DNA of 36,278 nucleotides from Anaerohalosphaeraceae bacterium (lineage in GTDB: Bacteria > Planctomycetota > Phycisphaerae > Sedimentisphaerales > Anaerohalosphaeraceae): contig JBNRMN010000009.1 in NCBI GenBank assembly GCA_050309605.1, positions 1-36,278 of the forward strand. The letters are read 5' to 3'. Every line of letters starts with the position of its first letter. The stretch's first letter is position 1. The position numbers and the translations under genes were made by a program. This document shows, one piece after another, positions 1-36,278 of the stretch. Below the pieces are notes generated by a model. That model searched no databases and was not told where the DNA came from. It saw nothing but the letters and a program-made list of their open reading frames with translations.

Positions 1-2
1 AA

Positions 3-83
3 CTGCCAATTTTGACTACGAGATGCGAAGGTCAGTGCCCCCGGTCGGGGCGCTGCCGAAGCATGTTCGTAGTGGGCTGGCAG
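3..83 (+). other. Long imperfect stem-loop (~30 bp), function unknown
   Basis: Pairings: CTGCCA(3-8)/TGGCAG(78-83), ACTACGA(15-21)/TCGTAGT(67-73), ATGC(23-26)/GCAT(61-64), a symmetric GAA/GAA internal loop, and CAGTGCCCC(33-41)/GGGGCGCTG(47-55) closing a 5-nt loop. Confidence 0.55.
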
Positions 84-243
84 GCCTAGGCTGAGCGTGC
101 GAGTAGGCGGTGCTCCTTAATATTCTCATCAGGAGCGTTCCCGTCGGTGAAAACAGGGACGTTTACTCTCAGGGCTGCACGACAGGGCTTTTTTGTGAGA
201 GGAGTAATAATCGGGCAACAAAAAGAGAACAGGAGAAAAACGA

Positions 244-1857
244 ATGGAGACAGAAAGGACGTATCGAAGAAGCACGGAGTGTGTATCGGAAGATGGGCGG
301 GTATCGAAGGAACCGGAGGACACCCAAAACAGGGTGAGAAAACGCACAGGGTACGGAGCCAAACGATTGTTTTTCATTTTTGTTATCATCGTTCTGGCCG
401 GAATTCGCAGCTTTGCGGCGACCGATGTGCTGTTCCTGATTGACACCACAGGGAGCATGGGAGGTTTAAACATTTTCAAGACGGTGTTGACTGACATCCT
501 TACGGCCATTGACGCAAATTCCCTCTGTCCGGAAACCGTCACGTACGGTGTGGCCGACTACAGGAACTATACCGACGGCGGCAATTATACGGCCTACGGC
601 GTCAATCTGGTTTTGCCATTTACCTCCAGTGTTCAGGCGGCTTTGACGGCCATCAACGGGCTTACTGCTGACGGCGGTGGAGATGATCCGGAAAGCCAGC
701 TCAAGGCAATGGTCAGCATTGCCGACAACTGGCTGACAAGTTCCGGCGATCTGGGCTTTAACGGGCGGCCCGGCGCGCAGCGGATTCTGATCTGGGCAGG
801 CGACCAGCCCGGCCACATCGCCGGTGACGAGCCGGGGTCGAGTGGGCCTCCTCCAGCCGGGTATTACCCTTCGCTCGATGATACGATTGACGCTTTGACC
901 TCGCAGTGGATTACGGTGTTTGCCCTCAATTCGGCCGGTTGCAACACCGGCTTAAATGCAGCTTACGGGTCTCCTCCGCGTCAGCAGGCCAGCGAAATTA
1001 CAGAGGCAACGGGCGGCAAGCTGTACTGCAACGTCGGGTCGGTCGGGCAGGACATTGAAATTGACATTATCGACGAGTTGGCGTGCTTTGCATTTACCAA
1101 GGATGACGGTATCGAACCCAACGACTGTGTCGTCCCCGAACAGGAAATCACGTATACTATCTGCTGGACCAACGATTCCAGCCGAACCGTATATGACGCC
1201 TTCATCATCGACTGGCTGCCGGAAGGGGTTTCGTATCCGCAGGGTGCGTGGGGCGTTGAGTTCGGTGATCCGAACGACCCCCAATCGCCGCCGTTTACCT
1301 TTATCCCGCCCGATCCGGGATATGATGCGGAGTCGCACAGCTATGTCTGGCCGATTGGAGACATCAGTCCGAGCTCAAACGGCTGCGTGCAATTGAATGT
1401 GGTGGTCAATGAAAAAGCCGTTCCGGGTGGCATCCTGCACAACGTGGCCGAACTCTACGGCACGGTGTACGACCCGAACCACCAGAATCCCGTCGAGAGG
1501 CTGATTGCCAGAATCTTCAAAGACACCCAGGTGTGCTGTTATGCGGGAACGGTGGAAATTCTTTATGTGGATCAATCCGCAACAAACGGCGGCAATACAG
1601 GACTGAACTGGCCGAACGCCTTTCTCGACCTGCGGGATGCGCTGGAGTATGCGCGAACATCGATTTGCGGCCCGGTACATTCCATCTATGTTGCACAGGG
1701 GACGTACAGCCCCGGCGATAAATCCTCCAATAGTTTTGTCCTGCCGGACGGCATTTCCGTCTATGGCGGATTCCCCAAAGGCGGCAGCGACTTCTGGCAG
1801 CGTAATCCAAAACGGTATCAAACCGTGCTGAACGGGACAGTGAGCGGCAGCCCCTAA
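244..1857 (+). CDS. Exported vWA + DUF11-like protein that ends partway into a parallel beta-helix module (5' half of a split gene)
   Basis: AGGAG RBS at 231-235; hydrophobic signal ending ..RSFAA; MIDAS motif DVLFLIDTTGSM; DUF11-like segment FTKDDG..ITYTICWTN..IDWLPEGV..LHNVAEL; then YVDQSA..G.NW.NAF.DL.DAL..IYVAQGTY.PG..F.L.DGISVYGGF..TVLNG, which normally opens a beta-helix domain but stops here. Alternative GTG start at 334. Confidence 0.8.
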   Translation: METERTYRRSTECVSEDGRVSKEPEDTQNRVRKRTGYGAKRLFFIFVIIVLAGIRSFAATDVLFLIDTTGSMGGLNIFKTVLTDILTAIDANSLCPETVTYGVADYRNYTDGGNYTAYGVNLVLPFTSSVQAALTAINGLTADGGGDDPESQLKAMVSIADNWLTSSGDLGFNGRPGAQRILIWAGDQPGHIAGDEPGSSGPPPAGYYPSLDDTIDALTSQWITVFALNSAGCNTGLNAAYGSPPRQQASEITEATGGKLYCNVGSVGQDIEIDIIDELACFAFTKDDGIEPNDCVVPEQEITYTICWTNDSSRTVYDAFIIDWLPEGVSYPQGAWGVEFGDPNDPQSPPFTFIPPDPGYDAESHSYVWPIGDISPSSNGCVQLNVVVNEKAVPGGILHNVAELYGTVYDPNHQNPVERLIARIFKDTQVCCYAGTVEILYVDQSATNGGNTGLNWPNAFLDLRDALEYARTSICGPVHSIYVAQGTYSPGDKSSNSFVLPDGISVYGGFPKGGSDFWQRNPKRYQTVLNGTVSGSP

Positions 1858-1941
1858 TTGGGTGCAGCCAGCCTGAAAAAAAACGTGACACAACGGAATT
1901 AAATAATGGCAAAATACGAAATCTTTTCCGAGGAAACGATT

Positions 1942-3195
1942 ATGAAAAGAATACTTGGACTTTTGATATTTGCGTGCATGTCTGTTTCGGTGTCCCTTGC
2001 CGGCTACTCCGACGGGTACATCACCGCCGGCGAATACGAGGGGGCGGTTACCTGGACCAACAGCAATCAGCCCCTGATTGTCGATGGCGGCGGGGCAGCC
2101 GACATCGAGATGCGAAATTACAGCCGGCTCGAAGTGCGGTCAACAAGTACACCCTTGGGGCTTCTTGTCGGCGGGATTCAGTACATTGCTCTAAAGAATA
2201 ACAGCCATCTGGATTATTACGATGGCGAAACATTCAACCTTATGCTCTATGATAACACTACAGCCAATCTCTATGGCGGGCGCATCGACTACCTTACCAG
2301 TTTCCAATACACTGCATCACAACGCATTAACATCTACGCCTTGCCCGGTTGGTCGTGGATTTCAGATGACCCGCTCGAAGGGATTCAAGGACAGTGGTGG
2401 GATGAATCACCCTTTCAGATGAAATTTGACAACATAGAAGGCCGGGCTCCAGTCTGGATGAATGTCAATGTGATTGTTCCAGAACCGACAACTTTGCTGT
2501 TAATGACAGTGGGATGTGTTGTGATTCGTAAAAAGAAACCCCGGATTAGGCCGATTTCACGGAATCTGATTAATTCTTCGTCGAGGGCTTTTTACAGAGT
2601 TACGATGAAAGCCTCTGTTATGTTTTTGGTTTTCAGTTCCGCCGTTTCCTTTGCCGGATATTCTGACGGCTGGATCACCGCCGGCGAATACGAGGGACAT
2701 GTTAGGTGGACCAACAGCAATCAGCCCTTGATTGTCGATGGCGGCGGCGCCATCGGTATCGAAATGCGCAACCATAGTCAACTCGAAGTGCGGTCAACAA
2801 GTACACCCTTGGGGCTTGGAAGCGGAATTCAGGTTATTGGCCTCAACGATTATAGCCATCTGGATTATCGCAATGGCGAAACATTTAACCTCATGCTCTA
2901 CGGTAATGCTACAGCCGACCTTTACGGCGGGCGAATCGACTACCTGACCAGTTTCCAATATGCCGCGACAACGCATGTCAATATCTACGCTTTGCCCGGC
3001 TGGTCGTGGATTTCCGATGATCCGTTGCTCGGTATTCAAGGTCAATGGTGGGACGGTTCGCCATTTGATATCAAGTTCGATAATAAGGAATATCGGGGCT
3101 ATGACCCGGTCTGGATGAATGTCAATGTGATTGTTCCTGAGCCGGCCAGCCTTCTGTTGATGGCGGCAGGACTTGTGCTGGTTCGAAAACGGTGA
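1942..3195 (+). CDS. Two tandem PEP-CTERM surface-protein units in one open frame (unit 1 from 1942, unit 2 from ATG 2605)
   Basis: GAGGA RBS at 1930-1934. Each unit has a signal peptide, a GYSDG..PLIVDGGGA..STSTPL..GGRIDYL domain, VPEP, a TM helix and a basic tail. There is no stop between the units. Confidence 0.85.
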   Translation: MKRILGLLIFACMSVSVSLAGYSDGYITAGEYEGAVTWTNSNQPLIVDGGGAADIEMRNYSRLEVRSTSTPLGLLVGGIQYIALKNNSHLDYYDGETFNLMLYDNTTANLYGGRIDYLTSFQYTASQRINIYALPGWSWISDDPLEGIQGQWWDESPFQMKFDNIEGRAPVWMNVNVIVPEPTTLLLMTVGCVVIRKKKPRIRPISRNLINSSSRAFYRVTMKASVMFLVFSSAVSFAGYSDGWITAGEYEGHVRWTNSNQPLIVDGGGAIGIEMRNHSQLEVRSTSTPLGLGSGIQVIGLNDYSHLDYRNGETFNLMLYGNATADLYGGRIDYLTSFQYAATTHVNIYALPGWSWISDDPLLGIQGQWWDGSPFDIKFDNKEYRGYDPVWMNVNVIVPEPASLLLMAAGLVLVRKR

Positions 3196-3229
3196 TTTAT
3201 AAAGACACGATGTCTGATAGGAGAAGAAC

Positions 3230-4654
3230 ATGTTTAACAAATTATTTTGTCTGTGCATATTATCGTTTGTTTTGAATATTGTTCAAATTGGTGCTGCCCA
3301 GCGTAACAGCGTGATTGTTCGGATGGGCCATAATACGGTTCTTGACGGCTTCACCGTAACCGGGGCAGCAGAGGCTTGTATTTTGGGTGAAAACGTTGAT
3401 TTTTCAGTCGAGAATTGCACCATATCGGATAGCGATAATACTGGAATTCGTGCAATTAACGGCAATGTTTCCCTGAAGTGGTGCGATATCAAACAGAATG
3501 AATGGTATGCGGTGTATCATGAAGGCGAAGGTTTTACGCTCCAAGTGGATAATACGCACATCCGCAAAAACAAACAATATGGCATTTTCTGCCAGAATTC
3601 AACCTTGATTTGCACAAACAGCATTGTCTCCGAGGCCGATTTAAGCCAAACCGGAAACGCAGGCATTACACTGTTTAATGCATCGAGCCAACCATTCATA
3701 CAAAATGTTACCGTTGCACACAACAAGTCGGTAGGAATTTGGCGGCTCGGCGGCGCGTTACCGGAGGTTCACAATTCGATTATTTACCACAATGCCGGCC
3801 CCGCACTTGCAGGCTTTTCGGCCGATGATGCGGCATGGTATAGCTGCATTGAAGATGCCAATTCAGTCAATTACAACATCAATGTTGACCCGCAGTTTGC
3901 GTACTTTGACCCGAACAACGTCCGTCTGTCACCCGCCAGTCTCTGCCGAAACGCCTCCAATCCCTATCTGGACTACAGCGGCCAGTTGGACATGGACGCC
4001 CAGCCGCGCGTGTATGGCATTGCGCCGGATATGGGGGCATATGAATTGACCTGCGACACCAATGTATCGAATGCGTGGGATGTAGACGCGGATGGATTGG
4101 TCAATCTGCTTGAGTTTGCCAGATTCTCGCGTGTCTGGCTGGCGCATGACCCCAACGACCCGGCGGTATCTGACCCGAATCACCCCGACTACGAGTACCA
4201 TACCGCCGACCCGAACGGGCCGGGTTATGTGACGCCTGCCAGTATCGTGGCGTGGTATCCGGATGGCCACACGTTCAACTATGTTGCCACCGGGTCCAGT
4301 CAATATCGCATTGACTTGGCCGATCTGATTTTCTTCCTTGAGGATGCGCCGTGGCTGTGGACGGCCTGCTGGCGGACGGATTTACAGCCGGAGATGATGA
4401 TGGCCGGTTTTGGCGGCGAACAATTGCAGATGTTTTCAGCGGCAAAGACAGTCTCTGCACCACCTGTAGTGGAGCAAAAATCCGTCCAAAAACAGATTCT
4501 TGGTCTGGCCGCTACGATTGTGTCGTTGGAGCAACTCTGGCTTGAAGAGCCGGACATCCAACAGCAGATTGACCCCGAAAAGTGGCAGCGGTTCATGGAA
4601 GCGGTCTATGGTCATCTGCTGGAGTTGCACAATGAGTCTGTTCAAACCAAGTAG
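3230..4654 (+). CDS. Exported right-handed beta-helix protein with choice-of-anchor-Q-like end and dockerin-like module (3' half of the split gene, with its own signal peptide)
   Basis: AGGAG RBS; signal MFNKLFCLCILSFVLNIVQIGAA; VLDGFTVTGA followed by beta-helix repeats; NINVDPQF..LSPASLCRNA..LDMDAQPRVYG..PDMGAYE; EF-hand-like DVDADGLVNLLEF. Confidence 0.8.
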   Translation: MFNKLFCLCILSFVLNIVQIGAAQRNSVIVRMGHNTVLDGFTVTGAAEACILGENVDFSVENCTISDSDNTGIRAINGNVSLKWCDIKQNEWYAVYHEGEGFTLQVDNTHIRKNKQYGIFCQNSTLICTNSIVSEADLSQTGNAGITLFNASSQPFIQNVTVAHNKSVGIWRLGGALPEVHNSIIYHNAGPALAGFSADDAAWYSCIEDANSVNYNINVDPQFAYFDPNNVRLSPASLCRNASNPYLDYSGQLDMDAQPRVYGIAPDMGAYELTCDTNVSNAWDVDADGLVNLLEFARFSRVWLAHDPNDPAVSDPNHPDYEYHTADPNGPGYVTPASIVAWYPDGHTFNYVATGSSQYRIDLADLIFFLEDAPWLWTACWRTDLQPEMMMAGFGGEQLQMFSAAKTVSAPPVVEQKSVQKQILGLAATIVSLEQLWLEEPDIQQQIDPEKWQRFMEAVYGHLLELHNESVQTK

Positions 4655-4683
4655 AAACTTTATTTTGACGAGATAACCCGATT

Positions 4684-4713
4684 GCTGTGTGCGGGAGTTT
4701 TCCCGCACACAGC
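4684..4713. other. Perfect 13-bp intergenic hairpin (mRNA stabiliser, processing site or terminator)
   Basis: GCTGTGTGCGGGA-GTTT-TCCCGCACACAGC; no U-tract follows. Confidence 0.6.
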
Positions 4714-4737
4714 GAACCCAAAAGAATGGAGAAACCG

Positions 4738-5346
4738 ATGATGAAAAGAATGGCAATGTTTTTTGTTTGTGTGTCTGCCGGTTTTGCCGGGTACAGCGAT
4801 GGCTTTCTGACTGCCGAAGATGGCTATCAATATTTTGTTAGATGGTCGAACTCCCAAATCCCTTTAATTGTAGACGGGGGTGGCGCAGAGGAGATTTCAG
4901 TGCGGGACAGCGGCCGCCTGATTGTACAATCGACCTCGAAGCCATTGATAATGGGTGAGAGCGGCGTGTATGATATTTTGCTTTTTAACGGACATCTGCT
5001 CTATCTGGATGGCGTCACTGAATTGATCCGCATTGGCGGCAATTCTACCGCAGTCCTGAAAGGCGGAAGCATCAATTGGATTAACAGTATGCAGTTCACG
5101 GAAAAGACAAATTCCGACCCGCATATAGACCTGTATTGTCAGCCCGGCTGGTCTTGGATTTCTGGCAATCCTATGCTCGGTATTCAGGGCAACTGGATGG
5201 ACGGTTCGCCGTTTGAAATCAAATTCAGCAACGACTCAACCTATGACCCCGTATGGACGAATATCAACATCATTATTCCTGAACCGACAAGCCTGCTCTT
5301 CTTAGCCGCTGGCGGTGGTATTTTGCTTCGGCGATACCGTCGCTGA
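4738..5346 (+). CDS. PEP-CTERM surface protein, third paralog of the GYSDG family
   Basis: GGAG RBS at 4728-4731; signal peptide; GYSDG..PLIVDGGGA..STSKPL; IPEPTSLLFLAAGGGILLRRYRR. Confidence 0.85.
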   Translation: MMKRMAMFFVCVSAGFAGYSDGFLTAEDGYQYFVRWSNSQIPLIVDGGGAEEISVRDSGRLIVQSTSKPLIMGESGVYDILLFNGHLLYLDGVTELIRIGGNSTAVLKGGSINWINSMQFTEKTNSDPHIDLYCQPGWSWISGNPMLGIQGNWMDGSPFEIKFSNDSTYDPVWTNINIIIPEPTSLLFLAAGGGILLRRYRR

Positions 5347-5352
5347 GCACAG

Positions 5353-5392
5353 AGAAAGGGCCTGCCTGTTTCCCTGCAGGCCCTTTCTATTA
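5353..5392 (+). terminator. Probable intrinsic terminator
   Basis: AGAAAGGGCCTGC-10 nt-GCAGGCCCTTTCT directly after the 5346 stop, followed by an AT-rich tail. Confidence 0.6.
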
Positions 5393-5424
5393 TAAATCGC
5401 TATGAACTTGTAAAAGAACGGGGG

Positions 5425-5979
5425 GTGGAAGCGATTAATACGCTTCCATTTTTTGATAGCCCCAGCGGAAAGAGACACTTTGTAGTTTGGCTGGCTGGTG
5501 ATCTCGTCGGCCGTAGTTATGAGGGGCAAGTTTCTTACTGTTTCTCAACAGGAAAACCGACAGGAACCACGACCTATGTCGGGGGCATGTTCGGCAGCTT
5601 TCAATCAAGCTATTCCTGGGGTCTTTTCTGGGACATGCAAACCAGTGATATATATTACGGAGGCGATAACCAAATCAAAGGACGCTTCACCGCCCAGATG
5701 CAAACGCGGTCCACTTTTGAAGATAATTATTGGGATTTTAACACTGTCTGGGCGATATGTGAAGGGACGAATTACCCGCGGCTGCAATGGCAGATACCGG
5801 CAGCCGATTGGGTCTGTCCCGACGGTGTAAATGCAGAGGACTTCATTTATTTGGCCAACCGCTGGCTGCTGGAAGAGTGCGGCAATTCAAACCACTGCGA
5901 CGGCGTCGATCTGAACACAGACGGCCTGGTGGATATGAACGACCTGGCCCGGTTTGCAGCCTACTGGATGCTCGAATGA
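5425..5979 (+). pseudogene. N-terminally truncated GLUG-repeat protein with C-terminal dockerin-like module
   Basis: AGDLVG and YVGGMFG GLUG-like motifs; FWD.QTS..TAQMQT.STF...WDF..VW.ICEG.NYPRL.W; two EF-hand-like motifs (DWVCPDGVN.EDF, DLNTDGLVDMNDL). No signal peptide and no convincing start. Confidence 0.65.
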
Positions 5980-6001
5980 TCTTGTGAATTCGCCATTGCA
6001 A

Positions 6002-9000
6002 TTATTCGAGCCAGACATCCAGCCGCCGGATGCGGCGTTGCCGAATTGCTTCGGCGTCCGTACCGACCAATTCGGTCGCATTCAAGATGCGTTCAGTGTT
6101 GACGGTATAACGCACCGGCCTGACAGCCTGCGAACCGTAGGTGTTTCGCCCGGTCGGGTTATGATAAACCAGCAAAATGGATCCGAACAAAGCACAGGCA
6201 AACGCCTTTTTCGGAATGCTGACATCCGTTTCATTCCAGCGAACGGTAACGGATGGGTCCGTAGTAAACCACGCACCGGGCAGCACCGGCTGAAGTGCAA
6301 AAGTCAATTGACCGTTGTGCATTCGAAAGGGCTGTCTGCCGACCGTCAGCAACCGCCACAAATGGATAAACTCGGCGGTCGTCCCGCTGAGCCGCGCCAC
6401 ATACCCGCGACCGCGCGCCTGGGGATCGGGACAGTCCGACGACGCGATAAAGGAACTGTTCTCAAGAATGCTGCGGCCATAGACATTCGGCTCCATAAAC
6501 GGAACCAGCATCGTCTCGGCATCGGCGAAAAATTCCTCATAAAGGCCGTTTCGGACCAACTCCAGCAGATATTTCGAGGACATATGCAGCCAGATCGATT
6601 CGTTTTCAAACCATCCCCGGCTGAACGTGCGGGCACGGCCGATTTCCGGCGAGCACCGTTCCAGACATTCGTTTAATTTATACATCGCCAAAGAAGAATC
6701 AAACAAGGGACTGCTGCGAACCGCGCGGTAAATCCGGCCGGCCTGCTGCGGTGTACAAACTCGCAGCCAATGCACCTGGCCTTCCAGAAACAGCGGCAGC
6801 GGTTCAGATGAAAATTGACGAATCTCCACATACGCCTGTCCCGTATCCGGATTGACGCGATCCGCCGCATCCTTCGGCTTGTGCAAATAATAGGTATGCA
6901 GAAGACCGGTTTTCGAATCAACCGCCCTGTTCAAACCTGTTTCAAAACGCGCCGCAACGGCCTCAAGCATTTGCCGAAGAATACGGCCCGACACAATCGT
7001 TGTCGCCTGCGAAGCATTGTGATAAATCCGCTCGCGGAAGTTTTCGCGAATCGCCGCACATCGCGGCCAGTCGTAATCGCCTTGCGCTTCTTTCAGCACG
7101 TTCTCAATCAGCTCGGCAACCGCGCACGGAAATTCCGTATCCGGCAGCGTCGGCAGCGCCTCAAGCAGCCATCGCGCCAGACGCAGCGCCTCGGCCGTCT
7201 CACACGTCGATGAACCGAACAATCCCGGCAGGCCGTTCATCGCATCATTCCAGCCGGGGCGTCCGGCTTCCATTTCAATGCCGCGTCCCTCATAATCCAG
7301 CGACACCGCCTTGATTGCCAGCAGCGCACACAGTTTGCCGAGAACCGTAACCGGCGGCAGTGCAGCCGGCGGCACGGGCGTATCGGCCACCGCGTTCAAC
7401 TGAAGCGGGCCGTTGGCACGGCGCAGATATTTGCGTGTACGCTCCAGAACGCAGGCCGGCTCGGCAAACCATTCAATGTCGGCACGCTGCGTCAGCATCG
7501 CCTCCACACGGTCCGGATATATCGCCTGATAGGCCTCAATCAAGTCAAGAATATACGTCCAGTGATCAATCCAGTATCCGCCTTCGTGACCGGAGGCAGC
7601 CAGGTCGGTTTCGCACTGTTCCAGAACAGAGTACAACCACTGTGTCCGGTCTTCTATCGCCACCTGGTATTGATCGGCCCAGCCGAGCAGTTGACCGGGC
7701 AGAAAATTGCCGCGTACCAGCTTGACAAACACCGCTTTGGCCTCCGAATCGGCCGCCGGACACATCGCCTCGGGGTCAGCGTTTCGCAGCAAACGCCACT
7801 GATAGCCCGTCACGGCCAGAGGATTATAACCGTCCGCCTGAAGCAGACTGACGAACATTCGAATCTCCTGATCGCCCGTATCAGGATAAAACCAGATGTC
7901 GCTGCGTTGATTCTGACACATATCACGGAAGTTTCCTTCGCCGCCGGACAATGGACAGGCCGGCAAATCAAAATAATTGTAATCGCGTTCGGCGTCGCCA
8001 TGGCGCCGGGCATACAGATGAATCAGCCGCGGTCCGGAGGCCGAGGGCAGCGCCGTCGGAATGCCGCCGCGAAGTACATTATCCAGGAAATTCTGACGAG
8101 CATACGCATTCAGAGTCGATTGGGACGAGACGGTAAACGCAGGAGCGGTGATGGCGTGCATCAACTGACGGCTCCGGCGCGAGGCCCGCTCAAAATCAGA
8201 CGGCCTTGAAAACGCCGACAGAAACGACTGAAGCAGGGCCTCACTCGGCGCCATTCCCGACAGGGCCGCAAGGGTAATCGAGTCGTCCGGCGCCAGCGTC
8301 AGTTCAAACGGCGCCATCGCACAGGGCAGCTTGTTTTCCGACACTTGCAGCGAACGATCCAGCTTGGGCCGGCGGATAAATTCACGCGGCGTAATCAAAT
8401 CCTGGTCGGCTCCGAAAATCAGGTCGGCATCGTAATACGGCTCAATCGGAAACAGAACATCGCCGTCGCTGAGCCAGGCAGCATAAAAATTTCCACGGCG
8501 GACTTGCTGTACTTCGGCCTCGTCATGCGCCATAACTTTGGCCGCATAAAACGGCACGTGTCCGTTGACCAGACGTACCGAGGCATACGCTTCATGAATC
8601 CGCCGCATCGTCTTAATGCCCACCTCCGTAAAGCCCGCCGGTATAATCAGCGGTAAACCATCCAGACACTCCAATCGAAGGGGCTTTGATGAGAGATTGG
8701 TCATCGTCAGCAGACGAATCAGGGAACCGATAGGCTGGTCAACCGGCGAAAAATAACAAACCTCAAAGCGCACACCCAGCGTCCGATTGTCCTCGCAAAG
8801 CCTGAGTCGATCCATATCAACCCACATCGTGCGCTCATAGTCGTACTGCGCAGAAAGGACGTCATTTTGAAACGGTTCATAATACCGCCCGTCGATTCTG
8901 CAAAACGTGCGAAAGCCCTGGACGCCGACCAACTGATAGGCCCAGTTAGCCGGCAGAAATTCAACAACAGCATGATCCTTGTTGCCGACGCCGAAGGAAG

Positions 9001-9244
9001 AGACCGCCTGAGCGCGATTGACATACAAACACCATAGCGGCACACCATCCGGGCCGCCGATACCGGGCAGAAAACTCGCAAAGGCAGGCTTCGTGTCGTA
9101 ATGACGAATTTGAAACTGCCCGAAATCACCCAGCGCATAATCGGTTGACCGATCCGTTTTGTCCGCTTTCGAAATCCCGTGCGCAAGGCCCGCCCGCTCC
9201 GACCCTGGTCCCGACTTGTCTGAAGGCGCTGTTTTCATCCCCAT
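6002..9244 (-). CDS. Glycoside phosphorylase, GH161-like (putative beta-1,3-glucan phosphorylase)
   Basis: 1080 aa, no signal peptide; [24 protein letters not shown]..KD...EF.[80 protein letters not shown].TAEF. It lies next to GH16 and a sugar MFS. Confidence 0.8.
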   Translation of the reverse strand: [1080 protein letters not shown]

Positions 9245-9247
9245 GCC

Positions 9248-10396
9248 TCAATACGATCTTTGCCTGTCGCTTCGGGCGACAATCGAAGTGCCATCGGGAC
9301 GGGCGGTGGTTTTACGAATGACCAGTTTTTCCGGCAGGACGATATGTCTGCTGTCGGCGCCGGAGTTTCGAATCTGCTCCAAAAGCAGCTCGGCCGCGAT
9401 TCGTCCCATCGCCGCCGCGTTCAGATCGATAAACGTCAGCCCCGGACTCATCACCCGATTGGCATATTCATCGCAAAAACAGATCAGGCTAAGCTGTTCA
9501 GGTACCGAAATGCCCAGCGTATGAGCGGCCTGCAGCAGATGCAGTCCGCCCATGTGGCCATACGCCAGAATCGCTGTTACCCCGCGTTCAAACACTTTTC
9601 GCTTCAAATACGCCTCCGCCGATCCGGTCTTGTCATGATCGCTGACGATCGGTTCCAGCCCGCGGCGCTCCATCGTCTCGACATACGCGGCATAGCGATC
9701 CTGAAGACTGCTGTGGCTGACCAGAACATCGGCTTCCAGGCCGCAGTCGTCGTGCGCGACACCGATCGGCGGCTGAGCCGAGGTCTGTGTCGAATACGGC
9801 GGCAGCGGGCCGCTGTACGCAATGCGGGTATGTCCCAGCTCAATCAGATGCTCCACGGCCAGCCGGGTGCCGCCGATATCATCGGGCGTCACCGAACAGC
9901 CCTCGTGCGGACAGCGACCGTTGACGATGACATACGGAATGCCCATCTGAACAATCTCCTGCATCGTCGGCCGGGTACACTGGGCCAGAATAATCGCCCC
10001 GTCAATGCGCCAGGCGGGCATCTCGCTTTCATCCGGGGCATGACGCGACATATCCACCGTGACGTCGTAGCCGTCGGATACGGTATCCACCACCTGTGCA
10101 ATGTTGTTGACGACCGTTTGATAAATATTGCCCAGATCACTGAGGGCGTGGTTGCCGCCAAAGATATGGATCATTTGGGTCGAATGCATCGTCAAGCTTT
10201 TGGCGATCAGATTTGGCCGATAATTCATTTTTCGCGCCACTTCAATGACCCGCTGACGCACTTCTTCCTTGACCGAAAAGCCATTGCCCAGACGGTTGTT
10301 GAGTATTCGACTGACCGTCGATTTGCTCACGCCCGCCTGCTTGGCGACATCATCGAGGCTCGGCATCCCGCGTTTGACAGAGTGTGATTTAGCCAT
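9248..10396 (-). CDS. LacI-family transcriptional regulator
   Basis: HTH SLDDVAKQAGVSKSTVSRILN; hinge YRPNLIAKSL; sugar-binding domain AVEHLIELGHTRIAY..GISVPEQLSLI..LVIRKTT. Confidence 0.95.
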   Translation of the reverse strand: MAKSHSVKRGMPSLDDVAKQAGVSKSTVSRILNNRLGNGFSVKEEVRQRVIEVARKMNYRPNLIAKSLTMHSTQMIHIFGGNHALSDLGNIYQTVVNNIAQVVDTVSDGYDVTVDMSRHAPDESEMPAWRIDGAIILAQCTRPTMQEIVQMGIPYVIVNGRCPHEGCSVTPDDIGGTRLAVEHLIELGHTRIAYSGPLPPYSTQTSAQPPIGVAHDDCGLEADVLVSHSSLQDRYAAYVETMERRGLEPIVSDHDKTGSAEAYLKRKVFERGVTAILAYGHMGGLHLLQAAHTLGISVPEQLSLICFCDEYANRVMSPGLTFIDLNAAAMGRIAAELLLEQIRNSGADSRHIVLPEKLVIRKTTARPDGTSIVARSDRQRSY

Positions 10397-10409
10397 AATG
10401 TACAGTCTT

Positions 10410-10425
10410 AAGAAACCGGTTGTTT
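10410..10425. promoter_or_regulatory. Candidate LacI operator (autoregulation)
   Basis: AAGAAACCGGTTGTTT, between the lacI start and a minus-strand TATAAT at 10444-10449; matches the motif repeated in this locus. Confidence 0.55.
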
Positions 10426-10536
10426 CAGCAACAGAATCTATTTATTATAGTCTTTTTGCCCCGCAGAATCCAGTAGTTTATCAACTCGTCGGCAATTTGT
10501 CCCCTGAAATCATCATTTCGGCCGCAAAAAAACGCC

Positions 10537-10923
10537 TTACCGCACCAATTTTAACGCATATACGCCTATCTGATTGTTTCCCTGACCACCGTGAAAGAAA
10601 ATTGATATGCCCTTCATCGAGGTGATATCCACCCGTCTGAGACCGTGCTGGTTGCCCCAGTTGGTTCGCGGCTGAAGTGTCTCCAGTTCAAAGCGATACG
10701 TATAACGATCCGCCCTGCCCTGAATCATCGGTATCACAAAACTTTCACCGTCATCGCCGCCGGAGGTATCATATCGCTCGGCGTTCGGCGCATCAACGCC
10801 CGCTTCATCCCAAAAAATGTCAAACACAAGCACCTCGCCGTCGCGCTTCAACTCAATCCGGGCGTCGTCGGCATGATACAATGCAGGATCGTGAATCGGG
10901 ACTTCTGAAAGCACATTGTTCAT
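10537..10923 (-). CDS. Small hypothetical protein, possibly a CBM11/CIA30-like beta-sandwich (may be internally deleted)
   Basis: GGAGGG RBS and a consensus promoter upstream; the C-terminal half (YTYRFELETL..VDITSMKGISIFF..IGVYALKL) resembles the end of galactose-binding-like folds. No signal peptide. Confidence 0.5.
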   Translation of the reverse strand: MNNVLSEVPIHDPALYHADDARIELKRDGEVLVFDIFWDEAGVDAPNAERYDTSGGDDGESFVIPMIQGRADRYTYRFELETLQPRTNWGNQHGLRRVDITSMKGISIFFHGGQGNNQIGVYALKLVR

Positions 10924-10958
10924 GAACCATGTTTCCCTCCGTTCACTTTCATGCTCAT

Positions 10959-11001
10959 TAGAAACCGTTTGCTATTATATCGTTTTTATTTTTTATGTCA
11001 A
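10959..11001 (-). promoter_or_regulatory. Consensus sigma70 promoter with an overlapping candidate LacI operator
   Basis: Minus strand TTGACA(11001-10996)-16 nt-TATAAT(10979-10974); near-palindrome TAGAAACCGTTTGCTA at 10959-10974 covers the predicted +1. Confidence 0.75.
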
Positions 11002-11008
11002 GTCTCTG

Positions 11009-11084
11009 TTGACAACTTATGGGGGGGGGGTGCTATATTTTCGCCGGTTAATGCCATACAGCGGATGATAAAAACCGGTCTATG
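11009..11084 (+). promoter_or_regulatory. MFS promoter with a G10 tract in the spacer, plus a weak operator copy
   Basis: TTGACA(11009-11014)-ACTTAT-G10-TGC-TATATT(11034-11039), 19-nt spacer; TAAAAACCGGTCTATG at 11069-11084. Confidence 0.6.
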
Positions 11085-11104
11085 ACACAAAAAAAGAGGA
11101 CGCC

Positions 11105-12556
11105 ATGAGCCATTTAACCCATTATATCACAGCCCCCGAAGACCGCATCCCCATCCAACAAAAAACCGCTTATGCCGTCGGGATGTTCGTCAACAACTTA
11201 CAGGCAGCCGCGTTGCCGGCAATGGTAGTGATTTTGAATCTGGGCCTGGGTATGGATCCGTTGCTGGTCGGCCTGATCGCCGCGATTCCCCGCATTTTCG
11301 ACGCCGTTTCAGATCCGATGGTGGGCTATATCTCGGACAACGCACGAACCCGATGGGGCCGACGCAAACCGTTTATCTTTGTCGGGGCGCTGCTTGCGGG
11401 GCTGATCTTTGCCCTGATGTGGCAACTGCCCGAAGGGCACAGTCAGGCCTTTTATTTCTGGACCTTTTTGGCCGCCTCGATTTGCTTTTTTTTGGCCTAT
11501 ACGGTCTATGCGACACCCTTTGTGGCCTTCGGTTACGAAATGACTCCGGATTATCACGAACGCACGCGCCTGCACGCCTTCGCCAACACGGTCGGGCAGA
11601 TCGCCTGGCTCGGCGTGCCGTGGTTTTATGCCATCATGGCCAATGAAAAGCTGTTCACGGACACCGTCCACGGCGCCAGGACATTGGCGATCGGCGTCGG
11701 CGTCACTGTGGCCGTGCTGGGGATTGTCCCGGCCGTATTCTGTCGAGAGAACTATGCCTCGTTGGGTCCCGTTGAACACCGTAAAGGGTTTTGGGGTAAT
11801 ATGAAAGAATTCTTCAGAGGGATCGGGACCACCTTTCGGTGCAAGCCCTTTGTCAAATTATGCGCGGCCACCTTTCTTGTTTTCAACGGGTTCCAGCTTG
11901 GTATGTCCTTTTCAATCTATGTCATGATATATTATCTGTTTAACGGCAGCGACGCCGAGGCCGGCAAACTCCTGGGCTGGTTCGGGATGCTGACCTCGAT
12001 TGCCACCTTAGGCGTGATCCAACTGACCGGCTGGGTAGCAACTCGAATTGGAAAACGCAATACCTTTCTGATAACCATTTCGTTGTCCATTGTCGGATAC
12101 GCCCTTAAATGGATTGGTTACAATCCTGAATATCCCTATTGGCTGCTTTTTGCCGCCCCGTTTGTGGCCTTTGGAACCGGCTCGCTGTTTACATTGATGG
12201 GGTCGATGATCTCCGACGTCTGCGATTATGACGAACTTCAGACGCAGCAGCGACGCGAAGGCGTCTTTGGCGCGATTTACTGGTGGATGGTGAAAATCGG
12301 GATGGCGATGGCGGGGCTGTTGACCGGTGTTTTGCTGAAAACTTCCGGCTTTGATGTGGCCCTCGAAGCCGCCCAGTCGGATCACACACTGCTGCTCTTG
12401 AGAGTGTTCGACGTGGGTATCCCGATTGTGACCTCAGCAATCGCAATCGGTATCATTGCAACGTACACCATTACTGAAAAAAAGGCCTACGAGATTCGCG
12501 CGGAACTGGAGCGGCGGCGCGGCAAAGTGACCGTATCAACACCGGATTCGGAATAA
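11105..12556 (+). CDS. MFS sugar:cation symporter, GPH (MelB/UidB) family
   Basis: GAGG RBS; about 12 TM segments; RIFDAVSDPMVGYISDNARTRWGRRKPF, EMTPDYHERTRL, SMISDVCDYDEL.T..RREG.F. Confidence 0.92.
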   Translation: MSHLTHYITAPEDRIPIQQKTAYAVGMFVNNLQAAALPAMVVILNLGLGMDPLLVGLIAAIPRIFDAVSDPMVGYISDNARTRWGRRKPFIFVGALLAGLIFALMWQLPEGHSQAFYFWTFLAASICFFLAYTVYATPFVAFGYEMTPDYHERTRLHAFANTVGQIAWLGVPWFYAIMANEKLFTDTVHGARTLAIGVGVTVAVLGIVPAVFCRENYASLGPVEHRKGFWGNMKEFFRGIGTTFRCKPFVKLCAATFLVFNGFQLGMSFSIYVMIYYLFNGSDAEAGKLLGWFGMLTSIATLGVIQLTGWVATRIGKRNTFLITISLSIVGYALKWIGYNPEYPYWLLFAAPFVAFGTGSLFTLMGSMISDVCDYDELQTQQRREGVFGAIYWWMVKIGMAMAGLLTGVLLKTSGFDVALEAAQSDHTLLLLRVFDVGIPIVTSAIAIGIIATYTITEKKAYEIRAELERRRGKVTVSTPDSE

Positions 12557-12669
12557 CAACCGAAGACATCAAGAAAGCGACACATATGCAGAAACGCATT
12601 TCAGTCTGTTGACGGTCAGCGGCCTGCGCATACCGATTCGGGCCGGCGGCGAGCCGTTGCCGATTTCTG

Positions 12670-12700
12670 AAAAAAGGCCGGAGAGCACATCCCCGGCCTT
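12670..12700 (-). terminator. Intrinsic terminator of the 14142->12760 gene
   Basis: Minus strand AAGGCCGGGG-ATGTGCTC-TCCGGCC-TTTTTT. Confidence 0.7.
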
Positions 12701-12759
12701 GCATTGACTTACACTTCCATCGGCGCCTCACCATACCGCTTCCATCGGCGCCGCGGCGG

Positions 12760-14142
12760 CTACGGCATACAGCCGAGCTTTTCGCTCATACATCCCAGCC
12801 AGTCGGCGGCAAGAATCGCCAGATCGTTCAGATCAACCGTACAATTTCCGTCCAGATCGCCGGAGAACGGCACATCAGCCGGATCGGCAAAGGCAGCCTG
12901 GCAGGCGTCCGCATAGACGCCGACATTCACCACATCCGAAGTCGAGCCGACGGCATCCTCAGCCGTCAGGACAAAGTAGAACCACCCCGTATTGTCAAGG
13001 GTCACCGTTGTCGTATGGGTATTCAGTCCGTCTTCAGGCTGGTCAATGATGGCCACGGGGTTATGAATCGTCACCACCGTTGCCGGATCGGTTTCCGTCA
13101 GGGCCGTATCCAGCGACCAGGTCATCGTCAGCGGACTCTTGCCGTCATCGACCACCGAACCGGACAGCGTCAATGTAACCTGTCCCGGCTCATTGGTGTC
13201 CATCCCCAGCCAGAGATACTGATCCGACCCGGCATCCGCATGTCGCGGCGCCGCATCAAACGTATTGAAATACCAGGTAAAGCCCTCAATGACGCCAGCG
13301 GTTGGATCGTTGATATGCACCGCCCAGTAATAGTACTTTTCAGGCTGAACGGGATAGCCTGCCTCGATCAAATTGACCGACTCGGCGGTGATGCCATCGG
13401 CCACCTGCACAACCCCCGCCTCAATCACATCCGGGCCGAGATTCGGGTCATAGAGCAGAGTCTGGTCGCTTTCAAGAATAAAAACATCGGCGGTAAGCGT
13501 ATCGCCCGGACGATTGGGATCCGGATTGGTCCAGCTAAGCACAGGATCGGCAGGAAGCAGCGGATCCCCCACGGCCGGAACCGGTTTCAATGCCGGCGTC
13601 CGCCCGTCCGGAAAACCGATTCGGACATTGTCATACCCATAGAGGGCCACGCCGCGACCATTGTAGTTGACATTGGTGACAACAAATTTCAATGATTCGG
13701 CGTTTGAGGGGATCGTATAATTAAAGGAATACGTTTGCCAACTGCCGGTAACGGCAAATTCGGAGGCGGCTTCCCCAAGCAGACCGCTGTTCCATGACTC
13801 AATCTTCAGCCCGACGGCGGTGTTGTTGCCGGCTGACCCCAGATCAATGATATCGACCGTCGGCGAAATCGTCGTTCCGACGGGAATTCCCCATTCAGCC
13901 AAACTCTCGGTGCCGACCTGGTACCACACCGACCAGGTGTTGTCGGAAGATTGAAGGGTAACATAACCGCCTGGGTTGCCGCCGGTCGCGGTATGCCCGG
14001 GCACCCAGGGACCGCCGCCGCCGGCGGCGTTCCAGTCGGCCGCATTGATGTCAAAGCCGCCGTTGTTGACCAACAGCGCATAAGCCGGCATCCCCGTGAC
14101 GGCGGCCGCCAGCACACCGACCACAAAACACATCCGTCTCAT
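12760..14142 (-). CDS. Exported modular protein: CBM-like beta-sandwich, Ig/PKD-like domains, C-terminal dockerin-like module
   Basis: AGGAGG RBS before ATG 14142; signal ending ..PAYA; LVNNGGFD..WQTYSFNYTIPS..YDNVRI (CBM4/9-like); YYWAV..G.TW.F.T; ADAG.DQ..L.GSV.DDG..TW; GDLDGNCTVDLNDLAILAADWL.C. Confidence 0.75.
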   Translation of the reverse strand: MRRMCFVVGVLAAAVTGMPAYALLVNNGGFDINAADWNAAGGGGPWVPGHTATGGNPGGYVTLQSSDNTWSVWYQVGTESLAEWGIPVGTTISPTVDIIDLGSAGNNTAVGLKIESWNSGLLGEAASEFAVTGSWQTYSFNYTIPSNAESLKFVVTNVNYNGRGVALYGYDNVRIGFPDGRTPALKPVPAVGDPLLPADPVLSWTNPDPNRPGDTLTADVFILESDQTLLYDPNLGPDVIEAGVVQVADGITAESVNLIEAGYPVQPEKYYYWAVHINDPTAGVIEGFTWYFNTFDAAPRHADAGSDQYLWLGMDTNEPGQVTLTLSGSVVDDGKSPLTMTWSLDTALTETDPATVVTIHNPVAIIDQPEDGLNTHTTTVTLDNTGWFYFVLTAEDAVGSTSDVVNVGVYADACQAAFADPADVPFSGDLDGNCTVDLNDLAILAADWLGCMSEKLGCMP

Positions 14143-14255
14143 CGCATTACCTCCTAAAAAAGTAGTAAATTGTTGTTTTCTTCCCTGTACCTGACCTGAC
14201 AACCTCAATGACCTTCTTAACCGCATCATCCGCCTCAACTGTAACGATGGAGTTG

Positions 14256-14284
14256 ACTATATCCGATTCGTTCACCCAACGCAA
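14256..14284 (-). promoter_or_regulatory. Sigma70-type promoter
   Basis: Minus strand TTGCGT-17 nt-TATAGT. Confidence 0.55.
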
Positions 14285-14318
14285 GAAAAAATACGCGGCA
14301 AACTTGAAAATTTCACCA

Positions 14319-14334
14319 TAACAATCGGTTGCTA
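14319..14334. promoter_or_regulatory. Candidate LacI operator
   Basis: TAACAATCGGTTGCTA near-palindrome in the divergent intergenic region. Confidence 0.65.
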
Positions 14335-14437
14335 CTGGGCATGTTCTTGTGGCGTATCGCCGTAGTCCTGATGAAAAAAGGACTTGGAAATTTCCGACAT
14401 CGTTTTGTGAAATTTTTTTATTTCGGCAAAAAAATGC

Positions 14438-14493
14438 TTGACAATGCCGAAAAAATTGGTTATTTTTGATAAAAACCGATTGCTAAGCAATCG
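14438..14493 (+). promoter_or_regulatory. Sigma70 promoter with a candidate LacI operator at +1
   Basis: TTGACA(14438-14443)-17 nt-TATTTT(14461-14466); TAAAAACCGATTGCTA at 14470-14485, followed by an extra half-site AGCAATCG. Confidence 0.7.
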
Positions 14494-14530
14494 TGTTGAT
14501 ACAATTCCATTCACTTTTTTAGGAGGCAGT

Positions 14531-15181
14531 ATGATGAGAAACGCAGCGGTCATTTTAGGGGTTTTGTGTCTTATCGGAGTCGCGCAGGCGGATTTGGTCA
14601 TCAATGGCGCCGACCCCGGCGCGGCCTGGGCCGGATGGATGAATGTCTTCGAACTCGATCAGACCTATCTGTGGGGCAGTGCTTGGGGGGCGGCGGACCT
14701 TCGAGCCACCTTCGACGACAACGGCGTGCTGACCCTCGCACCGAACACGAATGTCTGGAACCCGGAGGATGCTTACTGGGTCAAGCCGGATAACACGGGC
14801 AACAAAATCATGGAAGCCAACTTCATGCAGGAATTCGGCGGAGGCGCCCTTGCCGGCCAGACGGTTACTTTCAACTATATCGTGGGAACCCATACCCTGT
14901 CGGATGATTATACAGCGCGAGCGTTCATCAAAGTGCTGGATCCGGACGCCGGCTGGGCCACCGTTCAGTATGAATGGCTGGAACTGACCCCCGGCCCCGG
15001 GAGCCTTTCCCTGGCCATTGACAATATCGCCAACGCTCATACGCAGATCGGATTCTCACTGATGGGTGTACCGGTCGATCCGGCTGGTCCTGCGGCCGCC
15101 ACCGGCGTGACCATCATTCCTGAGCCGGCATCGCTGGCCCTGTTGGCACTGGGAACGGTCCTGCTGCGGCGACGAATGTAA
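14531..15181 (+). CDS. PEP-CTERM surface protein with a Trp-rich domain of unknown function
   Basis: AGGAGG RBS; signal ending ..VAQA; WAGWMNVFEL..YLWGSAWG..DLRA..LTLAPNTN.W..YW..GNKIMEAN; IPEPASLALLALGTVLLRRRM. Confidence 0.85.
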   Translation: MMRNAAVILGVLCLIGVAQADLVINGADPGAAWAGWMNVFELDQTYLWGSAWGAADLRATFDDNGVLTLAPNTNVWNPEDAYWVKPDNTGNKIMEANFMQEFGGGALAGQTVTFNYIVGTHTLSDDYTARAFIKVLDPDAGWATVQYEWLELTPGPGSLSLAIDNIANAHTQIGFSLMGVPVDPAGPAAATGVTIIPEPASLALLALGTVLLRRRM

Positions 15182-15209
15182 TGCCATCTATCACGGCATG
15201 GCTGAATCG

Positions 15210-15254
15210 TACAGACCGGAATAATCAGAAAATGAGCGTTCCGGTCTGTATTGT
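15210..15254 (+). terminator. Intergenic 12-bp hairpin (terminator or attenuator between the PEP-CTERM gene and GH16)
   Basis: TACAGACCGGAA-17 nt-TTCCGGTCTGTA, followed by TTGT. Confidence 0.5.
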
Positions 15255-15302
15255 GTAACTGATATCCTAAGTTTTGTTCCATCGGGGGGCGCAAGCAAGC
15301 CT

Positions 15303-16709
15303 ATGAAACAACCAACGACGACACACGTTCGCAATACGGTTTATCTGCTGTGTGTGCTGTTTGTCTCGGGCGTCTGTCTGCCGCAGGCCGTCTATCCGCG
15401 AGGGGATTTTAACCGAGACGGCTGGGTGAACCTAAATGATCTGCTGATTCTGGCCGAATACTGGCTGGAAAACGATTCGCCGGCTTGCGCCGGCGATGCC
15501 ACAGGGAACTGCCGCGTCCGATTTGCAGACTTTGCAATCATGGCCCAACATTGGGACACGCTGTATTGCAGCCCGGTATCCGCCGCTGCGTCGAGCCGGG
15601 AAAACAGCTCTCTCTCGGCCGAGAAGGTGGTGGACGGCACGCTGGCAACACGCTGGTCAAGCGCATTTCAGGACAACCAATGGCTGGAGCTGGATATGGG
15701 GCAGCTTCGCACCCTAACCGGCCTTTGCATCTTTTGGGAAGACGCATACGCCGCCCGATACAACATCGAAACCTCCGTTGACCGAATCCACTGGACGCGC
15801 GTCTATACCAACGACAACGCCGCGGGGCATCTCAATGATATTTCGTTTGCGCCGATCATCGCTCAATACATCCGAATCAACTGTCTCCAGCGGGCCACCT
15901 CGTGGGGGTTTTCGATTTATGAAGTGTTTGTCAAGACCGACGACGACTGCCTGGCCGCCGGTCAGTGGGAACTGGTCTGGTCGGATGAATTCACCGACCC
16001 AACAATCAATCCGGACAACTGGACCTTTGAGATCGGCACCGGGAACTGGGGCTGGGGAAACGGGGAGTGGCAATATTACACAAGTCGGCCGGAAAATGCA
16101 CGAATAGAAAACGGCAAACTCGTGATTGAGGCCCGAAAGGAAAACTACGGCAACAGAAATTACACCTCCGCCCGACTCAAAACGCAGGCCAAGCAGACGT
16201 TTCAGTACGGTCGTATTGAAGCACGCATCCAAATGCCGGTCGGCGGACACGGGATATGGCCGGCCTTCTGGATGCTGGGCGAGACCTTTGCCAATGAGGG
16301 ATGGCCCAGATGCGGAGAGATTGATATAGTCGAAATGATGAGCGGTTCGTTGAAGGATAACCGCACGGTCACAGCGGCAATCCATTACGCCGGCCTCAGC
16401 GGAAACCACACCTATCAAAGCGGCACGTGGACCATCAGCAGTCCCTTATCAGAACAGTTCCGCACATATGCAATTGAATGGGATCCTGCGGGCATTCGCT
16501 GGTATCTGGATGATATCAACTACTACACGCGAACGTCCTGGAGCAGCAGCGTCGGGCCGTTTCCCGCACCGTTCAACCAACCGTTCTTTATCATCCTGAA
16601 CTTTGCCGTCGGATCGCACTGGTGGGATCAAAACGTGACCGAGTCCACGGTCCCATTCCCGCAAACCATGGTCGTTGACTACGTGCGGGTGTATCGCAAA
16701 AATGGATGA
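15303..16709 (+). CDS. Secreted GH16 endo-beta-1,3-glucanase (laminarinase-like) with N-terminal dockerin-like module and CBM32 (F5/8 type C)
   Basis: Signal peptide; GDFNRDGWVNLNDL / GDATGNCRVRFADF; ASSRE..VDG...TRWSS..QWLELDMG..WE.AYA..Y; WELVWSDEF, GWGNGEWQYYT, YTSARL, GIWPAFWMLG, catalytic EIDIVE, MVVDYVRVY. Confidence 0.92.
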   Translation: MKQPTTTHVRNTVYLLCVLFVSGVCLPQAVYPRGDFNRDGWVNLNDLLILAEYWLENDSPACAGDATGNCRVRFADFAIMAQHWDTLYCSPVSAAASSRENSSLSAEKVVDGTLATRWSSAFQDNQWLELDMGQLRTLTGLCIFWEDAYAARYNIETSVDRIHWTRVYTNDNAAGHLNDISFAPIIAQYIRINCLQRATSWGFSIYEVFVKTDDDCLAAGQWELVWSDEFTDPTINPDNWTFEIGTGNWGWGNGEWQYYTSRPENARIENGKLVIEARKENYGNRNYTSARLKTQAKQTFQYGRIEARIQMPVGGHGIWPAFWMLGETFANEGWPRCGEIDIVEMMSGSLKDNRTVTAAIHYAGLSGNHTYQSGTWTISSPLSEQFRTYAIEWDPAGIRWYLDDINYYTRTSWSSSVGPFPAPFNQPFFIILNFAVGSHWWDQNVTESTVPFPQTMVVDYVRVYRKNG

Positions 16710-16850
16710 TCCGGTTTGATTTCGTTTTTCTCACCGAAAAAGATTCGAGAACAGCTTTCTGATCTCGATTCTGCAAATCCAAAGGCAATTATTGAACTCA
16801 ACCCCGGCCTCTTGAGAGGATTACACGATGGGTCATCCCATGGATGAGCT

Positions 16851-17276
16851 TTATGCCGCGCGGGGCAGAGGCGGAGACGGCGAAGGTGTGGTCGTCGTCG
16901 GGTCGTCGGGCGATTCGGGGTTCACGGTCGGCGGCGGCAGCGGAGGCAAGCCCCAAGCCATACGCGCCTTATCGCAGCGTTCGTTGGGCAGACCGTTTTC
17001 CCACGCCACGGGAAAATCCCGACAAACTGATGAGCGTTGGTCGTAGATGCTGCAATAGATATGCTCTCCTATTTCACCGACCAGCGCGACACAGCGCGGT
17101 TTGGGCTGATTGGTGCCGCGCATCACCCGCCGAAAGTCATTGAGCTTTTCGGTCAACTCGACCGGTACGGTTCCGCCGGCGTCGTCGGCCTCGGCCCAAT
17201 AAAACGACGCCCGATAGAAGGCACAACAGGCCCCGCAGGCGATGCACGGATTCGATTCGTTCTTGTCAGTTTCCAT
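16851..17276 (-). CDS. YkgJ-family CxxCxxCC (Zn/Fe-chelating) protein
   Basis: [46 protein letters not shown]; Pro-rich tail. Confidence 0.85.
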
Positions 17277-17326
17277 AAGCAGGGTATAAAATCAAATTCC
17301 AGTCAAAAAATCAATAGGCAATCCGG

Positions 17327-18034
17327 TCATTTTTTCAAGTATCTTTGACGCTGGTCGGCTGGGAATTTTTCGATGGCATAGCGCAGCATCGTCCGGGGCA
17401 TCTGGTCGGCATGGGCATCGAGAAAGGCTTTTTCGACGGCAAGACGGCGTTTACCGATCTCACGAAGTATCCAGCCAACGGCCTTGTGGATGAGGTCTTC
17501 GGGGTCATGAAGAAGCCGCCGGGCAATTGCGAGGGCATCGTCAAAGCGGTTGTTTCGGATGAATGTCAGAGTGGCGAGCACCGCAATTCGCCGCGGCCAG
17601 AGTATCAAGGCCGCGGCCAGATCATAAAGGGGCTGCTTGTCGCGATCAAGCAGGAACGCTCCGACGATGTTCGGCGCTGACAGATCGACCAGGTCCCAGT
17701 TATTGATCCTATGTATTTGCTCCAGATAAAGGGTATAGATGGCCTGTTTTTCAGGATCGTCGCCTCGTTCAAATTGTCGAACCAGAAGCAACAGGGCAAA
17801 AAGCCGCTCTTCGTGATAGGCCGACCGCAGCAACTTGAGGATATGCGGCCGCGGCAGTTGGGCGTATGGCCCCATCTGTGACCGCAAAGCAGGCACACGA
17901 ATGCCGAGAAAGCGGTCGCCATAGCCGTATTGACCCTTTGCAGTCTTGAAATACCGCTGCGAACGCTCCGCGATAGCCGGGTCGGCCATTCGCCGGAGCA
18001 CTGCGCTGACCTCTTGGGCGGTCTGGTTCGGCAT
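17327..18034 (-). CDS. DNA alkylation repair enzyme, AlkD-like
   Basis: YFKT.KGQYG.GD.FLGIRVP, HEERL.AL, INNWDLVD.SAP, DLIHKAVGW.LREIGKR, MPRTMLRYAIEKF. Confidence 0.9.
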   Translation of the reverse strand: MPNQTAQEVSAVLRRMADPAIAERSQRYFKTAKGQYGYGDRFLGIRVPALRSQMGPYAQLPRPHILKLLRSAYHEERLFALLLLVRQFERGDDPEKQAIYTLYLEQIHRINNWDLVDLSAPNIVGAFLLDRDKQPLYDLAAALILWPRRIAVLATLTFIRNNRFDDALAIARRLLHDPEDLIHKAVGWILREIGKRRLAVEKAFLDAHADQMPRTMLRYAIEKFPADQRQRYLKK

Positions 18035-18039
18035 TGAGG

Positions 18040-19296
18040 TTACTGTCCGGCCGGCTGAAGAGCGGGTCGAGCCGCTTTGAGCGGGGTCGGGAAATTATTG
18101 AAGTTCAGCAGCCGGGCAATAATTTGGGGAATATCAGCGATGTCGTGCGTCCCCGTAAAATGAGATGAACCGGGTCCAAACGCATAAATCGGCACATCTC
18201 CGGCCGTATGCCCTCCGGAATTCCAATCGGCCACCGGCTCTCGTCGGTCGGCCTTGATCAGCAGCCCACCCGTCTCATGGTCGGCGGTCACAACGACCAG
18301 CGTATTGGTGTCGCGTTCGGCAAAATCCAACGCCTCTTTAACCGCCAAATCGAACAGCAGCGTCTGACGAATGGTATTGTCGGTATCGTTGGCATGGCCG
18401 GCCCAGTCAATCTGACTGCCCTCAATCATCATAAAAAATCTCGGCTCCGGTGCAAACCAATCTGCCTTTTGACTGAGCAGCCCGATCGCAACGCGGGTCA
18501 TCTCATCGAGCATCGGCTCTGGTGCGTATGTCGTCATTCCGTCGTCGGCAAACAACCCCACCGCCGGACCGGAATTCAACGCCGCCAATTGGTCGCGACT
18601 GAAGACCACCTCATAGCCGGCGGCGCGGGCTTCTTCGATCAGATTGCGGCCGTCTTGTCGCTCCCCCGCCGGCTGAGGCAGCCAGAATTTGCGTCCGCCG
18701 CCAAACAGGATGCCGACGCGGTTATCGAGCATGTGAGCGGCAATTTCGACCTGCATATTGCGGCTTTCCACATGAGCGGCAAAACCGGCCGGCGTCGCAT
18801 GGCTAATAGCCGACGTGGCGACCAAACCGGTGCGAAACCCCTTGTCGCGGGCTTTCTCAAGGATGGTCTGCCAGGCCGTGCCGTCCGGCGCTGTGCCGAT
18901 GCGTCCGTTATCGGTCTTGATGCCGCAGGCCAGGGCCGTGGCCGCCGCGGCTGAATCGGTAACGAGTCGGTTGGCCGAATGCGTTCGCATATGCCCGGTC
19001 ACCGGCATCCGCTCCATATACAGCCGACCGTCGGGGCCGACCGCACGATACCGCGCCAGGGCAACATGATTAAAGCCCATCCCGTCTCCGATAAGCAAGA
19101 TCACGTTACGGGGACGATCGCCTCCGATGTTTACCATCAAACCGCTTTCATCGGGGCCATGATAAAAGGAAATGTCTTTAACGTCACGGTCAGGATCAGG
19201 GGTGGGATAATTCCACACCTCGGCGGACAATGGAAAAACAAAGATGCTGAACATCAGTAACATGACAACGGGTGAACAACGGTGTTTTGCTTTCAT
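18040..19296 (-). CDS. phoA: Alkaline phosphatase (PhoA type), exported
   Basis: NVILLIGDGMG, catalytic TDSAAAATA, HATPA, MIEGSQIDWAGH, TADHETGG, HT. Signal peptide follows ATG 19296. Confidence 0.92.
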   Translation of the reverse strand: MKAKHRCSPVVMLLMFSIFVFPLSAEVWNYPTPDPDRDVKDISFYHGPDESGLMVNIGGDRPRNVILLIGDGMGFNHVALARYRAVGPDGRLYMERMPVTGHMRTHSANRLVTDSAAAATALACGIKTDNGRIGTAPDGTAWQTILEKARDKGFRTGLVATSAISHATPAGFAAHVESRNMQVEIAAHMLDNRVGILFGGGRKFWLPQPAGERQDGRNLIEEARAAGYEVVFSRDQLAALNSGPAVGLFADDGMTTYAPEPMLDEMTRVAIGLLSQKADWFAPEPRFFMMIEGSQIDWAGHANDTDNTIRQTLLFDLAVKEALDFAERDTNTLVVVTADHETGGLLIKADRREPVADWNSGGHTAGDVPIYAFGPGSSHFTGTHDIADIPQIIARLLNFNNFPTPLKAARPALQPAGQ

Positions 19297-19344
19297 CTGA
19301 ATCAACCTTTCGTTTTGGCAAACCAAACATTCCTTTCGCATACG

Positions 19345-20904
19345 TTACATGCCGATTTCGGCGTCGGTTACGTTGTATCGTTCACGTTGTCGTTCCGGCA
19401 CTTGCCGCAACAATTGGCGGGCTTCTTCGGCGTATTGGGTGTTGGGAAAGTCGCGAATCACCTCACGGCACATATCAATCCCCCGTTTGTAGGACTGAAC
19501 CCCCATCCTGGAGCCTCTGATAAACAAATCGCGAATGTAGGCCAGTTTCTTCTCCGCTTCAATCTGCTGATGCTCGGGCAATTCCCGCAGTTGAGCGGGC
19601 TGGTGAGCCTGGGGCCGGCGCCCCGGAGCGGCTTGCGGGCGAATCTGGTTCGGATCAGCCGGCCGGTTCGGTTCATTCGGATCGAACGGGGGCATCATTT
19701 CAAAAGGCCTCCGCCCCGACGCGATGTCAAATTCACCGGGCATCCTCGACGACATGCCCATCGAATCGGCAGCCGATTGAAATTCTCCCAGATCGATCTG
19801 GACGCCGGTCAGATGGGTAAGAATAAAGGCCGGCATAAAACCGGTTGCCGGACCGGCATACTTGACTTGACCTTCTTTGTCCGCGATGACCATAAAAGGC
19901 GACAGCGCCTGCAACCGTGCAAAATGCGCCGCGCCGGATTGCGGATCCGAGGCGACTACCAGCGGCGCTACGGTGTCATGTTCGCTGACGATCTTCGGCG
20001 CCGCAACAGATGAGTTGGTATTGATTTCGACAAACTTCACATTTTTTTGAGAACTTAACACATCCTTGAACACCTCAAAATACGCCTGCTGTACGTCAAG
20101 GCTGTATCGTGCATTGCCCCCTGCCGCCGTCGAATAAGACGGTTCCGGCTCAATCGGCGGACGCTGACCGGGGGTGAGCAAGTTCGGATCAATGTCTTCC
20201 TCGGCCTGCCAGAAAAAGGCGCAAAGCATATCACTGCCGGGTGTGTACGTGACCTTTTGCCCGTCAAGGGTTCGGTATTCCTGACGCGAAAAACGCTCTC
20301 GGAGAAAGTCGCGTCGAAGCGTATTCAGGTCAAAATCCAGGACACCCGCTTGTCCAAACGGTGCACCTGTGCTTTGAGCAAGCGTCTCGACGCCCATTTC
20401 CGCGCCCCGGCCGCGCGGTTGAGGGCGCTGCGGACGTCGCGCGTCGGGTTGCTGACGTTGAGGACGCGGCGGCTGCGGTTCAAGGGGGCGGCGACCATAA
20501 ATCAATGAAAACACTGTCTGACTGATCCACGCATCACCGTTGTTCATGTCTTCGCGACAGGCACGCACCGCCCAGTTCAAATTGCTGACCGGATCGTCCT
20601 GATAATAGGACGTCCAGGATTGAAGCAGCATGTACACCGCCTTTTGCGGCGCATCATAAAGAACCGCATAGCGCCGGTTTTCTTCGAGCAGTTCAGCCGC
20701 CTGCTGAATTCGATGTTCACTTGGGCGTTGGTTGAGATTGGCTTTCTCAAGGATGTCGTCAAGAGTCCGACTCACGTCGGGAAATGCCGCCTGAGCTTCC
20801 TGCCGTAACAGCTCCCGGCGAGGGTCGGCCGTATCCGTCGCGGCATACGCCGCCGCACATAAGCTCAACAGTAAAATACTGCCGAAAATAGGTTTGCCTG
20901 GCAT
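19345..20904 (-). CDS. Exported hypothetical protein (helical N-terminus, redoxin-like middle without CxxC, TPR-like C-terminus)
   Basis: GGAGAGG RBS before ATG 20904; signal ending ..AAYA; VKFVEIN..PFMVIADKEGQVKYAG; CREVIRDFPNTQYAEEARQLL. Confidence 0.7.
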   Translation of the reverse strand: MPGKPIFGSILLLSLCAAAYAATDTADPRRELLRQEAQAAFPDVSRTLDDILEKANLNQRPSEHRIQQAAELLEENRRYAVLYDAPQKAVYMLLQSWTSYYQDDPVSNLNWAVRACREDMNNGDAWISQTVFSLIYGRRPLEPQPPRPQRQQPDARRPQRPQPRGRGAEMGVETLAQSTGAPFGQAGVLDFDLNTLRRDFLRERFSRQEYRTLDGQKVTYTPGSDMLCAFFWQAEEDIDPNLLTPGQRPPIEPEPSYSTAAGGNARYSLDVQQAYFEVFKDVLSSQKNVKFVEINTNSSVAAPKIVSEHDTVAPLVVASDPQSGAAHFARLQALSPFMVIADKEGQVKYAGPATGFMPAFILTHLTGVQIDLGEFQSAADSMGMSSRMPGEFDIASGRRPFEMMPPFDPNEPNRPADPNQIRPQAAPGRRPQAHQPAQLRELPEHQQIEAEKKLAYIRDLFIRGSRMGVQSYKRGIDMCREVIRDFPNTQYAEEARQLLRQVPERQRERYNVTDAEIGM

Positions 20905-20977
20905 TTTGCCTCTCCAGCTATTGTCTCTCCAGATACTACATGAAAACACTGAAATGTTTATGAACCACCGCTCTTCA

Positions 20978-21005
20978 ATTATATCAGAGAAATCCGCTGA
21001 TACAA
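20978..21005 (-). promoter_or_regulatory. Sigma70-type promoter of the 20904->16851 gene run
   Basis: Minus strand TTGTAT-16 nt-TATAAT with extended -10 TG. Confidence 0.6.
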
Positions 21006-21100
21006 AGAAAAAAAGAAACAGAGCGGGGGTGCATGAATGATTTCAGGCAAAATTTATGGAAATAGTCCAGGATTAAGTCCCCATAATTCACGCTTAAGGC

Positions 21101-21129
21101 TTGTCCGGGGATATTTTATATGCTATAAG
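21101..21129 (+). promoter_or_regulatory. Sigma70-type promoter of yhaM
   Basis: TTGTCC-17 nt-TATAAG with extended -10 TG. Confidence 0.5.
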
Positions 21130-21211
21130 ACCTGAGTGTTTGAACGTCTCGTAATTCGAGGTTGATTTCGTTGATCCCCTTGCGCAGCCGCAAGATAAAT
21201 CGGAGAATCCA

Positions 21212-22195
21212 ATGACGCATTTATTTATTAAGGACATTCAGCCGGGCCGAACGCTGGAGGAAACGTATATGGTCTCTCAGCCGGTGCTGCGGCACACCAG
21301 CCGGGGCGATTTGTATATCGCGATGTTTCTGTCCGACAAGACCGGCAAGGTCAACAGCCGCATCTGGCAGGCCACCGAAGAGCTGTATCAATCCATCCCC
21401 AGCGAGGGGTTTGTCCGCATTCGCGGCAAAAGCGAATTGTATCAGGGCAACCTGCAGGTGATTATCAACGAGGTGGCCGTCGTCAGCCCCGAAACAGTCA
21501 ATTTGTCGGATTATATGCCCCGCACCGAAAAGAACGTCGGCCAGATGTATCAGCAGGTCAAAGACATTCTGGCCGCGATCCAAAACCCCGATCTGAAACG
21601 GCTGGTCGATGCGTTTGTGGCCGATCATGAGCTGATGAAGCAGTTCTGCGCCGCACCGGCGGCGATGTCGATGCATCACGCTTATCTGGGTGGACTGCTC
21701 GAACATACGCTCAATATGCTCCAGGCGGCCCAGGCACTGTTTCCGCTGTATCCGAAGATCCAGAAAGACCTCGTGCTGGCGGCCATTTTTCTGCACGATA
21801 TCGCCAAGACGCAAGAGCTGTCCTACAAAATCAGTTTCAGCTATACCGACACGGGCCAGCTCCTCGGGCATATCATTTTAGGCACGCAAATGATCATCCA
21901 GAAGGCCGACATCCTTGCGCTGGACGGCACGCCCGTTCCGCAGCCGATTCTCGACAGTCTGATGCATATCGTCGTCAGCCATCACGGCCAGTACGACTTT
22001 GGCTCGCCCAAGCTGCCGGCCACGCCGGAGGCGTTTATGGTCAGCTATCTGGACAATCTGGATGCCAAGATGAATCAGACAACCGCGCTGATTGAAAATG
22101 ATGCAGCCGAAGCGCATTGGACCAGCTACCAGAAATCGCTTGAGACGCGGCTGTACCGCAATCGCGTTATTGACATCGATATACAACCGGGCTAA
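21212..22195 (+). CDS. yhaM: 3'-5' exoribonuclease YhaM/Cbf1 family (OB fold + HD domain)
   Basis: LSDKTG.V..RIW OB fold; PAA.SMHHAY.GGLLEHT, LHDIAK, GQLLGHI, SHHG..DFGSPKLP.TPEA, DNLDAK. Confidence 0.92.
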   Translation: MTHLFIKDIQPGRTLEETYMVSQPVLRHTSRGDLYIAMFLSDKTGKVNSRIWQATEELYQSIPSEGFVRIRGKSELYQGNLQVIINEVAVVSPETVNLSDYMPRTEKNVGQMYQQVKDILAAIQNPDLKRLVDAFVADHELMKQFCAAPAAMSMHHAYLGGLLEHTLNMLQAAQALFPLYPKIQKDLVLAAIFLHDIAKTQELSYKISFSYTDTGQLLGHIILGTQMIIQKADILALDGTPVPQPILDSLMHIVVSHHGQYDFGSPKLPATPEAFMVSYLDNLDAKMNQTTALIENDAAEAHWTSYQKSLETRLYRNRVIDIDIQPG

Positions 22196-22304
22196 TCGGT
22201 CTGCCCATGTCAGAGACACCCGCAATGAAGCCATTACGGGTGTCCTGACAGGTTCTCCCCTCACGAAGCCTCATATCAATTGTGTTATAACGTATCCGGT
22301 CTTT

Positions 22305-24290
22305 TTATTTATACACCTGCCGCCAGAAACCTCGGATGTTACTGCCGCGCAGATCGCAACTGACCGGACCTTTTCCCCAGAAGTAATCGTTATAGCCGCC
22401 CAGAACTCCGCCGGGACCGACCGGCCCCATCACCACCGACTCGACGGAGGCCGGCTGCTCTTCGGCTTTGGCCTTAAACCAGGCCGTCCGTATGGGCAGC
22501 GGCGGCAGGGTGACAAATAAGAATTTTCGACCAAGGGTATAATCGGCAAACCGTCTGCCGAATTGAGGCCAGTCATAGGCGTTGGTTTGAAAGCCCAGCA
22601 GCAAATGCAATCCGTCAAATGTCGGACCCCATCGCGTGGCCCAGCTTTTTCCGCCGTAATCGCCCTTGAGCACCTGACATGACAGCAGCGCCAGCCATTC
22701 GAGGTCGTGATTGCCCCAGGCGCCGGCGGCATCGGTATAAGTCAGCGTGCCGTCATCCTGGCTGCTTTCAAATGTAAAACCGCCGCCATAGCCGTGGCCG
22801 ATGTAAAAGACGATATCGGCATTGTCCACGTATTGGGTATCCAAACCCGCCGGGGGCTGCTTAAAGTCTTTTTCCCAGGCCGAGGTACCCGTCCAGTTAA
22901 ACCGCTGAGCAACGCCGTCCTCTAAGAACCGCGAGCGAAAACCGCTTTGGTTGACCGCCCCCAGGTCCGAGACCGCGCGTGAAATACCGAAATCTCGGCC
23001 CACTGCCGCCGGAACGACGCCGCCGGTCTGAGCAACCTTCTGCTCGTAACCGACGATGACCGTCTGTGATGTCGAAACAAGAATGCCGTTATCGTCAATA
23101 ACGTTGACCGTGAGGGTTTCCGGCCCGGCCTGCTCACGCGGAAACGCCCAGTACTGAACGCCCGCCTGGTCATCCGGTACTTCGCTCAGATCAGTTGAGG
23201 TCGAATGCCAGAAATAGCGATAAGGCTCCTGACCGCCGCTGACATCAGCCTGTGCCGCAACCAGATAGCCCTCTTGGACCCCTACTTCCAAATCAACGGA
23301 CGGCACGAATTGCGGATCGGCGATGGCCGGTACCAGACGGCGCAACTGGTGGAACTGGGCGCCTTCCGGCGTGAAGATGATGCCGCCGATATCGTAATGC
23401 GGAATCAGTGTCTTGACGCCCTGCTCGGACAGCGGCGGCGCAAAATAGACCAACTGGGCCTCCTGCTCCGGCACAAATCGCGCCGCTGCGGCGGCCCCAA
23501 GGGCGCGCTGCACGGCCTGGCCGGGTCCGAGCAGCGGAAACGTCTGTCGTCCCGGCTCGACGCCGCGACGGGCAAACACCAGTTCCGTTACATTACCCTG
23601 AGGATCAAACGCCGCGCTCATCTTGGCGCCCGGCCCCATGATGGGGATATTGTTCAGCGCTGGATGGAAGTGAACGCGCGTATCCGTCTGAACAGCCGGA
23701 AGCAGCAGATTGCCCTGCGTATCCACTAACTCAAAGGTTGTGTGCGACGTTTCGGGCTGACCATCCCCCAGCCGAATGCCGCTTTCGGCCAGCGCACCGA
23801 AAAACTTCGACAGCGCCGTCTGGGGGGGTGTTGGAACAATTTTCAGCAAGGCCTGCTCGTCAATCGCCTCAAAGACGATCTCGCTGCCGTCTTCCACATC
23901 CGGCGTATCCTTGAGCAATTCGCGAATCAACTGCTCATCCTCAACGGGTACGGTCGGCAAAGCAAGATGCTTTTCCGGGTCAATAAACAACAGCGGCTGA
24001 CCGTCTTCAATCACAACCAGTTGGCGCGGAATCCCCAGCGCCTGGGCCAGCGCTTCGGCCTGTGCCGGATCGATACCGACATCGGTTACCGTCAGCACCG
24101 GCAGCTCGCTCGGCGGCGAACAGTCCGTCAGCCAATTTTGAGCCAGGATCATAAAGTCCTGTAAATCCACTTGGCAGTCATCGTTCAGATCCCCCGGACA
24201 GGGAATCAAACACTCCGCATTTGCCTGCGGTACCGCCGCCGCCAGCAGCAGCCCCACAGTGCATAAACTAAATAGGATGTGTGTATTCAT
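22305..24290 (-). CDS. Exported protein: N-terminal dockerin-like module and C-terminal DUF6345-like domain (putative clan CD cysteine peptidase)
   Basis: AAGGA RBS before ATG 24290; signal ending ..QANA; GDLNDDCQVDLQDF; AWEKDFK..VDNADIVFYIGHG..WGNHDLEWL.LLSCQVL..W...FDGLHLLLGF.T. Confidence 0.7.
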   Translation of the reverse strand: MNTHILFSLCTVGLLLAAAVPQANAECLIPCPGDLNDDCQVDLQDFMILAQNWLTDCSPPSELPVLTVTDVGIDPAQAEALAQALGIPRQLVVIEDGQPLLFIDPEKHLALPTVPVEDEQLIRELLKDTPDVEDGSEIVFEAIDEQALLKIVPTPPQTALSKFFGALAESGIRLGDGQPETSHTTFELVDTQGNLLLPAVQTDTRVHFHPALNNIPIMGPGAKMSAAFDPQGNVTELVFARRGVEPGRQTFPLLGPGQAVQRALGAAAAARFVPEQEAQLVYFAPPLSEQGVKTLIPHYDIGGIIFTPEGAQFHQLRRLVPAIADPQFVPSVDLEVGVQEGYLVAAQADVSGGQEPYRYFWHSTSTDLSEVPDDQAGVQYWAFPREQAGPETLTVNVIDDNGILVSTSQTVIVGYEQKVAQTGGVVPAAVGRDFGISRAVSDLGAVNQSGFRSRFLEDGVAQRFNWTGTSAWEKDFKQPPAGLDTQYVDNADIVFYIGHGYGGGFTFESSQDDGTLTYTDAAGAWGNHDLEWLALLSCQVLKGDYGGKSWATRWGPTFDGLHLLLGFQTNAYDWPQFGRRFADYTLGRKFLFVTLPPLPIRTAWFKAKAEEQPASVESVVMGPVGPGGVLGGYNDYFWGKGPVSCDLRGSNIRGFWRQVYK

Positions 24291-24390
24291 AGTCGAATCC
24301 TTTCTGTCTGAATGGTTCAATGTCGCATTTGCCGGTCATCGACCGGACAAACGGGTCATCGAACGGTTTTGTATAAACAATTTCCATCAA

Positions 24391-26085
24391 TTAAAAACTG
24401 TCATCTATCGTTTCGTGGTGTGTTCCGGCAAGCCATTGCGAAGCCAGCACAGCCAAATCGTGCAAATCCACGACGCAATCGCCCGTCAGATCGGCAGTCG
24501 GCACGCCCTGCGGACAATAGGCAGCATACCCGATTGCAAACGCTGCTCCCCGGGGACGTGAATCGTCGGCGGATATCGCCAGAATCTCATGTCGGCCCGG
24601 CTCCAAGGATACGCCCAAATCGTCGTCGTCCGGCAACGGCATCCACGGACGAATCGAAAACACAAACTCGCCCTGTGCATTCGTAAGAGCCGTGCCCGCG
24701 GGAACGTCATTGATCAAAATGCGGATCGGGTCATTCGGGGCAAAACCGCATCCCTTCAGCGCCATCACATCTTGACCGGGACGACTTATGTCCTCCATCT
24801 CAAGCCTCGGCTCAATGCAGCAGCCGGTCAGACGAATCGCAAACGGCTCGGTCTGATCCAACAGAAAGATCGGTTCGCCCAGCCGATGATCCTCATTGAA
24901 GCTGTTGACCTGACACAAAACAGGGTTAGCCGAGTGAAGGTTCAACTGAAGCAATTCGATGGGGATCAGCAACTCAACCGTATGGTCATAGAGGATGGGT
25001 ATCGAACCGTCAAATTTCTCGTTGGTGTGGACTTGCACCGGCTCCGGCAGCGTCCATACCTCGCCGCTTTGAAGATCAATCGCAGCGGCATATCCGCCCC
25101 CCTGAGTCAATCCGTGCACCTGAATCAGCAAATCAGGGCCGGGAAACATCGGATCAATCTCAAAATAGATATCAAAGAACGAATTGACGGCAAACTCCGG
25201 AAAAACCGCCCCGCGATGGATTTCCAATCGTCCCACGGCCCCTGGCGTAAAGGGGTTTTCGGCAAAGAAAGAGACCTCGCGAATATCGGCATAGGCCACC
25301 GTCGGGGCATCGGGGGGCAATTGGCCTTCTATCAGCACATCATCAAAATCATCCAGCGTCGCACCGCGCAGGGTCGTGCTGAAACTGACAAAAAACGGCG
25401 AAAATCGCCAGCCTCGGAAAGCGGGCAGCCGCGGCAGCCTGAAGGCAGTGCCGCGTTTTTTGGCTTCGGGGAAGATTTCTTTGATGTCATTGGGATCGAT
25501 CAGGGTCCCCCCTTCGTCGGTGGGGTACATCACGTCATTGGGGTCGTCGCGGTGGTCGGTTACCGTTAAAACATGGATCAATTCGTGAACAATCGTACTG
25601 CCGACGGAATTGGCGTCAGCCGATTCAACCACCACAACCGGCTTGCGATGCACGGCCCAGCCGATCGTGCCCGGCTCTTCGACCCAGCAATCGTCGGCCA
25701 GGGTGATTTTCAGTCCCGTACCGTCCCAGTTGCCGTCCTCGTCCTGAAACGTGTTTTCGATCTCCCTTTGGCCGTCCCGAAGCGCCTGGTCACCTTCTTT
25801 TTCGGTCAGCTCGCCGTCTTTATCCCCGATTTCTACGTTTTGGTTGGTTTTTTTCACTACCAGGCGGATATTGGCCTGTTTGAATATCTCATTGGCTACT
25901 TTGATGGCATCGTCCAGCTTGCTCGCATCGCTGTCGTCAACGATATTGACTATTACCGGCAGGATCACCCACTCCTGGTCGTCCGGTTCCTGGGCACTTG
26001 CCGGCACCAGAAAAACCGTCAACAAACCACTGAAAATCAAAGAAAGGACAATTCTTTTTAAGAAATGGTTGTTTTGCGTACCCAT
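24391..26085 (-). CDS. Exported metzincin-like zinc metallopeptidase with C-terminal dockerin-like module
   Basis: Signal ending ..PASA; LPV.VNIV..AN.IF.QA.I; HELIHVLTVTDH plus Met-turn DVMYP; Ig-like G.GF.PN...I..T.A.G.F; ADLTGDCVVDLHDLAVLASQWL. Confidence 0.75.
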   Translation of the reverse strand: MGTQNNHFLKRIVLSLIFSGLLTVFLVPASAQEPDDQEWVILPVIVNIVDDSDASKLDDAIKVANEIFKQANIRLVVKKTNQNVEIGDKDGELTEKEGDQALRDGQREIENTFQDEDGNWDGTGLKITLADDCWVEEPGTIGWAVHRKPVVVVESADANSVGSTIVHELIHVLTVTDHRDDPNDVMYPTDEGGTLIDPNDIKEIFPEAKKRGTAFRLPRLPAFRGWRFSPFFVSFSTTLRGATLDDFDDVLIEGQLPPDAPTVAYADIREVSFFAENPFTPGAVGRLEIHRGAVFPEFAVNSFFDIYFEIDPMFPGPDLLIQVHGLTQGGGYAAAIDLQSGEVWTLPEPVQVHTNEKFDGSIPILYDHTVELLIPIELLQLNLHSANPVLCQVNSFNEDHRLGEPIFLLDQTEPFAIRLTGCCIEPRLEMEDISRPGQDVMALKGCGFAPNDPIRILINDVPAGTALTNAQGEFVFSIRPWMPLPDDDDLGVSLEPGRHEILAISADDSRPRGAAFAIGYAAYCPQGVPTADLTGDCVVDLHDLAVLASQWLAGTHHETIDDSF

Positions 26086-26297
26086 CGTTTCTCCCTTTCA
26101 AAAGATGAAATATCTCCTCTTTTATTTTCCGTTCGCCCCCCGCTGATTGTCTGTATTTAGCACATGATCACACCCTTTCAACTGTGGGTATTAGAAATAG
26201 GATTTTTATGGTCTTACTTATATTTCAAAAAAAAATCTCCCCTCCACTATTTCATATTTCAATTCACAACAACCTTTTTCACACTTTACTAATAGGA

Positions 26298-26326
26298 ATA
26301 CTAAACTAAGTCGTGTTTTGTGTCAA
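26298..26326 (-). promoter_or_regulatory. Sigma70-type promoter of the peptidase pair
   Basis: Minus strand TTGACA-17 nt-TAGTAT in AT-rich intergenic DNA. Confidence 0.5.
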
Positions 26327-26465
26327 TAAAAATATTTTTCATCGGGATAGAAAAAATATAAGTTTTTTATCAACAAATGCTTATCGATCCAAAAATAACT
26401 CAAAATAATTAGAAATCATTCGTCTAAGCAATTGACTTTCTACAATCAGTCTCTAATATACGAGT

Positions 26466-27026
26466 ATGGTGGGAAAAATACTGACATTGCTGGCCCTGCC
26501 GGGATTGCCGCGATTTTGGCAGGTTGCCGTGTACGGTCTGGCGGGGATCACCGCAGGGATGGGCGTCGTCGTGGTGCGCATCTCAAATGCGGTTTCCTAC
26601 TTGTCCGACAGCCCTGAAACGTGCATCAACTGCCACGTAATGACTGACGCGTATGCCTCGTGGCAGCGCGGCAGCCACAGCCGGGACACCACCTGCAACG
26701 ACTGCCACGTCCCGCACGACAACATTCTGGCCAAGACCGCTTTTAAGGCGATGGACGGGGCACGGCATTCGTTTGTCTTTACCATGCGCAAAGAGCCGCA
26801 GGTTTTGACGCTGTCCAAAGGCGCCGTTCCGGTGGTCCAAAACAATTGCGTCCGCTGCCATGCGAACCAATTTCAAATGATCCGACTGTTCGACACCCAG
26901 CAGCAGACCTGCTGGAGCTGTCATCAGAACATTCACGGCGATATTCACAGCCTTTCCGCCTCGCCGCGGCCGTTGCGCCCGGCGCTGCCAAAGGCCGGCA
27001 TCGATATCAGGAAATCCGGAGATTAG
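26466..27026 (+). CDS. nrfH: Cytochrome c nitrite reductase small subunit (NapC/NirT family tetraheme)
   Basis: N-terminal TM helix; SYLSD.PETCINCHVM, CNDCHVPH, CVRCH, CWSCH. Confidence 0.95.
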   Translation: MVGKILTLLALPGLPRFWQVAVYGLAGITAGMGVVVVRISNAVSYLSDSPETCINCHVMTDAYASWQRGSHSRDTTCNDCHVPHDNILAKTAFKAMDGARHSFVFTMRKEPQVLTLSKGAVPVVQNNCVRCHANQFQMIRLFDTQQQTCWSCHQNIHGDIHSLSASPRPLRPALPKAGIDIRKSGD

Positions 27027-27030
27027 CACA

Positions 27031-28470
27031 ATGAAGAAGATTCATAAAACCAAATTCGCAGACCATCGCCAGGCTCCCATTCGTATTCCCTTGTGGCTTG
27101 GTATTGGACTGGCGGGCCTGCTGGCCGTTGCGATTATTGTGTTGGGGCTGTTGTCGGTCTCCATTATGGAGCGACGATGGGAAGCGCAGCGTCCGACGAT
27201 GATTGTACAGCCGTTGGATGACTGGGAACCCGACAACGCCAAATGGGGCCAAAATTATCCCCACCAGTACGAAAGCTATCTGCGGACCCGCACCACTGAC
27301 ACGCAAACGCTGTTCGGCGGCGCCGTTCAGCGCGACTACCTGGAAGACTATCCTGCGCAAGTGATTTTATTTGCCGGTTATGGGTTCAGCAAAGAATATC
27401 TGCAGGCGCGCGGACATTATTATGCGTTGGAGGATGTGAAAAATACCGAGCGTCTTGCGTATCCGTTCCAGGCGGCCACATGCTGGACGTGCAAGAGCGC
27501 TGATGTGCCGCGAACGATGAATGAAATGGGTACGGCGGCGTTTTATGCGGCCAACTTTCACGATTTGACCGACCGGATGACCCATCCGATCGGCTGCGTG
27601 GACTGCCACGACGCCGAGACGATGCAGTTGCGCATCAGCCGTCCGGCGCTGGTGGAGGCCTTTGCCGCACAAGGCAAAGACATCACCAAGGCCACGCTTC
27701 AGGAGATGCGGTCGCTGGTCTGTGCTCAGTGCCACGTGGAGTATTATTTTGCCGAAGAACCGCGCAATTACCTGACGCTGCCGTGGAAAGAGGGGACGAA
27801 TGTTGAACACATGATGGCGTATTATGACGCGATTGATTTTGTCGATTATGTGCACCCGATTTCCAAAACTCCCATCATCAAATCGCAGCATCCCGATTAT
27901 GAGCTGTATCGCCACGGCATTCATGCCTATCGGAATGTGGCCTGCGCCGATTGCCATATGCCCTATCGCTCCGAAGGCGGAATGAAGTTTACCGACCACC
28001 ACGTCCAAAGCCCGCTGCTGAATATTGCCAATAGCTGCGCGGTGTGCCATCGCTGGAGTGAAGATGAGATTCGTACGCGCGTTGAGAGCATTCAAACGAC
28101 GGTTTCCGACGCTATGGTCAAGGCCGAAGAGGCCCTGGTCAAGGCGCATTTTGACATCGCCGCAGCCATGCAGGCCGGGGCCGATGAGGCGGCGCTGGCC
28201 CCGCTGCGGACACGGCTGCGACACGCACAATTTCGCTGGGATTATGTCTCTTCAAGCAATGGGATGGGGTTCCACGCCCCGCAGGAGTCGATGCGCATCC
28301 TCGGCGACGCAACCCGTCAGGCTCAGGAAGTCCGCATTGAGGCGGCCCGTTTGCTGGCCCGTCACGGGATCACTGAACCGCCTTCTTATCCGGATATTTC
28401 TACGCGACAAAAAGCCTTTGAAGTAGCCGAGGCATTCGTCAACAATGCCCCGATCGAGTTGCTGAAATAA
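27031..28470 (+). CDS. nrfA: Ammonia-forming cytochrome c552 nitrite reductase
   Basis: Lys-ligated heme CWTCK plus CVDCH, CAQCHVEYYF, CADCH and CAVCH; KSQHPDYE; NGMGFHAPQE. Confidence 0.97.
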   Translation: MKKIHKTKFADHRQAPIRIPLWLGIGLAGLLAVAIIVLGLLSVSIMERRWEAQRPTMIVQPLDDWEPDNAKWGQNYPHQYESYLRTRTTDTQTLFGGAVQRDYLEDYPAQVILFAGYGFSKEYLQARGHYYALEDVKNTERLAYPFQAATCWTCKSADVPRTMNEMGTAAFYAANFHDLTDRMTHPIGCVDCHDAETMQLRISRPALVEAFAAQGKDITKATLQEMRSLVCAQCHVEYYFAEEPRNYLTLPWKEGTNVEHMMAYYDAIDFVDYVHPISKTPIIKSQHPDYELYRHGIHAYRNVACADCHMPYRSEGGMKFTDHHVQSPLLNIANSCAVCHRWSEDEIRTRVESIQTTVSDAMVKAEEALVKAHFDIAAAMQAGADEAALAPLRTRLRHAQFRWDYVSSSNGMGFHAPQESMRILGDATRQAQEVRIEAARLLARHGITEPPSYPDISTRQKAFEVAEAFVNNAPIELLK

Positions 28471-28513
28471 GAATGGCCGCCTTAACTCAACCTGAATGAT
28501 GGCCGGTTTGAGA

Positions 28514-28568
28514 GATCAAAAATCCAAGATCAAAGAGCAAAATTGAGGATTCGTCCTTTCGGACGAGT
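28514..28568 (+). repeat. Degenerate 7-mer tandem repeat followed by a hairpin
   Basis: GATCAAA AATCCAA GATCAAA GAGCAAA, then ATTCGTCC-TTTC-GGACGAGT. Confidence 0.5.
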
Positions 28569-28674
28569 AGTTTTTGGCCTTTTTCAGAAAACATTAAATT
28601 CTTTTATAGACTATATTTATGTCAAAACAGGCCCGGTTTTCAGTCAGTTAAGGTCTTGAATGAATTTAGACTGG

Positions 28675-29205
28675 TCAGCGATAGACACACCCGCCAAAGG
28701 CGTCGTAAGCCACGGTCAGCGGAAAGTCTGTAAATTCCAGTCGGCCAAGGGCTTCTGCGCCCAAATCGTCCCAGGCAACCAGCTCATAGGCAGAAATGTA
28801 TTGACTGAGCAATGCCCCCCCGCCGCCGAGTGCGGCAAAATGCACCGCCCCGTATTGAACGATGGCCTGTTGCACTTCAGGGCCGCGAATGCCTTTGCCA
28901 ATCGTCGCTTTCAGCCCGCGAGCCAATAATGCAGGGGTAAAGGCATCCATTCGCGAGGCCGTGGTCGGACCGGCGGCTCCGATGACCCGTCCCGGTCGGG
29001 CCGGCGTCGGGCCAACGTAGTAAACGACCTGTCCTGCCAGGTCAAACGGAAGGGGCCGTCCTGCCTCAATCAGGGCGCAGAGCCGCTTATGAGCCTGGTC
29101 GCGAGCGGCATACACCGTGCCGCTGAGCAGCACCTCGTCGCCCGCTTTAAGGTCTCGCACCGTCTGGTCGTCCAGCGGCGTGTGAATGGTGTATGGCTGA
29201 GTCAT
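28675..29205 (-). CDS. Fe-S hydro-lyase beta subunit (class I fumarate hydratase / tartrate dehydratase beta type)
   Basis: LKAGD.V.LSG.VY.ARDQAHKRL, YYVGPTP..G..IGAAGPTTASRMD, IGKG.R, DLG.EA, FP..VA.D..G. Confidence 0.92.
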   Translation of the reverse strand: MTQPYTIHTPLDDQTVRDLKAGDEVLLSGTVYAARDQAHKRLCALIEAGRPLPFDLAGQVVYYVGPTPARPGRVIGAAGPTTASRMDAFTPALLARGLKATIGKGIRGPEVQQAIVQYGAVHFAALGGGGALLSQYISAYELVAWDDLGAEALGRLEFTDFPLTVAYDAFGGCVYR

Positions 29206-29340
29206 TGAATTAGTCCTGTGAACATAATGTTGAGGCTATTGTAACTGCCCTGCGACCTCACGGCAACCCAATTTACCTTTATAACTCTATTTTTACATCC
29301 GGCACATCTTGTTTTTTATTCAGATAGGTCATTTTTACAC

Positions 29341-29369
29341 TTGATAATTCGTATTTAATGGGCTATATT
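29341..29369 (+). promoter_or_regulatory. Sigma70-type promoter of the EF-G paralog
   Basis: TTGATA-17 nt-TATATT. Confidence 0.55.
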
Positions 29370-29423
29370 TCTTCTTTTTATGTGAACCGGAAATGAACTC
29401 AAGGTAAGCGGAGGTTCAATATC

Positions 29424-31460
29424 GTGGCAAGTCTAAAGGATATTCGCAATATTGTTTTATTGGGGCACGGCAACAGCGGCAAGACCTCACTGGCCGAAGC
29501 GATCCTGCACAAGACGGGGGTGACCAACCGGCTCGGCTCCATCGATGAGAAGAACACCGTCAGCGATTTTGACGACGAAGAGAAAAGCCGCGGCAATTCC
29601 ATTCATTCGTCGTTGCTGTACACCAATCACAACGGCAAGCTGATTAACTTGATTGATACGCCGGGGTATCCGGATTTTGTCGGCGGCGCGCTGCCGGCGA
29701 TTCCCGCGGCCGATACGGCGGTCCTCGTGATTAACGCGGCCAACGGCATTGAGATGAACACCCGCAAGCTGTTTCAAGCCGCCACCGCCGCGGGCAAAGC
29801 CCGAATGATTGTCGTGAACCGCATAGATGCCGACAATATCGATTTGGCCGAACTGCTGGGACAGATCCAGGAAACCTTTGGCACGCAGTGCCGCTGCGCC
29901 AATCTGCCGACCGACGACAAAACCTCGATTATTGACTGCATTGCCGGCTCCAGCGGCAGCTCGCCGGTCATGGATCCGCAGCAGGCCCATACAGAACTGA
30001 TGGAAAGCGCTATCGAAGCCGATGAAGAGCTGATGGAAAGCTATCTGGGCGGAGAAGAAATCAGCACAGACAAACTCGGCGCGGTCATCGTCAAGGCGAT
30101 GCAGGCCGGAACGCTGATTCCCGTATTGTTCACCGACGCCCGCCACGAAGTCGGCATCACCGAACTGCTGAATGTGATCGCCAACTACGCTCCGTCGCCG
30201 GCCGAGGCGGCCCCGGCAGTGCTGAAAAGCGGCGAGGAAACGACTGTTGTCACACCCGACCCGAACGGTCCGCTGTGCGGATTGGTTTTCCGCGTCGGCT
30301 TCGATGCCCGGTCAAATATGAAGCAAGCCTCGATCCGTTTGTTCAGCGGCAAGCTGACCTCTGCCACGCAACTGATGATTAACGACGCCCGCAAGCCGAT
30401 TCGCCCCGGCCATCCGCTCAAGATGCAGGGTGCCGAAACCAAAGAGGTGGAAACGGGTGAATGCGGCGATATGATTACGCTGTCTAAGATTGATGAGCTG
30501 CATCTGGGCGATCTGGTCCACGACGGCAAATTCAGCGGCAAAATCGAGATGCCGCCGCTGCCGAATCCGATGTTTTCGCTGGCGATGGAGCCGGCCTCGC
30601 GCGGCGATGAAAACAAGATCAGCGCGGCACTGGACCGGCTGACCGATGAAGATCCGTGTTTTAAGGTTACTCGCGACGCCCAGACCAAAGAAATGGTCAT
30701 CAACGGGTTGGGCGATTTACATCTGCGTGTGATGTTGTCCAAGATGGAAAACCGCTATAAGGTCGCGGTCAACACCAAACCGCCGAAGATTCCGTATCGC
30801 GAGACCATTACCGCCAAGGCCGAAGGACACTACCGGCACAAAAAGCAGACCGGCGGCGCCGGGCAGTTCGGCGAAGTGTATCTTCGGGTCGAGCCGGCTG
30901 AGCGCAATTCCGATCCTACGCTGGAATTCTCATGGGACATTTTCGGCGGCTCAATTCCGGGACAATACGAGCCGGCGATTCTCAAAGGCATCAACGATGT
31001 AATGGACAGCGGCTGTCTGGCGGGCTTTCCGATGCAGGATGTCAAGGTCTCCATTTATGACGGCAAGTACCACCCGGTGGACTCCAAAGAAGTGGCCTTC
31101 CGCGCGGCGGGCAAAGGGGCGTTTCTGGATGCGGTCTTAAAGGCCAGGCCGGTCTTGCTGGAGCCGATTGTCAATATGGAAATCACCGTGCCGTCTGAGA
31201 ATATGGGCGACATCACCGGCGATTTGTCCAGCCGACGCGGCCGTGTGACCGGTCAGGAAATGCTTACCGGCGGGATGATGGTCATCAAGGCCCAGGTCCC
31301 GCTGTCGGAGGTGGCCAACTACAACAGCCAACTCAAGAGCGTTACCGGCGGCCAGGGCAGCTATTCGATGGAACTGAGTCACTACGAGCCGACGGCGCCG
31401 AACATCCAGCAGCAAATCATCGATCAGTACAAGAAAGAAAAAGAGGAAGAAAGGGAATAA
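29424..31460 (+). CDS. fusA: Elongation factor G paralog (EF-G2-like)
   Basis: GGAGG RBS with GTG start; GHGNSGKTSL, DTPGYPDF, EDP.F, G.GDLHL, PYRETI, KKQTGGAGQFG, DGKYHPVDS, LLEPI..GD..GDLSSRRG. It is outside the str operon and lacks RGITI. Confidence 0.92.
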   Translation: MASLKDIRNIVLLGHGNSGKTSLAEAILHKTGVTNRLGSIDEKNTVSDFDDEEKSRGNSIHSSLLYTNHNGKLINLIDTPGYPDFVGGALPAIPAADTAVLVINAANGIEMNTRKLFQAATAAGKARMIVVNRIDADNIDLAELLGQIQETFGTQCRCANLPTDDKTSIIDCIAGSSGSSPVMDPQQAHTELMESAIEADEELMESYLGGEEISTDKLGAVIVKAMQAGTLIPVLFTDARHEVGITELLNVIANYAPSPAEAAPAVLKSGEETTVVTPDPNGPLCGLVFRVGFDARSNMKQASIRLFSGKLTSATQLMINDARKPIRPGHPLKMQGAETKEVETGECGDMITLSKIDELHLGDLVHDGKFSGKIEMPPLPNPMFSLAMEPASRGDENKISAALDRLTDEDPCFKVTRDAQTKEMVINGLGDLHLRVMLSKMENRYKVAVNTKPPKIPYRETITAKAEGHYRHKKQTGGAGQFGEVYLRVEPAERNSDPTLEFSWDIFGGSIPGQYEPAILKGINDVMDSGCLAGFPMQDVKVSIYDGKYHPVDSKEVAFRAAGKGAFLDAVLKARPVLLEPIVNMEITVPSENMGDITGDLSSRRGRVTGQEMLTGGMMVIKAQVPLSEVANYNSQLKSVTGGQGSYSMELSHYEPTAPNIQQQIIDQYKKEKEEERE

Positions 31461-31490
31461 CCCCCCCCCAACCCATAGACGTATCTTTTC

Positions 31491-31522
31491 AAGCCCGGCC
31501 CATCGGTCGGGCTTTTTTATTT
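31491..31522 (+). terminator. Intrinsic terminator
   Basis: AAGCCCGGCC-CATC-GGTCGGGC-TTTTTTATTT. Confidence 0.85.
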
Positions 31523-31909
31523 CACCGAGTGGTGTTATTGACAACTTTTCTGGAAAGGTTGCAAGCTGACTACTCTCATAAGCGACGTCCTCCTGTTGTC
31601 GATACCAGCCTTAACGACAAAAGATAATGCACTTGCCCTTTTGTTAACGCACCATCGCTTTTGGTCTCACTGTTTTACAACTCTCCTTCTGTCTATTTCA
31701 GGCAAGTGCCATTATATCGTCTCGATGAATGAAGCCAAGTAAATCAAATAATTCTGCTGGGATAAGGCCCATAGAGAAAAGCACCCCCAGCCCGTACCCG
31801 GCCCGGCAAAAGTACAATTATTATTCGCGATGGACAGCCGAATTGACTATTGATGCACAATCTCATCATCAGCCCTGTAAAAAAGCGACATGATCGTTTC
31901 TCTTGATTG

Positions 31910-33030
31910 AGCGGATTCAACTCATAAGTGCAACTGAGTCGCCAAAATTGTGGTGAGCTGGTATACTCTCTCACTGGATTTTGGTGACCTCGGTTAAAAG
32001 GAACACTTATGAGAGAATACAAGCAACTCACCGAAGAGGATCGTATCGAGATTTACGCGATGAAGCAAGCGGGAAAACAACAAAATCAGATCGCTGCGGC
32101 CTTGGGCGTATCGCCCAGCACCGTCAGCCGGGAACTGTCCCGCAATACCGGCTTGCGCGGATATCGCCCTAAGCAGGCCCAGCAAAAGGCGTTACAGAGA
32201 CGCTGGGAAGCTCGTAAAGCCGTGAAAATGACGCCGGAAACCGTCGCTTATATCGAATCCCGACTCCGCCAGGAACATTCGCCGGAACAGATTGCCGAAC
32301 GCATGAAACGCGATCCCACCTGGGCCGGCCCGACCGTCAGCCATGAACGCATTTATCAGCATATCTGGCAGGACAAAGCGGCCGGCGGAACCCTGTATAA
32401 AAAGTTGCGCATCGGCGGCACCAAGCAGCGACGCAAACGCCGAAACAGCCGGGACAGGCGTGGAACCATCAAAAACCGGGTGGGCATTGAAAAACGCCCG
32501 CCGATTGTGGAACGCAACAGGCGCATCGGCGACTGGGAAGGCGACACGGTGGTCGGTAAGAATCACCAAGGGGCGATGGTTACCCTGGTGGACCGCAAAA
32601 GCAAACTGACGCTCATTGGCAAAGTCGATCGCTATACCGCCCAAGCCGTTGAGCAAACCATCATCGGACTCATGGAAGGGCTGCCGCGACGGAACTATAC
32701 ACTGACGGTGGACAATGGCAAAGAATTTTCAACCCATGAAGCGATTGCCCGAACGCTCGAAATCAACGTCTTCTTTGCCGACCCGTACAGTGCATGGCAG
32801 CGGGGCTTGAATGAAAATACCAATGGCTTGATCCGCCAATATGTGCCCAAAGGAAGTGACATCCGGACATTAACCGATGAGCAGATTGAACACATCATGG
32901 AACGTCTGAATAATCGACCCCGAAAATCGCTTGGCTTTTTAACCCCGAATGAAGTATTTTATGAACGGAAAAAATTAACCGGATAACAAAACGGGATTTA
33001 ACTCAGTTGCACTTGGGAGTTGAATCCGCC
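31910..33030 (+). mobile_element. IS30-family insertion sequence, 1121 bp, apparently intact
   Basis: IRL (A)GCGGATTCAACTCATAAGTGCAACTGAGT versus reverse complement of IRR (G)GCGGATTCAACTCCCAAGTGCAACTGAGT; 3-bp direct repeat TTG at 31907-31909 and 33031-33033. Confidence 0.93.
32009..32986 (+). CDS. IS30-family DDE transposase
   Basis: YKQLT.E.R..I HTH, STVSREL.RN, SPEQIA, SHERIYQ, GDWEGDTV, TVDNGKEF, PYSAWQRG.NENTNGLIRQY.PKG, LNNRPRK.LG..TP.E. Confidence 0.97.
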   Translation: MREYKQLTEEDRIEIYAMKQAGKQQNQIAAALGVSPSTVSRELSRNTGLRGYRPKQAQQKALQRRWEARKAVKMTPETVAYIESRLRQEHSPEQIAERMKRDPTWAGPTVSHERIYQHIWQDKAAGGTLYKKLRIGGTKQRRKRRNSRDRRGTIKNRVGIEKRPPIVERNRRIGDWEGDTVVGKNHQGAMVTLVDRKSKLTLIGKVDRYTAQAVEQTIIGLMEGLPRRNYTLTVDNGKEFSTHEAIARTLEINVFFADPYSAWQRGLNENTNGLIRQYVPKGSDIRTLTDEQIEHIMERLNNRPRKSLGFLTPNEVFYERKKLTG

Positions 33031-33603
33031 TTGTTTTAATTGAGCTGAATCGGGATTTTCTTTTAACCTGATTTCATATTCCCCAAATGCCTCACGATAC
33101 ATTGTATCGAAATCAAAGGATTCGTCCCCAGACAAGTCTATGGTTGCAAGATACTTCCTTCTCCCTTCGTCTTCAAAATATAATTCCCATCTATTGGCAT
33201 GTTCGCTGTCATCCTGAACCTTTTCGAGCTTATACGACAGATGGCTAAAACCGCAGGTAAATAACACGCCTGCTCGGTCGGGACCTAAATAGCCCCAAAG
33301 CGGATTCAGTTTTCTCACCGAGTCCGGCCACCAGATACTGTTGATCTGAGTGGTTTCGTCCTCCGACTCTATATGGGAACAAATTAACGCCAAATCTCTG
33401 ACAACCGGCCCATAATAGCTTTGAGAACGCATTTTAATTTCCAAAAATAAAACACTGATAATGCCTGAAACGTACAAAAAGCCAACAATAATGAAGGCAA
33501 TCAATGCCATTAAACCGATAAAGATATTTCTCGCCATCTGTCCTGTCCCTTCGAGACTGACTTTAGCTCTTGGATAGGGGCCTTTACCAATCCCCATACC
33601 GTT

Positions 33604-33891
33604 TTAATGATCTTTATTTGTTGCTATGTAATATAGCCCGACGATCCAAATCATCATTGAAATAGGAATTATTAGTCCCATTGCAAAATATTGATAATAA
33701 ATAAATTTTCTGGTGTAGAACATAAAGTAAATTGAAGGGATGTGTGTTAGTAAAAATAAAATTTCTGCCACTATAAATAAATTCCAGCCTCTGTTTGTAT
33801 TTTTCTTCTTTCCAAGGAAACATACACATATGACCGCTGAGTAAAATATTGTCCAGAACCACCATACTCCCCAATGGAATAGTATAACCAT
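33604..33891 (-). CDS. Small hypothetical membrane protein (about 3 TM helices)
   Basis: GGAG RBS; three hydrophobic stretches with a KKKNTNR loop; AT-rich. Confidence 0.6.
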   Translation of the reverse strand: MVILFHWGVWWFWTIFYSAVICVCFLGKKKNTNRGWNLFIVAEILFLLTHIPSIYFMFYTRKFIYYQYFAMGLIIPISMMIWIVGLYYIATNKDH

Positions 33892-34104
33892 AAATATTCT
33901 CCGTTTCGTAAAACAATCACACCCTCTGTGGGTGACTTCTGTTCTTACACCATCAGTTATTCTGCAACTCCCACTCTGTCTACTCCAGACAAAAGTTATT
34001 CACACTTACTCCTCCCTCCTAAGCTCCAGAACAAAGTCATCGATGCCGGCAGGTACAAGACAAAGCAGGTGCCGGCTGCGTTGATGGGGGAATAGATGCA
34101 GTTG

Positions 34105-35214
34105 TTATGTTCTCTTTCTCCCAGCCAAAAATGCTCCGAGAGCAAAAAGGGAGATTGTGGCGGGTTCGGGAATAGGCGTCATTAGAAATGCCTGCTCTCG
34201 ACCATCAATGATTCCAATGCCCACAATTTGACCATATATATTGATATCAATGGCACTTTTCAGATAACTCCATTCGGAATCGACCGGCAAATAATCATTC
34301 AAATCAATGATTTGCATCCCTTTCCATAGACATGCGTGCTGTGAGCCGTCCGCTATTTCGGCAAACCCGACAATCAACCCATTTTCGTTTATACTGTGTG
34401 CTTGAGAATTAGTTCCGCCAAGAGTTCCAAGGTCATACACATGTCCATTTTCCCACAATGCTGCATGATATATCTGGGGAGCCGGCAAAGCGGAAAGGTA
34501 GGAGTACCCGACGGCTGAGCCGGAACTATTGACGCTCCAAACCATGTCGGAATCACCCCCTAAGCCCTCAAAGAATGTTAATTCTCCATTCTGCCAAATA
34601 TACCCTCTTCGAGTATTGAACTGCTCCAAATCGGGACAAGCCGTCCCAACGATATGCCCGGAATCACTGATAGCAAGTGCAATCCCGCCCAACGGTGTCG
34701 GATAATTAATCGGAGCAAAACCCGCGCTCATGTTTCCGGCGTAACTGACAAATTTCAGTGCCCAATAATCATCGCTTTGCCGCGTATAGACTATCATCTG
34801 CTCGGAGTTATTGATTCCATAAGCCGTACTATGCTGAATATCTTCGGGCATATCAAAATACTGCATACCTATTTGGCTGTTCCAATAAAATGCGGTCGTT
34901 GGGCTGACGGTATCTTTCTTTACAGAACCAACAATTTCACCTTGATTGTTAATCGAAAGTGCACTGCTTTGATATGTATCCGGCGAAAGAAGAATGCTTT
35001 GATTTGCATTCCACACAAAAGCCTGTGTCGGAAAGGGCTGTTCGGATGTGCGTTCATATCTTACAGTGCCCACTACATAACCATAATCATTGATGGCATA
35101 TGCACTGCTTTCAATCCCCCCAAATGTTCCTAAGGCAATGATTTCATATTTCTCTGAAAAACCAGACGCCGAAATCAGTAAGATCGAGAATACTGTACTT
35201 GATATTTTGCTCAT
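34105..35214 (-). CDS. PEP-CTERM protein with HAF-type extracellular repeats
   Basis: Signal peptide; repeated (D)LGTLGG..S.A..IN..G.IVG; HAALWENG, HACLW...IIDLN; IPEPATISLFALGAFLAGRKRT. Confidence 0.88.
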   Translation of the reverse strand: MSKISSTVFSILLISASGFSEKYEIIALGTFGGIESSAYAINDYGYVVGTVRYERTSEQPFPTQAFVWNANQSILLSPDTYQSSALSINNQGEIVGSVKKDTVSPTTAFYWNSQIGMQYFDMPEDIQHSTAYGINNSEQMIVYTRQSDDYWALKFVSYAGNMSAGFAPINYPTPLGGIALAISDSGHIVGTACPDLEQFNTRRGYIWQNGELTFFEGLGGDSDMVWSVNSSGSAVGYSYLSALPAPQIYHAALWENGHVYDLGTLGGTNSQAHSINENGLIVGFAEIADGSQHACLWKGMQIIDLNDYLPVDSEWSYLKSAIDINIYGQIVGIGIIDGREQAFLMTPIPEPATISLFALGAFLAGRKRT

Positions 35215-35236
35215 TGATGCAACCCCTTTCAGCTTT

Positions 35237-36037
35237 TTATTTCCGCCCCATTATCCTTCTCTTTCTCCCCGCCAAAAAGGCTCCGAAGACAAGGAGGGAG
35301 ACGGTAGCAGGTTCGGGAACGATGATGATGTCAGCGGTAACTTCAACGCCATTCAAATAGATAATATTAAACGTATTATTTAGTGCCGTACCATCTGCCA
35401 ACGTACCTGTGATAGTGCCAGTTCTCTGGTAGTGAGTCTCAAACCACTCTGTAAGCGGAACGAAATCGCTTAGACGATCTCCATAAGAAAGAGTTTGCCC
35501 GTTAACTTCAAATCCTGTTCCATAAAGAAAAATACTACCACTATCACCCACCCTCAAATAATCTTCAATAGACCCTCCAAACACTGAAACAATAGAATTC
35601 CCATAACTACTGAAGGCTCCAAGAGAACCCCCGTATATAGACAGATGAGCATTTTCGTGAAGAGTAAGATGATTAGTATCTCCCCCTATAATATTAACAG
35701 TAGAATTTGAAGTCGCACTGCTATACCCCTTAACTAAGCCATCAGTTATGGTAATCATGTTATCTCCCTCTGCATGAAAACCTCCGTAATTGACTGTCCC
35801 ACCATCAATATTAAGAGTAGCGTGATGATATAGATAGATACTACCGAAAAATAAACCACCCTCAACCAAATTAACGTGTGTGCCTGGAATTATGTCATTA
35901 TCGGGATCTAATTCTAGATCACTATGATAATAGGTGCTGATAGTGTGAGATTGACCATCAATCAAAGTTAAAGCCATCACTGCAGGATTGACAGACAACA
36001 GGACAAGTAAGATTTGAAAAACAAATGCCTTCTTCAT
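35237..36037 (-). CDS. PEP-CTERM protein with Gly-Gly beta-helix-like repeats
   Basis: TAAGGAG RBS before ATG 36037; signal ending ..AVMA; VN/LNI.GG repeats; G.ITGTLADGT.LNN.F; VPEPATVSLLVFGAFLAGRKRR. Confidence 0.88.
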   Translation of the reverse strand: MKKAFVFQILLVLLSVNPAVMALTLIDGQSHTISTYYHSDLELDPDNDIIPGTHVNLVEGGLFFGSIYLYHHATLNIDGGTVNYGGFHAEGDNMITITDGLVKGYSSATSNSTVNIIGGDTNHLTLHENAHLSIYGGSLGAFSSYGNSIVSVFGGSIEDYLRVGDSGSIFLYGTGFEVNGQTLSYGDRLSDFVPLTEWFETHYQRTGTITGTLADGTALNNTFNIIYLNGVEVTADIIIVPEPATVSLLVFGAFLAGRKRRIMGRK

Positions 36038-36082
36038 CAGTTTCTCCTTAAAGCCACTTCTGTTTTCTCGTACACAAGTCAC

Positions 36083-36110
36083 ATTATATCCACTTCCCAA
36101 GAAGTGTCAA
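36083..36110 (-). promoter_or_regulatory. Consensus sigma70 promoter with an inverted repeat over the spacer and -35
   Basis: Minus strand TTGACA-16 nt-TATAAT; CACTTC-CCAA-GAAGTG at 36091-36106. Confidence 0.7.
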
Positions 36111-36278
36111 GTAGATTATAGGTCATACCAGTATGCTTAAATTAGATAATCCGTAAGATTTTAGCCGTTTGAAGCAAAAATTTTAAAAATTCTTTGAAAA
36201 ATTCATATTTTAGACTTGCGCCATCCTGTATTTTGAGTATTGTTTCGTGTAATGAAACAACGCACGGAACAATCTGTC

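What the first reader, a model, noticed from the sequence alone, without database searches (positions are those of the whole stretch)
1720..3400. Surface-protein gene split by a transposase-free ~1.45-kb cassette that carries PEP-CTERM genes and gives the downstream half a new signal peptide
Seen: ORF 244-1857 stops at ..RYQTVLNGTVSGSP*, partway into a beta-helix module. ORF 3230-4654 resumes with QRNSVIVRMGHNTVLDGFTVTGA, the text expected next in that module. The DNA between them is bounded by an imperfect 15-bp inverted repeat (12/15 match): GGCAGCCCCTAATTG at 1846-1860 and the reverse complement of 3284-3298, GGCAGCACCAATTTG. Deleting 1846-3298 joins the halves exactly in frame (..NGTVS|QRNS..); joins at 1851/3299 or 1836/3284 are also in frame, so the true junction is not fixed. 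The left end also forms a dyad centred on AATT (1846-1869). The insert has no transposase or recombinase. It supplies a stop for the 5' half and an RBS plus signal peptide for the 3' half, so both halves could still be exported. Inference: this could be a non-autonomous cassette that shuffles or switches surface proteins (one ~990-aa protein versus several smaller ones), or a single illegitimate recombination event.
Basis: partly seen in the sequence, partly recalled or inferred. Interest (0 to 1): 0.78.

Follow-up and report, generated by a model that had tools for sequence, protein, structure and literature searches.

The report
Old, conserved split of a surface-protein gene
A large secreted beta-helix protein gene of a Phycisphaerae bacterium was cut in two long ago by an inserted anchor-protein gene that also gave the second half its own export signal. 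All the pieces have been kept working since, so this is a clean natural case of gene fission, not a jumping element.

Summary
ORF 244-1857 stops inside a beta-helix (DUF1565-type) domain, and ORF 3230-4654 resumes it behind a 23-residue signal peptide. The DNA between them carries two PEP-CTERM repeats, which form one fused ORF. An unsplit paralog in the same genome and unsplit orthologs in two other genera read straight through the site.

The mobile-cassette reading is not supported. The 12/15 inverted repeat is not conserved in the other split copies. There is no second copy, no transposase, and no empty-site form in the four runs laid.

The same split, with homologous stop position, insert gene, ribosome-binding leader and signal peptide, occurs in a second species of the genus, twice in one genome of another genus, and on six metagenome contigs. 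All parts are under purifying selection (dN/dS 0.13-0.17), including the orphaned 102-residue beta-helix cap.

Trees show a single origin for the core (insert gene, signal peptide and first ~180 residues of the C-half). Both flanks group with local unsplit paralogs, so the flanks recombine.

Best reading: an old, fixed gene fission that now forms a multi-gene surface module. Whether the halves re-associate could not be tested. Moderate interest.

The parts
1..243 (+). Upstream leader of the N-half gene. Bases 11-113 belong to a ~100-nt element repeated upstream of other genes of this family, and the contig starts inside it.
   Evidence: blastn of 1-330 against the own genome finds C6 (84% over 305 nt), C43, C44 (94%) and C19 twice. 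Sequences read.
244..1857 (+). N-half gene, 537 aa: N-terminal hydrophobic export signal, VWA-like domain, DUF11 domain, then the first 102 residues (aa 436-537) of the beta-helix domain. Stop TAA at 1855-1857.
   Evidence: DUF11 25.7 bits, over its cut-off; VWA models 20.6-21.7 bits, under theirs. dN/dS 0.154 against G002. The tail alone gives 0.170.
1846..1869 (.). Judged not to be a functional end.
1942..3195 (+). Insert gene: two tandem PEP-CTERM beta-solenoid repeats, P1 1942-2547 and P2 2605-3192, in one open frame joined by a conserved basic linker. Stop TGA at 3193-3195.
   Evidence: TIGR02595 scores 20.1 and 18.5 bits against a cut-off of 16. dN/dS 0.170. The 10 insert PEP rows form one clade, 100/99. 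Structure model.
3196..3229 (+). Intergenic leader with AGGAGA at 3219-3224, 5 nt before the ATG. It is conserved in DNA in all the split copies compared.
3230..3298 (+). New signal peptide of the C-half, 23 codons ending GAA|Q. The mature end lies one residue before the ancestral 'RN'.
   Evidence: The cleavage site is read by eye; no predictor was run.
3230..4654 (+). C-half gene, 474 aa: signal peptide, the rest of the right-handed beta-helix, a dockerin-like stretch and a conserved C-terminal region.
   Evidence: PF13229 55.7 bits. dN/dS 0.125.
3299..3790 (+). Core beta-helix segment (about aa 24-185 of the C-half) that shares its history with the insert.
   Evidence: The 4 split copies form one clade, 100/99. 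Identity is 69-75% to the other genus's split copies and 54% or less to any unsplit copy.
3760..3830 (.). Approximate zone where the nearest relative switches from split copies to unsplit paralogs (recombination breakpoint).
   Evidence: Sliding windows of 40 aa.
4738..5346 (+). Downstream PEP-CTERM gene (P3). This is the type that follows unsplit family genes too.
   Evidence: downstream clade 99/98.

Best explanation
This is an old gene fission that became fixed. It is not an active mobile element.

The event. In an ancestor, a gene for a secreted VWA-DUF11-beta-helix-dockerin-like protein took up a piece of DNA once. The DNA landed in the loop between the first coils of the beta-helix domain. 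It carried a PEP-CTERM beta-solenoid gene followed by a ribosome-binding leader and a signal-peptide coding start.

The result. A co-oriented gene string formed:
- the N-half, which keeps the beta-helix cap;
- the PEP-CTERM protein, duplicated and fused here;
- the C-half with its own signal peptide;
- the usual downstream PEP-CTERM gene.
All are exported, and all have been kept by purifying selection through species- and genus-level divergence.

Later history. The core (insert gene, leader, signal peptide and first ~180 residues of the C-half) has one origin. The sequence on both sides has since been exchanged with unsplit paralogs of the same genomes by homologous recombination.

Shown: the anatomy, the unsplit relatives, the single origin of the core, the discordant flanks, and the selection.

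Inferred: how the insertion happened; co-transcription; export of each product; and that the retained 102-residue beta-helix cap of the N-half still docks on the C-half outside the cytoplasm.
For: Unsplit state.
- The own-genome paralog on C6 reads through the site in one 618-aa frame (..NGRIDDTTRNETVVRMGH..).
- Orthologs G031:C72 (1075-aa frame) and G007:C5 (1033-aa frame) are unsplit.
- 18 unsplit family members show the same motif across the site.
- PF07602 spans the site in G007:C5 (aa 513-642, site ~585; 32.7 bits, cut-off 20.3) and in G031:C72 (aa 567-698, site ~621).
- In a model of the unsplit domain (pLDDT 86.5) the site is a loop between strands 107-110 and 121-124.

Same split elsewhere.
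- G002 has it at 88% identity for both halves. G026 has it twice, on C32 and C121.
- Six of the 9 metagenome loci have it.
- The stops fall within two codons of each other. The right junction is alignable in DNA.

Single origin of the core.
- C1 tree: the 4 split copies form one clade, 100/99.
- PEP tree: the 10 insert PEP rows form one clade, 100/99.

Flanks recombine.
- N-segment tree: G026:C32 groups with unsplit G026 paralogs (100/99). The AU test rejects a split clade, p = 9e-5.
- C-terminal tree: the AU test rejects a split clade, p = 9e-10.
- The nearest relative switches at about C-half aa 180-200.

Selection. dN/dS against G002 is 0.154 for the N-half, 0.170 for P1-P2 and 0.125 for the C-half. 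The N-half beta-helix tail gives 0.170 against G002 and 0.171 against L084.

Not mobile.

One transcription unit, weak evidence. On the + strand no terminator-like site is listed between 1857 and 5138; three follow, at 5138 and 5305 inside P3 and at 5364 just after it. The scan as a whole is at chance level. An RNA-library contig lies on 3075-3297, across the P2/C-half boundary.

Anchoring system. The genome has 2 exosortase genes over the Pfam cut-off.
Against: Distribution is patchy. Only 3 of the 70 family genomes scanned hold the signal-peptide form: G000, G002 and G026.

By a single-marker tree (an EF-G-like protein), genus g1 and genus g21 are not sisters; the AU test gives p = 0.008. 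Pure vertical descent therefore needs several losses or repairs.

In the VWA segment G000 and G002 sit with the unsplit G031 and G007 genes rather than with G026's split copies. Support is 87/92, not starred, and the AU test against a split clade gives p = 0.062.

In the closest relative, G006 (EF-G-like protein 97% identical), the whole ~6-kb locus is missing from the syntenic place beside the 1080-aa gene. G006 is only 83% complete.

In G026:C32 the C-half frame carries one TGA, so that copy may be decaying.

Re-association of the halves and co-transcription are not shown.
Confidence: 0.7

Rival explanations
1. The core is a recombination-borne cassette. The core here means the stop, the insert PEP-CTERM gene, the leader, the signal peptide and the first ~180 residues of the beta-helix. 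It has no machinery of its own. It spreads between genomes or gene copies, and is lost again, by homologous recombination in the conserved flanks. A gene can thus toggle between a one-piece and a multi-piece form.
For: The core and its flanks have discordant trees.

Distribution is patchy, 3 of 70 family genomes, in genera that a single-marker tree does not make sisters.

The VWA segment of G000 and G002 lies nearer to unsplit orthologs (87/92, AU p = 0.062).

The locus is absent from the syntenic site in the closest relative.

Stand-alone C-halves in the protein database carry different C-terminal tails on a similar core: compare P0002, P0004 and P0006.
Against: In the 3 split-type metagenome loci that reach far enough upstream, the upstream gene is of the one VWA type: L078, L079 and L081. 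G000, G002 and G026:C32 are the same. Free movement among the many paralogs would put the core into other types.

Core identity between the two genera (69-75%) is about that of the EF-G-like protein (73%). That fits descent as well as it fits transfer.

Conversion of the flanks by local paralogs explains the discordance without moving the core.
Confidence: 0.2
2. One reading: a non-autonomous transposon-like cassette bounded by a 15-bp inverted repeat, which inserts into and excises from surface-protein genes.
For: The 12/15 inverted repeat sits exactly at the two junctions. Only 11 of 2000 random window pairs at this spacing match as well. The ends also share an imperfect direct repeat.
Against: The repeat falls to 10/15 in G002. 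In G026 and its metagenome twins the best match is 9-10/15, at other positions; the background mode is 9.

The own genome has no second copy of the insert.

The motif occurs 12 times in 3.4 Mb against ~6 expected. None of these lies next to another PEP-family gene.

No transposase was found. No joint skips the insert in the 4 runs laid.

The right arm is simply the codons of the signal-peptide cleavage region.
Confidence: 0.03
3. The polarity is the reverse. Two genes with a PEP-CTERM gene between them are the ancestral state, and the one-piece genes are later fusions.
For: None directly. The trees are unrooted for this question.
Against: A single Pfam domain and a continuous predicted beta-helix span the site.

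Unsplit forms are the rule: dozens of frames of 900-1100 aa across 48-50 of the 61 genomes searched.

The split copies form a small clade on a long stem inside the C1 tree.

A fusion would have to remove a gene, a stop and a signal peptide precisely, and do so many times.
Confidence: 0.04
4. Assembly artefact: the insert was joined into the gene by mis-assembly of repeated PEP-CTERM genes.
For: The family is repetitive, and contigs of this genome break inside it (C6, C28 and the start of C9).
Against: The same architecture appears in independent assemblies: G002, G026 twice, and six metagenome contigs.

Contigs of two other DNA runs bridge the junctions with 0 differences.
Confidence: 0.01

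Closest known systems
Gene fission 'by separation' (classification of Leonard and Richards 2012, seen here only as quoted in PMC5174107)
   Same: A stop and a new start arise inside one gene. Both parts stay as adjacent, co-oriented genes under selection.
   Different: The cut lies inside a folded domain, not between domains. A whole extra gene sits between the halves. The second half gained a signal peptide that leaves a mature end within one residue of the break.
Geobacter pilin fission GSU1496 / GSU1497 (PMC5174107; passages read)
   Same: An exported surface protein is split into two adjacent genes. According to that paper the C-terminal piece has its own signal peptide.
   Different: That fission separates an N-terminal helix from a C-terminal beta-sheet region. 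The paper explains it by duplication, degeneration and separation, and no gene lies between the pieces. That the pilin pieces assemble together is recalled, not read here.
Non-autonomous transposable elements (MITE-like or cassette-like)
   Same: A bounded insert without a transposase, with an imperfect terminal inverted repeat in this one copy.
   Different: The ends are not conserved between copies. There are no multiple copies and no sign of excision. The insert is a selected, functional gene.
PEP-CTERM / exosortase sorting system
   Same: P1, P2 and P3 carry the C-terminal PEP motif, a hydrophobic helix and a basic tail. The genome has two exosortase genes.
   Different: P1 and P2 are fused into one protein with an internal PEP-CTERM segment. 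The globular part is a small beta-solenoid.
Right-handed parallel beta-helix carbohydrate-active enzymes and adhesins (pectate lyase Pel9A, AlgE4 epimerase)
   Same: The fold of the split domain: 1ru4 at E 1e-6 and TMq 0.59; 21 PDB hits at E <= 0.001.
   Different: Sequence identity is 12-16%. No catalytic residues were checked, so no activity can be assigned.

Membership tests
Gene fission of one ancestral gene | Unsplit homologs in which one domain runs across the break | tested here: met
   C6 paralog, G031:C72 and G007:C5. PF07602 spans the site. The model shows a continuous beta-helix.
Gene fission of one ancestral gene | Both parts kept as intact genes under purifying selection | tested here: met
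   dN/dS is 0.154 and 0.125. The orphan tail gives 0.170 and 0.171.
Gene fission of one ancestral gene | The one-piece state is ancestral | tested here: inconclusive
   This is inferred from how widespread the unsplit forms are and from domain continuity. No rooted test was made.
Transposon-like non-autonomous cassette | Terminal inverted repeats conserved among copies | tested here: not met
   12/15 here, 10/15 in G002, and 9-10/15 at other positions in the G026 copies.
Transposon-like non-autonomous cassette | Several copies in a genome, or an empty site | tested here: not met
   No second copy by blastn. No joint skips the insert in the 4 runs laid. Contigs drop rare variants, so a rare empty allele is not excluded.
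Transposon-like non-autonomous cassette | Target-site duplication | tested here: inconclusive
   The longest exact direct repeat at the ends is 6 nt. An imperfect ~15-nt repeat follows from the left-end dyad. It was compared by eye with the junction sequences and is not recognisable in the other copies.
PEP-CTERM / exosortase substrates | C-terminal PEP motif, hydrophobic helix and basic tail | tested here: met
   TIGR02595 scores 20.1 (P1), 18.5 (P2) and 16.7 (P3) bits against a cut-off of 16. Pfam PF07589 is under its cut-off, 17.5 and 20.2 against 20.7.
PEP-CTERM / exosortase substrates | Exosortase gene in the same genome | tested here: met
   PF09721 hits at C23 and C34, 195.8 and 189.8 bits.
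Right-handed beta-helix (PF13229 / PF07602) | Profile match over the curated cut-off, and the fold | tested here: met
   PF13229 55.7 bits on the C-half. PF07602 on unsplit orthologs. Foldseek hit to 1ru4 at E 1e-6.
Split intein / protein trans-splicing | Hint/intein domain halves at the break | tested here: not met
   Pfam at E <= 0.01 gives no intein family on either half. The C-half starts with a signal peptide.
Intron or other known RNA element in the insert | Match to an Rfam family | tested here: not met
   0 matches at E <= 1 in bases 1-6000. The insert encodes a selected protein.

The most novel reading that the evidence does not exclude
The locus may encode a naturally split beta-solenoid. 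After separate export, the N-half's retained cap and first coil would stack back onto the C-half's open beta-helix. The interposed PEP-CTERM protein is itself a small beta-solenoid and would join as anchor or third stacking partner.

In addition, the core may be carried in and out of family genes by homologous recombination. Lineages would then toggle between a one-piece and a multi-piece surface protein.
Probability: 0.25. Interest if true: 0.65.

Novelty: new variant of a known kind. Interest (0 to 1): 0.42.

Why it matters
Gene fission is well known, but well-resolved bacterial cases are few. This one has unusual features:
- the cut lies inside a folded domain of an exported protein;
- another gene sits between the halves;
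- the second half carries a signal peptide that lands almost exactly on the break;
- all parts have stayed under selection for a long time.

It gives a concrete test case for two questions. Can beta-solenoid proteins work as non-covalent pieces assembled outside the cell? How does gene conversion among paralogs shape surface-protein families in Planctomycetota? It also warns annotators that the two ORFs are halves of one domain.

Tried and rejected
Complex prediction. Complex prediction for the N-half tail (aa 425-537) with the mature C-half (aa 24-200) was not available. Binding of the halves is therefore untested.

Earlier notes. There are none for this genome.

Rfam. No match in 1-6000.

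Promoter and terminator scan. It is at chance level: 7 found against 6.5 expected, for each kind.

Genome-contig scan. It returned only the two contigs already known, plus one unrelated 37% hit.

Candidate stand-alone C-halves. Those in G023, G020 and G014 turned out to be cut by contig ends. G018:C94 also runs to a contig end and has a TAG between its two matches. None of these was used.

Fold of the PEP protein. Foldseek gave nothing at E <= 0.001. VIA-align gave beta-solenoids: TibA at Z 11.9, rmsd 3.0, 126 aligned; an RTX domain at Z 11.4; Ag43 at Z 9.7. This shows a fold only, not a function.

RNA runs. X16 and X18 are RNA-library contigs covering 6 and 2 of the 30 bins. They show presence in an RNA library, not transcription levels or transcript ends.

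No cover or no joint in a run is not evidence of absence.

Origin of the signal peptide and leader. blastn of 1800-3350 found no source elsewhere in the genome.

Literature. Searches listed no paper whose title or abstract start describes this split. Only PMC5174107 was opened, and only passages of it.
Full report
**1. What is in the sequence**

ORF 244-1857 (537 aa) ends ..YGGFPKGGSDFWQRNPKRYQTVLNGTVSGSP*. ORF 3230-4654 (474 aa) begins with a 23-residue hydrophobic leader, MFNKLFCLCILSFVLNIVQIGAA, followed by QRNSVIVRMGHNTVLDGFTVTGA.

Between them lies one open frame, 1906-3195. It holds two ~75%-identical PEP-CTERM repeats, P1 and P2. P1 has no stop codon of its own. A third, more distant family member, P3 (4738-5346), follows the C-half.

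Domain matches:
- N-half: DUF11 over its cut-off; VWA models just under theirs.
- C-half: Beta_helix PF13229 at 55.7 bits.
- P1, P2 and P3: the PEP-CTERM model TIGR02595 over its cut-off.

The genome has two exosortase genes.

**2. Is it really one gene cut in two?**

Yes.
- The same genome holds a paralog on contig C6 that reads through the homologous point in one 618-aa frame (..NTILNGRIDDTTRNETVVRMGHETLLDGFTVTEAG..). Its likely continuation on contig C28 is followed by a P3-type PEP-CTERM gene.
- In a search of 61 genomes, full-length orthologs with the same VWA-DUF11 front are unsplit in G031 (1075-aa frame) and G007 (1033-aa frame).
- Eighteen unsplit family members show the same motif across the site. 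Mostly six residues separate the conserved glycine (..L-x-G) from the downstream RN-type motif. In the window the N-half carries six residues after 'NG' before its stop. The mature C-half starts one residue before 'RN'.
- Pfam DUF1565 (PF07602) spans the point in both unsplit orthologs.
- An AlphaFold model of the unsplit G007 domain (24-row alignment, pLDDT 86.5, pTM 0.85) is a right-handed beta-helix. The break falls in a well-ordered loop between strands 107-110 and 121-124, after a capping helix and the first coil.
- The best solved match is pectate lyase Pel9A at E 1e-6. That shows a fold only.

**3. Is it an assembly error?**

No. G002, G026 (twice) and six metagenome contigs show the same architecture. 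Contigs of two unrelated DNA runs bridge the junctions without a difference.

**4. Is it a mobile cassette with inverted-repeat ends?**

The repeat exists: 12/15, pair I10 of 26 pairs in 1751 nt. At fixed windows it is nominally rare, 11 of 2000. The evidence against it as a functional end is stronger.
- In G002 the same positions give 10/15. In G026's two copies and their metagenome twins the best pair is 9-10/15, at other positions; the background mode is 9.
- The right arm is the coding sequence of the signal-peptide cleavage region.
- The own genome has no second copy of the insert.
- The motif GGCAGC-N3-AATT occurs 12 times against ~6 expected. It lies next to no other PEP-family gene.
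- There is no transposase.
- No joint skips the insert in the four runs laid. Contigs can miss rare forms.
- An imperfect direct repeat at the ends follows from the left-end dyad. It too is not recognisable in the other copies.

**5. How old and how widespread is it?**

The split, with stops within two codons of each other and a DNA-alignable right junction (PEP C-terminus, leader with AGGAGA, ATG, signal peptide), is in these places:
- G002, same genus, 88% identity for both halves.
- G026, another genus, on C32 and C121.
- Metagenome loci L078 to L082 and L084.

L078 looks like G002. L079 and L080 look like G026:C121, and L081 like G026:C32. These are therefore not independent. L082 and L084 are further lineages.

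The insert holds two PEP repeats in G000 and in G002/L078. It holds one in G026 (both copies), L079, L080, L081 and L084.

In all 70 genomes of the family, only G000, G002 and G026 have the signal-peptide form. The other 23 listed matches start at residue 19-29, mostly inside frames of 868-1155 aa; four shorter frames are cut by contig ends or stops.

The 5.8-billion-protein database adds stand-alone C-halves with this leader type: P0002, P0003, P0004 and P0006.

**6. Selection**

Against G002, dN/dS is 0.154 for the N-half, 0.170 for P1-P2 and 0.125 for the C-half, with dS 0.44-0.86. The orphaned 102-residue beta-helix tail of the N-half gives 0.170 against G002 and 0.171 against L084. None of the pieces is decaying here. 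In G026:C32 the C-half has one in-frame TGA.

**7. Mosaic history**

Segment identities reverse rank.
- The first ~200 residues of the C-half are 69-75% identical to G026's split copies and 54% or less to any unsplit copy.
- The N-segment and the C-terminal part are 64-77% identical to unsplit copies of the own genus, the two unsplit orthologs G007 and G031 (N-segment), and C6/C28. They are only 52-53% identical to G026's split copies.
- The switch lies near C-half residue 180-200.

Maximum-likelihood trees agree.
- Core segment: split copies form one clade, 100/99.
- Insert PEP proteins: one clade of 10 rows, 100/99, apart from the downstream PEP proteins, 99/98.
- N-segment and C-terminal part: split copies are not a clade. 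AU p = 9e-5 and 9e-10. Each groups with unsplit paralogs of its own lineage.

The groups were named after the identity table and before the trees. The core thus has one origin, and the flanks have been exchanged with paralogs.

**8. Descent or transfer?**

This stays open.
- The EF-G-like protein of the window is 97% identical in G006, 90% in G002, 74% in G007, 73% in G026 and 70% in G031. In its tree the window's genus is not sister to G026's, AU p = 0.008. This is one marker only.
- In the VWA segment, G000 and G002 sit with the unsplit G031 and G007 genes. Support is 87/92, unstarred, and the AU test against a split clade gives p = 0.062.
- The whole ~6-kb locus is missing from the syntenic place in G006, where an argininosuccinate-synthase-like gene abuts the 1080-aa gene. 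That identification is from reading the translation. G006 is 83% complete.

These points favour some lateral movement or repeated loss and repair by conversion. Two points argue against free movement. Wherever the upstream gene can be seen, it is the same VWA type. And core divergence between the genera equals that of the EF-G-like protein.

**9. Mechanism proposed**

One illegitimate insertion (inferred) put a PEP-CTERM gene, a leader and a signal-peptide start into a surface loop of the beta-helix. Each product is exported on its own signal. The signals are read by eye; no predictor was run. The PEP-CTERM protein goes through the exosortase route.

The N-half's cap is still under selection, so the simplest reading is that it stacks back on the C-half.

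The PEP-CTERM protein is itself predicted as a small beta-solenoid with a C-terminal helix (pLDDT 87). Its nearest solved folds are adhesin and RTX solenoids at Z 9.7-11.9. Its role as anchor or stacking partner is speculation.

**10. Comparison and verdict**

The nearest described case found is the Geobacter pilin fission, whose C-terminal piece also has its own signal peptide (PMC5174107, passages read). Five literature searches listed nothing on this split.

It is a new variant of gene fission: inside a domain, with an interposed gene and a recruited signal peptide. It sits in a family that recombines heavily. It is not a new kind of mobile element. Interest is moderate.

Noticed in passing
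window 1942-3195; L032 2062-3327: P1 and P2 form one fused two-repeat PEP-CTERM protein. P1 has no stop. In G002, P2 has no ATG, GTG or TTG start, and the basic linker (KKPRIxPISxNL..) is conserved. The topology would be: first domain outside, PEP-CTERM helix, cytoplasmic basic loop, second hydrophobic segment, second domain outside. The repeats have also exchanged segments between the species: G002's P1 resembles G000's P2.
   Followed up: partly
window 1-113; G000 C6:17909-18211, C43:24075-24251, C44:3493-3594, C19:4653-4754 and 535-462: A ~100-nt element with a G+C-rich hairpin is repeated at 82-94% identity in at least 5 other places in the genome. At C6, and about 2 kb before a family match on C43, it lies upstream of a family gene. 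The first ~24 codons (METERTYRRS..) are also shared with the C6 paralog. This may be a common promoter or leader. It is probably why the contig starts here. No Rfam match.
   Followed up: partly
window 1-5992 versus L088 (G006:C65:1-3700): In the closest relative, synteny stops at about base 5993. An argininosuccinate-synthase-like gene, a prepilin-peptidase-like gene and an OmpA-like gene lie there instead. In G000 these genes are on contig C45, whose end runs into another secreted-protein gene and overlaps contig C85 by 127 nt. The split locus therefore lies in a variable surface-protein island.
   Followed up: partly
window 5425-5979: A 184-aa ORF after P3 has a weak GC-type dockerin match at its C-terminus (NF041540, E 0.009, under the cut-off).
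   Followed up: no
L033 (G026:C32), C-half: One in-frame TGA sits at the tryptophan of ..AAWYSC... This could be a pseudogene, a sequencing error or a recoded codon. It was not resolved.
   Followed up: no
window 32009-32986: An ORF with HTH_38 and a weak integrase-core (rve) match, which looks like an IS-type transposase. It is 27 kb from the finding and unrelated to it.
   Followed up: no
window 35258-35734 (- strand): A distant member of the same PEP-CTERM small-protein family (26% identity to P1) lies at the far end of the window.
   Followed up: no
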